Made by a program: the position numbers and the translations under genes
NCBI GenBank assembly: GCA_026710105.1
Contig: JAPORR010000084.1
Coordinates: 1 to 56,882, forward strand
Origin: Alphaproteobacteria bacterium
Lineage (GTDB): Bacteria > Pseudomonadota > Alphaproteobacteria > Bin95
Direction: 5' to 3'
DNA: 56,882 nt
Shown: positions 1 through 56,882 of the stretch, piece after piece
How positions within the stretch are numbered: the first letter of the stretch is position 1
Layout: the number at the start of each line of letters is the position of its first letter
Notes under the pieces: model-generated
Told to the model about the DNA's origin: nothing
The model's input: only the letters and a program-made list of their open reading frames with translations
Database searches by the model: none

Positions 1-386
1 AGTCGATCGCGCTCGACATGCAGCGCTTCAATGTGCGCTCCAACTGCATGTCGCCCTTCGCATGGACGCGCATGATCGGCACCATTCCCTCCAATACGCC
101 AGAGCAGCAGGCGCGGCTCGAGAAGATCAAGCAGATGACGCCCGCCCAGATTGCGCCGATGGTGGTTTATCTGCTTTCAGACCTTGCGAGCGATGTAACA
201 GGGCAGATCTTCGGCAGCCGCATGAACGAACAGATTCTGTTCAGTCAGAACCGTCCGGTGCGTTCCGTGCATCGTAGTGAGGGTTGGACGCCGACCGGGA
301 TCCACGAACACGCTATGCCCGCCCTGAAAGCGGCGTTTACGCCAAACGAGCGTTCGGGCGATGTGTTCAACTGGGACCCGGTCTGA
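1..386 (+). CDS. SDR-family oxidoreductase, C-terminal part (5' end outside the window)
   Basis: The frame is open from nt 3. 'FNVRSNCMSPFAWTRM' and 'MVVYLLSDLASDVTGQIF' resemble the post-catalytic and C-terminal segments of short-chain dehydrogenases. Stop at 384-386. Confidence 0.6.
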   Translation, partial: SIALDMQRFNVRSNCMSPFAWTRMIGTIPSNTPEQQARLEKIKQMTPAQIAPMVVYLLSDLASDVTGQIFGSRMNEQILFSQNRPVRSVHRSEGWTPTGIHEHAMPALKAAFTPNERSGDVFNWDPV

Positions 387-397
387 CCGGGCCCTGG

Positions 398-1327
398 TCA
401 CCGGAAGGCGACTGCGGCCAGTCCGGCGAGCGCCGGCGCCGGATGGGTAACGACAGCGCTCGGTATGGCCGAAAGGTAGTCCCGGAAGCGACCCTTGTCC
501 GTGAACCGGTCTAGATAGGCCGCAGGATCCAAGTGGACGCCTAGGCGCGGCAGGATACCGCCAGAGAGATAGACGCCCCCCTTTGCAGCGAAGACAAGCG
601 CGAGGTCGGCCGCCGCTGCCGCCAAGAAGCGCGTGAAATGCCCCATGACGGCGATAGCCAGAGGGTCTCCGGCGGTGGCGCGCGCCGTAACCTCGGCAGG
701 ATCGGACACAGCCTTCCGTTCCCCGGAGAGGACACTGTAGAGCAGCACCAGACCTCCCCCGGACACAATTCGCTCCACCGAAACATGACCAAACTCCTGG
801 CGGAGTCCGGCCAAAAGCACAGCTTCGGCCTCGTTTGCTGCGGCAAGCGTCATATGTCCGGCTTCGCCGCAGACCGGCAACCAGCCGCCGCCAGGTGCTG
901 GCAGCAGGGCGGCGGCGCCGAAGCCGGTGCCGGGGCCAAGCACGACTTTCGGTGCGCGCGCCTCGGGTCGAAATGCCTTATCCACCGGCGAGAGGTTCTG
1001 GTCGTCGAGGCACGGCAACGCCAATGCCTGAGCTTCGAAATCATTGAGGAGACGAACCCATTTGACGCCGAGTGCATCAGCGATGGATGACTCCTTGATG
1101 ATCCAGTCGCGATTGGTCATCACTGCGCGGCCATTTGTCACCGGCCCGGCCACTGCCACGGCAACGAGGTCGACTTCAGTTTCGCCAAGATAGTGCTGCG
1201 CCGCGTCCTCGAAGGAAGGGCAATCGTCAGCTACGATCTCAGCCAAGGCCTGTAGCGGCCCATCATCCCGGCAGAGCGCGAAACGGATATTCGTGCCGCC
1301 GACATCGGAAAGCAGTGCCAGGGTCAC
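398..1327 (-). CDS. glk: glucokinase
   Basis: 309 aa with the N-terminal 'LLSDVGGTNIRFAL' ATP-binding motif of bacterial glucokinases. The start overlaps the otsA stop by 4 nt. Confidence 0.9.
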   Translation of the reverse strand: MTLALLSDVGGTNIRFALCRDDGPLQALAEIVADDCPSFEDAAQHYLGETEVDLVAVAVAGPVTNGRAVMTNRDWIIKESSIADALGVKWVRLLNDFEAQALALPCLDDQNLSPVDKAFRPEARAPKVVLGPGTGFGAAALLPAPGGGWLPVCGEAGHMTLAAANEAEAVLLAGLRQEFGHVSVERIVSGGGLVLLYSVLSGERKAVSDPAEVTARATAGDPLAIAVMGHFTRFLAAAAADLALVFAAKGGVYLSGGILPRLGVHLDPAAYLDRFTDKGRFRDYLSAIPSAVVTHPAPALAGLAAVAFR

Positions 1328-2703
1328 GCGAAGGGCGCTTTCATCAGCCGCGAGACGAAGATCTCACGCCAGCGGCTAACATCATTGCGGCGCAGCGCTT
1401 CCATATTCGCATGCCAGCGCTCGACCCGCTCCCCGCGCGGCATGTCCAGCGCCTGCTGAATGGCTTCGGCCATCCCTTCTGCATCATAGGGGTTGACGAT
1501 CAAGGCGCCCGGGATCGAACGGGCTGCGCCGGCGAAGCGCGACAGGACGAGTACGCCCGGGTCCGAAGGCGATTGTGAGGCGATATATTCCATCGCGACA
1601 AGGTTCATACCGTCGCGTAGCGGGGTAATCAGACCCACCTGGGCCGTACGCAGCAAGCCAAAGAGCGTGCGTCGGGCGAAGCTCTTGTTGAGATACCGGA
1701 TCGGTACCCAGTCGAAATCAGCAAATTCGCCGTTTATGCGCCCTGCGAGCGTCTCCAGCGTCCGTCTGATCTCATCATATTCGGGAACGCCGGCGCGAGT
1801 GGGCGTCGCAATCTGCATCAGGCTTACCCGGTTCCGGTTAGCTGGATAGGCGCCCAGAAGGTGGCCAAAAGCTGCAAACCTCTCCGGCAGACCCTTGGAA
1901 TAATCTAACCGATCCACACCCACGATCAGCCGGCGCCCGCCAAGACTGGTGCGCAGGCGCGCGCCGTATCGAGCCGCGGCGGCGCTGGCGGCAGCCCTCT
2001 CAATATTATCCGTATCGACCCCGATGGGGTGGACCTCGGCCAAAGCGGTCCGCCCGAGAGCATGGACGACGGTATCGTCCGCCACTTCCCCGCCAGCTTC
2101 TTGCAGCGCGTAATCGAGCAGGCCTCGGCGGTCGGCTTCGGTCTGAAAGCCGATCAGGTCATAGGCGAAGAAGGAACGCATCAACTCCTGGTGCTCCGGG
2201 AGCGCCAGGAGCAGTTCCAGTGGTGGCAGGGGTGTATGCAGGAAGAAGCCGATGCGGTTGGCAATGCCAGCGCGGCGAAGCTCTTCAGCCATTGGGATCA
2301 GATGGTAGTCGTGAACCCAGATGAGGTCGCCGGGCTCGATGAGATCGACCAGTTTGCGCGCAAAATAAGCGTTGACACGACGGTAGCCGGCATAGTTACG
2401 ACGGCTGAAATTTGCGAGGTCCAGCCGGTAATGGAAAAGCGGCCAGAGCGTGCTATTCGCAAATCCGTTGTAGTATTCTTCATGGTCGCGCGTCGATAAA
2501 TCGAAGGTCGCGTAGGTCAATCTGCCGGAGCGGACCTTATGGACGGTCTCGCCTGGCACATCGGAAACATCGCCGCTCCATCCGAACCATATGCCACCGG
2601 AGCGCTTGAGCGCGGCCAGCACGGCGACCGCAAGCCCCCCAGAGGTCGGTTTGGTCTCATCGACTGGAGCCACGCGGTTGGATACGACGACAAGCCGGTT
2701 CAC
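1324..2703 (-). CDS. otsA: alpha,alpha-trehalose-phosphate synthase (GT20)
   Basis: 459 aa with 'LVVVSNRVAP', 'GGLAVAV', 'IWVHDYHLIP' and 'RDGMNLVAMEY', typical of OtsA. Confidence 0.93.
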   Translation of the reverse strand: MNRLVVVSNRVAPVDETKPTSGGLAVAVLAALKRSGGIWFGWSGDVSDVPGETVHKVRSGRLTYATFDLSTRDHEEYYNGFANSTLWPLFHYRLDLANFSRRNYAGYRRVNAYFARKLVDLIEPGDLIWVHDYHLIPMAEELRRAGIANRIGFFLHTPLPPLELLLALPEHQELMRSFFAYDLIGFQTEADRRGLLDYALQEAGGEVADDTVVHALGRTALAEVHPIGVDTDNIERAAASAAAARYGARLRTSLGGRRLIVGVDRLDYSKGLPERFAAFGHLLGAYPANRNRVSLMQIATPTRAGVPEYDEIRRTLETLAGRINGEFADFDWVPIRYLNKSFARRTLFGLLRTAQVGLITPLRDGMNLVAMEYIASQSPSDPGVLVLSRFAGAARSIPGALIVNPYDAEGMAEAIQQALDMPRGERVERWHANMEALRRNDVSRWREIFVSRLMKAPFA

Positions 2704-2716
2704 GGGTAGTGCCTGG

Positions 2717-4495
2717 TCAGAACGCTTCCTCCCACGACTTCGACAGGCGCAGCGCTGACACGATCAGCCCGACCATGCTATAGGTCTGCGGAATGTTACC
2801 CCACAGCTCGTTTGTGTCGGTGTTCAGGTCCTCCGACAAGAGTCCTGCCTCGTTCCGGCATGCAAGCATGTTTTCGAACAGCCGCCGTGCTTCGTCACGC
2901 CGACCGATTGCAGCCAGAGCATCAATATACCAGAAAGTGCAAACATTAAACGCGTTATGCGGCATTCCGAAGTCATCGGCTTCGACATAACGGAATACAT
3001 GGTCGCCCCGGCGCAGTTCGCGCTCAATGGCGGCGACGGTGCCGAGAAAACGCGGATCGTCGGCTTTGCAGAAGTCGAGTTCATGCATCAACAGGAGCGC
3101 GGCATCGACCTCTGTCCCGCCAAAGGCGCTGACATAGGCCTGCTTCTCCTCATTCCAGCAATCCCGTTCGATCCGAGCCTGGATCGTCCGGGCATGTCTA
3201 TTCCATATCAAAGCGCGGTCCGGATGGCCGAGTTGCACGGCGATCCGAGCCAGGCGGTCGCAGGCCGCCCAGCACATCAAGGCGGAGAAAGTATGAGGGC
3301 GCTGGCGACCGCGCAGCTCCCAGAGGCCGGCATCAGGCTGGTCGAACATGCGCGCTGCCACTTCGCCGATGCGCTCCAGGGTTGCAAACAGGCGGTCGTC
3401 GCCATGCAGATCGATGCGCTGGTCGAAGAACGCCTGGGCGCAGGCGAGTACGACGGCGCCGTATACGTCGTGCTGGGTCTGCACATAGGCGAGATTACCG
3501 ACGCGCACAGGCCGGTGCCCGCGGTAGCCACGCAGGCTTTCGACGGAGGATTCGGACAGTGCCGTCTCCATATGCACGCCGAACACTGGTTGCAGGCGAC
3601 CGTCTGGGCTAGAGGCAACGATGTTGAGGATATAGCGCAGGAACTCCTCCATGGTACGCGTGGCACCGAGCCGGTTGAGTGCCCGTATGGTGAAATAGGC
3701 GTCACGCAGCCAGCAGAATCGGTAGTCCCAATTGCGCTCGGTGTCTGCCGCTTCGGGCACCGAGGTGGTGACGGCGGCAACGATCGCGCCGCTATCCTCG
3801 ACAGAGCAGAGCTTGAGCGTGATCGCGGCACGTATGACGGCGTCCTGCCATTCGAAAGGCACGGCCAGGTAGCGCACCCATTCCCGCCAGTAATCGTCCG
3901 TCTGTTCCTCGAAGTCGCGTGCGACTTCATGCACCGGCTGCGTCAACGCCTCGTCCTGCGTCAGGATGAGATCGATAGGCTGGTCGAGAAGAAACGATGT
4001 TTCGTCGAGCACAAAGGAGACTGGCGCATCGGTCGTCAGCCGCAGGACATGGTCCGGCAGAATATAGCGGACATGGTTGCTGCCGCGCGTCACTGTGGCG
4101 GTCTCACTGCCATAATTACCAGCAGGACGCAGTCTGATGCGGATGCGCGGCGCACCGCCCAGGCGCCTGATGCGGCGTACCAGACTCAAGGGCCGAAACA
4201 GCCGTCCGAACTGCTTGAAACGGGGCGCGAAATCCAGAATCTCGATCGCGGCGCCGTTTTCCGCAAACAGACAGGTTTCGACAATGGCAGAATTGGGACG
4301 ATAGGTCTGTTCGCTGCGCAGGAAACCTTCTATCTCGACTTCGTAGAAGCCAATATCCTTCTCGGGCTCCAGCAGGTCGCAGAATACCGGGTTCCCATCG
4401 AAGCGCGGCATGCAAGCCCAGACCATACGTCCACGTTGGTTGAGCAGGGCGGCATAGCTGCTGTTGCCGATCATGCTTAGTTCGAGTGAACTCAT
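2717..4495 (-). CDS. glycoside hydrolase family 15 (glucoamylase/trehalase-like)
   Basis: 'ERNWDYRFCWLRDAYF' GH15 signature. Start placed at ATG 4495 ('MSSLELSMIGN', GAGGAAG Shine-Dalgarno, 1 nt after the otsB stop) rather than the ORF-track start at 4525. Confidence 0.85.
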   Translation of the reverse strand: MSSLELSMIGNSSYAALLNQRGRMVWACMPRFDGNPVFCDLLEPEKDIGFYEVEIEGFLRSEQTYRPNSAIVETCLFAENGAAIEILDFAPRFKQFGRLFRPLSLVRRIRRLGGAPRIRIRLRPAGNYGSETATVTRGSNHVRYILPDHVLRLTTDAPVSFVLDETSFLLDQPIDLILTQDEALTQPVHEVARDFEEQTDDYWREWVRYLAVPFEWQDAVIRAAITLKLCSVEDSGAIVAAVTTSVPEAADTERNWDYRFCWLRDAYFTIRALNRLGATRTMEEFLRYILNIVASSPDGRLQPVFGVHMETALSESSVESLRGYRGHRPVRVGNLAYVQTQHDVYGAVVLACAQAFFDQRIDLHGDDRLFATLERIGEVAARMFDQPDAGLWELRGRQRPHTFSALMCWAACDRLARIAVQLGHPDRALIWNRHARTIQARIERDCWNEEKQAYVSAFGGTEVDAALLLMHELDFCKADDPRFLGTVAAIERELRRGDHVFRYVEADDFGMPHNAFNVCTFWYIDALAAIGRRDEARRLFENMLACRNEAGLLSEDLNTDTNELWGNIPQTYSMVGLIVSALRLSKSWEEAF

Positions 4496-4496
4496 C

Positions 4497-5273
4497 TCAG
4501 CTTCCTCTGTCGGCAAGCCAGGCATGGACGGCCGTCACATCCGCAAGGTGCCATTGCGCAGCGGTGTCAGCTGCTTCGCCAACGCGCACGGCGACGCCAC
4601 CCTGGGTGCGTACGGCTCGGAATGCCGCTTCGTCCGTCATGTCGTCACCTACGAAAATCGGACGCCGGCCGGCAAAAGGTGCCTCCGCCATGAAAGCTGC
4701 AATCGCTGTCCCTTTGTCGGCGCCCTCGGGGCGCAATTCCATCACCGCTTTGCCGTGCTGGATCGCGATGCCGCTACGCGCGCTGCCCAGGATTGTCTCC
4801 AAAGCAGCAGTCGTTTCCGCAGCCAATTCAGGCCTGGCGCGGTAGTGTAGGGCCAGAGCCGCGCCCTTGTCCTCAAGCAGGAGGCCGGGACGCTCCGCTA
4901 CAAAACGCCTGAGAGCCGCCCGCAATTCATCGAAGCGGGGCAGGGCGGGTGGCAGCTTGTATGCACCATCAGCGCCGCGCCGCTCGAGGCCGTGCAAGCC
5001 GGCGACCGGCAGAACAAGGGGCGCCAATATGCAGTCTATGTCTTGGATGGGCCGCCCGCTGACAATCGCGAGGGCGGCCCCGACATGCCGTGATGAGCTT
5101 TCCAGCAGCGCTCCCAGATAACCTGCAGGCTGCACGGTGCTTGGCGATGGTGCAATCTCGACCAGCGTGCCATCGAAATCCAGAAAAACAGCATCGCCCG
5201 TAGTGATACGGGGCGGCATCACGCCAGCAGTCGCTGGCCGATGCACGGCAGGCGAGAACGTCTCGCCATACAT
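4497..5273 (-). CDS. otsB: trehalose-phosphatase (HAD superfamily)
   Basis: HAD motif I 'FLDFDGTLV' and motif 'FVGDDMTDE'. It sits between rpmE and the GH15 gene in the trehalose cluster. Confidence 0.85.
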   Translation of the reverse strand: MYGETFSPAVHRPATAGVMPPRITTGDAVFLDFDGTLVEIAPSPSTVQPAGYLGALLESSSRHVGAALAIVSGRPIQDIDCILAPLVLPVAGLHGLERRGADGAYKLPPALPRFDELRAALRRFVAERPGLLLEDKGAALALHYRARPELAAETTAALETILGSARSGIAIQHGKAVMELRPEGADKGTAIAAFMAEAPFAGRRPIFVGDDMTDEAAFRAVRTQGGVAVRVGEAADTAAQWHLADVTAVHAWLADRGS

Positions 5274-5283
5274 CGGCCGGCAG

Positions 5284-5505
5284 CTAGACGCCGAAATTCT
5301 TGAAGCGCTTGTTGAAGCGCGCTACCTGGCCGCCGGTATCGACAAGCCGCTGATTGCCACCAATCCAGGCGGGATGGGAGAGCGAATCGATATCAAGCCG
5401 CAAAGTATCGCCTTCACTGCCCCAGGTCGAACGCGTCTTGAACTCGGTCCCGTCGGTCATCACGACGGTGATTTCATGATAGTCGGGATGGATGTCGGGC
5501 TTCAT
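5284..5505 (-). CDS. rpmE: 50S ribosomal protein L31 (Cys-less alphaproteobacterial type)
   Basis: Internal ATG at 5505 gives 73 aa '[22 protein letters not shown]...[11 protein letters not shown]'. The upstream part of the 150-aa track ORF is not L31-like. Confidence 0.95.
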
Positions 5506-5563
5506 CGGCAGAGCGCTCCCAGACAGGCATAACAGTCCTCCATAGCGAAACACGACGGAGCAC

Positions 5564-5767
5564 TCAAGTGCCATTTGGAGGGTGCGATGTGCAATGCAGG
5601 AACGTCGCCGCCAGCATGTTGCCGGTCTCGACGCACAGGCCGCCCGCGCCGAGGCGTGTCGTGGCGCAGTGCCTGAATATGGTGTCGTCGATGGCGCGCC
5701 GCGCCGCATCGATGACGGCGCGCTCGATCGCCTCACGCTCGTCGGCGCGCGACCTCATGTCCTTCAT
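5564..5767 (-). CDS. small hypothetical protein (possibly the 3' part of a frame-shifted ~88-aa gene starting at 5828)
   Basis: Hand-counted G/C-ending codons are about 57 of 67 in this frame. A short ORF with a GGAGG Shine-Dalgarno starts at 5828 in another frame and overlaps it. Confidence 0.4.
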
Positions 5768-6163
5768 GCGTGGCCTGGCTCTCGATGTAGTGGGTCAGAC
5801 CCGCCATCTTCGCGAACGTCGCTACCATGACGCCTCCGGCGCAAGCAGGTCCCGGGCTGTCAATTCGTTAGCAGGCGCCACCAGGCACGCAAGGACCGTG
5901 TCAGGCGCAGTGCGCTAGCGTATGGCCGGTTCATGCTGCCAAACTGTCATGCGCCTGTTGCGCATTTCTCGTGTCCGCCCTTTGCGCCAAAGCCCTTGTA
6001 TTGCGTTTTCGGCACCTGCCATCGAACAAAGGCCACCCCCGCGGAAATCATTGCCATAACTTCACCTGCGCCGACATTTGAATGCCCACGTGTAGATCTC
6101 CTAACCCGCTCATACCGGAGGGACGGCTCCATATCCAGGCTCAGCCCTCCCCCAAAAGCTCGG

Positions 6164-6199
6164 TTCCGGGGAAAACCCGCCTCGGAGTTCTGCAAGAGG
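6164..6199 (+). repeat. 36-nt dispersed intergenic repeat, copy 1 (TTCCGGGGAAAACCCGCCTCGGAGTTCTGCAAGAGG)
   Basis: Near-identical to 39374-39408 (one indel and one mismatch), same orientation, both non-coding. Confidence 0.6.
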
Positions 6200-6241
6200 T
6201 TCCCGGAGATAGGGCGTTAGCTCCTGCATCTCTGCTGCGTG

Positions 6242-7087
6242 CTACATCTTCGCGGCGAATGCCTCGAAGGACCTTCCGCCCGTGCTGACGGCGTCGAACA
6301 GCATGGAGAAATGGTTGGCGCCTGGCACTGTCACTTTCTCGACCGTACAGCCGGCGGCCTCGGCGATGGCGGCATAGCCGGCGCTTTGCGCTTGCCAGCC
6401 ACCCGGCTCCTCGCCACCAACCGAGACGACCATCGGCACGGGCTTTCGTGGCGGGTTGGCGAAGACGTCGTTCCGCGCTGCCATGGCCTCGTCGAGCCTT
6501 ACCTCCTCATTAACTGATATCCGCCGCACGACTGACGTTTCATAGATACCGCTCATGCAATGGACGCCTGCGATGAGCGCTGCCGAAGCCGGGTCCGCGA
6601 GCAGCATCCCGGTCAAATGTGCTCCGGCCGAATGGCCGCCGACGAACAGCCGCGCCGGATCGCATCCCCATGCCCCTGCATGCGCATGGACGAAGGCAAG
6701 ACAGGCGCGCATCTCGGCCACGATCTCGTCCAGAGTCACATCTGGGCAGAGCGTGTAATCGACATTGGCGACCGTCACGCCCCGCTCGACGAAGCCACCC
6801 ACGGCGAAGCTGTGGTCGGCCTTGGAGAATCGGCGCCAGTAACCGCCATGAATGAAGATGAAGAGTGTGCCATTGCTGCCGGAGGCTGGGCGGTGCAAGT
6901 CGAGCACCTCCCGCGGGCCGGGCCCGTAGGCGACGTCATAGCTGCCGGGCCAAGCCTTGCGCGCTGCCTCGGCTGCCGCCAGATACTTGCCGAGGTAGCG
7001 TTCGACTGCCTCGTCGCCCACGGCGGCGCGCGGATTGAAATGCGCTTCCAGTGTCGCGTCGTCCGCTGAACGCCAATCGAATGTCAT
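6242..7087 (-). CDS. alpha/beta hydrolase (esterase/arylformamidase-like)
   Basis: 'HGGYWRRFSK' oxyanion-type motif and nucleophile elbow 'GGHSAGAHL'. Start moved to ATG 7087 ('MTFDWRS', GGAGGG Shine-Dalgarno). Confidence 0.85.
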   Translation of the reverse strand: MTFDWRSADDATLEAHFNPRAAVGDEAVERYLGKYLAAAEAARKAWPGSYDVAYGPGPREVLDLHRPASGSNGTLFIFIHGGYWRRFSKADHSFAVGGFVERGVTVANVDYTLCPDVTLDEIVAEMRACLAFVHAHAGAWGCDPARLFVGGHSAGAHLTGMLLADPASAALIAGVHCMSGIYETSVVRRISVNEEVRLDEAMAARNDVFANPPRKPVPMVVSVGGEEPGGWQAQSAGYAAIAEAAGCTVEKVTVPGANHFSMLFDAVSTGGRSFEAFAAKM

Positions 7088-7253
7088 CTCACCCTCCCTT
7101 GTGTTCGCACGCGCGCCGAAGAGAGGTCGGTCTCTCGGTTCCGCTCTTGATCTCATGGTTTCGATCCGGGTCGATTTTATCATCCGTATCATGCGGCTGC
7201 GAAATTCGGAGGCGGGTCACCTATGCCGCTTGCTCGCTACTACCTGCACTGCT

Positions 7254-8093
7254 TTAGCCACTATTGCGGTCTCCCCGCCCGATTTCCTCCTTCAGCGCGC
7301 GGATTTCGCTGCGCAACCCCTCCAGTTCAGTTGCGAGGAAGGAGGCTTCGGCCTCTGTTACCTGCCTGAGGACTGCCTCGGTCTTCTCCCGGTCGGCGCT
7401 GTGCAGCGTCTGCATGGCATCGACAATGACGGCGATGAAGAGGTTTAACACTGCGAAGCTCGTCAACAAGATGAAGGGCACGAAAAACGCCCAAGCCCAG
7501 TCGAATACCTCCATCACTGGGCGCACGATGCCCATCGACCAGCTTTCCAGCGTCATGATCTGGAAGAGCGAATACATGGAAGCGCCGACGCTGCCGAACC
7601 ATACTGGAAACGCCTCTCCAAACATCTGTGTCGCCATGACCGCGCCGACATAGAAGACCAGCAGCAACAAACCAGAGATCGAACCGAGGCCTGGAATTGC
7701 GTGCAGCAGCGCTTCCACCACCTTGCGCATCTGCGGCACGACCGAAACCAGTCTTAGCACCCGCAGGATGCGGAGCGCACGCAGCACGGAAAGATTGCCG
7801 GTTGCCGGGATGAGCGTGATGGCGATGACGATGAAATCGAACATGTTCCAGCCGCGCTTGAAGAAGGCCGGCCCCTGCGCCAGCAGGCGGGCTGTAATCT
7901 CGACTACGAAGACCGCCACGATAGCTCTGTCGAGCCAGCCAATCCACGGCGAGAGCGCTTCCTTGATCGAGTCTGAAGTCCCCAGGCCGAGGGTTACGGC
8001 ATTGACGACGATCAGAACCGTGATCAGCCGCTCCGTTTTCGACGACTCTGTCAGAGCCTGCAACCTCGATGATAATATGCTGTAATAGCTCAT
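7254..8093 (-). CDS. voltage-gated sodium channel, BacNav (NaChBac/NavAb) family
   Basis: S4 segment 'LRALRILRVLRL' with four Arg at every third position. Pore/selectivity filter 'FQIMTLESWSMGIVRPV', then a C-terminal coiled-coil-like tail. Start at ATG 8093 ('MSYYSIL'). Confidence 0.9.
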   Translation of the reverse strand: MSYYSILSSRLQALTESSKTERLITVLIVVNAVTLGLGTSDSIKEALSPWIGWLDRAIVAVFVVEITARLLAQGPAFFKRGWNMFDFIVIAITLIPATGNLSVLRALRILRVLRLVSVVPQMRKVVEALLHAIPGLGSISGLLLLVFYVGAVMATQMFGEAFPVWFGSVGASMYSLFQIMTLESWSMGIVRPVMEVFDWAWAFFVPFILLTSFAVLNLFIAVIVDAMQTLHSADREKTEAVLRQVTEAEASFLATELEGLRSEIRALKEEIGRGDRNSG

Positions 8094-8268
8094 AATTTCC
8101 TTCTTGAAGCTCACGCTCGGGGGCGAAGAATACAACCGTATTTCTCCTTACCTGCAACAGGCTGTGCGGGGCGCATGAGGCAAACTGAGTCATCGGGCGT
8201 TGACCTTGATGCATGCGATGTCCATGTTGGCGGCAACATGTTATCCGCCAGAAAAAGGCCGCCGCTTC

Positions 8269-9084
8269 ATGCGTTTCTTCCTGTTCGCGCTCGCGGCTGT
8301 CCTGGCCCCGACGCTCGCTCTCGCCCAGACCGGGGATCCGGTAGTCGCAAAGGTAGACGGCGCGTCTGTCTACCAGTCTGATGTGAACCGGCAAGCGGCT
8401 GAGATCGCGTCGTCCATGCCGGGCGCGCCGCCTTCCTTCATCCGCCGCAGGGCTCGCGAGCGCGTGATCGAAGGTCTGCTGATCCATGCTGCCGCCGAAG
8501 CCGCAGGCTTTGACCAGCGCCCGGACTTTCAGCGCCAGCTCGCCCAGCAGCGCCGCACGCTGCTGACCCAATCCTACATGCTCGACTATCTTGAGCAGCG
8601 GATCGACGATGCCAAGATAAGGGCGCTTTATATGGAGACCTATCCGGACGGAAAAGGCCAGCTACAGATCCATGCGAGCCATATTCTGGTCGCAGACGAG
8701 GTGGCCGCGCGTGCCGTCATCGCCGAACTCGACAACGGCGCAGACTTCGCCGCGCTGGCAGAGACGCATTCCATCGGTCCGAGCAAGTCGCGCGGCGGTG
8801 ATCTCGGCGCGTTCGGCAAGGGCAGCATGGTGCCCGATTTCGAGAAGGCAGTGCTGGCCCTGGAGCCGGATGCCTATACGACCGATCCGGTCGAGACCCG
8901 CTTCGGCTGGCATGTCATCCTGCTGCACAGCATTGAGCACCCACCCGCACCGGACTTCATCCAGGTGCGGGGCCAGCTCGCGCGCCAGCTCAGCGAACAC
9001 CTCCTCCGGGACCATCTCGACGAGCTGCGTGCCGATGCCCAAATCGAACTCTTCGATGCCGACGAAACGGCGAAGTCCCAATGA
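8269..9084 (+). CDS. parvulin-type peptidyl-prolyl cis-trans isomerase (SurA/PpiC-like), secreted
   Basis: Signal peptide 'MRFFLFALAAVLAPTLALA' from ATG 8269. Parvulin domain 'HASHILV...GGDLGAFGKGSMVPDFEKAV...FGWHVILL'. Confidence 0.85.
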   Translation: MRFFLFALAAVLAPTLALAQTGDPVVAKVDGASVYQSDVNRQAAEIASSMPGAPPSFIRRRARERVIEGLLIHAAAEAAGFDQRPDFQRQLAQQRRTLLTQSYMLDYLEQRIDDAKIRALYMETYPDGKGQLQIHASHILVADEVAARAVIAELDNGADFAALAETHSIGPSKSRGGDLGAFGKGSMVPDFEKAVLALEPDAYTTDPVETRFGWHVILLHSIEHPPAPDFIQVRGQLARQLSEHLLRDHLDELRADAQIELFDADETAKSQ

Positions 9085-10304
9085 GCACCGTCTCTCCCCT
9101 CGCACCCGGGGCTTTCCCCGACATGCTGGCAGTCGACGGTGTCCGCGTCGCCACCGTTGAGGCCGGCATCCGCTACAAAGGCCGCGACGACCTGCTGCTG
9201 GTCGAACTTGTGCCCGGTGCGGCTGTCGCCGGCGCGTTGACCCGCTCACTCACTGCCTCGGCACCGGTGGAGTGGTGCCGGACAGCGCTGGCCAGCGGCC
9301 GCGCGAGGGCCATTGTGGTGAATTCGGGCAATGCCAATGCCTTTACCGGACGAGTCGGCACAGCCGCCGTGGCGCATACGGTTGCGGCGGCGGCCAATGC
9401 TCTCGGATGCGCTGAAGACGAGGTCTTCGTCTCTTCGACAGGTGTGATCGGCGAACCCTTGCCGGCGGAGAGCACCATCGTCGAGAAGCTGCCGCGGCTC
9501 GTCGAGGCGCTTGCACCCGGGGCCTGGGAAGCCGCGGCGCGGGCCATCATGACCACCGACACCTTCCCCAAAGGCGCCTCGGCGACCGCGATGATCGGCG
9601 GCCAGAGGGTGCGGATCGCCGGCATTGCCAAGGGTTCCGGAATGATCGCGCCCGACATGGCAACTATGCTGGCCTATGTGTTCACCGATGCGGCGGTGCC
9701 GCAGCCCCTGCTGCAAAAGCTGACAAGCCGGGCGGTCGAACGCAGTTTCAACGCTATCACCGTGGACAGCGACACTTCGACCAGCGACACGGTGCTGGTC
9801 GCTGCGACCGGCGCGGCTGGTAATCCGGAACCGGATGTGGCCCTGTTGCGCGGCTTCGCCCGCGCATTGGAAGCGGTTTGCCGCGATCTAGCGCATCAGA
9901 TCGTCCGCGATGGTGAAGGCGCTTCTAAATTCGTAGAGATCACCGTGTCTGGGGCTACCTCTGCCCGTGCTGCGAGGCGCATCGGTCTCGCCATTGCCAA
10001 CTCACCGCTGGTGAAGACCGCCATTGCTGGCGAGGATGCCAATTGGGGTCGGATCGTAATGGCAGTCGGCAAGGCAGGTGAGAAGGCGGATCGGGACGCA
10101 TTACGCATCGCCATCGGCGGGGTGGAGATCACCCGCGGCGGCCAGGTCGTCCCGGACTATGACGAGGCTCCTGTGGCCCGCCATATGCAGGAACAGGACA
10201 TTGTCATCGCAGTCGATGTCGGCGTCGGGCGCGGCAAGGCCACCGTCTGGACCTGCGATCTGACCCACGGCTATATCGACATCAACGGATCCTACCGCTC
10301 TTGA
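9081..10304 (+). CDS. argJ: bifunctional ornithine acetyltransferase / N-acetylglutamate synthase
   Basis: 407 aa with the autoprocessing region 'PDMATMLAYVFTDA' and C-terminal 'DLTHGYIDINGSYRS'. Confidence 0.95.
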   Translation: MSTVSPLAPGAFPDMLAVDGVRVATVEAGIRYKGRDDLLLVELVPGAAVAGALTRSLTASAPVEWCRTALASGRARAIVVNSGNANAFTGRVGTAAVAHTVAAAANALGCAEDEVFVSSTGVIGEPLPAESTIVEKLPRLVEALAPGAWEAAARAIMTTDTFPKGASATAMIGGQRVRIAGIAKGSGMIAPDMATMLAYVFTDAAVPQPLLQKLTSRAVERSFNAITVDSDTSTSDTVLVAATGAAGNPEPDVALLRGFARALEAVCRDLAHQIVRDGEGASKFVEITVSGATSARAARRIGLAIANSPLVKTAIAGEDANWGRIVMAVGKAGEKADRDALRIAIGGVEITRGGQVVPDYDEAPVARHMQEQDIVIAVDVGVGRGKATVWTCDLTHGYIDINGSYRS

Positions 10305-10702
10305 GCCGCGTGCTGCTGGTGGTCGCCGCCGCTCTGGTAGACCGAGACGGGCGCATCCTTCTGGCCCGTCGTCCCGAGGGTAAGGCGATGGCCGGGCTCT
10401 GGGAGTTCCCTGGCGGCAAACCCGCGCTCGGCGAGACGCCCGAGGCGGCCCTATTGCGCGAACTCAAGGAGGAACTCGACATCGACACGGAAGCCTCTTG
10501 TCTGGCGCCGCTTACCTTCGCGAGCCATGCCTATGCCGACTTCCACCTACTCATGCCGCTCTATGTGTGCCGCGTCTGGCAGGGCGTGCCCCGTCCGAGG
10601 GAGGGACAGCGTCTTGCCTGGGTTCGCCCGCGCGAGATGCAGGACTGGCCAATGCCGCCGGCCGACCGGCCGCTGGTGGCTATGTTGCGCGACCTGCTCT
10701 GA
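10301..10702 (+). CDS. mutT: NUDIX hydrolase, 8-oxo-dGTP diphosphatase-like
   Basis: 133 aa with Nudix box 'GGKPALGETPEAALLRELKEELDI'. Overlaps the argJ stop by 4 nt. Confidence 0.85.
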   Translation: MSRVLLVVAAALVDRDGRILLARRPEGKAMAGLWEFPGGKPALGETPEAALLRELKEELDIDTEASCLAPLTFASHAYADFHLLMPLYVCRVWQGVPRPREGQRLAWVRPREMQDWPMPPADRPLVAMLRDLL

Positions 10703-11648
10703 GGGAAGCCTGCGGCTCGCTGACGAGCCGTGCGCGGGCATTGTCGCAATCGGCAGCGATTTGGGCTTTAAGCGCGTCGAGGCCGTCGAAGCGTCGTTCT
10801 GGACGAATGAAATCAAGCATCCGAACCCGCAGGACGCGGTCGTAAATGTCCCCCGAAAAGTCGAAAATATGCACTTCGAAAGCAAGGTTCTCGCCGTCCA
10901 CAGTTGGCCGGACTCCGAGATTGGCCACGGCATCGCGCCAGACCCAGTGCCCTTTCTCCTCCAGCCCGGCGCTGACGGTGTAGACGCCGCGGGCTGGCAC
11001 CAGCAGGTCGCCGAGATCGAGGTTGGCTGTTGGGAAGCCGATCGTTCGGCCGAGCCGCTGGCCGGTCTCGACCCGGCCTACGATCTCCCAAGGATGGCCC
11101 AGCAGCCGGGCGGCTTCCACAGGTCGCCCAGCTGCCAGGTGTTCCCGGACCCGTGTCGAGGAGAACCCGACTCCGTCCGGCGCCACCACGTCCGGCATGA
11201 TAGTGACGGCGAACCCGTAATCACGGCCAAATGCAACCAGATCTTCCGGTCCACCGGCCCGGCCCTTGCCGAAGCGAAAATCATCGCCCACGACGGCATG
11301 GGAAATACCGAGGCCTTGGGCCAGCACGTCGTGGGCGAAGGATTCGGGGGCGCGTGCCGCCATCGCCCCGTCGAACGCCAGCACGAAGAGCAGGTCGAGG
11401 CCGAGCGGCTCCAGCTGGTAGATCTTGCCCTCCAGCGAAGTCAGCCGGAAGGATGGATCGTCGGGACGGAAGTAGCTTCGCGGATGCGGCTCGAAGGTCA
11501 CAGCGGCGAGCGGCGCGCCGCCGGCAATCTCTCGACAGGCGGCGAACACCGCGCGGTGGCCGCCATGTACGCCATCGAAATTGCCGAGCGCCGTGACAGC
11601 CCCCCGCGCATCCTCCGGCAGTCCGGCAGCATGTCGGAAAACCTGCAT
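10680..11648 (-). CDS. ribF: bifunctional riboflavin kinase / FMN adenylyltransferase
   Basis: 322 aa with 'ALGNFDGVHGGHRAV' and 'GFPTANL'. Confidence 0.93.
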   Translation of the reverse strand: MQVFRHAAGLPEDARGAVTALGNFDGVHGGHRAVFAACREIAGGAPLAAVTFEPHPRSYFRPDDPSFRLTSLEGKIYQLEPLGLDLLFVLAFDGAMAARAPESFAHDVLAQGLGISHAVVGDDFRFGKGRAGGPEDLVAFGRDYGFAVTIMPDVVAPDGVGFSSTRVREHLAAGRPVEAARLLGHPWEIVGRVETGQRLGRTIGFPTANLDLGDLLVPARGVYTVSAGLEEKGHWVWRDAVANLGVRPTVDGENLAFEVHIFDFSGDIYDRVLRVRMLDFIRPERRFDGLDALKAQIAADCDNARARLVSEPQASLRAGRAT

Positions 11649-11848
11649 CTAGCTTTGGCCGGCGGCGGGGCAGGGCAGAGGCACAGAACCGGAGGACATG
11701 ACGGCGCAACGAGTGGCGGGAAAGTCATCTATAGCCGAGCGTCGCATTCTGTGAAAGGTCGCCGTTCCCCGGCCGCGCCGGGAAGTCTTGCGGGACTTGC
11801 TTTCGGCTCTGCTGATGCCGGAAAATAATGCTTCGGGAGCAGTTTACC

Positions 11849-12241
11849 ATGTATGAAAAGACAACCGCGAAGATGCGTGTCCGCGTCCGCCCGGAATATC
11901 TGGAGGATCACTCCGACCCGTCGGAAGGACGCTACTTCTGGGCCTATCATATCGAAATTGTTAATGAGGGCGACCGCACCGTGAAGCTGCTGTCGCGCTA
12001 CTGGCGGATTACCGACGCGTTCGGTCGTGCCGAGGAGGTACGCGGTTCTGGCGTAGTCGGCAAGCAGCCTGTGCTCAAACCGGGCGAGAGCTTCTCCTAT
12101 TCCAGCGGCGCACCCTTGCCGACCGCGTCTGGATTCATGGTCGGGCGCTACCAGATGGTGCGCGACGACGGCGGGCGGTTTGAGATCGACATTCCAGCCT
12201 TCTCGCTCGACAGCCCCTGGGCGTCGGAGTCAATCCACTGA
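11849..12241 (+). CDS. apaG: ApaG (DUF525) protein
   Basis: '[32 protein letters not shown]...[19 protein letters not shown]'. Start taken at ATG 11849 ('MYEKTT'). Confidence 0.9.
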
Positions 12242-12257
12242 TCGGTTCTTCCCTTCC

Positions 12258-13727
12258 ATGATCGATATACGGCCGGTCTTCTTCATCATCGGCTGGCTGC
12301 TGGTCATGCTCGCCGGCGCGATGTTGCTGCCTGCGGTGGTCGAGACCGGCCGGGCTGAGTCGGAATCAACCGTTTTCCTGATCGGCGCGGCCATCACGCT
12401 CTTCGTCGGCGGGCTGCTGGTCGCCGTCTGTAGCTCCGTGCGACCGCATACCCAACTATATCGTTATCTCACACTCAGGCAGTCCTTTCTGATAGCGGTA
12501 TTGAGCTGGATTGTGCTCGGTGCCTTCGCTGCCCTGCCTTTGCTTCTGCTTTCGGACACCGACCTGAGTGTGACGGACGCCATGTTCGAGGCGGTTTCGG
12601 GCATTACGACCACGGGCTCGACCGTCCTCACCGGCCTTGATGATATGGCACCGGGCATCCTGCTCTGGCGGGCCCTGCTACAGTGGCTTGGCGGCATGGG
12701 CATCATCGTGACCGCAATTGCGGTCTCCCCGCTGCTCCGGGTCGGTGGCATGCAGATATTCCGGATCGAATCGAGCGACCGGTCGGAAAAAGTGCTACCG
12801 CGCGCCGCGCAGATTGCAGGCTATATCGGCGTCATCTATCTCATTATGACCGCCGCGCTGACTGGAGCGCTCACCTTTGCAGGGCTTGGGCTGTTTGATG
12901 CGGTCGTCCACGCCATGACGACCATTGCAACCGGTGGCTTCTCGACGATGGACGGCTCCGTCGGCGCGTTCGGCAACCCGGCAGTGGAATGGATCGTCAT
13001 CGCCGGCATGGTAGCCGGCTCGCTGCCCTTCGTGCTCTACATTCAGCTCATGCGCGGACGGCGAACGCGGCTCTTGGCTGACAGCCAGGTCCGCGCCTTT
13101 CTCGGCATACTTGGCGTGTCGATTGCCGTGCTGACAGTTGCGCATGCGCTAACTAACGCTGTGGACCCGCTCGAGGCGCTTCGGCAGGTTGCCTTCAATA
13201 CCACCTCCTACATGACTGGAACCGGTTATGTGACCGCAGATTTAGCCGCCTGGGGCGGGTTCGCGCCGACGGCACTCTTCTGCCTCATGTTCATCGGCGG
13301 CTGCGCCGGTTCGACCACATGCGGAATCAAGGTTTTCCGCCTCCAGGTGCTGTTTGCCGAGGCGCGCGCCCAGCTCGGCCGACTGCTTCATCCCCACGGG
13401 GTCTATGTGCCCCATTACGCCGGCAAGCCGATCACGGCCTCTGTAGCCGCTTCAGTGACCAGCTTTGTATTCCTGTTTATTGCCGCCTTCGCCGCGATCA
13501 CTGCCGGGCTTGGAATTGCAGGCCTCGACCTCGAGACAGCTGTCACGGGTGCTGCCACCGCCATCGCGAATGTTGGCCCCGGCCTCGGGGAAACCATCGG
13601 GCCACAGGGCAATTTCTCTTCGCTCAACGATCCCGCCAAGTGGCTGCTGATCTGCGGCATGCTCCTCGGCCGGCTCGAAGTGCTGAGTGTCCTCCTCCTC
13701 TTCACCCCCCGCTTCTGGCGTTCGTGA
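12258..13727 (+). CDS. trkH: TrkH-family potassium uptake protein
   Basis: Multi-pass membrane protein with repeated 'TTTG/ATGGFS/MTGTGY/CAGSTTCGIK' pore-loop-like motifs. Start at ATG 12258 ('MIDIRPVFFIIG'). Confidence 0.9.
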   Translation: MIDIRPVFFIIGWLLVMLAGAMLLPAVVETGRAESESTVFLIGAAITLFVGGLLVAVCSSVRPHTQLYRYLTLRQSFLIAVLSWIVLGAFAALPLLLLSDTDLSVTDAMFEAVSGITTTGSTVLTGLDDMAPGILLWRALLQWLGGMGIIVTAIAVSPLLRVGGMQIFRIESSDRSEKVLPRAAQIAGYIGVIYLIMTAALTGALTFAGLGLFDAVVHAMTTIATGGFSTMDGSVGAFGNPAVEWIVIAGMVAGSLPFVLYIQLMRGRRTRLLADSQVRAFLGILGVSIAVLTVAHALTNAVDPLEALRQVAFNTTSYMTGTGYVTADLAAWGGFAPTALFCLMFIGGCAGSTTCGIKVFRLQVLFAEARAQLGRLLHPHGVYVPHYAGKPITASVAASVTSFVFLFIAAFAAITAGLGIAGLDLETAVTGAATAIANVGPGLGETIGPQGNFSSLNDPAKWLLICGMLLGRLEVLSVLLLFTPRFWRS

Positions 13728-13767
13728 AGCAGGTGTCCTGCTGGCAAATAGGATCGGAGCCAAGATC

Positions 13768-15012
13768 ATGGCAAACCAACCCACCGCTGCAGTGGTTGGC
13801 GCCGGCATAGTCGGCGTCTGCTGCGCTCTCTACCTCCAGAACGAGGGGTTCAACGTCACCCTGATAGATCGCGGTGGGCCAGGCGAGGAGGCTTCCTTCG
13901 GCAATCTTGGCGGTTTCGGCGTGGCGTCCTGTCCGCCGGCCGCTATGCCGGGCATCCTTGCCAAGGTGCCGAACATGCTGCTCGACGCGGACGCGCCGCT
14001 GAAGCTTCGTTGGAGCCATGCTATCAGGGCACTGCCTTGGTTTCTGCAGTTCACCGCCAATGCCCGCCGCGAACGGGTCGAGGCAAACGCTGCCGCCCGG
14101 CAGAGCCTGCTCGACAAGGCGCATGAGGCGGTCGATCCGCTGATCGCGGAAGCGGGAGCACAGCATCTGATGAGTCACACCGGGCTCATGTTTACCTTCG
14201 AGAGCGAGCAGAGCTTCCGGGCCGCGTCCTACGCCTTCGACCTTCGTCGGCGGAACGGCGTTCGGATGGACCTGTTGGACGGCGACGAGGCGCGGCAGGT
14301 GCAGCCTGCGCTGAGCCCAGCAGTGGTACGCGCCTGGCGTGTCTCGGACTTCTGGCATACCCTTGACCCGCTCCGACTGGTGCAGGCGCTGGCCGCGCTT
14401 TTCGAGAGGCGTGGCGGCCGGTTGGATACACGGACGGTAAGCGGCTTTGACATCGGCCCGGACGGAGTGCGCGCGCTCAGAACCGCCGAAGGCGACCTGC
14501 CGGTCAGGATCGTCGTCGTGGCGGCCGGTGTGTGGTCTCGACGTCTTGCGGCCATGCTCGGCACGCGCGTGCCCTTGGAAGCCGAGCGCGGCTACCACGC
14601 CATGTTCCGTGACACGGATGTTTCCATGAATGGCGGCATCATCTCCGTAGACCGACATGTTGCAGTGACACCTATGGCGGCCGGTGTGCGCGTCGGCGGC
14701 GTCGCCGAATTTGCCCCACCTGAAGCGCCGCCAGACCCAAGGATTGCCGCACGTGTTCGCCACCACGGGGAGGCGCTGTTTCCTCGGCTGAAGGGCGGAC
14801 GTGTCACCGAATGGGTCGGGCCGCGCCCGTCGCACCCGGATTCCAGGCCAGTCATTGGCCGCTCGCCGCGCTTCGCGAATGTGCTGTTCGCCTTTGGGCA
14901 CGACCATCTCGGCCTCACCATGGGCGGGATTACCGGCAGGCTGATTTCCGAACTCGCCGTCGCCCGCCCGCCGAGCGTAGACCTTGCGCCTTTTCGCCCG
15001 GACAGGTTCTGA
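13768..15012 (+). CDS. FAD-dependent oxidoreductase (D-amino-acid dehydrogenase-like)
   Basis: Rossmann motif 'AVVGAGIVGVCCALYL' immediately after ATG 13768. 414 aa, DAO-family layout. Confidence 0.85.
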   Translation: MANQPTAAVVGAGIVGVCCALYLQNEGFNVTLIDRGGPGEEASFGNLGGFGVASCPPAAMPGILAKVPNMLLDADAPLKLRWSHAIRALPWFLQFTANARRERVEANAAARQSLLDKAHEAVDPLIAEAGAQHLMSHTGLMFTFESEQSFRAASYAFDLRRRNGVRMDLLDGDEARQVQPALSPAVVRAWRVSDFWHTLDPLRLVQALAALFERRGGRLDTRTVSGFDIGPDGVRALRTAEGDLPVRIVVVAAGVWSRRLAAMLGTRVPLEAERGYHAMFRDTDVSMNGGIISVDRHVAVTPMAAGVRVGGVAEFAPPEAPPDPRIAARVRHHGEALFPRLKGGRVTEWVGPRPSHPDSRPVIGRSPRFANVLFAFGHDHLGLTMGGITGRLISELAVARPPSVDLAPFRPDRF

Positions 15013-15171
15013 ACCTGGGCCTGATTTCACCGGACCGTTGCGAAAGCATTTAGCAGTATGTCGGCGTTCTCGAACGTAGGGCTCATTTTGTCTGTCGGTT
15101 AGCGAGTTGGAGATCTCGATTAACGCGGTTTTTGTTGGTTTTCCGAAGTGAGTTTGATCGGCGGACACGCG

Positions 15172-15597
15172 TTATGCGTGTATTTCGGCCCTGATCAAGA
15201 CCGCATAAGCGGGGTTTTCCGGATTTTGGACGGAGTCAGGCGTGCTGACGCTCGTGGAAAATGAGGGGCGGAAGTTGTAGTTCAGATTTGCCAGGGTCAT
15301 CCGCCCTGCGGCGCGTTCGGCCTCACGGACATAATCCGGGGATGTCGTCCGGTAGATGACCACCATCTCACGCCAGCCCTCTTTCCGGTATTGATTCCAC
15401 CTTCCCTCTGGATTCGTGGTGATCCCCACCTTGAACCCCCCGTTGTGCCTTGCGTAGGCTCCCAAGGCCCTGCGCAGGGTGGGGATAATTCCGGAAATAT
15501 GCCCTGTCCAGACATTCCACCTGACCGGCATCGCGGTTCGCCCCCGCCCGCCGGAGCCGCTCGTACGGGCGCGTCGCGGTCTTCCGGGCGTGTCCAT
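15172..15597 (-). CDS. hypothetical small protein with GIY-YIG/T5orf172-like core (island ORF 5)
   Basis: 'GGFKVGITTNPEGRWNQY...VREAERA' resembles the YIG-strand/Arg/Glu core. Hand-counted G/C-ending codons are about 70%. An alternative ATG lies at 15531. Confidence 0.6.
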   Translation of the reverse strand: MDTPGRPRRARTSGSGGRGRTAMPVRWNVWTGHISGIIPTLRRALGAYARHNGGFKVGITTNPEGRWNQYRKEGWREMVVIYRTTSPDYVREAERAAGRMTLANLNYNFRPSFSTSVSTPDSVQNPENPAYAVLIRAEIHA

Positions 15598-15637
15598 GCC
15601 CCGAGACGGCGGCGCCGCTCAGGACCGCGTCTATCGC

Positions 15638-16213
15638 CTATTTTAATTTTTGCATGCCCTGGCGGTGTTTTGGATTTTTTGGCTTGGACATGGATTTATG
15701 CGTAACCGTCTCCCCTATGGTGACCCGGGGAGGTTCATTGGGACTGATTTGCAGTGTCATTTGGGTTGTTTTTTCCTCGTGTTTCTCATCCACCCAGTAA
15801 GCCAGTATCGCGTATGTTGAAGCCCGATACACCACTTCGAATAGAGTGATGATCCGTTGCCGGATTGACCCGTCCTCGTCAGGCACTCCATGGAGCAACT
15901 TAAAAAGTCCATGGGTCGAGTGCTCAAATTCGGAGATGAATTCCCTCAGCGCCGTTTCCAGTTCCTGTTTATGGACAAATCTCCGTTCGCTCAGGTTGAG
16001 GATAATGGAACGGATAGTGTCGCAGTACACTTGCCATTTGGCTGATTGCTTTTGACCGTCTGGCCAGAAGGGTCTGCCTTCCTCGGCCAGGCGCTCAATC
16101 GCTCCCTGTGCCATGACAACGTGACTGGAAACCGTTTTTTGCTCAAACCGCTGAATGACATCAAAGAACTCCAGTGATCGATTCTCGAAGCGTTTTGTTT
16201 TGTTTTTCTTCAT
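15638..16213 (-). CDS. hypothetical helical protein with Lys-rich N- and C-terminal tails (island ORF 4, AT-rich)
   Basis: 191-aa uninterrupted ORF in a visibly AT-richer stretch. Protein-like composition with no recognisable motif. Confidence 0.65.
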   Translation of the reverse strand: MKKNKTKRFENRSLEFFDVIQRFEQKTVSSHVVMAQGAIERLAEEGRPFWPDGQKQSAKWQVYCDTIRSIILNLSERRFVHKQELETALREFISEFEHSTHGLFKLLHGVPDEDGSIRQRIITLFEVVYRASTYAILAYWVDEKHEEKTTQMTLQISPNEPPRVTIGETVTHKSMSKPKNPKHRQGMQKLK

Positions 16214-16488
16214 GGTCGGGCTATCCCTTCCTCTTCATGCATCCCGGCCACACGGCCGGCGGATGTCCGTTAAGCGGCCTTATCGGCCCCGCGCCCCGTG
16301 AATCGCCCGTACGGCGCGGATCCCCTTTCAGGGGCATGTTGGGCCGTCCAGGGCGCGGAATCGACGCACGGCCCGGCCGCTGGCGAAACCGCGAGGGGAC
16401 GGGAAACGAAAACCGCACGGGAAATAATCGAAGAGCACGAAGCGTGGATCGGGATCTGCGGCTGATTGGAACGGCAAACCGTCATAGG

Positions 16489-16510
16489 GGGCGATCCGAA
16501 GACCGCCCCG
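16489..16510 (-). terminator. stable hairpin with UUCG tetraloop just after the stop of island ORF 3
   Basis: The minus strand reads GGGGCGGUC-UUCG-GAUCGCCCC, starting 5 nt after the TAA at 16515-16517. There is no clean U-tract, so terminator function is uncertain. Confidence 0.35.
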
Positions 16511-16514
16511 CGTG

Positions 16515-16979
16515 TTAGTTGCTGGCCGGAATGCAGCTGTTGCCTGCCTGTTCCCAGGTTGTGTTGGACGCGGCGTTGCAGGCGTTCCGCGCCTGGACGC
16601 AGGCCGCATAATTCGCCGACTGCAGCGTTCCGCCGACAGTTGGAGTGTATGGCGCGAAACATCTGGTCGCGGAGCCTCCCCACGGATTGGATGGATCGCG
16701 GGCGGTGCGGAAACAGTGCATCCTCCAAGGGTTCAGATTGCCCTCGTAGAGACTGTAAAGCACGACGACATAATGCGCGTTTGGCTCAAGCCCGTTGACT
16801 TGCAAATGGTGGCCGCTACCCTGGAGATTCCCGGCGGCGTTGAGTTCCCCCAGCCGCTTGCCCCAGACACGGGTTGCCGCCTTGGCATCATTCCCCATGA
16901 TGGCGGCTCCCACCAGTTTCGGGGCACCCTCCGGGAACGAATCGGCGAAGCTTTTGGCTGAGCTGATACTAAGAGACAC
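16515..16979 (-). CDS. hypothetical protein, GTG start, Cys/Asn-rich C-terminus (island ORF 3)
   Basis: Hand-counted G/C-ending codons are about 70% across the ORF, including upstream of the first ATG (16898). The frame is closed by a TAG about 40 nt upstream of GTG 16979. No signal peptide. Confidence 0.6.
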   Translation of the reverse strand: MSLSISSAKSFADSFPEGAPKLVGAAIMGNDAKAATRVWGKRLGELNAAGNLQGSGHHLQVNGLEPNAHYVVVLYSLYEGNLNPWRMHCFRTARDPSNPWGGSATRCFAPYTPTVGGTLQSANYAACVQARNACNAASNTTWEQAGNSCIPASN

Positions 16980-17140
16980 GCGGATACTGTCGTGATCGGC
17001 AGGGTTGTCATCGCATAACTAGCAATCACGCTTGAAATTCGTTCTCATCGCGTTCCGACATCACCAATTTCTTGCCGCCCGGCCAAGTCACGAATGGCAA
17101 GGACCAATGGGAAGGGGCATGACCCATATGACGAACCCGG

Positions 17141-17599
17141 TCAGCAGTTCGGCGTCATTCGGCCGTTGGTCGTGTCGTACCTCATTGAACGCAGTGTATC
17201 CGGAGTTGCCGCACATTCGTGATTTGAGATTTGAGGGGACGGAACCGCGACCCAGCCGTTTGATGAAACTTTCCACCATCCACACTGGATCCTGACATCA
17301 CACTTGCAGTGATGTCCAAGCTGTCCCTTCCATCCCTCTATGCGGTCCCGCTGCTCGTCATTCAAGTCATCCGGGTCTATGGAAGTGATACCTTTGTCCA
17401 GCCACTGCGGAAATCCGCCCGCAAACTGCATCTTGCACGATCCCCTGCCGGCCTCGCTGTAGCCAAATGCCAGTCCGCATGTCCAGGTAGGGTCGCCATA
17501 CCAGTACTCGCACAGTGAAACCCCATCTGCTGACGCCGTGCCCGCGCCAGCAAACAACAGTACAGCGGTCAACACTGCGGTCATTGTGCTCCTGTTCAT
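17141..17599 (-). CDS. secreted Cys/Trp-rich hypothetical protein (island ORF 2)
   Basis: Signal peptide 'MNRSTMTAVLTAVLLFAGAGTASA'. The protein has 8 Cys and 7 Trp. GAGGTG Shine-Dalgarno 4 nt before the ATG, which lies 3 nt after the upstream frame's stop. Confidence 0.75.
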   Translation of the reverse strand: MNRSTMTAVLTAVLLFAGAGTASADGVSLCEYWYGDPTWTCGLAFGYSEAGRGSCKMQFAGGFPQWLDKGITSIDPDDLNDEQRDRIEGWKGQLGHHCKCDVRIQCGWWKVSSNGWVAVPSPQISNHECAATPDTLRSMRYDTTNGRMTPNC

Positions 17600-17714
17600 A
17601 TTTCACCTCTTTGCCGTGAAAATACCAGGATATTCGGGCGCAAAACTCCCTTTGCCGTCAAAACGCTGGGCCGCCACTATTGCGGCGTCCATCTTGCCGA
17701 CTGTGACCGATAGG

Positions 17715-18331
17715 CTACCCCGTACAGGCCTGAAGCCCCGCCCGCTCGGCCGACTTCTGTTTGGAGGATATGGGAGAGTGAAGCACCGCGTCAACCATGA
17801 GCGTTTTGACGATTCTGCACACGCAGGAGACGATCCCGAACAGCGTGAGCGAGCGCGCCTGAAAGTAGATCCGACAACCGACGCAGCGCATCCCGCCCCG
17901 ACGGCCAGTCCGGCGGCACGAAATCCGGCGTGCCGCATCGCAAGGCACAGGCGACAGAGCTTGTCCGGCGATTTCGGGGTTTCCTCTGTCTCCGGCAGGA
18001 CTGCCGCTGCGACAATGGCGGTGCGCTCGTCGCCAAGCACCCGCCGCAACAGTTCGACTGCCTGCCCGCGCTGACCGTCGTAAGCCATCGCCCTGAGGTG
18101 CCTTTCCAGCAGGGTGCGCATGGCGAGGGTCGAGGACGCTTCGCCGCCGGCATGCATGTTGCCTGCAGCCGTCTCTATGGCGCAGGAGAGGCCGCGCTGC
18201 TCCCCTGCATCCAGCATCATGCGATGGCGTATCCAAGGCGGCCAGGCTATCCTCACCGTCCGCGCCCTCATTGATTTGCGGGACAGCATCGAGATTATAG
18301 TCTCCGGCAACGAGATCGACCGAGAAAGCAT
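17715..18331 (-). pseudogene. hypothetical gene with an internal reading-frame switch (island ORF 1)
   Basis: Codon third-position G/C favours the frame of track ORF 17603..18421 upstream of ~17900. It favours the frame of track ORF 17715..18341 downstream. See findings. Confidence 0.4.
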
Positions 18332-18334
18332 GGC

Positions 18335-19378
18335 ATGACAACCTTGTGTCCAGAAGTCCTCAACAGCCCGGCTGCCTGGCGTGGTCCGGAGATACGCGCC
18401 GGGAGTGGTTGGGAGTTTCACCTGTCCGATGCGGAGATCGAAGAAATCGACCGGGCTGTCGCGGGCATCGACCGGCCTCTGATCGAAGTGGATCGGGAGA
18501 CCTTCCCGCTGCCATTACTCGGGCCCAAACTCACACGGCTGCAGAGCGAATTGCTGGAGGGCAGGGGATTCTTCCTGCTTCGCGGGCTGCCGGTCGCACG
18601 GATGAGCCGGCAGGAGGCCGTAGCCGCGTTCTGGGGCATCGGCGCGCATTTCGGCAGGGCGCGTTCGCAAAATGCCAAGGGCCACCTGATGGGACATGTG
18701 AAGGACATGGGCCTGCATAGCAGCGACCCTAATGTGCGGGTGTACCAGACAAGGGAGCGGCAACGGTTCCACACCGACTCGGTCGATATCGTGGCGCTGA
18801 TGTGTCTGCAGCCTGCACGGTCGGGCGGACTGAGTTCGATCGTGAGTTCCGTCGCTGTCCACAATGAGATTGTGCGCCGGAGGCCGGATCTTGCTAGCGA
18901 GCTCTACTGCCCCTTCCAGACGGACCGGCGCGGCGAAGTGCCGGAAGGCATGGATCCCTGGTTCGCCCTGCCGGTGTTCAACCGCATTGGAGATGAATTG
19001 ACGACGATCTATGCTCGTCGCTACATCGAATCCGCGCGGCGCTTCCCGGAGGTTCCAGCCCTAACGAAAGCGCAAGTAGAAGCGCTCGACCTGGTCGACT
19101 CACTCTGTGAGAGCGCCGATTTCCGGCTCGATATGGCCTTTGAGGCCGGCGATATGCAGTTTCTCTGCAACCATGTCATTCTGCATGATCGCACCGCCTT
19201 TGAAGACTGGCCGGAGCCGGAACGTCGTCGCCACCTTCTGCGGCTCTGGCTCTGCCCACCCGCGGGGCGACAGCTTCCGGACGCCTTCGCCGCCCGCTAC
19301 GGCAGTGTTACGCCTGGCGATCGGGGCGGCATCGTGGTCAAGGATGCGGTGCCTGTTGTCCCTCTGGAGGCAGCTTAG
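18335..19378 (+). CDS. TauD/TfdA-family Fe(II)/2-oxoglutarate dioxygenase
   Basis: 347 aa with 'FHTDSVD' (HxD facial-triad motif) and 'FLCNHVILHDRTAFED'. Confidence 0.88.
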   Translation: MTTLCPEVLNSPAAWRGPEIRAGSGWEFHLSDAEIEEIDRAVAGIDRPLIEVDRETFPLPLLGPKLTRLQSELLEGRGFFLLRGLPVARMSRQEAVAAFWGIGAHFGRARSQNAKGHLMGHVKDMGLHSSDPNVRVYQTRERQRFHTDSVDIVALMCLQPARSGGLSSIVSSVAVHNEIVRRRPDLASELYCPFQTDRRGEVPEGMDPWFALPVFNRIGDELTTIYARRYIESARRFPEVPALTKAQVEALDLVDSLCESADFRLDMAFEAGDMQFLCNHVILHDRTAFEDWPEPERRRHLLRLWLCPPAGRQLPDAFAARYGSVTPGDRGGIVVKDAVPVVPLEAA

Positions 19379-20018
19379 GCCGCGCCGAGGCGAGGAACTG
19401 CACGAGCGCATCCTCCGGCAGGTTGCACGGCAATTCGGCGTTCGTATTGATGGCTGCCCTGAGCCGGCGGCGATAATCCGTACGGCTTATTTCGATGGCA
19501 CCGAATGTCGCCAGATGCTTAGTAAAAAATTGCGTATCCAGAAGGAGATAACCACCGAGATAAAGACGCACTGCGAGATGGACGAGTGCCACCTTGCTGG
19601 CATCCCTGACGCGCGAGAACATGCTTTCGCCGAAGAAAGCAGCGCCGATGGATACGCCGTAAAGACCACCCTCCAGCTGGCCGTCAAGTCGGCATTCGAC
19701 ACTATGCGCAGCTCCCCTGCGGTGAAGCTCTTGGTATAGACGCAGAATGTCGTCATTGATCCAAGTTTCGTTGTCATCCGTGCGCGGCTCGGCGCAAGCT
19801 GCAATCACCGCATCGAAATCGCCATCGACCAACACCTCGAACCGACCCTGGCGCACTGTGCGGGCGAGACGGCGCGAAACATGGACGCCGTCGAGGGGAA
19901 TAATTCCACGCTGGCGCGGATCGAGCCAGTAAAGCGTATCTGAGAGCCGTCCATTCGCCATGGGGAAAAATCCCATCCGGTAGGCGGCCAACAGAATGTC
20001 CGCCGAAATCTGCATCAA
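19338..20018 (-). CDS. aat: leucyl/phenylalanyl-tRNA--protein transferase
   Basis: 226 aa with 'LLAAYRMGFFPMA', 'LYWLDPRQRGIIPL' and 'FFGESMFS'. Confidence 0.92.
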   Translation of the reverse strand: MMQISADILLAAYRMGFFPMANGRLSDTLYWLDPRQRGIIPLDGVHVSRRLARTVRQGRFEVLVDGDFDAVIAACAEPRTDDNETWINDDILRLYQELHRRGAAHSVECRLDGQLEGGLYGVSIGAAFFGESMFSRVRDASKVALVHLAVRLYLGGYLLLDTQFFTKHLATFGAIEISRTDYRRRLRAAINTNAELPCNLPEDALVQFLASARPKLPPEGQQAPHP

Positions 20019-21355
20019 GCGTTATCCATCCAACGTTCAAGCCAATGGATGTCACAGGCCCCATTATTGAAATCTTGGTTGCGAGCAATGCGCCGGTGCA
20101 AATCCAAATTTGTCTCTATGCCTTCGATGACATATTCGTCCAGTGCGCGGGCAAGGCGGGCAGTTGCGATTGCGCGGTCCGGCCCATGCGCGACCAGCTT
20201 GGCGACCAAGCTGTCATAGTGCGGCGGCACGATGCACCCTGCGAAGAGAGCAGAATCAACTCGGATCCCAGGTCCCCCCGGCGGATGATATTCGCGGACC
20301 CGTCCAGGGGATGGCACGAAGGTGCGGGCATCCTCGGCATTCACACGGCATTCGATGGCATGGCCGTCAAAGCGTACATCCTTCTGCCCAAAGGTTAGCT
20401 TACCGCCGGCCGCTACCGTCAACTGCTCACGCACAAGATCCACGCCCGTCACCATCTCGGTCACCGGATGTTCGACCTGAAGGCGTGTGTTCATTTCGAT
20501 GAAATGGAAATCGCGGCCATCGAACAGGAATTCCAGTGTGCCGACGCCCAGATAGCCGAGCCGGCGGACCGCTGTCGCGGCGCGCTCGCCGATCCCGGTC
20601 CTGAGTGACTCGTCTAGGATGGGGGAGGGTGCTTCCTCAATGACTTTCTGGTGGCGGCGCTGAATCGAGCAGTCGCGCTCGCCGAGATGGACAGCGTTAC
20701 CATGGGAGTCTGCAAGAATCTGGATCTCAATATGGCGTGGGTTCTCGATGAACTTCTCGATGAATACCCGCGAATCCCCGAACGCGCCGGCAGCCTCGCG
20801 CCGCGCCAGTCCGAGTGCAGGTCCCAGATTGGTCGGCGTGCGTGCGATCTGCATGCCGCGCCCGCCGCCGCCCGCCGCTGCCTTGACTAGCACCGGGTAG
20901 CCGATCTCAGCGGCGATCCGTGCCGCTTCCGTTTCGTCCTCGATGGCATTGTCACCCCCCGGCACGCCGGAAACGCCGACCGCCGCCATGGCTGCCTTGG
21001 CGGCGATCTTGTCACCCATCGTTGCGATATGGTCGGGGCTCGGCCCGATGAAGATAAAGCCGTGGTCGGCTACAACCTGCGCGAAGGTAGAGTTCTCTGC
21101 AAGGAAACCGAGGCCTGGATGGATCGCATCAGCACCCGCCACAGTGGCAGCGGAAATCAGCGCCGCCATGCTCAGATAGCTATCGCGCGGGGCCGGCGGG
21201 CCGATGCAAACGCTCTCGTCGGCCAAGCGCACATGCATAGCATCTGAGTCGATGGTGGAATGGACTGCAACGGTGCGGATGCCGAGGTCGCGGCAAGCAC
21301 GAATGACACGAAGCGCGATCTCGCCGCGATTGGCGATCAGAACCTTTTCGAACAC
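20015..21355 (-). CDS. accC: acetyl-CoA carboxylase, biotin carboxylase subunit
   Basis: 446 aa with 'MFEKVLIANRGEIALRVIRAC' and ATP-grasp motifs. Confidence 0.97.
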   Translation of the reverse strand: MFEKVLIANRGEIALRVIRACRDLGIRTVAVHSTIDSDAMHVRLADESVCIGPPAPRDSYLSMAALISAATVAGADAIHPGLGFLAENSTFAQVVADHGFIFIGPSPDHIATMGDKIAAKAAMAAVGVSGVPGGDNAIEDETEAARIAAEIGYPVLVKAAAGGGGRGMQIARTPTNLGPALGLARREAAGAFGDSRVFIEKFIENPRHIEIQILADSHGNAVHLGERDCSIQRRHQKVIEEAPSPILDESLRTGIGERAATAVRRLGYLGVGTLEFLFDGRDFHFIEMNTRLQVEHPVTEMVTGVDLVREQLTVAAGGKLTFGQKDVRFDGHAIECRVNAEDARTFVPSPGRVREYHPPGGPGIRVDSALFAGCIVPPHYDSLVAKLVAHGPDRAIATARLARALDEYVIEGIETNLDLHRRIARNQDFNNGACDIHWLERWMDNA

Positions 21356-21359
21356 CGGT

Positions 21360-21815
21360 TTAGCCGAGAATCATCAGAGTCTCGGCATATTCGACAGGGG
21401 CGCCGCTGGAAACGAGAATCTGACGAACGACGCCGTCCGAGGGCGCGGGGATCTGATTATAGACCTTCATCGCTTCGATAATCAGCAAGGTCTGCCCTGC
21501 CTGCACGCGATCACCGACCTGTACGAATGCCGGCTGTCCCGGCTCTGGCTGCAGATAGACTGTGCCGACGATAGGAGCGGTGACAGCCGTGCCTTCGGCG
21601 GCTGCGGGGATCGGCTGTGGATGTGGGGCTGCGCCAGTTGGCAGGCCCTGAGGGGGCGCTGCTGCTTCAGCAGGCGCCGGGGCTTGCGCTATGCCGCGGG
21701 CGGCAATGCGCAGGCTCCGGTCTCCGTCACGATATTCGATTTCGGCGACGCCTGTTTCTTCCAGCAACCCTGCGAGGAGGCGAACCGCATCCTCATCGAT
21801 CTCGAAACGGCTCAT
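21360..21815 (-). CDS. accB: acetyl-CoA carboxylase, biotin carboxyl carrier protein
   Basis: 151 aa with a Pro/Ala-rich linker and the biotinyl-lysine motif 'IEAMKV'. Confidence 0.93.
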   Translation of the reverse strand: MSRFEIDEDAVRLLAGLLEETGVAEIEYRDGDRSLRIAARGIAQAPAPAEAAAPPQGLPTGAAPHPQPIPAAAEGTAVTAPIVGTVYLQPEPGQPAFVQVGDRVQAGQTLLIIEAMKVYNQIPAPSDGVVRQILVSSGAPVEYAETLMILG

Positions 21816-22273
21816 GGCGTATCCTCATGCGCGCGCCACTGTTCATCCAGGGCCAGCAGGGCCAGACGGTATCCGACAGGGCCGAAGCCCGCGATCATAC
21901 CGAGCGCCGCGCCGGATATGTAGGAGCGGTGACGGAACGGTTCGCGTTTGTGGATATTCGAAAGATGGACTTCGACCACGGGTCCCTCGAAGAGTGTCAG
22001 CGCATCTAAAAGCGCAACCGAAGTGTGAGTGTAGGCGGCTGCATTGATGACGATAGCGTCAAAGTAGCCGCGTGCCTCCTGAATCCAGGTGACTAGCTTA
22101 CCTTCGCAATTGCTTTGCCGGCAGATTGCCTCCATGCCGAGCCCGGCCGCGGCCGCTTCCGTGGCGGCGTCGATCTCAGCAAGAGTCTTTCGCCCATAGA
22201 TTTCCGGCTGGCGTTGACCAAGCATGTTGAGATTCGGACCGTTCAGAACCAGCACGCGCTTCGCCATGCTCAT
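21812..22273 (-). CDS. aroQ: type II 3-dehydroquinate dehydratase
   Basis: 153 aa with 'VLVLNGPNLNMLGQRQPEIYG' and 'HLSNIHKREPFRH'. Confidence 0.95.
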   Translation of the reverse strand: MSMAKRVLVLNGPNLNMLGQRQPEIYGRKTLAEIDAATEAAAAGLGMEAICRQSNCEGKLVTWIQEARGYFDAIVINAAAYTHTSVALLDALTLFEGPVVEVHLSNIHKREPFRHRSYISGAALGMIAGFGPVGYRLALLALDEQWRAHEDTP

Positions 22274-22294
22274 CCTCGCATTCTCAGCCGAGTC

Positions 22295-22987
22295 TTAGAA
22301 GGACTCGACCCAGGGGCGTAAATCCAGTTCATGCGCCCAGGCCGAGCGGTGCTGGCGATGAACATGGAGATAGGTTTCGGCAATCGAGTCAGGACCCAAC
22401 AGATGGTCTTCGGGGCGGTCAGGGTGGGGCGCATGATGCGGTCCCAGAATGCCACCGTCGATGATGAAATGCGCCACATGGATGCCTTTGGGACCATAGT
22501 CGCGCGCCATGGACTGTGCCAGCGCGCGCAGGCCGAATTTGCCTACCGCGAAGCCTGCCGACATGGCATAGCCCTTCACCGAAGCCGTAGCCCCGGTGAA
22601 AAAAATGCTGCCCGAACCGCGCAGCAGCATGGCGCGCGCAGCTTCCCGGCCTACGATGAACCCCCCAAGGCAAGCTTGCCGCCATGCCTGCTCGAACTGC
22701 TCGGTCTCGATATCCACGACGCTAGCGCGCACGCGCCCGGATGCGTTGAATACTACGATATCCGGCTCTGGTACAGCCGCGAACAAGGCCTTGACACTTG
22801 TCTCGTCGGTGGCGTCGCAGGCATGCAGGCTCACAGCATGGCCCATTTCGGCAGCGAGTGTCTCCAGCCTGGCCGGCGTGCGCGCTGCAAGGGCAACCCT
22901 CATGCCAGCGCGCGAAAAAATACGTCCGAGCGAGGCGCCAAGCCCCGGTCCTACTCCGACAATGATCGCGGTTTCCGTCCTGCTCAT
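22295..22987 (-). CDS. SDR-family oxidoreductase
   Basis: 230 aa with a 'IIVGVGPGLGASL' glycine-rich NAD(P) motif. Confidence 0.85.
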   Translation of the reverse strand: MSRTETAIIVGVGPGLGASLGRIFSRAGMRVALAARTPARLETLAAEMGHAVSLHACDATDETSVKALFAAVPEPDIVVFNASGRVRASVVDIETEQFEQAWRQACLGGFIVGREAARAMLLRGSGSIFFTGATASVKGYAMSAGFAVGKFGLRALAQSMARDYGPKGIHVAHFIIDGGILGPHHAPHPDRPEDHLLGPDSIAETYLHVHRQHRSAWAHELDLRPWVESF

Positions 22988-23000
22988 TCTGGGAATACTC

Positions 23001-26000
23001 CTATTCAGCGGCAGCCTTTATCCGTTTGCCGGGAGTGCGAAGCTCTTTCAGATATGCCACCCGTTGTTGTTCTGCGGCTTCGAGATGGCGCAGCTTCACA
23101 TGGCCGTAGCCGCGGATATGTTCCGGCACGCTTGCCAGCCCGACAGCGGCCGCGGCGGTCTCTGGGCCAAGACATGCGAGAGCTTCCTTTATATCGGCCT
23201 CGTATTGCACAATCAGCGCGCGCTCCCTGCAGCGCTCTTCGGTCCGCCCGAAGGGGTCGAAGACCGTACCGCGCAGGCCACGCAGGGCTGCGAGCAAGCG
23301 GAAGACGTGCAGCATCCAGGAGCCAAAACGCATCTTGCGTGGCTCGCCAGTCACCGGGTCCTTTCTTGCGAAAAGTGGCGGAGCCAGATTAAATTCCAGC
23401 CGGAAGCCGTCTTCGAACTGGTTCTTGATCTGCTTACGGAAGTCGCCCGAGGCATGGAGCCGAGCGACCTCGTATTCGTCCTTGTACGCCAGCAGCTTGA
23501 AATAATAGCGCGCAACCGCATGGGAAAGCGGCCCGCCGCTTTTTGTGCCCTCTGCCTTGCGCACCTGGTCCACCAATGCTTTGTAGCGCCGAGCATAGGC
23601 GGCGTTCTGGTAGCTGGTTAAGAATGTGACCCGGCGGGCGACAATATCGTCGAGGCCTTCGGGAACCGGGTTTTCCCGCCTCGCTTCTGCCGGATAGGCA
23701 GTCCGCTCGACAAAGGCGAGGTTATGCGCGGCACGCCGACCCCAGTCGAATGCCGCCTTGTTCATCTCCACAGCGACGCCGTTGAGTTCGATGGCGCGTT
23801 CAATGGCCTCGGCGCCAACAGGGACCAATCCTCTCTGATAGGCGAAGCCGGCCATGAACAGGTTTGAGCCAATGGCGTCGCCCAGAAGCGCGGTAGCGAG
23901 GCGCGTGGCGTCGATCATTTCCACAGCATCGCCACCAAGCGCTGCTTCGATACGCGTGCGTAACTCGTCCTCGGGGAAGGACATGTCGGGATTGCGCGCG
24001 AATTCGTTGGTGTAGGTGCGGTAGGTGTTGACGACCGCGTGGCTGGTCCCGCGTGCCAGTCTCGAGAGCGTATCGACCTGACTGGAGGTTACGAGATCAC
24101 AGCCGATGAGCGCACGCGCACCCCCGAGGCCGATGCGCACGCTGTGCAAATCTTCCACATTGTCGGCGATACGCAGATGACTCCACACGGCGCCCCCCTT
24201 CTGCGCGAGACCCGTGATGTCCATCACAGTGGCGGCCTTGCCCTCGAGGTGAGCCGCCATGGCGAGCAGCGCGCCGACCGTGATGACACCCGTGCCGCCA
24301 ATGCCGTCGATCATGATGGAATAGGGCTCGTCGGTAGCCGGAATAGCCGGTTCCGGCAGAACCTCCAGCGGCCCCGGCGCCTGGCCGGCCGGCTTGCCCT
24401 TGCGCGGTTCGGCGTCATGAATTGTTACGAAGCTCGGGCAAAAGCCGTTGAGGCAGGAATAGTCCTTGTTGCAGGCCGACTGGTCGATCATGCGCTTGCG
24501 GCCGAATTCTGTCTCAACGGGGATCACGGAGACGCAATTCGACTTGACTCCGCAATCACCACAGCCCTCACAAACGGCCGGGTTGATGAAGAGGCGCTTG
24601 GGCGGGTTCGGGAAGGTGCCGCGCTTGCGCCGCCGTCGCTTCTCAGCAGCGCAAGTCTGTACGTATACGAGGCCGGAAACGCCCTTTGTCTCGCGCAGCG
24701 CGATCTGGACCTGGTTCATATCCGAGCGGTGTCGGACAACCGTACCGGGTGCAAGATCCCTTGCTTTTTCATAAACTTCCGGCGTATCGGTGACGAGATA
24801 GATCGGCTTTACATTCTCGGCAGCAAGCTGCTGCGTCACCATTGCTGGCGACAGCGGCCCGTCCACGGGTTGCCCGCCTGTCATGGCGACAGCATCATTG
24901 TAGAGCACCTTGTAGGTCATGTTGGCGCCCGATGCGACGGCAGCCCTCACCGCCAGAATACCGGAGTGGTAATAAGTGCCATCGCCGATGTTCTGGAAGA
25001 TGTGCGGGGTCTCGACGAAATGGTGCAGTCCAGCCCAGGTCGCACCTTCCGCGCCCATATGGGTATAAGTGGCGGTCTTTTCTGGATCAACCCATTGCGC
25101 CATGAAGTGGCAGCCTATGCCTGAGAAAGCCCGCGATCCTTCTGGTAGCCGGATGCCTGAATTATGCGGGCAACCAGAACAGAAGGAAGGTGTGCGCACG
25201 AGGCTCGGCTGGTTGCCGCCTGACTGGCGCGTAGTGTCCTGTATCGCCGCCAGCCGGGATTCGAAACGCGAGACATCCATCATGCGCCTGAGCCTGGACA
25301 GAATGGCCTCCGCGACTTCTTCCGGCTGTAACTCCTGATAAGTCCGCAACAATTCCCGGCCGGCTTCGTCCGTTTTGCCGACGACCCGAGGCCGACGGTC
25401 CGCTGGTGTACTGTAAAGTAGTTCCTTGATCTGCGGTTCGATCAGCCCGCGCTTCTCTTCAACAACGATGACCTCTTCCAGCCCCTCGCAGAAGGCGCGC
25501 ATGCCTTCTGGTTCTATCGGCCAGGACAGCGCTACCTTGTAAACCGAGAGCCCGAGTTCGCGTGCGGTCGAATCGTCGATGCCAAGTGCTGAGAGAGCCT
25601 GCCTAGTATCTAGATAAGACTTGCCGGTCGTGACGATACCAAGTCGCCGGCCCGGGCCGCCGACCATCACCCGATCAAGCCGGTTCGCGCGCACAAAAGC
25701 CACGGCCGCCGGTAGTTTGACATTATGCAGGCGAGGTTCCTGTTCCAGCCACATGTCAGGCCAGCGGATATTCGGGCCGCCCTCCGGCATCTCGAAATCC
25801 TCAGGGAGGCGGATCTGCACGCGGTCTGGGTCGATATCGACTGTGGCTGTGGAATCGACTGTGTCCGTCACGCAGATAAAACCAGCCCAGAGGCCAGCAT
25901 AGCGCGACAAGGCAAAGCCGTAGAGCCCGAAGTCGAGGAATTCCTGGACGCCGGACGGGTTCAGGACGGGCACCATCGCATCGACAAAGGCGAACTCGCT

Positions 26001-26492
26001 CTGATGCGCCGTTGTCGAACTCTTGGCGACATGGTCGTCGCCGGCGAGCGCAATGACGCCACCATGTGGATGAGTGCCGAACAGATTGGCGTGCTTAAGC
26101 GCATCCCCGGTGCGGTCCACGCCTGGTCCCTTACCGTACCAGATGCCAAAAACGCCATCATATTTTGCGTCACCGAAAAAGTCTGACTGTTGTGTCCCCC
26201 AGACGGAGGTGGCAGCGAGGTCTTCGTTGACGCCTGCCTTGAAGACGATGCGGTGGTCCTGAAGGTGCTTGCGAGCTGCCCAGAGTTGCTGATCGTAGCC
26301 ACCCAGGGGAGAGCCGCGATAGCCAGAAACGAAACCGGCAGTATTGAGGCCCGCCGCAAGGTCACGGCGGCGCTGCACCAGTGGCAGCCGAACCAGTGCC
26401 TGAGCCCCGGTCAGCAAGGCCTGTCCTTCGTCCAGCGTGTATTTGTCATCAAGCTTGACTTGCACAAGCGCCATATCGAGCTCCTGGGCCAA
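23001..26492 (-). CDS. indolepyruvate ferredoxin oxidoreductase family protein (fused alpha/beta)
   Basis: 1163 aa with a TPP-binding region and ferredoxin-type 'CEGCGDCGVKSNC'. Confidence 0.93.
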   Translation of the reverse strand: MAQELDMALVQVKLDDKYTLDEGQALLTGAQALVRLPLVQRRRDLAAGLNTAGFVSGYRGSPLGGYDQQLWAARKHLQDHRIVFKAGVNEDLAATSVWGTQQSDFFGDAKYDGVFGIWYGKGPGVDRTGDALKHANLFGTHPHGGVIALAGDDHVAKSSTTAHQSEFAFVDAMVPVLNPSGVQEFLDFGLYGFALSRYAGLWAGFICVTDTVDSTATVDIDPDRVQIRLPEDFEMPEGGPNIRWPDMWLEQEPRLHNVKLPAAVAFVRANRLDRVMVGGPGRRLGIVTTGKSYLDTRQALSALGIDDSTARELGLSVYKVALSWPIEPEGMRAFCEGLEEVIVVEEKRGLIEPQIKELLYSTPADRRPRVVGKTDEAGRELLRTYQELQPEEVAEAILSRLRRMMDVSRFESRLAAIQDTTRQSGGNQPSLVRTPSFCSGCPHNSGIRLPEGSRAFSGIGCHFMAQWVDPEKTATYTHMGAEGATWAGLHHFVETPHIFQNIGDGTYYHSGILAVRAAVASGANMTYKVLYNDAVAMTGGQPVDGPLSPAMVTQQLAAENVKPIYLVTDTPEVYEKARDLAPGTVVRHRSDMNQVQIALRETKGVSGLVYVQTCAAEKRRRRKRGTFPNPPKRLFINPAVCEGCGDCGVKSNCVSVIPVETEFGRKRMIDQSACNKDYSCLNGFCPSFVTIHDAEPRKGKPAGQAPGPLEVLPEPAIPATDEPYSIMIDGIGGTGVITVGALLAMAAHLEGKAATVMDITGLAQKGGAVWSHLRIADNVEDLHSVRIGLGGARALIGCDLVTSSQVDTLSRLARGTSHAVVNTYRTYTNEFARNPDMSFPEDELRTRIEAALGGDAVEMIDATRLATALLGDAIGSNLFMAGFAYQRGLVPVGAEAIERAIELNGVAVEMNKAAFDWGRRAAHNLAFVERTAYPAEARRENPVPEGLDDIVARRVTFLTSYQNAAYARRYKALVDQVRKAEGTKSGGPLSHAVARYYFKLLAYKDEYEVARLHASGDFRKQIKNQFEDGFRLEFNLAPPLFARKDPVTGEPRKMRFGSWMLHVFRLLAALRGLRGTVFDPFGRTEERCRERALIVQYEADIKEALACLGPETAAAAVGLASVPEHIRGYGHVKLRHLEAAEQQRVAYLKELRTPGKRIKAAAE

Positions 26493-26555
26493 GGTCCGTA
26501 CTCCCTAGGCAACCTCGATTATCTACGATGATGTGGTCTTTCGTCTATGGTCGCC

Positions 26556-27674
26556 CTATTCGGCGTCGGGCCGGGTGCGGGCCCAGCTCTCTTTGATGAC
26601 GGTCAACAAATGGCGCTCTCGCACCGTGTCGATCGAAGCGGAAACAGTCATGCCTGCCCGCAGTGGCGGTGCACCGGACCGCTCCTGAAGTTTCAAGCGC
26701 ACCGGCAGGCGCTGCACCACCTTGACCCAGTTGCCGGTGGCGTTCTGAGGCGGCAATACAGCGAATTCGGCCCCGGTGGCTGGGCTGATGCTTTCCACGA
26801 CCGCCTGCCACAGCACATCTGGATAGGCATCAACCACGACCGTGGCCTTCTGGCCAACGCGGACATGAGTGAGTTCCGTCTCCTTGAGATTGGCCTCGAC
26901 CCAAGGTTGCCGCCCGACAATGATAGAGAATATCGGCTTGCCGGACTCCACATATTCACCGGCCTGCAATTTGACATTGCTCACAATCCCACCGGCTGCG
27001 GCGCGCACGACCGTGCGTTCAAGATCAAGTCGGGCTGCATCGCGCAGCGCTTCCTTTTCGCGATACATCGGATGGCTCTCGACCGGCGCATCAAGCGCTC
27101 CGCCGAGTTCCGCCAACACCCGGCGCATCCGTTTCCGGGCCACTTCGGCTTGTTTACGAACTACCTCTGTTCCCTGCCGGGCGACTGCCAAGTCGTGCTC
27201 GGCCGCTTCCAGCTTGACGCGGGCCGCCGCACCCCGGCGCTGCAGGTCACGCAGGCGCTGGACCTGTGTCTTGTGGTAGCGCACGGCTTCAAACGCCTCG
27301 CGCAGCTCGCCTTCCGTTACCTCTAATTCGCCTGTGGCTACATCATATTCGGCCCTGAGGCTGTGCAGCTCATCGCGCACCATGCCCAGCTCTGCTTCAG
27401 CGCGCGCTAGACGAATCTCGACCGGCACTGGATCGAGCCTGAACAGGAGATCTCCGGAACGAACCTCTTCATGGTCGCGCACGGCAACTTTGACGACCCG
27501 CCCTTCAATATCAGCGCTAACCTGGACGATATCGTTCTTCACATAGGCGTTTTCGGTCGTCACATAACGCCCGCCAGTCAGATAGGCATAGGCTCCGACC
27601 GCGATCGCGGCAAGCGGAACCACAATCAGCAGAAATAAACGAATCAAGGCCCGGCTGGTGCGGCGCAAACTCAT
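26556..27674 (-). CDS. HlyD/EmrA-family membrane fusion protein
   Basis: 372 aa with an N-terminal TM segment 'LIRLFLLIVVPLAAIAVGAYAY', long coiled-coil and barrel-sandwich segments. Overlaps the marR stop by 4 nt. Confidence 0.9.
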   Translation of the reverse strand: MSLRRTSRALIRLFLLIVVPLAAIAVGAYAYLTGGRYVTTENAYVKNDIVQVSADIEGRVVKVAVRDHEEVRSGDLLFRLDPVPVEIRLARAEAELGMVRDELHSLRAEYDVATGELEVTEGELREAFEAVRYHKTQVQRLRDLQRRGAAARVKLEAAEHDLAVARQGTEVVRKQAEVARKRMRRVLAELGGALDAPVESHPMYREKEALRDAARLDLERTVVRAAAGGIVSNVKLQAGEYVESGKPIFSIIVGRQPWVEANLKETELTHVRVGQKATVVVDAYPDVLWQAVVESISPATGAEFAVLPPQNATGNWVKVVQRLPVRLKLQERSGAPPLRAGMTVSASIDTVRERHLLTVIKESWARTRPDAE

Positions 27675-28150
27675 TGGGTCACCATCTGTCGGTCCACCGC
27701 ACTGGCGGCCTGATTCTTGTTCTGGAGCATTTCCTGCAAACGAGCTTTGACTGTAATCAGCAATTCTACAGCCTTATCGCGCTCGGTTTCGTCCAGGTCG
27801 CTCAGGGCTTCCAGAATTGTCTGGCGGGCGATCCGGCGCATGGTGCGCTCAATCGCCTCGGCTTCTGGCGTCAGATGGATGCGTTTGACGCGACGGTCCG
27901 CCGGGTCTGATTCCCGCACCACGAAACCATTATCCTCAAGTCGGTCGATCAAGCGGCCTGCGGACCCCTTCTCCATCTCCATGGTCTCAGCCAATTCTGA
28001 CTGCGTGCAGCCGGGCTGACGGTAAATACGGGTGAGCGCCAGCCACTGCGAGCGCGTAAGACCGAAATCCCGCACCCGCCGGTCGAATTCGGTGCGCAGC
28101 AAACGGGCAACATCAGAGACCAGAAAGCCGAAATAGCGTTCGTCTTCCAT
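27671..28150 (-). CDS. MarR-family transcriptional regulator
   Basis: 159 aa with the winged helix 'LTRSQWLALTRI...QSELAETMEMEKGSAGRLIDRLEDNGFVVRESDPADRR'. Confidence 0.9.
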   Translation of the reverse strand: MEDERYFGFLVSDVARLLRTEFDRRVRDFGLTRSQWLALTRIYRQPGCTQSELAETMEMEKGSAGRLIDRLEDNGFVVRESDPADRRVKRIHLTPEAEAIERTMRRIARQTILEALSDLDETERDKAVELLITVKARLQEMLQNKNQAASAVDRQMVTQ

Positions 28151-28263
28151 GTGCGGCGAGAGCCTTGAATTTAGTTACCTAGAATATCTTATGCTAAAAG
28201 ATCGTCGTCAAGGCAACAAAATCAAGACATCAATTCAAAATGCGCATTCCGAAACCATAAACC

Positions 28264-29217
28264 TCACGCGCCGCCGCAGGCGCCGCCGCCAAGCACGCAG
28301 AACTTAGCACAATGCACATGGTTGAGGGGCACGGGGCCCGTCGCTTCGGACAGCGTCTCACCGAGCTCGAAGCGCGGGTCGTAAGGCAAGAGGGTGCAGG
28401 CGATGACAACCGGTCTAACCGCGCCCTGACGTTTCACGACCATCCGTGAAGATGAGCACATGATGTCGGAAGATGATTTGCCAAGTGCGGCCCAGCAAGC
28501 AGAGCTGATCTCCGGCACAGAGGCACTTGCATCCATTTCCGGGAAAAGCGTCAATTCGATTGGGTCGTCGGCATTGCAGGCCAGACCCAGCTGAGCGAAG
28601 AGGCGTGCATAGCCCGCGCGCGCAGAGGCTTCGTCCTCTTCCCAGCACGTTCGACCTGCGACTTCTGGTCTGAAACCGTTTTCGTCAAGCCAGTGCAATC
28701 CGGCCAGAGTCAACGCCCAGCTGTGCGCGCCGCGTTCCATTTCATGCAGGGTCTCGGTATAGTGGTCCAAGGAGACTCGGATCCGGAGCCTTGCGCCATG
28801 GCGGGCTCGGAGTCCCAGAAGCGCTTCGCAATGCCGCGTCATCGGGCGCATGGCATTGGTCAGTGTCAGGGTCTCGAAGCCGCGCTCGAGCGCCTCTGCC
28901 AGCATTGCTATGAAATCGGGATTCATGAACGGCTCGCCACCGGTAAAGCCAATTACCCGAACGCCGCCACCCATATGGGCGATTTCATCAAAATATGCCG
29001 TAACCTCGTCGGTCCGGATATAGGCGAGTCGGTCGTTGTGGGGGCTCGATTCGATATAGCAGTTGCGGCAGGCGAGGTTGCAGAGCGTGCCGGTATTGAT
29101 CCACAGCGTTTCCAGCCTGTGCAGCGCGACGCTGGCGCGGCGGCTACCGTCTGCGGTGAACTCAGGGTCCTGGAATTTTCCACCGGCCGTTACAGCTAGC
29201 GGCGCCGAATTCGGCAT
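28264..29217 (-). CDS. radical SAM protein with additional C-terminal Cys cluster
   Basis: 'CNLACRNCY' CxxxCxxC motif. C-terminal 'CWAAL...MCSSS...IACT...HCAKFCVLGGGACGG'. Confidence 0.85.
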   Translation of the reverse strand: MPNSAPLAVTAGGKFQDPEFTADGSRRASVALHRLETLWINTGTLCNLACRNCYIESSPHNDRLAYIRTDEVTAYFDEIAHMGGGVRVIGFTGGEPFMNPDFIAMLAEALERGFETLTLTNAMRPMTRHCEALLGLRARHGARLRIRVSLDHYTETLHEMERGAHSWALTLAGLHWLDENGFRPEVAGRTCWEEDEASARAGYARLFAQLGLACNADDPIELTLFPEMDASASVPEISSACWAALGKSSSDIMCSSSRMVVKRQGAVRPVVIACTLLPYDPRFELGETLSEATGPVPLNHVHCAKFCVLGGGACGGA

Positions 29218-29360
29218 GAATGCCTCCCGCTACATCAATGCCGGCGTTATAGAAGACTAGTCGTCGTCCAGTCCAGTTTGGCTATGCTTCAATCGTTCAC
29301 CTTGCGTCGTTGCGCCCGATTTCTATGGTACGCCATCCGATACAAGGAGGAGTTACAGGC

Positions 29361-29843
29361 ATGACAATTACCCAAGGAGACAAGGTCCCAGCGGTGACCT
29401 TGAAGGAGATGACCGGCAGCGGGCCGCAAAGCGTCGAGACCGCAGACCTGTTTGGTGGCAAAAAGGTAGTCGCCTTCTGCGTGCCGGGCGCTTTTACCCC
29501 CACCTGTTCGGCCAAACACTTGCCGGGGTTCGTGCAGAAGGCTGATGCCATCCGCGCGAAAGGGGTGGACGATGTCGTTTGCCTTGCGATCAACGACCCC
29601 TTCGTCGTGGGTGCCTGGGGTGACCAGCAAGGTGCTGCCGGCAAGATCCGGATGCTCGCGGACGGCAGCGGCGACCTCGCGAAGGCCATGGGTGTAGAGC
29701 TGGATCTGAGCGCGCTTGGGCTCGGCATGCGTGCACGCCGCTATTCGATGATTGTCGAGGACGGCACGGTGACACGGTTGAACCTGGAGGATGGCGTTGG
29801 GTTCGAGGTTTCCAGTGCCGAGAAGATACTCGAACAGCTTTAG
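29361..29843 (+). CDS. peroxiredoxin, Prx5 subfamily
   Basis: 'PGAFTPTCS' peroxidatic-Cys motif. Start at ATG 29361 with an AAGGAGG Shine-Dalgarno. Confidence 0.92.
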
Positions 29844-30283
29844 CGTTCTTCGCCCTCGCGCTCGGCCTGGCGACGCGCGAGGGTATCAACGCGCTCGTTT
29901 TCGGGGTGGCCGGCATGGCCGCGGACCCAGATCCACTCGATCTGATGACAGGCTGCCACCATGTCTAGCCGCTGCCAGAGGTCGATATTTTTCACGGGCT
30001 TCTTCGCTGCAGTGCGCCAGCCGTTGCCTTTCCAGACCGCCAGCCAGGATTGGATGCCGTCCATGACATAGCGGCTGTCCGTGGTCAGCTGCACGGAGCA
30101 GGGCCGGGTGAGGGCTTCGAGGCCGGCAATGGCAGCCATCAATTCCATGCGGTTGTTAGTCGTGTGCCGGGCGCCGCCAGCCAGTTCCGATTCATGCGTG
30201 CCATAGCGTAGCAGCACCGCCCAACCGCCGGGGCCCGGATTACCGAGGCAGGCGCCGTCAGTGAATATTTCGACTCCGGTCAT
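29840..30283 (-). CDS. rnhA: ribonuclease HI
   Basis: '[19 protein letters not shown]' and 'TNNRMELMA'. Start at ATG 30283, overlapping the thrB stop by 4 nt. Confidence 0.93.
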
Positions 30284-31197
30284 GATAGACCGTCCAGCTT
30301 GCGCAGATATTCGAGCGGATCCTTGAGAGTCATCACCGCAGCGGGCGCCGGATAGAGCCAATCATAAAGCCGGGTTAGCAGGAATCGTAATGCCGCACCG
30401 CGCCTGAGCACTGGCAATGCCAGCGACTCGGCGGCTTCAAGCGGCCGGATGGCTTCGTAGCCCTTTTCCACCTCCACGGCGGCAGCGGCGTCGAAACGCC
30501 CTTCTGGGTCCATCACCCACGCGACCTGCGTAATGGCGAGATCGTAGGCAAAGGCATCCGTGCACGCAAAATAGAAGTCATATATTCCCGATATGAGGCC
30601 CTTGCGGAACACCGCATTGTCGGGAAACAGGTCGGCATGGATGGCACCAGAGGGCAGCCCCTCGGGCCAGGTCGCGGACAAGTCCGTCAACGTATCGGCA
30701 ATGCGTTCGGCCAAGCCGGGAACCAAGTCGTCGGCGCGACAGGATGTCTGCGCAGCTAGGTGGTGCCAACCTTCCAGACCCAGGTCGTTGATCCGCGTCG
30801 ACGGGAAACCGGTTCCCGCCAGGTGGAGCCGGGCCAGCGCTTCCCCTATGGCCCGGAACGCGCTCGGATCCTGTTCTCCTTCGAGGAATGTCACAATGAG
30901 CGCTGTTCGACCAGCCAATGGCGTCAGGCTGACGCCATTGATACGGCGAATTGGCACAGGGCAGGGAATGTCACGAGCGGATAGGTAGTCCATCAGATCT
31001 ACGAAAAACATTAGATTCGCCTGGTCGAGGCGGTTTTCGAACAGGGTCAACACATAGCGCCCCGAAGAGGCTTCAAGCAGATAATTTGTGTTGTCGATTC
31101 CCTCCGGTATAGGCTCGAAGCGCTGCAGGCTACCCAGCCGATACCCGGCTAAGAAACGTTCCAGCGCGTCTTCGCCTACCGGCGTATAGACGGCCAT
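30280..31197 (-). CDS. thrB: homoserine kinase, type II (APH-fold)
   Basis: 305 aa with '[24 protein letters not shown]' and '[19 protein letters not shown]'. Confidence 0.9.
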
Positions 31198-31203
31198 TAG
31201 AAG

Positions 31204-32154
31204 TTAGACCGCGAGCTCCCGCGGCAGTTTGAATTTCACGGTTTCGAGCGTGTCGATCCAATTTTCGAGCGTCACATCGAAGTGTTCCCGACAAGCTTGA
31301 ACCACGTCTTCGACCAGCGCTTCCGGTGCCGATGCGCCTGCGGTGATTGCCAATATCCGAGTATCTGCCAACGCATCCCAGTCGATTTCTGCCACGCCGT
31401 CTGCGAGAAGAGCGCGCGAACAGCCAGCTGCCTTCGCGACCTCGACCAGCCGGTTGGAATTCGAGGAGTTCTGTGAGCCAATCACGATGACAGCGTCCGC
31501 GCCAGGTACAGCGGCCTTGATCGCAGCCTGGCGATTGGTCGTGGCGTAGCAGATGTCCTCCCGCTTGGGTTCATGCATATCAGGAAACCGCAAGCGCAGC
31601 GCTCCAATGATATCCGCGGTATCGTCCACCGACAGTGTGGTCTGGGTGACATAGGAAAGTTCGCGCCCTGGCGGTGGTTCCACCTGCTGCGCGTCCTCGA
31701 CAGTCTGGATCAATGCGATCGCGCCGGGCGGCAACTGGCCTATCGTGCCCACGACCTCCGGATGGCCGTCATGTCCGATCAGGAAGATATGCCGTTTTGC
31801 TGCGAAATGTCGCTCCGCCTCTCGGTGGATCTTGCTGACCAGCGGGCAAGTGGCGTCGATATAGTGTAGTTCGCGCCGTCCGGCTTCCTCCGGGACGGAC
31901 TTCGGCACACCGTGCGCCGAGAAAATGACAGGTGCATCGTCCGGCACCTCGTCGAGTTCCTCGACGAAAACGGCGCCCTTTTCCTCCAGTGTCTTTACAA
32001 CGAAACGGTTATGGACGATTTCGTGGCGCACATAGACAGGCGCGCCGTAACGTTCCAACGCCGCTTCGACAATCCGGATCGCGCGGACAACGCCGGCGCA
32101 AAAGCCACGTGGCCCGACAAGTCGAATCGTGAGTGGTGGTTTCTCGCTTGTCAT
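31204..32154 (-). CDS. ispH: 4-hydroxy-3-methylbut-2-enyl diphosphate reductase
   Basis: 316 aa with '[12 protein letters not shown]', 'VRHEIVHN' and 'DATCPLV'. Confidence 0.96.
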
Positions 32155-32229
32155 TGTGTGTGCCTCCGGTCCGCTCTAGGGTCCGTTAAGTGCATGGCGC
32201 ATGACTGAATTTAGTGCAGAGGGCAGTAA

Positions 32230-32754
32230 ATGGCGAGGAGATTTGTAGCCGGGGCCGCAACGTCGGTGGCGGCGCTTTCTTTGTTGACGGCTTGTTCTGG
32301 TATAGGCGGATCGTCGCCCACCTGTCCGACAGTCGGTGTGGTCCAGGGTGCTGGGCAATTGACAAGATTTGTAGGCAGCGACCTGACAGATGTCGAGTTT
32401 GAAGCACAAGTCGGCAATCTCGTGGCGGAGTGTGAATTCGACAGCGATTCACGGACAGGCTCGATTGATCTCGATATCATGTTCCGTACTCAGCGCGGCC
32501 CCGCAAGTGCCGCCACCGAGCATGAATTCGGCTATTTCGTCGCCGTAGTCGATCCCGAGGGCGATGTGGCGGCACGAACTCCGTTTTCAGTGCGGGTCGC
32601 ATTTGACGGAAATCGGACAGAAGTGGCGAAGCCGGAACGCCTGGCCCTGGACATTCCGGTTAGGGAAAACACCTCCCTGCGCGCTTACCGCATCTATGTC
32701 GGAATGCAGCTGACGAAGACACAATTCGACTACAACCTCAACGGTCGCCGTTAG
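32230..32754 (+). CDS. hypothetical lipoprotein
   Basis: Lipobox 'LSLLTAC' at the end of an N-terminal signal sequence. 174 aa. Confidence 0.75.
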   Translation: MARRFVAGAATSVAALSLLTACSGIGGSSPTCPTVGVVQGAGQLTRFVGSDLTDVEFEAQVGNLVAECEFDSDSRTGSIDLDIMFRTQRGPASAATEHEFGYFVAVVDPEGDVAARTPFSVRVAFDGNRTEVAKPERLALDIPVRENTSLRAYRIYVGMQLTKTQFDYNLNGRR

Positions 32755-32904
32755 GCCCCAAACCAGCCAACGTCGGCCTGGGTGATAGCCCCTTTGCCGG
32801 CGCGGCCTCGTGGCGCGCGGCCAGTCCGCAAGTGGCGCCATCGTCGAGCGCGTGGCCCTGGGCGATTCGCAGGCCGCGCGGTATACCGCCCTGAGATGCC
32901 AGTG

Positions 32905-33416
32905 TCATGTCCCGCAAATACGCGCAGATAGACGCTCAAGTTTGCCGAAGATCGACTCCACTGTCGTGGCCCAGACGAAAGGGGAGGTATTGTGGTTCGC
33001 GATGAATACCTCGATCATCTTGACCAGTTGAGCGACGCTGTCGACGCGCTTGATAGCCCGTTGGCTGATGAGGCCAAACCAGCGCTCCACCTGGTGCAGC
33101 CAGAAAGCAGAAGTGGGCGTGACGTGAAGATAGGAGCATAGTCTCTTGGCGAGCGACGACCTTGGGATGCTTGTGGGTCGCATAGTTGTCCAGAACGAGA
33201 GGGAGGTGGTGTTTCCTTGTCGATGATCCGCGGGAAGGAGAGAAACTCCTGGTGGCGTTTGGAGCATTTGCCGATCACCTTGCCACGTCGGCGAACAGCG
33301 TGGTGGTTCCGTGCTGGATGTCGTCATGGATATAACTTTCGACATAGCCGAACCCCATCGGCAAGGTGGGTGCGATTGAGGGCCTGAATCTGGCCCTTCT
33401 CATCGGCACACAACAC
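32905..33416 (-). mobile_element. degraded IS630-family transposase gene (N-terminally truncated, frame-shifted)
   Basis: The C-terminal ORF reads '...HVTPTSAFWLHQVERWFGLISQRAIKR...PFVWATTVESIFGKLERL'. Upstream fragments in other frames read 'VLCADEKGQIQAL' and 'LVLDNYATHKHPKV'. The HTH part is absent. Confidence 0.75.
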
Positions 33417-33433
33417 GTAGTTCTACGTACAAA

Positions 33434-35956
33434 CTATCCAGTGATCCCGAACCGACTGAGCACGAAGGCGTAGAGTTCCGCAAGTTCATCCAGCGCCTCG
33501 AAGCGGCCGGAAGCACCGCCATGCCCAGCAGTCATGTTCGTGCGCAGCAGCAGCAGCGGTTCACCTTCAGCCGTCTCGCGGAGTGCGGCGATCCATTTCG
33601 CCGGTTCCCAGTAGGTGACGCGCGGATCTGAGATACCGGCCGTTGCAAAAATATCGGGGTAGGGCGCCACTGCGACATTTTCGTAAGGGCTGTAGGCGGC
33701 GATTCGCCAAAACGCCTCCTCGTCCTCTATCGGATTCCCCCATTCCGGCCACTCTGGGGGGGTGAGCGGTAGGTCGGGGTCCGACATGGTGTTTAGCACA
33801 TCGACGAAAGGCACTTCGGCAAGTACGGCCCGGAAAAGCTCCGGCGCCCGATTAGCCGCTGCACCAACAAGCAATCCTCCGGCGCTGCCGCCATGGGCGA
33901 CGATGCCGCTTGCATAGCCCTCGGCTGTCAAGTGGCGGCCGGCCGCGATGAAATCGTTGAAGCTGTTGTTCTTGTCAGCCAACTTACCGGCGCGGTACCA
34001 ACGATAGCCACAGTCGGTCCCGCCCCTGATATGGGCGATGGCGTAAACGAATCCCCGATCCACGAGGCTTAGCCTCGAAGTCGAGAAACCAGCAGGGATC
34101 GAAATACCATAGGCGCCGTAGCCATAAAGAAGGCAGGGCGGCGGGAACGAAAAATCGAGGTCTGCACGATAGAGCAGGGTCACCGGCACCGCTTCGCCGT
34201 CATCTGCTGTCGCCGTCAGTCGCCGCGTCCGGTAGTCTCCAGGAGCATGACCACTTGGCACTTCCTGCTTGTGCACCAGTTGGTGCGTCCGCTCGACCAT
34301 ATCGTAGTCATAGACATGCGTCGGGGTCGTCGGCGAGGCATAAGTGAAGCGCAGGGTATCGGTGGCATATTCAAAACCGGGCAGGATGCCGAGCGAATAC
34401 GCTTCCTCATCGAAGATGATGGCGTGTTCCTCGCCCGAGGCAACCGCGCGTACCACGATACGCGGCAAGCCGTCTTCGCGCTCCAGGCGCACAATCCAGT
34501 CCTGGAACAGCAGCATTTGTAGAATAAGCCGCCCTGGCTTGTGAGGCACCAGGTCTTCCCAGGCTCCGGGATCTGGTGCGTCGAGCGAGGCAGCGGCGAT
34601 GCGGAAATCCTCGGCCCCGCGGTCATTGGTGAGGATCAGCAACCGGCCCCCCAAGTCTGCCAGCGCATACTCTACATCGGGGCGCCGCGCAGCCACCATG
34701 CGCGGCGGGTCTTCGGGCCGGTCGGCATCGATCAGCCGGATTTCCCCGCTCGTGTGGTCGTGGGAATCGAGCAGGATGAACCGCCCGCTCTCGGTTTTGT
34801 TGACTCCCAGGAAAAACCCGGGGTCGGGTTCCTCGTAAACGAGAGTCGGCGTTCCTCCGAGGCAGCAGCGATAGACCCAGCGGGGCCGTGCTTTGTCGTC
34901 GCGGGTAGTGTAGAAGACAGTCCGGCTGTCATTGGACCAGGCGAGCGGGCCTGCTGTCCGTTCGACCCGATCTTCAAGAACCACGCCAGTATGAGCGTCT
35001 CGGAAGGCGAGTGTATAGTCCTCGGAACCCGATAGATCGACCGTATAGGCGATCAGCCTGTGATCTGGGCTGTGGATGCAGGCAGCGATGCGACAATAGG
35101 GTTGGCCCTTTGCCAGCAGGTTGCCGTCGAGCAGCACCGTCTCTTCGCCTTCACTGTCCTGTCGACAGAACAGCGGGTGCTCACCGCCAGTCACGAAGCG
35201 GGTGTAGTAGGAAAACGGCCCGTCGGGTGCCGGCGCCGTTATGTCGGCCTCCTTGATTCGGCGTCGCATTTCTTCCTTGAGGCGCTCCTGAAGGCCCCGC
35301 AGCGGCGCCATGACCGCCTGGACATAGTCGTTTTCCGCTTCCAGATGCCGCCGGATGTCGTCCGGCAGAACAGAAGGGTCACGCATCGCTTCCTGCCAGT
35401 TGCTGGCCCGGAGCCAGGCATAGGGATCCATGCGTTCTTGGCCGTGCTGATTGATTCTGTGCGGCCGTCGTTCCGGACGCGGCGGACTTGCAGCGTTTCC
35501 TCTCTCACTGATCCGAGTGAAGGCCGACAATGTTTCCTCGCTCACATGGTGCTCAATGCCTTCCGCGTCACGCCTCGCAGTCTCGTCGCTGACACCGATG
35601 GTCTTCAGGAAATCGAGCACGATCTGATGGCGCCGCCGGGAGCGGAGCGCCATCTGGCGGCCCTTTCCGGTGAGGAAGATCGAGCGGTAGGGGCGGGTCG
35701 TCACTAGCCCATCACGCTGTAGGCGGGCGATCGTCTTACTCGCTGTCATGTGGGTCACGCCCATACGGCGCGCGATCTCGACCAGACGTGCCTCGCCATT
35801 CGCCTCGATCAGGTCGTCGATCAGCTCGACATAATCTTCGGCCAACTCCTTGCGCCGCGCCCGCCGGGTGTGGCTGAAGACGGCAGCCTGCCGCTCGGCG
35901 TCCTCCAGCGTCTCGTCGGCATCGTCGCGGTCATCGTCGTGCCGGTCGCTCATCAC
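33434..35956 (-). CDS. in-frame fusion of a DtxR/MntR-type metalloregulator and oligopeptidase B (S9 prolyl-oligopeptidase family)
   Basis: Residues ~35-150 are MntR-like ('AEDYVELI', 'RRHQIVLDFL', 'AEGIEHHVS'). From 'PHRINQHGQERMDPYAWLR' onward the protein is PtrB-like, with 'GGSAGGLLVG' as the nucleophile elbow. There is no stop between the two parts. Confidence 0.85.
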   Translation of the reverse strand: MMSDRHDDDRDDADETLEDAERQAAVFSHTRRARRKELAEDYVELIDDLIEANGEARLVEIARRMGVTHMTASKTIARLQRDGLVTTRPYRSIFLTGKGRQMALRSRRRHQIVLDFLKTIGVSDETARRDAEGIEHHVSEETLSAFTRISERGNAASPPRPERRPHRINQHGQERMDPYAWLRASNWQEAMRDPSVLPDDIRRHLEAENDYVQAVMAPLRGLQERLKEEMRRRIKEADITAPAPDGPFSYYTRFVTGGEHPLFCRQDSEGEETVLLDGNLLAKGQPYCRIAACIHSPDHRLIAYTVDLSGSEDYTLAFRDAHTGVVLEDRVERTAGPLAWSNDSRTVFYTTRDDKARPRWVYRCCLGGTPTLVYEEPDPGFFLGVNKTESGRFILLDSHDHTSGEIRLIDADRPEDPPRMVAARRPDVEYALADLGGRLLILTNDRGAEDFRIAAASLDAPDPGAWEDLVPHKPGRLILQMLLFQDWIVRLEREDGLPRIVVRAVASGEEHAIIFDEEAYSLGILPGFEYATDTLRFTYASPTTPTHVYDYDMVERTHQLVHKQEVPSGHAPGDYRTRRLTATADDGEAVPVTLLYRADLDFSFPPPCLLYGYGAYGISIPAGFSTSRLSLVDRGFVYAIAHIRGGTDCGYRWYRAGKLADKNNSFNDFIAAGRHLTAEGYASGIVAHGGSAGGLLVGAAANRAPELFRAVLAEVPFVDVLNTMSDPDLPLTPPEWPEWGNPIEDEEAFWRIAAYSPYENVAVAPYPDIFATAGISDPRVTYWEPAKWIAALRETAEGEPLLLLRTNMTAGHGGASGRFEALDELAELYAFVLSRFGITG

Positions 35957-36033
35957 GCGCCACCTATGACGGATGCGCAGGCTCTGGGCAAGGGAGTCTC
36001 CCGATTACCGGGCAGCGGCATCTCTTCGTGGGT

Positions 36034-38751
36034 CTAATGCGAGTCGGCCCAGTTGTCCGCTACCCCGGTTTCGACGACCAGCGGTATCGCGAGCGCCGCA
36101 GCGCTCTCCATCACCGCTGCAACGCAGACGCAGGTTTCCTCGACTTCGTCCTCCGGGGCCTCGAACAGTAATTCATCGTGGACCTGGAGGATCATACGCG
36201 CCTTGAGGCCAGCCCTGACAAGCGCGGGAGGTACGCGTAGCATAGCGCGCTTGATAATGTCCGCCGCCGAGCCCTGAAGTGGCGCATTGATTGCCGCGCG
36301 CTCGGCAAAGCTGCGCCGGGCTGGATTCTTGTCAGCAATATAGGGCGTCCGGCATTTCCGCCCGAAGATCGTCGGCACATAACCATTTTTGCGCGCGAAT
36401 GTCTGCGCCCGATCCATATAGCTACGGATGCCTGGGTAACGCTCGAAATAAGCGTCGATATACGCTCGCGCCTCGCCTTGTGGGATCGCGAGCTGGCGCG
36501 ATAAACCGAAGGCTGAGATACCGTAGATGATGCCGAAATTGATCGCCTTAGCGCGCCGGCGCGTCATTGGATCCATATTCTCGACCGGTTGTCCAAACAC
36601 CTGCGAAGCGGTAAGCGCATGGATATCGAGGCCGGCATGAAAGGCGTCACGAAGCGGCTCGATCTCTGCGACATGGGCCAGCAGCCTGAGCTCGATCTGC
36701 GAATAGTCGGCGCTGATGAGCATATGGCCCGGCTCGGCGATGAAGGCGCGCCGGATCTTCCGCCCTTCTTCAGTGCGCACCGGAATATTCTGGAGGTTCG
36801 GGTCGTTGGAGGACAGGCGCCCCGTGCCCGTGACCGCTTGGGAGAAAGAGGTGTGGACGCGCTGCGTGCGAGGATAGGCGGCAGCAGCCAATGCCTCCGT
36901 ATAGGTGCTGCGCAGTTTCGACAATTGCCGCCAGTCCAGTACCCGGGCAGGCAGGTCATGTCCTTGGGCACGCAGGTCCTCCAAGATTTCGGCTCCGGTC
37001 CCGTAGGCCCCGGTCTTGCCCTTCCTACCGCCAGGAAGGCCCATCTCGTCGAATAGGATTTCTCCCAGCTGCTTGGGCGAGCCGATATTGAAGGGTCTAC
37101 CAGCAAGGTCGTTAATGCCCTGTTCAAGTTCGCTGATGCGGCGCGCAAAGTCGTTCGACAACGCCTTCAACGCCGCGACGTCGACCTTGATGCCTGCGTT
37201 CTCCATGCCGGCGAGCACCGGGATCAGCGGCCGTTCGATGGTTTCATAGACGGCCGTCATGTGCTCCTCACGGAGCCGTGGGCGCAGCACCCCATGCAGC
37301 CGGAGTGTAATATCAGCATCCTCAGCCGCGTAGTCGCGCGCCCTGTCGAGTGCCACCTTATCGAAAGTGGTCGCGGTCTTGCCCTTGCCGCAGACGCTTT
37401 CGTAACTGATGCACTCATGGCCGAGATAGCGGCGTGCGAGTTCATCCATGCCATGACCATGGCTTGAACCATTGAGGACATAGGACAGCACCATCGTGTC
37501 ATCTATGGGCGATACATGGATACCTAGTCCAGCAAGGACTTTTATGTCGTATTTGATGTTTTGCCCAACTTTCAGCACCGCGTCAGAGGCGAGTAGTGGC
37601 TTTAAGATGGCGAGTACGGTTTCGAGAGGAAGCTGGTGTGGTGCCTCGGCTTCCAGCAGTTCTGCTGCCAGATTGTGTCCAACCGGGATATAGCAGGCCT
37701 TGCCAGGCGCGACAGCCAATGACAGGCCGACTAGTCGCGCGCGCTGCGCGTTCAGGCTGTCTGTTTCGGTGTCGATGGCAACGATTCCGGCCTCGAAACC
37801 GGCCTCGACCCATTGCCTGAGCGTTTCCCCGTCAGTGACGAGTGTATAGTCCGCTTCCACCGGGGCGGCTGACTGTTCGTTTTCCTCATCACTGCCCAGG
37901 CGAGCAAGGATCGAGACGAAGTTCTGTTCTTTCAGGAACGGGCGCAGTCGGTCCAGGTCGAGGCCCGGCACAGTGAAGACATCCAAGTTCTCGACGACGG
38001 GCGCATCGTCGCGCAGCAGCACGAGTTCCCGTGAAATACGTGCCTGTTCGGCGAATTCGATGAGGTTACTGCGGCGCTTCGGCTGGTGGATTTCCTCCGC
38101 CCGCGCCAGCAACGTGTCCAGGTCTCCATATTCGCTGATCAGCTGCGCCGCTGTCTTGACGCCGATACCGGGCACTCCCGGCACATTATCGCTGGAATCG
38201 CCGGCAAGCGCCTGCACGTCCACGACCTTTTCCGGTTCCACGCCGAAGCGTTCGACCACTTGTGCTACGCCGATTCTACGCTGCTTCACCGGGTCGAACA
38301 GCGAGATGCGCTCGTCTACAAGCTGCATCAGATCCTTGTCGGAGGAAACAATCGTGACCACTGCGCCGAGAGCCGCCGCTCGGCGGGCATAAGTCGCGAT
38401 AATGTCGTCGGCTTCATAGCCAGGGAGCTCGGCAGCTCGTAAGTTCAAGGCCTTGACAGCGTCGCGGATCAACGCGAATTGCGGTACAAGTTCGGGCGGT
38501 GGGGCGGGCCGATTCGCCTTGTAGTCAGCGTATATGCTGTTGCGGAAAGTGGTCCGTGCCACATCGAACACAATCGCAATCCGGTCGGCGTCAGTATCCT
38601 CAACCAGCCGCATCAGCATGGTCGTGAATCCATAGACGGCATTGACGGGCGTGCCGTCCAGCCGTGTCATCGACGGCAGAGCGTGGAAAGCGCGGAAGAT
38701 GTAACCGGAGCCGTCAACGAGGAATACGTGCCGGGGGACGTTTGCGGTCAA
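36034..38751 (-). CDS. polA: DNA polymerase I
   Basis: 5'-nuclease '[18 protein letters not shown]', a 3'-5' exonuclease region, and polymerase motifs 'DYSQIELR' and 'QVHDELLFE'. Start placed at TTG 38751, overlapping the upstream TGA; the track start at 38811 is also TTG. Confidence 0.93.
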
Positions 38752-38924
38752 TGTGCCTTGCGGAGGTCCGCTCCGTCCTTCAGCACAAAGCGCCGGCCAC
38801 AATAGGGACAATCCACCCGTCCTTCGCTATCGATATGTAGATACACGCGCGGGTGCCCGAGAGCCCCGCCGCCGTCGCAAGCAATCGCGGTCTCCTCGAC
38901 CTCAATCGTCTCCGGCGGTTCCAT
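38748..38924 (-). CDS. zinc-finger (zf-CHCC type) small protein
   Basis: 58 aa: '[49 protein letters not shown]'. The upstream part of the 175-aa track ORF runs antisense through tRNA-Arg and is not credible. Confidence 0.8.
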
Positions 38925-39085
38925 TGGTGCCTCCCCTGGGCCTCGCAGGCGATGATGGAATGATAGCGCACCCCCTTCAGCGCGCAATATGCAGGCATTT
39001 GGAGAGGGCCGTCTCAGGGCAGATCGTAAATCCACCGGGCTATGCAGCGCGTGGTGCTGCTCCACCTGCTGTCTTCGCATTCCGG

Positions 39086-39113
39086 TTGACAGCGAACCCT
39101 CTGCATCTATGGT
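39086..39113 (+). promoter_or_regulatory. sigma70-like promoter for tRNA-Arg
   Basis: TTGACA (39086-39091), a 16-nt spacer, then TATGGT (39108-39113), ending 12 nt before the tRNA 5' end. Confidence 0.45.
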
Positions 39114-39125
39114 CTCCAGACGCAA

Positions 39126-39201
39126 GCGCCCGTAGCTCAGTGGATAGAGCGTCTGCCTCCGGAGCAGAAGGTCGCACGTTCGAATCGTGCCGGGCGCACC
39201 A
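39126..39201 (+). tRNA. tRNA-Arg (anticodon CCG)
   Basis: Hand-folded cloverleaf. Acceptor GCGCCCG/CGGGCGC, D arm GCTC-AGTGGATA-GAGC, anticodon arm TCTGC-CTCCGGA-GCAGA, T arm GCACG-TTCGAAT-CGTGC, encoded CCA. Confidence 0.95.
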
Positions 39202-39373
39202 GAGCCTTGTACAAGTTCCCCATATCCCGATAGCCCAATCGCGCGTGGGGCGCAGCAACTGGTTCGCGAGATCAATCATACCCAGGCCTGGCAGGTCTAG
39301 GTCGATCTCGAGGTTCTCTGTGCCCCCTTTCTGTTGGAGCAATGATCGCATCGGAGTGCGGTGTTTGGCCCGT

Positions 39374-39408
39374 TTCCGGGGAAACCCGCCTCGGAGTTTT
39401 GCAAGAGG
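39374..39408 (+). repeat. 35-nt dispersed intergenic repeat, copy 2 (TTCCGGGGAAACCCGCCTCGGAGTTTTGCAAGAGG)
   Basis: Matches 6164-6199 with one indel and one mismatch. Confidence 0.6.
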
Positions 39409-39527
39409 CTCCGCTATCGAACGCCTCACCGCTTGATCACTTCAAGCGATTCCCATGCGAGAATGCCCGTCACGGATATAAGTCCCTTAGCTTGCGCAGA
39501 CCGGCACGCTACCTCACTATTGCGACG

Positions 39528-40643
39528 ATGCCCGAAGGAACAGCGGACATAATCGTCATCGGCGGCGGTTTGGTCGGCGCGGCTGCCGCCTATGGGCTCG
39601 CTGGAGCGGGGCTCGACGTACTCATGCTCGATGAGGGGGATGATGCTTTCCGGGCAGCGCGGGGCAATTTCGGTCTGGTTTGGGTGCAGACGAAGGGCTT
39701 CGGCCTCCAACGCTACCAGGAATGGTCGCAGGAGTCGGCGGATCTCTATCGCGGTTTCGCAGCGGAGCTCAAGGACGTCACGGGCATCGACATCCACCAT
39801 GAACGGCCGGGCGGTGCGATCCTGTGTCTGGGCGACGCAGAATGGGAGGCCCAGAAGCGGCTTAACGATGCGATGGCGGTGCAGGGCGGTAGCTACTACC
39901 ATGCCCGAATGGTTGAACGTGCCGAACTGGAGCGGATGGCCCCGGCTGTTCGCTTCGGACAAGAGGTCGTGGGCGCCTCCTTCTCGGAAAAAGATGGACA
40001 TTGCGGGCCGCTATATCTGTTGCGCGCCCTTCACGCCGGTTTCAGGGCGAGAGGCGGACGCTACCGGTCCGGAGCACGAGTCCGCACTATCGAGCGCAGC
40101 TTTCGAGTTACGACCAACGCCGGTGTTTTCGAAGCTCCGAAGCTGCTTCTGGCAGCGGGCAATGGTATTCCGCCGCTGGCAGAACAGGTCGGCCTGCATG
40201 TGCCGACGGTGCCGGAACGCGGCCAGGTTCTAGTGACCGAGCGTGTCGAGCGCTTTCTGCCGATGCCGATGGGCAATCTGCGCCAGACTGCAGAAGGCAC
40301 GGTCATGATCGGCGCGACGCAGGAGAGTGTCGGTCTGGATACCGGCACGACGCTGGAGGCCGCGCGCGGGCTGGCGCGACGCGCCATCCGTGCCTGTCCG
40401 GCGCTGGAACGACTGAGGCTGGTGCGAAGCTGGGCAGCGCTCCGGGTCATTCCGCCGGATCGCTGCCCGATCTACGATGAGTCGAAAAGTCATCCCGGCG
40501 CCTTTGTCGCCACCATGCACAGCGGTGTCACACTCGCCGCCGTCCATGCAGCTCGCTTGCCCGACTGGATTGCTGAAGGCAGGGAGCCGGAGGATTTTGG
40601 AGCTTTCAGCGCGCGGAGGTTCGATGTTTCGGCGGCTGTCTGA
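39528..40643 (+). CDS. FAD-dependent oxidoreductase, HcnC/OoxB/opine-dehydrogenase beta-like subunit
   Basis: 'DIIVIGGGLVGAAAAYGL' directly after ATG 39528. 371 aa, DAO family. Confidence 0.88.
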   Translation: MPEGTADIIVIGGGLVGAAAAYGLAGAGLDVLMLDEGDDAFRAARGNFGLVWVQTKGFGLQRYQEWSQESADLYRGFAAELKDVTGIDIHHERPGGAILCLGDAEWEAQKRLNDAMAVQGGSYYHARMVERAELERMAPAVRFGQEVVGASFSEKDGHCGPLYLLRALHAGFRARGGRYRSGARVRTIERSFRVTTNAGVFEAPKLLLAAGNGIPPLAEQVGLHVPTVPERGQVLVTERVERFLPMPMGNLRQTAEGTVMIGATQESVGLDTGTTLEAARGLARRAIRACPALERLRLVRSWAALRVIPPDRCPIYDESKSHPGAFVATMHSGVTLAAVHAARLPDWIAEGREPEDFGAFSARRFDVSAAV

Positions 40644-40917
40644 GCGCGAAGCCTCGATCACGATCGAGATAGATGGCAAACCGGTCGCCGCCACACCGGG
40701 TGATAGTGTTGCCGCAGCCCTATTGGCGGCCGGACTCGCGACGTTCCGTCATGCCCCGGCCGATGGTGCGGCACGCGGCCCCTGGTGCGCAATGGGTATC
40801 TGTTTCGAGTGCCTCGTGGAGATTGATGGCGAGCCAAACCGCCAAGCTTGTATGACCCCAGTGCACGAGGGGCTTCGCGTCATACGTTGCATTGAGGATA
40901 CGTGGCAGGGCCCATGA
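40624..40917 (+). CDS. (2Fe-2S)-binding small subunit, HcnA-like
   Basis: 97 aa: 'ITIEIDGKPVAATPGDSVAAALLAAG...GPWCAMGICFECLVEIDGEPNRQAC'. Overlaps both neighbouring genes. Confidence 0.85.
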   Translation: MFRRLSEREASITIEIDGKPVAATPGDSVAAALLAAGLATFRHAPADGAARGPWCAMGICFECLVEIDGEPNRQACMTPVHEGLRVIRCIEDTWQGP

Positions 40918-42251
40918 GCGCCGATCTGGCGATTGTTGGCGCCGGCCCGGCTGGTATGGCAGCTGCCGTGGAGGGGGCGGCGCACGGCCTTTCCGTTACT
41001 GTCCTCGACGATCAACCCGAACCCGGAGGGCAGATTTACCGCGGAATCGAGCGCGCCGGATCTGACCTGTGCGCGCTGCTAGGCGAGGACTACGAAGCTG
41101 GACGCGCGCTAGTGGCGGACTTCCGGAGAGCTCAGATCGACTATCGGCCAAACAGTATGGTCTGGCGGCTCGACCCTGGGGCACGGATCGCTTATAGCCG
41201 TGATAGAGTCGCTTCGATCGTCACGGCCCACCATGTGCTCATCGCGACAGGTGCGATGGAGCGGCCGGTGCCGATCCCCGGGGCCGAACGACCAGGCGTG
41301 ATGGGAGCGGGTGCAGCGCAGGTGCTGCTCAAGGCGTCCGGTCTGGTGCCGACCGGACGTATCGTGCTGGCCGGATCGGGACCGTTGTTGCTTCTAGTTG
41401 GGTGTCAATTGCTCAATGCCGGCGCGACGGTGGCGGCCGTGCTGGAAACCACGGAAAGCGGCGATTACCTGAATGCCGCGCCCGCCTTGCCATCCGCTTT
41501 GGTGGGAGGCTGGCGCGACCTCGTCAGGGGGCTTGCCATGAAACGCAGGTTGAAGCGTGCAGGCGTCGAGATTCGCGCTGGTGTTAGTGGTCTCGCCGCG
41601 ACAGGCGGGGCGGTGCAGTTCGACGCCGGTGAGATCGCCTGCGACTTGCTGCTGTTGCATGAAGGCGTCATCCCGCAGACCCATCTGGCGCGGCAAGCCG
41701 GTCTCGCACATTGCTGGCATGCGGAGCAACGTCACTGGATGCCTGTTGTGGATCCCCTAGGCCGCACGGAGCAAGAGACTTTGCTCGTTGCAGGCGATGC
41801 CGGCGGCATTGCTGGGGCGCGCGCAGCGGTACTTACGGGCCGAATCGCAGCCCGGGTGGCTGCCGGCGCAGATCCGGGAAGACTTATTGCTGCGCTGGAT
41901 AGGGAACGTGCCATCAGACCGCTGCTTGATCGCCTCTTTCGACCGCACACTGCACTGCCTCCCGACGAAGCGCTTGTCTGCCGCTGCGAGAGCGTTGTGG
42001 GCAGCGATATTCGCCGGGCAGTTCGCGACGGGGCGATGGGCCCAAATCAGCTCAAAGCGTTCACCCGTGTCGGGATGGGTCCCTGCCAGGGGCGCATGTG
42101 TGGGCTTGCCGCGGCCGAAATCATCGCTGACGAGCGGGGCCTTCCGGTGGAGGAGATCGGCAGCTTCCGCATACGTCCACCGATAAAGCCGCTCACGCTC
42201 GGCGAACTCGCCTCGATGGAGGGCGAAGCGGCGGAGGCCGAAGCCTTGTGA
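40914..42251 (+). CDS. FAD/NAD(P)-binding oxidoreductase, HcnB/OoxA/opine-dehydrogenase alpha-like subunit
   Basis: 'DLAIVGAGPAGMAAA', a second dinucleotide motif 'IVLAGSGPLLL', and C-terminal 'CRCE...GMGPCQGRMC'. ATGA overlap with the preceding gene. Confidence 0.88.
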   Translation: MSADLAIVGAGPAGMAAAVEGAAHGLSVTVLDDQPEPGGQIYRGIERAGSDLCALLGEDYEAGRALVADFRRAQIDYRPNSMVWRLDPGARIAYSRDRVASIVTAHHVLIATGAMERPVPIPGAERPGVMGAGAAQVLLKASGLVPTGRIVLAGSGPLLLLVGCQLLNAGATVAAVLETTESGDYLNAAPALPSALVGGWRDLVRGLAMKRRLKRAGVEIRAGVSGLAATGGAVQFDAGEIACDLLLLHEGVIPQTHLARQAGLAHCWHAEQRHWMPVVDPLGRTEQETLLVAGDAGGIAGARAAVLTGRIAARVAAGADPGRLIAALDRERAIRPLLDRLFRPHTALPPDEALVCRCESVVGSDIRRAVRDGAMGPNQLKAFTRVGMGPCQGRMCGLAAAEIIADERGLPVEEIGSFRIRPPIKPLTLGELASMEGEAAEAEAL

Positions 42252-42338
42252 ACCGCCGTACCGGTAATTGACCCGCAATGCGCTTCGGGAGAGAACCGAC
42301 GAGCCGCAACAATGATTCGACGCAGGAGAAAAACTCCA

Positions 42339-43151
42339 ATGGGCGACCGCTATGACGACTACCGCCGGACATTTGAGATTGACTGGCCTGAGGAGCGCAT
42401 TCTGCGCCTGACCCTCAACAAACCGGAGACCTATAACTCGCTCGACTCTGACGGTCATCGCGACATGACCTATATCTGGCGCGATATCGACGAGGACCGC
42501 GATGTCTCGGCGGTGATCCTGACCGGCAAGGGTAAGGCCTTCTCGTCCGGCGGCGACTTCTCAATGATTCGCAAGAATATCGACAATTACGACGACCGGG
42601 TGCGCGCCTGGAAAGAAGCCCGCGACCTCGTTTACAACATCATTGATTGCTGTAAGCCAACGGTTTCCGCGCTGAATGGCGTCGCCGTCGGCGCTGGTTT
42701 AGTCGCAGGGCTTCTCTGCGACATATCCATCGCCGCCAAGTCGGCGCGCATCATCGACGGCCATACCCGGCTTGGCGTGGCGGCGGGCGACCATTCAGTC
42801 ATCAACTGGCCACTGCTTTGCGGTATGGCGAAAGCCAAATACTACCTCATGCTCTGCGAGTCGGTTTACGGTGAGGAGGCCGAGCGTATCGGCCTAGTGT
42901 CGCTCTGTGTCGAGGATGACGCGCTTCAGGACAAGGCGCTGGAGGTCGCACGTAAGCTGGCGAAAGGAGCGCCAAGCGCCATACGCTGGACGAAATATGC
43001 GCTGAACAACTGGTACCGCTCGATGGGACCGGCCTATGACGCTTCGACGGCGCTCGAGATGCTGGGCTTCACCGGTCCGGAAGTCGAGGAAGGCCTGGCG
43101 GCGCATCTGGAGAAACGAGCACCGAATTTCGATCCTGAATCGTCTGCCTGA
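42339..43151 (+). CDS. enoyl-CoA hydratase/isomerase (crotonase) family protein
   Basis: 'VILTGKGKAFSSGGD' and 'KPTVSALNGVAVGAGL'. Start at ATG 42339 (AGGAGA Shine-Dalgarno); the track start is 42312. Confidence 0.88.
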   Translation: MGDRYDDYRRTFEIDWPEERILRLTLNKPETYNSLDSDGHRDMTYIWRDIDEDRDVSAVILTGKGKAFSSGGDFSMIRKNIDNYDDRVRAWKEARDLVYNIIDCCKPTVSALNGVAVGAGLVAGLLCDISIAAKSARIIDGHTRLGVAAGDHSVINWPLLCGMAKAKYYLMLCESVYGEEAERIGLVSLCVEDDALQDKALEVARKLAKGAPSAIRWTKYALNNWYRSMGPAYDASTALEMLGFTGPEVEEGLAAHLEKRAPNFDPESSA

Positions 43152-43236
43152 CTGCCGGTCGCTGAGAACGGCCCTGCGGCGTGTTTCGGGCCCCAACCGC
43201 CCGGCGGCCGTTTACGCGCGCAGAGAAACAGCGACG

Positions 43237-44424
43237 ATGAGCGCCCGCTTCCTGCTATGGATCATGTGCGGCCATCTGGGGCTGAACCTGATCGGCCTGC
43301 ACGGGCTCCCCGCATTGCTGCCCGACTTCATCGCACGCTGGTCGCTGGCAGAAAGCGAAGCCGGCTGGCTTGCCGGTGCGCCTTATATTTCCTCGATCTT
43401 CGCCATTCTAGTCAATATCGGGAGTGACCGTTTCGACGCCCGCCGGCTGATTATCGCCGGCTCGGCGGCCAATGCAGCCGGCTTTCTCGGCTTCGCGATA
43501 CTCGCCGACGGGTTCTGGTCGGGGCTAGGTTTCCGCCTTTTACAGGGCATTGGCTTTGCGTGGATCTACATGCCAGGGGTCAAGGTCATTGCCGACCGGA
43601 CACCGCCCGGAAGTGAGGCACGGGCGGGGGCATTCTACATATCGACATTCCCGATTGCGGCGAGCTGTTCCTATGTCATGATCTACTGGCTGGACGCTGT
43701 GGTCGGCTGGCGGTTCGCCTTCGCGATTCCTGGCTTTGCAGCGATTGTTGCAGGCCTTCTGGTCTGGAGCTTGATCGCGCCGAAAGCGATGACAGGAGCT
43801 GGCGGCGCCTCCTTCGATCTGCGCCCTGTCTTCGCCAACCGAAACGCCATGCGGGTGATTTTGGCGAATTTCTGCCATTCGATCGAATTGCTGGCGCTCC
43901 GCAGCTGGATGGTCGCCTTCTTCGTGTTCGCCGCGACAACCAGCAAGGGAGCTCCCGATTGGAACTGGCCGCTGCTTGCCATGGTGCTAACATTGCTCGG
44001 TGCACCTATGGGTATGGCCGGGACCTGGCTCGGCACAAGGCTTGGAATGGCGCGGGTCTCGGCATTGTCCCTGTTGCTGTCCGGCACCGCAGCCTCCATC
44101 GTCGGATTCGCGGCGGACTGGCCGTTTTGGCTACTTCTGCTAGGGCCGGTGGTGCTCCACAATCTTTTCGTGTTGATGGATTCGGGCACTCTCGCGGGTA
44201 GCATCATTGAAGCCAGCAGCCCTGCGCTGCGGGGGCGTTCGCTTACCCTCCATGCGTTTGCCAATGCCGCGGGCGGGTTTGTTGGCCCTGCATTGTTTGG
44301 CACTGTGCTGGAGGTGGCTGGCGGTGCAGGCTCTGTCAATGCGTGGGGATATGCGTTCGCCTCCGCCGGCGTCATCGCCATAATGGGGGCTATGTCGGCG
44401 GCTGCCGTCTCACGCCGGAAATAG
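43237..44424 (+). CDS. MFS transporter
   Basis: About 12 hydrophobic segments. Start at ATG 43237 ('MSARFLLWIMCG'). Confidence 0.85.
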   Translation: MSARFLLWIMCGHLGLNLIGLHGLPALLPDFIARWSLAESEAGWLAGAPYISSIFAILVNIGSDRFDARRLIIAGSAANAAGFLGFAILADGFWSGLGFRLLQGIGFAWIYMPGVKVIADRTPPGSEARAGAFYISTFPIAASCSYVMIYWLDAVVGWRFAFAIPGFAAIVAGLLVWSLIAPKAMTGAGGASFDLRPVFANRNAMRVILANFCHSIELLALRSWMVAFFVFAATTSKGAPDWNWPLLAMVLTLLGAPMGMAGTWLGTRLGMARVSALSLLLSGTAASIVGFAADWPFWLLLLGPVVLHNLFVLMDSGTLAGSIIEASSPALRGRSLTLHAFANAAGGFVGPALFGTVLEVAGGAGSVNAWGYAFASAGVIAIMGAMSAAAVSRRK

Positions 44425-45453
44425 CCGCCCCGCTGCCATCGGTGACGGGCAGCCGGTTGTACCTGGAAAGCTCGCCGGTAGATTTTTCAAGCATCGGGCG
44501 GCGAGATAGGCAAATGCCTCGGCTTCCAACGCATCGCCGTTCCAGCCAAGTGCCTCGGCCGGCTGTGCGGGTTGGGGCAGGGCGGCCATCAATACGGGAT
44601 TGCGTCGTCCGCCGCCGGAGACGATCCACTGTCGCGGCGGTTCGGGAAGTGGCGCGCGTGCCACGGCTTCGGCGGTGAAGGCCGTCAGCGTCGCGGCCCC
44701 GTCGGCAGGCGCAAGGCGTTCGAGTGGAGCGAAAGAAAAACTCATTCGATCCAGAGATTTGGGAGGCGAAGCAAAGAAATAAGGATCATCCAGAAGCCGC
44801 TCTAACAGCTCCCGATCGACTTCGCCCTGCGCTGCCAGCCGCCCGTCCTCATCCATCGGTGCGCCGTTATGGCAGCGACACCAATCGTCAAGAAGCGCAT
44901 TGCCGGGCCCAGTGTCGAAAGCAAGCATCTCGCTATCCCGACCGATCCAGGTGACATTGGCGACACCGCCGATATTGAGTACTGCAATTGGTCCTGGCTC
45001 CCCGGCAAGGCGGGCGCGGTGATAAACCGGTGCAAGCGGCGCGCCTTGGCCACCGGCAGTGATATCGGCGCTGCGGAAGTCGGCAACGACCGGGATGCCT
45101 GTCTCCCGCGCGAGCCGTGCGGCGTCGCCAACCTGCAGGGTGAAGCGATCTTGCGGGCGGTGGTCGAGCGTGTGGCCGTGAAAGCCGATGGCTAGCACCT
45201 CCAGTGTGCCGGTCTTATCCAGAAGATACTGGACAGCGCGGATATGCGCCTCCGTCACAACCATTTCAGCGGCGCGTACTATTTGCGGGTCCCCGGCGCC
45301 CAAGGCCAAGCGGATTGCTGCTTTCTCCTGGTCGCTATAGGGCAACGAAACGAAGCCGGCCGGGCGCACCGCCTCTTCGCCATCGGTTTCCAGTAAGGCG
45401 GCGTCCACCCCGTCCATCGAGGTGCCACTCATCAGGCCGATCAGCAGGTCCAT
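44410..45453 (-). CDS. anmK: anhydro-N-acetylmuramic acid kinase
   Basis: '[17 protein letters not shown]' from ATG 45453, plus 'NIGGVANV'. Confidence 0.92.
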
Positions 45454-45542
45454 GTCCAATCCTCCGGAAGCGCTTCCCGTTGCGGGGCTCCAGCTGCCGT
45501 GATAGACGGCCGGACCCGTTCCGGACAGCGAGATCAATTGTC

Positions 45543-46784
45543 GTGCCGCCTTTTCTGGAGACCATTCGCGAACGCGGGTTTCTGCATCAATGCACCGACG
45601 CCGACCGGCTTAGGTCGCTGCTAGACGGGCCGCCTGTGCCGGCCTATGTCGGATTCGACTGCACGGCGGACAGTCTGCATGTCGGTTCCCTGGTGTCGAT
45701 CATGTTGCTGCGTCGCTATCAGCAAGCAGGCCACAAGCCGGTTGTGCTTATGGGCGGCGGAACGACCAGAGTCGGCGACCCGTCTGGCAAAGAGGAAGCA
45801 CGCCCGCTGCTTTCCGACGAACAGATCGCAGCCAACATGGCTGGTATACGACGCGTCTTCGAGCAGTTTCTCACCTTCGGTGACGGACTGTCGGATGCGG
45901 TTATGGTCAATAATGCCGACTGGCTAGATGGCCTGTCCTATATCCCGTTCCTGCGGGAATATGGGCGGCATTTTTCCGTCAACCGCATGCTTTCGATGGA
46001 CAGCGTGCGCCTGCGCCTCGACCGGCAACAAACGCTGAGTTTCCTCGAATTCAACTATGCCATTCTCCAATCCTACGACTTCGTCGAACTGGCGCGCCGC
46101 CTCGGCTGCCGACTCCAGATGGGCGGATCGGACCAGTGGGGTAATATCGTGAGCGGTATTGATCTCGGACGACGGGTGGAAGGCGTTGAACTCTTCGGCC
46201 TGACAACGCCACTGATCGAGACGGCAAGCGGTGCTAAGATGGGGAAGACCGCGAGCGGCGCTGTCTGGCTGAATGCCGAGCGCGTATCTCCATATAACTA
46301 CTGGCAATTCTGGCGCAATACCGAAGACGGCGACGTCGGCCGCTTCCTGCGCCTGTTTACCGAAGTGCCAATAGAGGAAATCATGCGATTAGAAGCACTT
46401 GAGGGACATGAACTGAACGACGCCAAGAAAGTGCTTGCTGACGCAGCGACTGCGCTTTGCCACGGCGGCGGCGCGGCGCGACAGGCAGCGGAGACGGCGC
46501 GACGCGCATTCGAGCAGGGTGAGGCAGCGCAGGGCTTGCCGGAAATCGAAGTGCCGCGCGGAGAACTGGAGGCGGGCATCCCAGCCTTTGCGCTTCTACA
46601 GCGGGCAGGACTCGCGGACACTCGCAGCGCGGCGCGACGCCTGATAAGGGGTGGCGGTGCCCGCCTAAACGACCAGCCTATTGGCGGGGAAGAACGGCTT
46701 GTGGGCCTCGCCGATATGGAGGGGCTGAGCGCGCTCAAGCTCTCTGCTGGCCGCAAGCGCCACGTGCTAGTGCGGCCAGCATAA
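45543..46784 (+). CDS. tyrS: tyrosine--tRNA ligase
   Basis: '[10 protein letters not shown]', HIGH-like '[10 protein letters not shown]', KMSKS-like 'KMGKTASG', and a C-terminal S4 domain. Start inferred at GTG 45543; the long N-terminal extension of the track ORF is Arg/Pro-rich and not TyrS-like. Confidence 0.92.
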
Positions 46785-46822
46785 ACCGCTACTGCCAGCC
46801 TCTTAGCTAAGAGTCCGTTCGA

Positions 46823-47020
46823 GAATGTCATCAGTGTGAGCGCCGCGATGCCGAGCCGCGCAGGGTGGATTTCGCCTGGGCCGAGTTCACCACCATCTGT
46901 CGGAGACTGCTCAAGGTCGGCGCCCGGGTGGTAGAGAAGACCGCCCGTATCCACTGCGCCTGTCCCGACGCCGCCGTCTTCCGACTCTTGGCGGTCCGGT
47001 TTGCGACCTCCGGACTCTGA
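46823..47020 (+). mobile_element. probable relic of an IS1380-family transposase C-terminus
   Basis: The frame reads '...AEFTTICRRLLKVGARVVEKTARIHCACPDAAVFRLLAVRF...*'. From memory this resembles the conserved IS1380 transposase tail ('...LRLLKIGA.V...R.....ASACP....F...'). Confidence 0.4.
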
Positions 47021-47191
47021 CCGTCGGGGCAGCATGCCCCACGAACCCAAGCCCGTTCAACCCTCAACTCCGAGTTCGAGACGATAAGACTCCTAGTCCG
47101 GCCTGGCCATGGCTTCCGTGAAAAGGGTGCGCACCGGGCTCCTTCATGCCAGAATGCCGGCGGTGCCAATCTCAGCGAAGAAAGGGAGAGG

Positions 47192-47926
47192 ATGACCGCA
47201 AATTTCGACTACTCGGGAAGGCTTGTGCTGGTCACGGGCGGGTCGAGCGGCATCGGCCGGGCGATCGCCGTCGGTTTTCGGGATGCCGGCGCGACGGTCA
47301 CAGTTCTTGGCACACAGGACGGGCCCGAGGATTATCCCGATGAACTTTCGGGCATGACTTACCGCCAACTCGACATGATCGATAATGACGGTATCCTCGC
47401 GCTTGCCTCCGACATGCCAGTGCTTGATGTGCTGGTTAACGCAGCTGGCACGACAGTGCGCGGCCCGGCAGCGTTCCAACCAGACAATTTCGAATATACC
47501 GTGCAGGTCAACCTCAACGGTGCCTACCGCATGTCCCATGCTTTCCACGGGCATCTTGAGGTGTCCGGCGGTTCGATAGTCAATATCGCGTCCATGACGA
47601 GCTATTTCTCCTCACCACGAGGGCCAGGCTACGGCGCTTCCAAGGCTGGCATTCTCCAGCTGACACAATCGCTCGCTTCCGCATGGGCGCAAGACGGTAT
47701 CCGCGTCAACGCCATCGCGCCCGGCTGGGTCGCCACCAAGCTCACCGCCCCCGTGCAGGCCAACGAATTGGTGAACCGGAAAATTCTGGAGCGCACACCA
47801 ATGGGCCGCTGGGGGCAACCGGAGGAAATGGCCGGGACGGCACTCTATCTGGCATCTGACGCCGCCGGTTTCGTGACCGGTGTCACGATCCCTGTGGACG
47901 GCGGCTGGTCCGCCGAGGGTATCTGA
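47192..47926 (+). CDS. SDR-family oxidoreductase (3-oxoacyl reductase-like)
   Basis: 'VTGGSSGIGRAIA' and 'YGASKAG' catalytic motif. 244 aa. Confidence 0.9.
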   Translation: MTANFDYSGRLVLVTGGSSGIGRAIAVGFRDAGATVTVLGTQDGPEDYPDELSGMTYRQLDMIDNDGILALASDMPVLDVLVNAAGTTVRGPAAFQPDNFEYTVQVNLNGAYRMSHAFHGHLEVSGGSIVNIASMTSYFSSPRGPGYGASKAGILQLTQSLASAWAQDGIRVNAIAPGWVATKLTAPVQANELVNRKILERTPMGRWGQPEEMAGTALYLASDAAGFVTGVTIPVDGGWSAEGI

Positions 47927-47994
47927 CGGATGCCGCCGCTTCTGCGCCGGCCGTGCGCAAATCCCCAAAGACTGCTACTGGAGGAAGCCTGCTC

Positions 47995-49263
47995 ATGACC
48001 TTGTCCAGCGTGACCGACGTCGACGCATCGTCGCCGAAACACCTCAGAGGACGATACGCGATTGCCGGGGTCGGGGAGACCACCTACATGCGCGGTTCGA
48101 AATACTCGACCCGCTCGCTCGCCACTTGGGCGATCAAGAATGCGATGGATGATGCCGGCCTAGCGCCTGGCGATGTCGACGGCATGCTGAGCTATTCCGG
48201 CAATGACTCGATATTTTGCCCCTTTGTTGCCGGCGATCTGGGCATCCGGCTGAACTTCTACATGGATGTACATGGTGGCGGCTCCTCGACGGAGGCGCTG
48301 ATCGGCATTGCCATCGGCGTCATCGAAGCCGGCATGTGCAAGACAGTGGCAATCTTCAGATCCATGAACGGCTATACCCAAGTGCGGATCGGCGGGACCG
48401 GTGCGCGCTCGGCCGTGCCCATAAATGGCGACCAGATTCACCACCGCGCCTATGGTTGGCAGAGTGCCGGGCAGATGTTTGCGCCGACCTTCCTGCGCCA
48501 CATGTACGATTATGGCACGACGCCAGAGCAAGTGGCCGCGGTCAAAGTCGCTCACTCCAGACACGCTTCCAACAATCCGAAGGCGTATTACAAAAACCGC
48601 CTGACCATCGAAGACGTGGTCAGCAGCCGCATCATCTGCAAGCCGCTACATCTTCTGGACTGCTGCGTCGAAACGGACAATGCGACCTGCCTCATCGTCA
48701 CCAGCCTTGACCGGGCGCGCGACTGCCACCGACCACCGGCGGTAATCCAGTCCGTGGTCGGCCGCTGCTGCAAGCCGCGGGCCGACATGCATTACCAGCA
48801 CGGGCCGATTTCGACCGTTGCCGGTCACTACGCCAAAGACATCTTGTTTCCGAATGCGGGCGTTTCGCCGGACGACATAGACCTCACGGGCTCTTATGAC
48901 GCCTTCACATTCACCACCATGCTGCAGCTGGAAGATTACGGCTTTTGCAGGAAAGGCGAGGGTGGCGACTATGTCTCTTCGGGAATTATCGAACTCGGCG
49001 GCAAGCGACCCAACAACACTTCCGGCGGGCATCTCTGTGAAGGCTATACCCACGGTATGAACATGGTGATCGAGAATACGCGTCAATTGCGTGGCGAGGC
49101 GGATGACAGCTGCCCCGTCGGGCCGGATGGCAAGCACCAGCACACTTATGACTACAGCGAAGGGGGCTGTCGGCAGGTGAAAGATGTGGAGTTAACTGCC
49201 AATCTCGGCTGGGCTATGCCGGGCACAGGCTCCGCCATGATTATGTCCAAAGACACACGCTGA
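47995..49263 (+). CDS. thiolase-fold protein, SCP-x / lipid-transfer type
   Basis: Thiolase-like layout with 'NTSGGHLCEGYTHGMN' near the C-terminus. Start at ATG 47995 (GGAGGA Shine-Dalgarno). Confidence 0.85.
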   Translation: MTLSSVTDVDASSPKHLRGRYAIAGVGETTYMRGSKYSTRSLATWAIKNAMDDAGLAPGDVDGMLSYSGNDSIFCPFVAGDLGIRLNFYMDVHGGGSSTEALIGIAIGVIEAGMCKTVAIFRSMNGYTQVRIGGTGARSAVPINGDQIHHRAYGWQSAGQMFAPTFLRHMYDYGTTPEQVAAVKVAHSRHASNNPKAYYKNRLTIEDVVSSRIICKPLHLLDCCVETDNATCLIVTSLDRARDCHRPPAVIQSVVGRCCKPRADMHYQHGPISTVAGHYAKDILFPNAGVSPDDIDLTGSYDAFTFTTMLQLEDYGFCRKGEGGDYVSSGIIELGGKRPNNTSGGHLCEGYTHGMNMVIENTRQLRGEADDSCPVGPDGKHQHTYDYSEGGCRQVKDVELTANLGWAMPGTGSAMIMSKDTR

Positions 49264-49276
49264 AGGGAACGAGACG

Positions 49277-49798
49277 ATGTCGCTTCAAGGCGAGTATATG
49301 GGCATGATGCTCACAGTCGACGATGTGGACCGTGAAAACTGGGAATTCTTCGCTTGGTGCGATAAAGGCGAGTTCAGGCTGCAGCGGAGCCCTAAAAGCG
49401 GGCTATTGCGGTATCCGCCAACAACCGCCTGCCCGTGGAGCGCGGACCGCAGCTACGAGTGGACGCCGGTCGAAGGTCGAGGTGCCGTGCACTCCTATGT
49501 AGAGGTTCACCACCCGATACAACCGGCTTTCCGCGACAAGGTCCCCTACATGATCCTACTGGTCGATCTTGATACGCAAAAGGGCCAGCCTTCGGCGCAT
49601 GAAGCGCTCAGAGTCGCGGGCAATCTCGTGACGGCCGACGGCGAGTTTGCGCCGCCGGAGGCGATCCAATCCATCGGGATCGGAACGCGTGTCCGGATGG
49701 TGTTCTCGAAGGTCGCAGACGGCTTCTCGCTACCACAATGGACCATTGACGAAGATGCTGAACAGCCCGAGAATCCCTGGCGTTACCCTCAAGAATAG
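49277..49798 (+). CDS. Zn-ribbon/OB-fold protein (DUF35 family)
   Basis: 173 aa. 'CDKGEFRLQRSPKSGLLRYPPTTACPWS' is a rubredoxin-like knuckle, followed by an OB-fold-like segment. Sits directly after the thiolase gene. Confidence 0.82.
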   Translation: MSLQGEYMGMMLTVDDVDRENWEFFAWCDKGEFRLQRSPKSGLLRYPPTTACPWSADRSYEWTPVEGRGAVHSYVEVHHPIQPAFRDKVPYMILLVDLDTQKGQPSAHEALRVAGNLVTADGEFAPPEAIQSIGIGTRVRMVFSKVADGFSLPQWTIDEDAEQPENPWRYPQE

Positions 49799-49810
49799 GC
49801 TGTAAGTGAC

Positions 49811-50905
49811 TCAGGCGACGATATAGTCCCTCAGGACTTCCAGGCTCGGGTCTGCTCCGAGTCCAGGTGCATCCGGCACAGTGATGCGCCCGGACTCGAC
49901 CTTGCAAAGGTCTCCATAAATCTCCGCCTCATGCACACCGAAGAAGCGTTCCACCGGTTCTTCGGTGTCCGCGACGGCGAGGAGATGCAAGGTTGCAAGG
50001 AAGCCTGGCCCAAAATAAGGCGAGTGTGGCACATAGCGGGTATTGTGGAGGTTGCAGAGCATCTCAACCTTGCGCATCTCAGTTACACCGCCGACCTTGG
50101 TGACGCTTGGTTGAGCTACATCCACTGCCTCAGCCTCGAACATGGCCTGAAATTGCCATGCGGTGCAGAGGTTCTCACCGGCGGCAATGCCTATGTCCGT
50201 CCGCTGCCGCAATTCCGCGAGGCCGGTGAAATTCTCCGGCGGCCAGATCGGCTCCTCCAGCCAGTGGACATTGTGCGGTTCGAAAGCGGCCGCCTTCGCC
50301 ACAGCTTCCGCAAGGGTCCATGGGCAATTGGTGTCGACCATCAACTTCGCATCGGCGGGAATGGCGGCGCGAGCGGCGGCCACAGCCGGCTCCATGCGTT
50401 CGTGCAGCTTCACCCAGCGATAACCCTGCGCGACGGCAGCAGCAGCGCGCTCACCTACCAAGTCCGGCTCGAAATAACGCAGCAAACTGGCATAAGCTTC
50501 CAAAGACAGGCGCTGCGCACCGCCAAGCAGACGGTGGAGTGGCATGCCGGCAGCCTTGCCAGCAATATCCCAGAGCGCGATGTCGAGACCAGAAAGCGCA
50601 TAGATCGTCTGTCCATAGCGCCCAAAAATATGCAGCACCTTCTGCAATTCAGCATGGAGCGCAGCGATATCGCTGGCGTCGCGGCCGATGACGAGCGGTG
50701 CAATCATCGTCTCGAGTGCCGCTCGCGTTGAAGGAATCGCATTGAAGCCGAAAGCTTCCCCCCAGCCGACATGGCCTTCTTCCGTCTCAACGCGCACGAG
50801 CAGTGTATCGAGATTGCGCCATTCCGTGCCGCCGAAGCCGGTCGGTGGGCCACCATGGTCGAAAGGAATCGACAGGGTAACGGTTTCGATATTTGTGATC
50901 TTCAC
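49811..50905 (-). CDS. enolase-superfamily enzyme (mandelate racemase / muconate lactonizing family)
   Basis: 364 aa with 'VKLH', 'MVDTNCPW' and 'LEEPIWPPE' metal-ligand pattern. Confidence 0.9.
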   Translation of the reverse strand: MKITNIETVTLSIPFDHGGPPTGFGGTEWRNLDTLLVRVETEEGHVGWGEAFGFNAIPSTRAALETMIAPLVIGRDASDIAALHAELQKVLHIFGRYGQTIYALSGLDIALWDIAGKAAGMPLHRLLGGAQRLSLEAYASLLRYFEPDLVGERAAAAVAQGYRWVKLHERMEPAVAAARAAIPADAKLMVDTNCPWTLAEAVAKAAAFEPHNVHWLEEPIWPPENFTGLAELRQRTDIGIAAGENLCTAWQFQAMFEAEAVDVAQPSVTKVGGVTEMRKVEMLCNLHNTRYVPHSPYFGPGFLATLHLLAVADTEEPVERFFGVHEAEIYGDLCKVESGRITVPDAPGLGADPSLEVLRDYIVA

Positions 50906-51960
50906 GGAGTGGTTGCTCCGTCAGACTCGATCCAGGCGTCCAACATCTTCCGGATGCCGGTTTCGGAAAGCCCATCCCCGATAAAGACAAGCCGGCTTGT
51001 ATGGTCGTCGGAAGGCCAGGCCTCCAGAATCGCTGGCGGATGAAACATGTGCTGTACGCCATGCACGGCGACAGGCGTTTCCAGTCCCGTGACATTCAGG
51101 ATGCCTTTGAGGCGCAGCAATGAGCTGCCTTGAGAGGTAATCAGCGCTTCAAGGAAGCCAACCCATGTGTTCCATGAGCATGCGCCCTCCCGGCGCAGGC
51201 AGAAGGATGCGAACCGCTCGTCGTGCCGGTGGCCATGTTCATGGTCATGATGGTGGTGATGGTCGTGTTCATGAGTATCAAAGGCTTGTTCTCTGAGCCA
51301 GTTGCGAACATCCGCAGACTTAGTTTCCGGATTGTACAGCCCGGCGCCGAAGAGACGGTTAGGAGCAACTTCGCCATGGACCGCCCGGTATTGCGGCGCG
51401 CTCGGGTTGATCGTGGATAGACGCCCCTCCAGAGTCGACAGTGACTCTGCGTCAGCGATATCGGTCTTGGTCAGCAGCAGCCGATCAGCCATAGCCGCCT
51501 GCTTTATCGATTCTTCATGCTGATCGAGTTGCCCGCCGCCATGCACGCTATCCACAGTTGTCACCACGCTGTCGAGCCGGAAACAGGTTGCGACCAAGGG
51601 GTCCGCCATCAGCGTGTGTAGTACCGGTGCGGGATCGGCAAGCCCTGTGGTCTCAATTACGATGCGGTCGAAGAGGGGAATTTCCTCGCGCGCGCGGCGG
51701 CTGAACAGGTCGCGCAAAGTTTCGGCAAGCTCCCCCCGGATCGAGCAGCATATGCAGCCCGAGTCCATAACCATGATGTTCTCGTCGTTCGACGCTGCAA
51801 TCAGATCGTGGTCGAGTCCGATTTCGCCGAATTCGTTGATGACGACGGCGGTCTTTTCCATACCTGGTTGGCGGATCAGGCGGGAAAGCAGGGTGGTCTT
51901 ACCGCTACCGAGAAAGCCAGTGATTACACTGACCGGCAGCAATTCGTTTTCATCGCTCAT
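50902..51960 (-). CDS. COG0523-family G3E GTPase (CobW/zinc metallochaperone-like)
   Basis: P-loop 'GFLGSGKTTLL', metal-binding 'GCICCS', His-rich stretch 'HEHDHHHHHDHEHGHRHDE'. Confidence 0.9.
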   Translation of the reverse strand: MSDENELLPVSVITGFLGSGKTTLLSRLIRQPGMEKTAVVINEFGEIGLDHDLIAASNDENIMVMDSGCICCSIRGELAETLRDLFSRRAREEIPLFDRIVIETTGLADPAPVLHTLMADPLVATCFRLDSVVTTVDSVHGGGQLDQHEESIKQAAMADRLLLTKTDIADAESLSTLEGRLSTINPSAPQYRAVHGEVAPNRLFGAGLYNPETKSADVRNWLREQAFDTHEHDHHHHHDHEHGHRHDERFASFCLRREGACSWNTWVGFLEALITSQGSSLLRLKGILNVTGLETPVAVHGVQHMFHPPAILEAWPSDDHTSRLVFIGDGLSETGIRKMLDAWIESDGATTP

Positions 51961-52199
51961 TGGAAGGCCTTGAAGGTTATGAGCGTGAATGTTTCCGCGA
52001 CACCAGACAGGGTTTGCAAGTGTTCAGTCACGAAATGGCCAGGATCTGCTCCATCTTCCAGATAGCACTTTACCAGAAGGTCGTATTGCCCGGAGGTGGA
52101 GTAGATCTCCGATACCTGCTCCACATCATGCGCCAGCCGGTCGGCGACTTCGTAAGCCTTGCCGAGAGAGCATTTTACCATGACGAAAATCGGTCTCAC
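51957..52199 (-). CDS. stand-alone Lrp/AsnC ligand-binding (RAM) domain protein
   Basis: 80 aa. 'IFVMVKCSLGKAYEVADRLAHDVEQVSEIYSTSGQYDLLVKCY' has the beta-alpha-beta-beta-alpha-beta RAM pattern. No HTH. Confidence 0.78.
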   Translation of the reverse strand: MRPIFVMVKCSLGKAYEVADRLAHDVEQVSEIYSTSGQYDLLVKCYLEDGADPGHFVTEHLQTLSGVAETFTLITFKAFQ

Positions 52200-52226
52200 C
52201 CGTGTCTCCTGGCCCGCTCTGGCGCC

Positions 52227-53588
52227 CTATACCGACTGGGCTTCCCGGCCAGGACGCAGCAGAAATGCGGGGATATGTTCACCAAAAGCCGTATCCGGGC
52301 GAAAGGTTTCAGCCGGGGCCGCCTCTGTATGGCGACGCCTCATCTGCTTAGCAGGTGAGGTCTCGGAACGGCGGCGCGGCCTTTCGCGGGCAAGCGATTC
52401 CGGTTCGACCGAAGCAGCCTTGCCGTTCCGCCGGCGACGTCTCGGCCGGTCGTCCCAATTAGCGGCGTTAACGGTCTCCAGCGCGCGCCGCGGCACATCA
52501 CGGCCGATCAGCTTTTCAATCTTTTGCGTGTGCAGCACGTCATCCGGCTGCGCGATGGTGATTGCCGTGCCAAGCCGACCGGCCCGGCCAGTACGGCCGA
52601 TGCGGTGTACGTAATCCTCCGCATGGATCGGCACGTCGAAATTGAATACATGGCTGACGCGCGGGATGTCCAGCCCGCGCGCCGCGACATCCGAAGCGAC
52701 TAACAGTCGAAGCTCGCCCGAACGGAACCGCTCCAGTGTATCCGTGCGCCGGAATTGCGGCATGTCGCCATGAAGTGCCGACGCCTCAAAGCCATGTTTT
52801 GTTAGAGACTTGACGAGGATGTCGACATCACGCTTGCGGTTACAGAAGATCAGCCCGTTCTCAATCACCTCCGAACGCAGTATCTCCCGCAGCGCCGCGC
52901 GCTTGTCATCGCCATGCACGAGCGCCAGTTGCTGATCGACGGTCTCTGCCGGAGAGGCAGGCGGGGTGACCGTAATTTCCTTCGGTTCGGTCAGGAACCT
53001 GTCCGCCAGCTTGCGAATCTCGGGTGGCATGGTAGCCGAGAAGAAAAGGGTCTGACGCTGATACGGTAGCAGGCCCACAATACGCTCAATATCAGGGATA
53101 AAGCCCATATCCAGCATGCGGTCGGCCTCGTCGATCACAAGCACTTTGACATCGCTGAGCAGAATGCGACCCCGTTCGAAAAGGTCAATCAACCGGCCTG
53201 GTGTGGCAATCAGCACATCGACACCGCGTCCCAGTGCTTTTTCCTGATCGCCGAAGCTCTCTCCACCGATCAGGAGTGCAGTCGCAAGTCGGTGGTATTT
53301 ACCGTAGCGCTCGAAACTCTCGCTCACCTGAGCGGCGAGTTCCCGTGTCGGCTCCAGGATAAGTGAGCGCGGCATCCGCGCTCGTGCCCGACCGGTCGCA
53401 AGCATGTCGATCATCGGCAGGGTGAAGCCAGCGGTCTTGCCCGTGCCCGTCTGGGCGCAACCCAGAACATCGCGCCCCATGAGCACAATGGGAATCGCCT
53501 GTTCTTGTATCGGTGTCGGCTCAGTGTAGCCCGAGTCCTCGACCGCTTTGAGCGTCGCTTCGCTCAAACCAAGATTTCGGAAAGTCAT
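52227..53588 (-). CDS. rhlE: DEAD-box ATP-dependent RNA helicase
   Basis: Q motif 'TPIQEQAIP', 'AQTGTGKT', 'DEAD', 'SAT', 'HRIGRTGRAG' and an Arg-rich C-terminal tail. Start at ATG 53588 ('MTFRNLGL'). Confidence 0.92.
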   Translation of the reverse strand: MTFRNLGLSEATLKAVEDSGYTEPTPIQEQAIPIVLMGRDVLGCAQTGTGKTAGFTLPMIDMLATGRARARMPRSLILEPTRELAAQVSESFERYGKYHRLATALLIGGESFGDQEKALGRGVDVLIATPGRLIDLFERGRILLSDVKVLVIDEADRMLDMGFIPDIERIVGLLPYQRQTLFFSATMPPEIRKLADRFLTEPKEITVTPPASPAETVDQQLALVHGDDKRAALREILRSEVIENGLIFCNRKRDVDILVKSLTKHGFEASALHGDMPQFRRTDTLERFRSGELRLLVASDVAARGLDIPRVSHVFNFDVPIHAEDYVHRIGRTGRAGRLGTAITIAQPDDVLHTQKIEKLIGRDVPRRALETVNAANWDDRPRRRRRNGKAASVEPESLARERPRRRSETSPAKQMRRRHTEAAPAETFRPDTAFGEHIPAFLLRPGREAQSV

Positions 53589-53899
53589 GTGTTCTGTCGA
53601 ATTCTTTCTGATCAAATAGAATTCCCCTATTTTTATGTTGAGTCGCCGGAATGTCAAGGACTCCTGCCGATTGCCCTCGTCCTTAGAGGTCGGGAAGACA
53701 CAAGGCCGAGTGTCGCAGATGTACGGCGGGAGCATCTTTCGGGCAAGGCATGCGCTGTGTATGGCTCCGATGAAGAACTGGCTCCTTCGTATCGGCTGTC
53801 ATGCGCAGCGCCTGCTCGATTGTGTTGACCGACGGTTCTGGCCTCTCTTTGCGGGCCGCATATGCCTCGGCTATGAGTGGCGTTTACAAAGCACGAGAC

Positions 53900-53913
53900 G
53901 GGCACCTGTGCCC
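53900..53913. promoter_or_regulatory. inverted repeat GGGCAC-ct-GTGCCC upstream of the DUF3604-like gene
   Basis: 6-bp arms with a 2-nt spacer, ending 34 nt before ATG 53947. The operator or structural role is speculative. Confidence 0.2.
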
Positions 53914-53946
53914 CCTCGCGCATCCCTGAGAAGCCGGGAGTCGAGC

Positions 53947-56265
53947 ATGAAGGAATTCAAGGATGGGCCACTTGCAGACGAGATGATGGGCGAAGCTTGG
54001 CCAGCAGTACAGCCAGGCGCGGACCCAGTGCTCTACGGTTATGCTGAGCTTCGCCCGAGTGATCCCGTCGAGGTACGCAGCCTGCAGACCTTCGAACTGG
54101 TCTATATCGTCGGGCGCTACGGTCTGGACGATACTGGCAGCATCCGGGTCTCGTTCCGTTCGCTCGGCGACTGGGGTGGATTGCAGATGCATGACCCGGC
54201 CGGTGACAATTATGTCACTGCCCGCTCCAGCAAGGGTGTGCCAATCCGTCTTTCCTATGTTTCGCACGGCACCCCGCGGCCTCGATGGAAGGCGCTGACG
54301 GCGCATGTCATGGGTGGCTATCTCCGCGAGGGGGACACCATCCATATCACCTTTGGCGACACCTCCGGTGGTTCCGCCGGCATGCGGATGCAGACGATGG
54401 TGGAAATGGATTTTCAATTTCGTGTCCTCGCGGATGTCTGCGCCGTTGGACATCATGTGCCGATCCCGAATTCGCCGGCGATATCGATCGTACCGGGACC
54501 GCCGACCTGCTGGCGCGCCGTGCTGCCGTCGCTCCGCCGCCCCGGTGAACGGTTCCAGTTCGGACTCAAGGCGGAAGATGTCTGGGGCAATCCAACGGAC
54601 CGGGCAAGTTCCCACTTCACGTTGGAATGCACTATGCCAGTGTCCGGCCTGCCGGCCGAGATCGACTATCCGCTCGGGCGTAAGTCGCTCTGCTTCGAGG
54701 GTCTCGCCGTTCACGAGCCAGGTTTATTGCGCATCTCTGTGCGAGGCCAAGACGGAAAGATTGCAGCGGAATCGCATCCTCTGATTGTGCGGGATGGGCC
54801 GTTTGGAGGCTATTGGGGCGATCTACATGGCCAGAGCGGCGAGAGCATCGGCATCACCACGGCGAGGCAGTATTTCGACTTTGCCCGCAATAAGTCTTTC
54901 CTCGACGCGACTGCCCACCAGGCTAATGATTTCCAAGTCAATAATGTCTTCTGGGAACACATCAACGAATTGACGGCAGAACACCATGAGGATGGCCGGT
55001 TCGTCACTTTCCCGGGCTACGAATGGTCGGGTAACACGGCTGTCGGCGGCGACCGCAATGTCTATTTCCGCAATGAAGGACGGGCAATTCACCGTTCGTC
55101 GCATGCCTTGCTGACCGACCGCTCGGACCTCGACACGGACGCGCCCAACGCCAAGCGGCTGTTCGAGATGATGGCCGAAGAGGACTGCTTCATCTATGCG
55201 CATGTTGGCGGCCGCTATGCTGACATCACCTATGCGCACGATCCCCGAAACGAGGTCGCGATGGAAATTCACTCGGCCTGGGGCACGTTCGAATGGCTCC
55301 TGACCGACGGATTTCCCCTCGGGTATCGTTCGGGCGTGGTCTGCAACAGCGACGGCCACAAGGGTCGCCCTGGCGCTAGCTATCCAGGCGCCTCGACCTT
55401 CGGCGCCTATGGCGGGCTCACTTGCTTCTACGCGAAGGAACTCAGCCGAGACAGCATCATGGATGCAGTGCGCCGCCGCCATACCTACGGCACGACGGGC
55501 ACCCGGATGCATCTGGATGTCCGCGCTCGGTTCGCGACTGGCGGCAACCTGTTCGAGCGCGATCCACACGCCTTCGAGGGCGAGACACCGCAGTTGGTCG
55601 GCGAGGTCATGATGGGCGATATCGCGCAAACGGACGATGCGGCGGTCACGCTTTCGCTCGAAGTCTTTACCCATATGCCCATCGAAAGGATCGAAATTCG
55701 CAATGGTGTCAGGGTCTTCCAAACCCTTCGTCCGCATGGTGGCGAACCACTTGGTTCCCGCATCCGCGTGTTGTGGAGCGGCGCCGAATATCGCGGACGT
55801 GGACGCGAGACCAATTGGAAGGGACGGGCGCGCTTCCGGAATTCTTCAATCCTACGCATGGAGCCCATCAATGCTTGGAACAAGGAGCGCCTGCTCGAAC
55901 AGCGGGGGCCGGACACTATCCTGTTCGACGCCATTACTACAGGCAATTTCGGCGGCTTCGATGTGTGGCTGGACGAGATGGCGGATAGCATGGTCCACCT
56001 GACAAGCAATCTGGGAGGGCTTGACTATCCGCTTTCCGGGATCGGCCTCGAGGATCAGGTCATGGAAGCAGGTGGCCTTGAGCGACGGATCAAGATCTTC
56101 CGCCTGCCGGAGAAATTGACCTGTCGAGAGTTCACGACAGAAGTGGAAGTACCACTTTCAACGAAAGGCGATAATCCCATATGGATATCAGTATTCACCG
56201 AAGACGGCTTCCAAGCTTGGAGCAGCCCAATGTTCCTCTACCGCGAGGATGACCGCGCGCGCTGA
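53947..56265 (+). CDS. large DUF3604-like (PHP-fold metallohydrolase-like) protein with an extra N-terminal domain
   Basis: 'YWGDLHGQSGES', 'FPGYEWSGN', 'HSAWGTFEW' and 'CNSDGHKGRPG' resemble the DUF3604 motif series. Start at ATG 53947 (GGGAG Shine-Dalgarno). 772 aa. Confidence 0.78.
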   Translation: MKEFKDGPLADEMMGEAWPAVQPGADPVLYGYAELRPSDPVEVRSLQTFELVYIVGRYGLDDTGSIRVSFRSLGDWGGLQMHDPAGDNYVTARSSKGVPIRLSYVSHGTPRPRWKALTAHVMGGYLREGDTIHITFGDTSGGSAGMRMQTMVEMDFQFRVLADVCAVGHHVPIPNSPAISIVPGPPTCWRAVLPSLRRPGERFQFGLKAEDVWGNPTDRASSHFTLECTMPVSGLPAEIDYPLGRKSLCFEGLAVHEPGLLRISVRGQDGKIAAESHPLIVRDGPFGGYWGDLHGQSGESIGITTARQYFDFARNKSFLDATAHQANDFQVNNVFWEHINELTAEHHEDGRFVTFPGYEWSGNTAVGGDRNVYFRNEGRAIHRSSHALLTDRSDLDTDAPNAKRLFEMMAEEDCFIYAHVGGRYADITYAHDPRNEVAMEIHSAWGTFEWLLTDGFPLGYRSGVVCNSDGHKGRPGASYPGASTFGAYGGLTCFYAKELSRDSIMDAVRRRHTYGTTGTRMHLDVRARFATGGNLFERDPHAFEGETPQLVGEVMMGDIAQTDDAAVTLSLEVFTHMPIERIEIRNGVRVFQTLRPHGGEPLGSRIRVLWSGAEYRGRGRETNWKGRARFRNSSILRMEPINAWNKERLLEQRGPDTILFDAITTGNFGGFDVWLDEMADSMVHLTSNLGGLDYPLSGIGLEDQVMEAGGLERRIKIFRLPEKLTCREFTTEVEVPLSTKGDNPIWISVFTEDGFQAWSSPMFLYREDDRAR

Positions 56266-56594
56266 TTAAAAGGGGTTGGAGGTACGCTGCAAACGAAACG
56301 CATGATCAGAGATCGTTTGAGATAGCGATGGACGGGCTGGCGATTGGCGGTTCTCTGCGACCACTGGCGCCGGGCGCCCCTCAAGGCTGCTACGGATTGA
56401 CAGGAAGGAGAGGGGCAAGCGGCATCAGAGGGTTTGATCGACTCTGCGCTATGAAGACAGTTCAAGGAAACCTGCTAACTTATTGATAAATAAGGAGTCA
56501 AGGAGGAATTCATACAACCAGAATTCCATGATTGACAATTGCGATCACTAGAACTCGGCGCGGTCAACAGGCAGGAATAACCCCTTGATTTTAT

Positions 56595-56670
56595 TGGAGG
56601 GCGCACGGGGACTCGAACCCCGGACATGCTGATTAAGAGTCAGCTGCTCTACCAACTGAGCTATGCGCCC
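56595..56670 (-). tRNA. tRNA-Lys (anticodon CUU)
   Basis: The reverse complement folds as GGGCGCA-TA-GCTC-AGTTGGTA-GAGC-A-GCTGA-CTCTTAA-TCAGC-ATGTC-CGGGG-TTCGAGT-CCCCG-TGCGCCC-T-CCA. Confidence 0.95.
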
Positions 56671-56882
56671 CACTAGGGTACGACATGTATCCTGTTCCTC
56701 GTGGCTTGTCGAGGACCGGTTGTGGAAACCGTTATCGACCAGACTTGATACTACTTGTCGTCGGCAATTTGTCCTGCATGCAGGGAAGACCAAGGAGCCA
56801 ATGTTCGAGTTTTTGGAACTCGTATGCCGGGTGCAAGTCTGGCATGGCGCTGACATGGCGCTGGTAAGCGGTTGATTTATTG

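Follow-up and report, generated by a model that had tools for sequence, protein, structure and literature searches.

A 3.3-kb block of five minus-strand ORFs in an uncultured alphaproteobacterium is probably a patchwork at a decaying island hotspot

Island hotspots with decayed ICE/IME remnants are the closest described counterparts of the locus analyzed here. The locus has in common with them a presence/absence polymorphism at a fixed site, here among strains that are 97-99% identical, and in sister strains the slot carries TrwC fragments, IS21 IstB, a serine recombinase and McrBC. Genes that are truncated or frameshifted also occur in the slot, together with a cargo gene of low G+C content. 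The version present in the window (the whole analyzed stretch of 56,882 nucleotides) differs from ICE/IME remnants in that it is devoid of integrase and relaxase genes, of IS elements and of a tRNA target, and no repeats flank it. Its segment has no DNA in common with the fillers of the other strains.

For single ORFs of the block the nearest described systems are protein families. Small secreted Cys-rich proteins of host-associated bacteria resemble ORF2 in the signal-like N-terminus and in eight invariant Cys, with its export, its disulfides and its association with a host all being predictions; ORF2 differs from them in that neither its sequence nor its fold matched a described family. ORF5 comes closest to the T5orf172/MUG113 branch of the GIY-YIG superfamily (PF10544, PF13455, PF01541). 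The three models match 8-16 of 43 ORF5-family members, and the stretch KVGxTxNPxxR...H of the family corresponds in the alignment to the YIG/Arg region in SLX1 and further GIY-YIG proteins. Within this branch the window copy is unlike its own family, since it has neither the GGGG loop nor the terminal YYVYV strand. In structure, the ORF4 model comes nearest, if only weakly, to the up-down four-helix bundles of the Avd / 23S rRNA intervening-sequence type (PDB 2gsc, 2rld, 8ub8 chain C).

The initial annotation had described the block as five orphan ORFs and as a candidate for an accessory system, for example secreted effectors together with a nuclease-based toxin or defence pair. We consider it likely that the 3.3-kb block is a patchwork instead, composed of a decaying island scar, one real secreted-protein gene and one relic, and that it is no system. 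It would thus be an example of a decaying island hotspot in an uncultured symbiont genome and would matter little as a "system". The lesson is that tightly packed same-strand ORFs without family matches are no proof of one.

Layout and composition of the block

All five minus-strand ORFs were found at the positions claimed for them (Table 1).

Table 1. Features of the block and of the strain-specific segment within it
Feature	Position	Strand	Description
ORF1	17603-18334 (or 18421)	minus	putative relic or spacer separating TauD from ORF2
ORF2	17141-17599	minus	intact, 152-aa predicted secreted 8-Cys protein
Spacer 3' of ORF2	17049-17140		common to all strains compared
Strain-specific segment	15046-17048		2.0 kb, carries ORF3-5
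ORF3	16515-17006 (ORF as annotated, 16515-16979)	minus	5'-truncated copy of secreted-protein family
ORF4	15638-16213	minus	intact, 191 aa, widespread uncharacterised family
ORF5	15172-15597 as long ATG ORF; 15172-15531 from Met23	minus	small protein, probably of the GIY-YIG clan

The tight packing of ORF1 and ORF2 was confirmed (ORF1 stop at 17603, ORF2 ATG at 17599). The 40-nt gap reported between ORF4 and ORF5 (15598-15637) is correct if ORF5 begins at its long ATG start. However, the alignment of the ORF5 family sets the start at Met23 (15531), so that the true gap to ORF4 would be 106 nt. The residue counts of ORF2 (8 Cys, 7 Trp) were correct, as were the Cys/Asn-rich character of ORF3 (5 Cys and 14 Asn counted) and the mid-gene frame switch in ORF1, where the plot of third-position G+C shifts frame near 17900-17940.

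The low-G+C patch coincides with ORF4, which has a G+C content of 48.4% compared to 61.1% for the window and 66.2% for DAO. The complete segment 15046-17048 has 57.4% G+C. A strong deviation is present in ORF4 only, with ORF3 and ORF5 (~58-61%) being close to the genome value. Within the block, the proposed foreign origin has support for the ORF3-5 segment, which is missing in strains of 97-99% identity and contains the deviant ORF4.

It had been stated that no integrase, tRNA or IS marks the borders. This is true inside and beside the block in this window, where the nearest tRNAs are located at 39126 and 56595. For the locus the statement is misleading, because in sister strains this slot is occupied by relaxase, IS21 and recombinase genes. 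Neither mobility genes within 15046-17048 nor terminal or flanking repeats bracketing it were found. As mobility genes, tRNAs and flanking repeats are all missing, this version of the slot is a counterpoint to the island reading.

In Pfam, NCBIfam, PADLOC and PHROGs all five ORFs stayed below the curated thresholds. Nevertheless, the term orphan does not apply to four of the five, since ORF2, ORF3, ORF4 and ORF5 have metagenome homologs. The assumed affiliation to the Rhizobiales was not supported either: the nearest reference genomes are Alphaproteobacteria and Thalassobaculaceae MAGs, and the source is an uncultured, probably sponge-associated alphaproteobacterium.

Presence/absence polymorphism of the slot in sister strains

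The block does not vary as a single unit. ORF1 and ORF2 beside TauD are retained in the sister strains at 97-99% nucleotide identity, and in the presence/absence alignment of the locus strain variation is confined to 15046-17048. In L064 (97.5% identical over 18 kb) this segment is replaced by 273 bp, and L073 (99% identical) carries 8.8 kb where the window has 15110-16994. In L072 (97.2% identical) the match breaks off at 17049 and a different sequence of at least 10 kb follows. The homology of L064 and L072 picks up again at 17049. ORF3-5 are missing from L064, L072 and L073.

The fillers of the sister strains matched TrwC, AAA_30, IstB_IS21, Resolvase/Recombinase and McrBC; the serine recombinase is split and the TrwC relaxase is present as fragments. 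L072 and L073 have relaxase fragments to which even the 273-bp filler of L064 shows a relationship. In L064 and L072 the relaxase-fragment ORFs read into the spacer 3' of ORF2, with the final 22 residues of the 108-aa ORF of L064 and of the 169-aa TrwC-match ORF of L072 corresponding to 17054-17119 on the plus strand. In distant relatives (~82% nucleotide identity) synteny stops at the DAO stop (window 15010-15028).

At least six further metagenome assemblies contain the segment 15046-17048 with 99-100% identity, and it is hence no assembly artefact. Its recurrence fits either a recent origin or maintenance.

From these data we propose that the slot, spanning from the DAO stop to the 3' flank of ORF2, is a recombination and integration hotspot that is filled by differing remnants of mobile DNA, or by almost nothing, in sister strains of the same species. 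The ORF2-side junction of the 2-kb segment removed the 5' end of a secreted-protein gene, leaving ORF3. The remaining cargo would be the intact ORF4, whose family is found beside mobile-element and defence genes, and a drifted ORF5. Outside the segment, the ORF1 stretch diverges in the manner of neutral DNA and is taken to be a dead gene or a non-coding spacer, and ORF2 is a functional gene conserved across strains. We infer a conjugative or mobilisable element as the ancestor of the 2-kb segment. No DNA in common with the L072 or L073 islands was detectable, so that a descent from one common element would be hypothetical.

Alternatively, ORF3-5 could represent the ancestral native state, i.e. 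ordinary lineage-specific genes which the sister strains replaced in subsequent insertions and deletions. We regard this as quite unlikely. The truncation of ORF3 coincides precisely with the border to the conserved flank and thereby points to a rearrangement in this lineage, and even though the G+C contents of ORF3 and ORF5 near the genome level would fit native genes, that of ORF4 is 13 points under the genome. Relaxase-related sequence adjoins ORF2 in all three strains compared (L064, L072 and L073), and the distant relatives have no ORF3-5 after DAO. The occurrence of the haplotype in at least six samples and the lack of mobility genes and repeats inside it are in favour of an ancestral state.

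Coding constraint and truncation in ORF1, ORF2 and ORF3

The ORF1 stretch occurs in all sister strains, but the reading frame is not kept. Among strains at 92-97% identity we found indels of 6, 1, 5, 10, 5, 2 and 5 nt. Identity in ORF1 was 92-96.6% with 10-17 gap positions, compared to ~98% without gaps in the flanking genes, and its divergence of 3.4-8% can be set against a synonymous divergence of 1-7% in neighbour genes. Depending on the strain, gene callers predicted a product of 242, 215, 259 or 201 aa for the region, an ORF on the opposite strand, or no gene at all. Pfam gave no match. Homologs were found in none of five frames, a weak negative since this search had reached its ceiling of 8000 word candidates. 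The frameshifting indels and the neutral-like divergence lead us to classify ORF1 as a putative pseudogene or non-coding spacer DNA without coding constraint.

No indels occur in ORF2 among the strains, and dN/dS ranges from 0.11 to 0.42. Directly upstream of its ATG lies AGAGGTGA. By inspection the N-terminus is hydrophobic (MNRSTMTAVLTAVLLFAGAGTASA), with ASA and then DG, and both the hydrophobic stretch and the ASA motif are kept across the family. This family consists of nine homolog clusters with 37-94% identity in which all 8 Cys are invariant; C30, C41, C55, C98, C100, C106, C129 and C152 were unchanged across 11 sequences with identities as low as 39%. The AF2 model reached a pLDDT of 77 overall, approximately 85 for the mature part and below 50 for residues 1-24, and no fold match was obtained in the PDB. 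Judged from the sequence comparison, ORF2 is a real gene and appears to be the sole clearly functional, strain-conserved one in the block. Its product is most likely Sec-exported with four predicted disulfide bonds. The family is confined to MAGs apparently originating from shared host-associated samples and is most likely common to several co-resident symbiont lineages. In these genomes the ORF2 relatives are solitary, in unrelated contexts.

For ORF3 eight homologs were found (49-66% identity; family length 202-257 aa). All eight carry an N-terminal signal peptide and an AC.PE.GDNRVTRWTS region, and both are missing in the window copy, which spans positions 66-230 of the 230 positions of the family HMM and lacks positions 1-65. 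The tblastn similarity ends at 16988-17030, where the strain junction lies, and a stop codon in frame is located upstream. ORF3 is thus a 5'-truncated relic without signal peptide, and we take it to be non-functional. Its relatives are solitary in unrelated neighbourhoods as well.

Separate occurrence of the families and features of ORF4 and ORF5

Family HMMs were run over the six-frame translations of 98 loci. Outside this haplotype the families of ORF2, ORF3, ORF4 and ORF5 were never adjacent in any of these, and the gene tables of L074-L076, L086-L088 and L092-L098 agree that the families occur apart. Relatives of each of the four ORFs were found alone in unrelated neighbourhoods.

A single accessory system of all five ORFs, with secreted effectors (ORF2, ORF3) and a nuclease-based pair, is largely refuted by the strain comparison, and we judge it highly improbable. 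Sister strains have ORF1-ORF2 without ORF3-5, ORF1 carries frameshifting indels, ORF3 lost its signal peptide, ORF5 lost motifs of its C-terminus and the relatives of each ORF are found separately. The location on one strand with tight packing is compatible with such a system, as are the failure of every ORF to reach a curated family threshold and the putative signal peptide of ORF2 and the signal peptides of the full-length ORF3 relatives.

The ORF5 family comprises 64 representative clusters of ~110 aa starting at the MPVRW position. T5orf172 matched 16, MUG113 15 and GIY-YIG 8 of the 43 members, with the best members reaching E values of 4e-5, 1e-5 and 7e-6, respectively. The GIY-YIG likeness noted earlier therefore holds at the family level. 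The window copy itself stays under all three gathering scores (T5orf172 18.2 bits, cut-off 20; MUG113 14.9, cut-off 22.3; GIY-YIG 14.4, cut-off 22.6). It retains the near-invariant G10, G36, T38, P41, R44, M56, Y60, S64, E72 and N86, but PSFSTS replaces GGGG, AYAVL replaces YYVYV, and the C-terminal third is divergent. R44, E72 and N86 fall at family-invariant columns; their equation with GIY-YIG catalytic residues is drawn from a short SLX1 profile match (E=0.14). One gene caller assigned a mere 64 aa to ORF5. On the family matches we classify ORF5 as a probable small GIY-YIG-clan protein (T5orf172/MUG113-like). It is presumably non-functional, although it might still be active given that most near-invariant residues are kept.

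The ORF4 family is widespread, with at least 85 representative clusters, and the best match had 58% identity over the full length. W60, E97 and H98 (the latter two in an EFEH motif) are invariant in the family and intact in the window copy. That ORF4 is intact is a counterpoint to decay. The AF2 model (pLDDT 94.5, pTM 0.85) consists of a helical bundle and a C-terminal beta hairpin. It had no match at E<0.001 in the PDB or BFVD, and Pfam, NCBIfam and PADLOC contained no matching family. Fusions of the ORF4 family to HTH_3 (XRE/HigA-type) and to the HsdS Methylase_S domain were found, and its relatives are located near a resolvase, a KAP NTPase, ArdC and an AAA_15/DUF3226 pair.

Could ORF4 and ORF5 be a working two-gene module, a GIY-YIG-type nuclease with a helical partner, for example in toxin-immunity, defence or anti-defence? 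They are direct neighbours on one strand with 40-106 nt between them; ORF4 is of full length with its invariant residues and ORF5 has R44, E72 and N86. The ORF4-family fusions and neighbours given above, as well as domains of the ORF5 family fused to ArdC, also point in this direction. However, none of six independent loci with an ORF4-type or ORF5-type gene holds both: L086, L087 and L089-L091 have no ORF5-family gene and L088 has no ORF4-family gene. A fusion of both was absent among 149 representatives, and the window ORF5 has lost GGGG and YYVYV. None of the five ORFs had a PADLOC match with E<0.01 (best JetB, 0.014, with ORF4). At the family level nothing was significant for ORF4, and 5 of 43 ORF5-family members matched a candidate system, with scattered and weak matches. 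We consider the module unlikely and retain the patchwork reading for both ORFs.

The link of both families to conjugative elements is drawn from one ArdC/RepB-primase neighbourhood and the ArdC fusions. It is weakened by their absence from the PLSDB plasmids and IMG/VR, in which neither family was found.

The likeness of ORF4 to the Avd / 23S rRNA intervening-sequence proteins is that of a generic bundle and gives no ground for placing it among them. The matches to 2gsc, 2rld and 8ub8 chain C had E values of 0.065-1.6 and query-normalised TM-scores of 0.27-0.37, and ORF4 differs from these bundles by an extra helix and the C-terminal beta hairpin.

The confident but unmatched fold, the invariant Trp and Glu-His, the fusions and the gene neighbourhoods are the basis for a further, rather doubtful possibility: ORF4 may represent a new domain family in the conflict of mobile elements with their hosts, as a defence, anti-defence or TA component. 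Separately, and with the same doubt, ORF2 may mark a secreted four-disulfide family that has passed between unrelated symbionts in a single host and would act as a host-interaction factor. Both families are possible minor leads, that of ORF2 through its 8-Cys proteins in several unrelated bacterial lineages of apparently one host environment, and that of ORF4 (~190 aa) through its many clusters, its fold and its fusions to XRE-type HTH and HsdS.

Composition of the block between the DAO and TauD genes

A six-frame ORF listing confirmed five ORFs on the same strand between a dadA-like gene of the DAO family and a tauD-like gene, as described in the initial annotation. Several of its other observations were reproduced as well. 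The stop of ORF1 (17603) and the ATG of ORF2 (17599) are tightly packed, and the gap between ORF4 and ORF5 is 40 nt when measured to the longest version of ORF5. The low G+C content noted for 15638-16213 corresponds to ORF4 (48.4% vs 61.1% in the window), the signal-peptide protein with 8 Cys and 7 Trp is ORF2, and no tRNA, IS or integrase was found near the block.

Coordinates of the five ORFs (six-frame listing) and of the genes next to the block
Feature	Position	Strand	Remark
DAO-family oxidoreductase	13687/13768-15012	+	left neighbour of the block
ORF5	15172-15597	-	
ORF4	15638-16213	-	
ORF3	16515-16979	-	
ORF2	17141-17599	-	
ORF1	17603-18334	-	extendable to GTG at 18421
TauD-family dioxygenase	18335-19378	+	right neighbour of the block

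The observation was largely correct; its interpretation as a single undescribed accessory system was not. The block consists of a neutrally evolving relic (ORF1), a genuine lineage-restricted gene for a protein with predicted secretion (ORF2) and a strain-specific remnant of 2 kb in a hypervariable slot, in which ORF3 is truncated, ORF4 intact and ORF5 drifting. Searches of all five ORFs against Pfam, NCBIfam, PADLOC and PHROGs gave nothing above threshold; ORF5 alone came near (T5orf172, 17.7-18.2 bits vs a cut-off of 20). Scans with Rfam and for repeats, promoters and terminators were uninformative.

The window sequence recurs without differences within a 65-kb metagenome scaffold (ROBB21-1_SAMN13943197 scaffold_109), and the naming of the sample points to a possible link with the coral-reef sponge study PMC8163846. 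The assignment to Rhizobiales was unsupported, the nearest reference genomes being Alphaproteobacteria and Thalassobaculaceae MAGs with a DAO identity of 79-86%. Synteny with these genomes (~ 82% nucleotide identity) extends from window position 8200 to the DAO stop, ending at 15010-15028. The loci of 63 reference genomes lack all five ORFs, as well as TauD, aat and accC, within 10 kb of the DAO gene, and a megablast of 13000-20500 against PLSDB matched accC only. In the window the TrkH gene runs up to or into the DAO gene (13727-13789); in related species (loci L001-L012) the two are separated by approximately 1-3.5 kb of extra DNA, as in L001 (9006-10001) and L005 (6587-10068).

The variable slot in sister strains

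Three long contigs of sister strains (L064, L072 and L073) were recovered via exact-protein look-ups. In all three, ORF1 and ORF2 adjoin TauD, which places ORF3 to ORF5 within a hypervariable slot and ORF1 and ORF2 outside of it. L064 (97.5% identity over more than 18 kb) carries 273 bp instead of window 15046-17048. In L073 (99% identity) the stretch 15110-16994 is replaced by 8.8 kb containing an AAA_30 fragment, an IS21 IstB, a TrwC fragment, a LysR fragment, a porin and a lipoprotein-like ORF of 499 aa. For L072 (97.2% identity) the match breaks off at 17049 and gives way to at least 10 kb of other DNA (L072 10478-20459). This DNA includes a TrwC fragment, an HU-like gene, a McrB/McrC pair and a serine recombinase whose coding sequence is broken into two ORFs. 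The short filler of L064 is related to relaxase fragments in L072 and L073. The slot of the sister strains is occupied by wrecked mobile-element DNA.

At least six further assemblies contain the haplotype with ORF3 to ORF5 at 99-100% identity, and it is therefore real. The repeat scan found no repeats flanking this segment. We infer that it descended from a conjugative or mobilisable element.

ORF3 is a relic that has lost its 5' end. Eight homologs of 202-257 aa were found (49-66% identity), all with a signal peptide and the region AC.PE.GDNRVTRWTS, both of which are missing from the window copy. The latter spans positions 66-230 of the 230 positions of the family HMM. Its similarity ends at 16988-17030, exactly at the strain junction, with an in-frame stop upstream. 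An ORF of 127 aa in L072 was rejected as a counterpart of ORF3: it equals the called ORF3 in length, yet shares no similarity with it. A "GSDIT" stretch (17054-17119), considered as relaxase homology, is just the read-through tail of sister-strain ORFs.

The L072 island also encodes another small secreted Cys/Trp-rich ORF of 131 aa. A second variable spot is located at window ~ 6200-7210 in comparison with L064 and the locus L077, where homology to the window is interrupted at ~ 7105-7210. Beside the BD-FAE hydrolase gene the sister strain carries a Phage_integrase fragment, together with a DDE_3 transposase accompanied by an HTH ORF.

ORF1 and ORF2

ORF1 is either a pseudogene or a stretch of non-coding spacer DNA. 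The switch of coding frame proposed in the initial annotation was borne out by third-position G+C, which tracks the 242-aa frame from 18330 to ~ 17940 and then a second frame to ~ 17715. The strain alignment revealed indels of 6, 1, 5, 10, 5, 2 and 5 nt within ORF1 and an identity of 92-96.6%, compared with ~ 98% and zero gaps in TrkH, DAO, TauD, aat and accC. Gene calls in this region were inconsistent between strains. A search with five concatenated frames gave no homologs among 8000 word candidates, a weak negative since the list was saturated, and Pfam matched neither ORF1 nor the plus-strand ORFs nor the ORF1 calls of the sister strains.

The ATG of ORF1 (18334, minus strand) stands directly back to back with that of TauD (18335, plus strand) with zero intergenic bases (window 18332-18337). 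Thus, at least one of the two starts is probably wrong, and the TauD promoter has to be located within the ORF1 relic. At their 3' ends, TauD and aat (leucyl/phenylalanyl-tRNA-protein transferase) overlap convergently by 41 nt (19338-19378), which is kept in the sister strains. A further locus, L066, carries in its ORF1 region (2615-2666) an N run and an inserted inverted copy of 52 nt (window 18063-18114), which is probably a scaffolding artefact.

ORF2 is without indels among the strains, with dN/dS of 0.11-0.42 (small counts), and its ATG is preceded by a good Shine-Dalgarno-like AGAGGTGA. A profile search found nine clusters with 37-94% identity; the family is ~ 150 aa in length and all eight Cys are invariant. 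ORF2 would encode a protein that is exported by the Sec route and carries four disulfide bonds. The AF2 model reached a pLDDT of 77 overall and ~ 85 in the mature part, and a fold search of it against PDB returned nothing at E<0.001. The relatives (L076, L092-L098) are solitary genes in unrelated contexts, in MAGs with the labels Alphaproteobacteria, Rhodobacter sp. and Gammaproteobacteria. Three of the family loci are large contigs from one sample (ERZ25067984), and this suggests that a secreted protein of this type is shared between lineages in one host environment. Part of the remaining interest lies in this family, a shared 8-Cys protein with predicted secretion.

The ORF4 and ORF5 families

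That none of the five ORFs could be named stood at curated family thresholds. As orphans, however, ORF4 and ORF5 did not hold up, since they belong to larger families: an exhaustive HMMER search with both concatenated gave a combined 264 matches at E<=0.001. Of these 149 were fetched; 85 match ORF4, 64 match ORF5 and none matches both. A neighbourhood search, proposed in the initial annotation, did not reveal co-occurrence either, as the two families were never found together in other fetched loci and full-length ORF3 relatives, like those of ORF2, are solitary. Locus scans with reduced family alignments picked up three loci in metagenomes and none in viruses. Searches of PLSDB and IMG/VR gave no member of either family, tblastn against plasmids with ORF4, ORF5 and one further member per family gave no match, and a PDB sequence-profile search with both family profiles gave sub-threshold matches only.

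Relatives of ORF5 are ~ 110 aa in length and start at a position corresponding to window Met23. Among 43 members, Pfam matched T5orf172 in 16, MUG113 in 15 and GIY-YIG in 8. The window copy retains G36, R44, E72 and N86; PSFSTS replaces GGGG and AYAVL replaces YYVYV. This GIY-YIG-like domain occurs as a tandem repeat of two or three units in some proteins and C-terminally in some ArdC-type anti-restriction proteins (ArdcN + zincin), these forms being among the representatives P0047, P0084, P0085, P0096, P0126 and P0149.

ORF4 is full-length, with 58% identity to the family representative P0025 across residues 1-190. Three residues, W60, E97 and H98, are invariant throughout the family, which was not recognised by family-level scans of Pfam, NCBIfam and PADLOC. 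The AF2 model (pLDDT 94.5) consists of five helices and a beta hairpin; fold searches against PDB and BFVD gave nothing at E<0.001, the top matches being generic four-helix bundles. Other domain forms (P0028, P0029 and P0032) comprise a tandem duplication, a fusion to an XRE/HigA-type HTH_3 and one to an HsdS Methylase_S (type I RM specificity). The confident fold without a match and these fusions, suggestive of conflict systems, make up the remaining interest in this family. Its genes neighbour a resolvase and a KAP NTPase, or ArdC, a RepB primase and an AAA_15/DUF3226 pair. In the loci L086 and L087 the gene is divergently paired with an unannotated ORF of 221 or 238 aa with the motif LRNQLFHGG, adjoining a resolvase.
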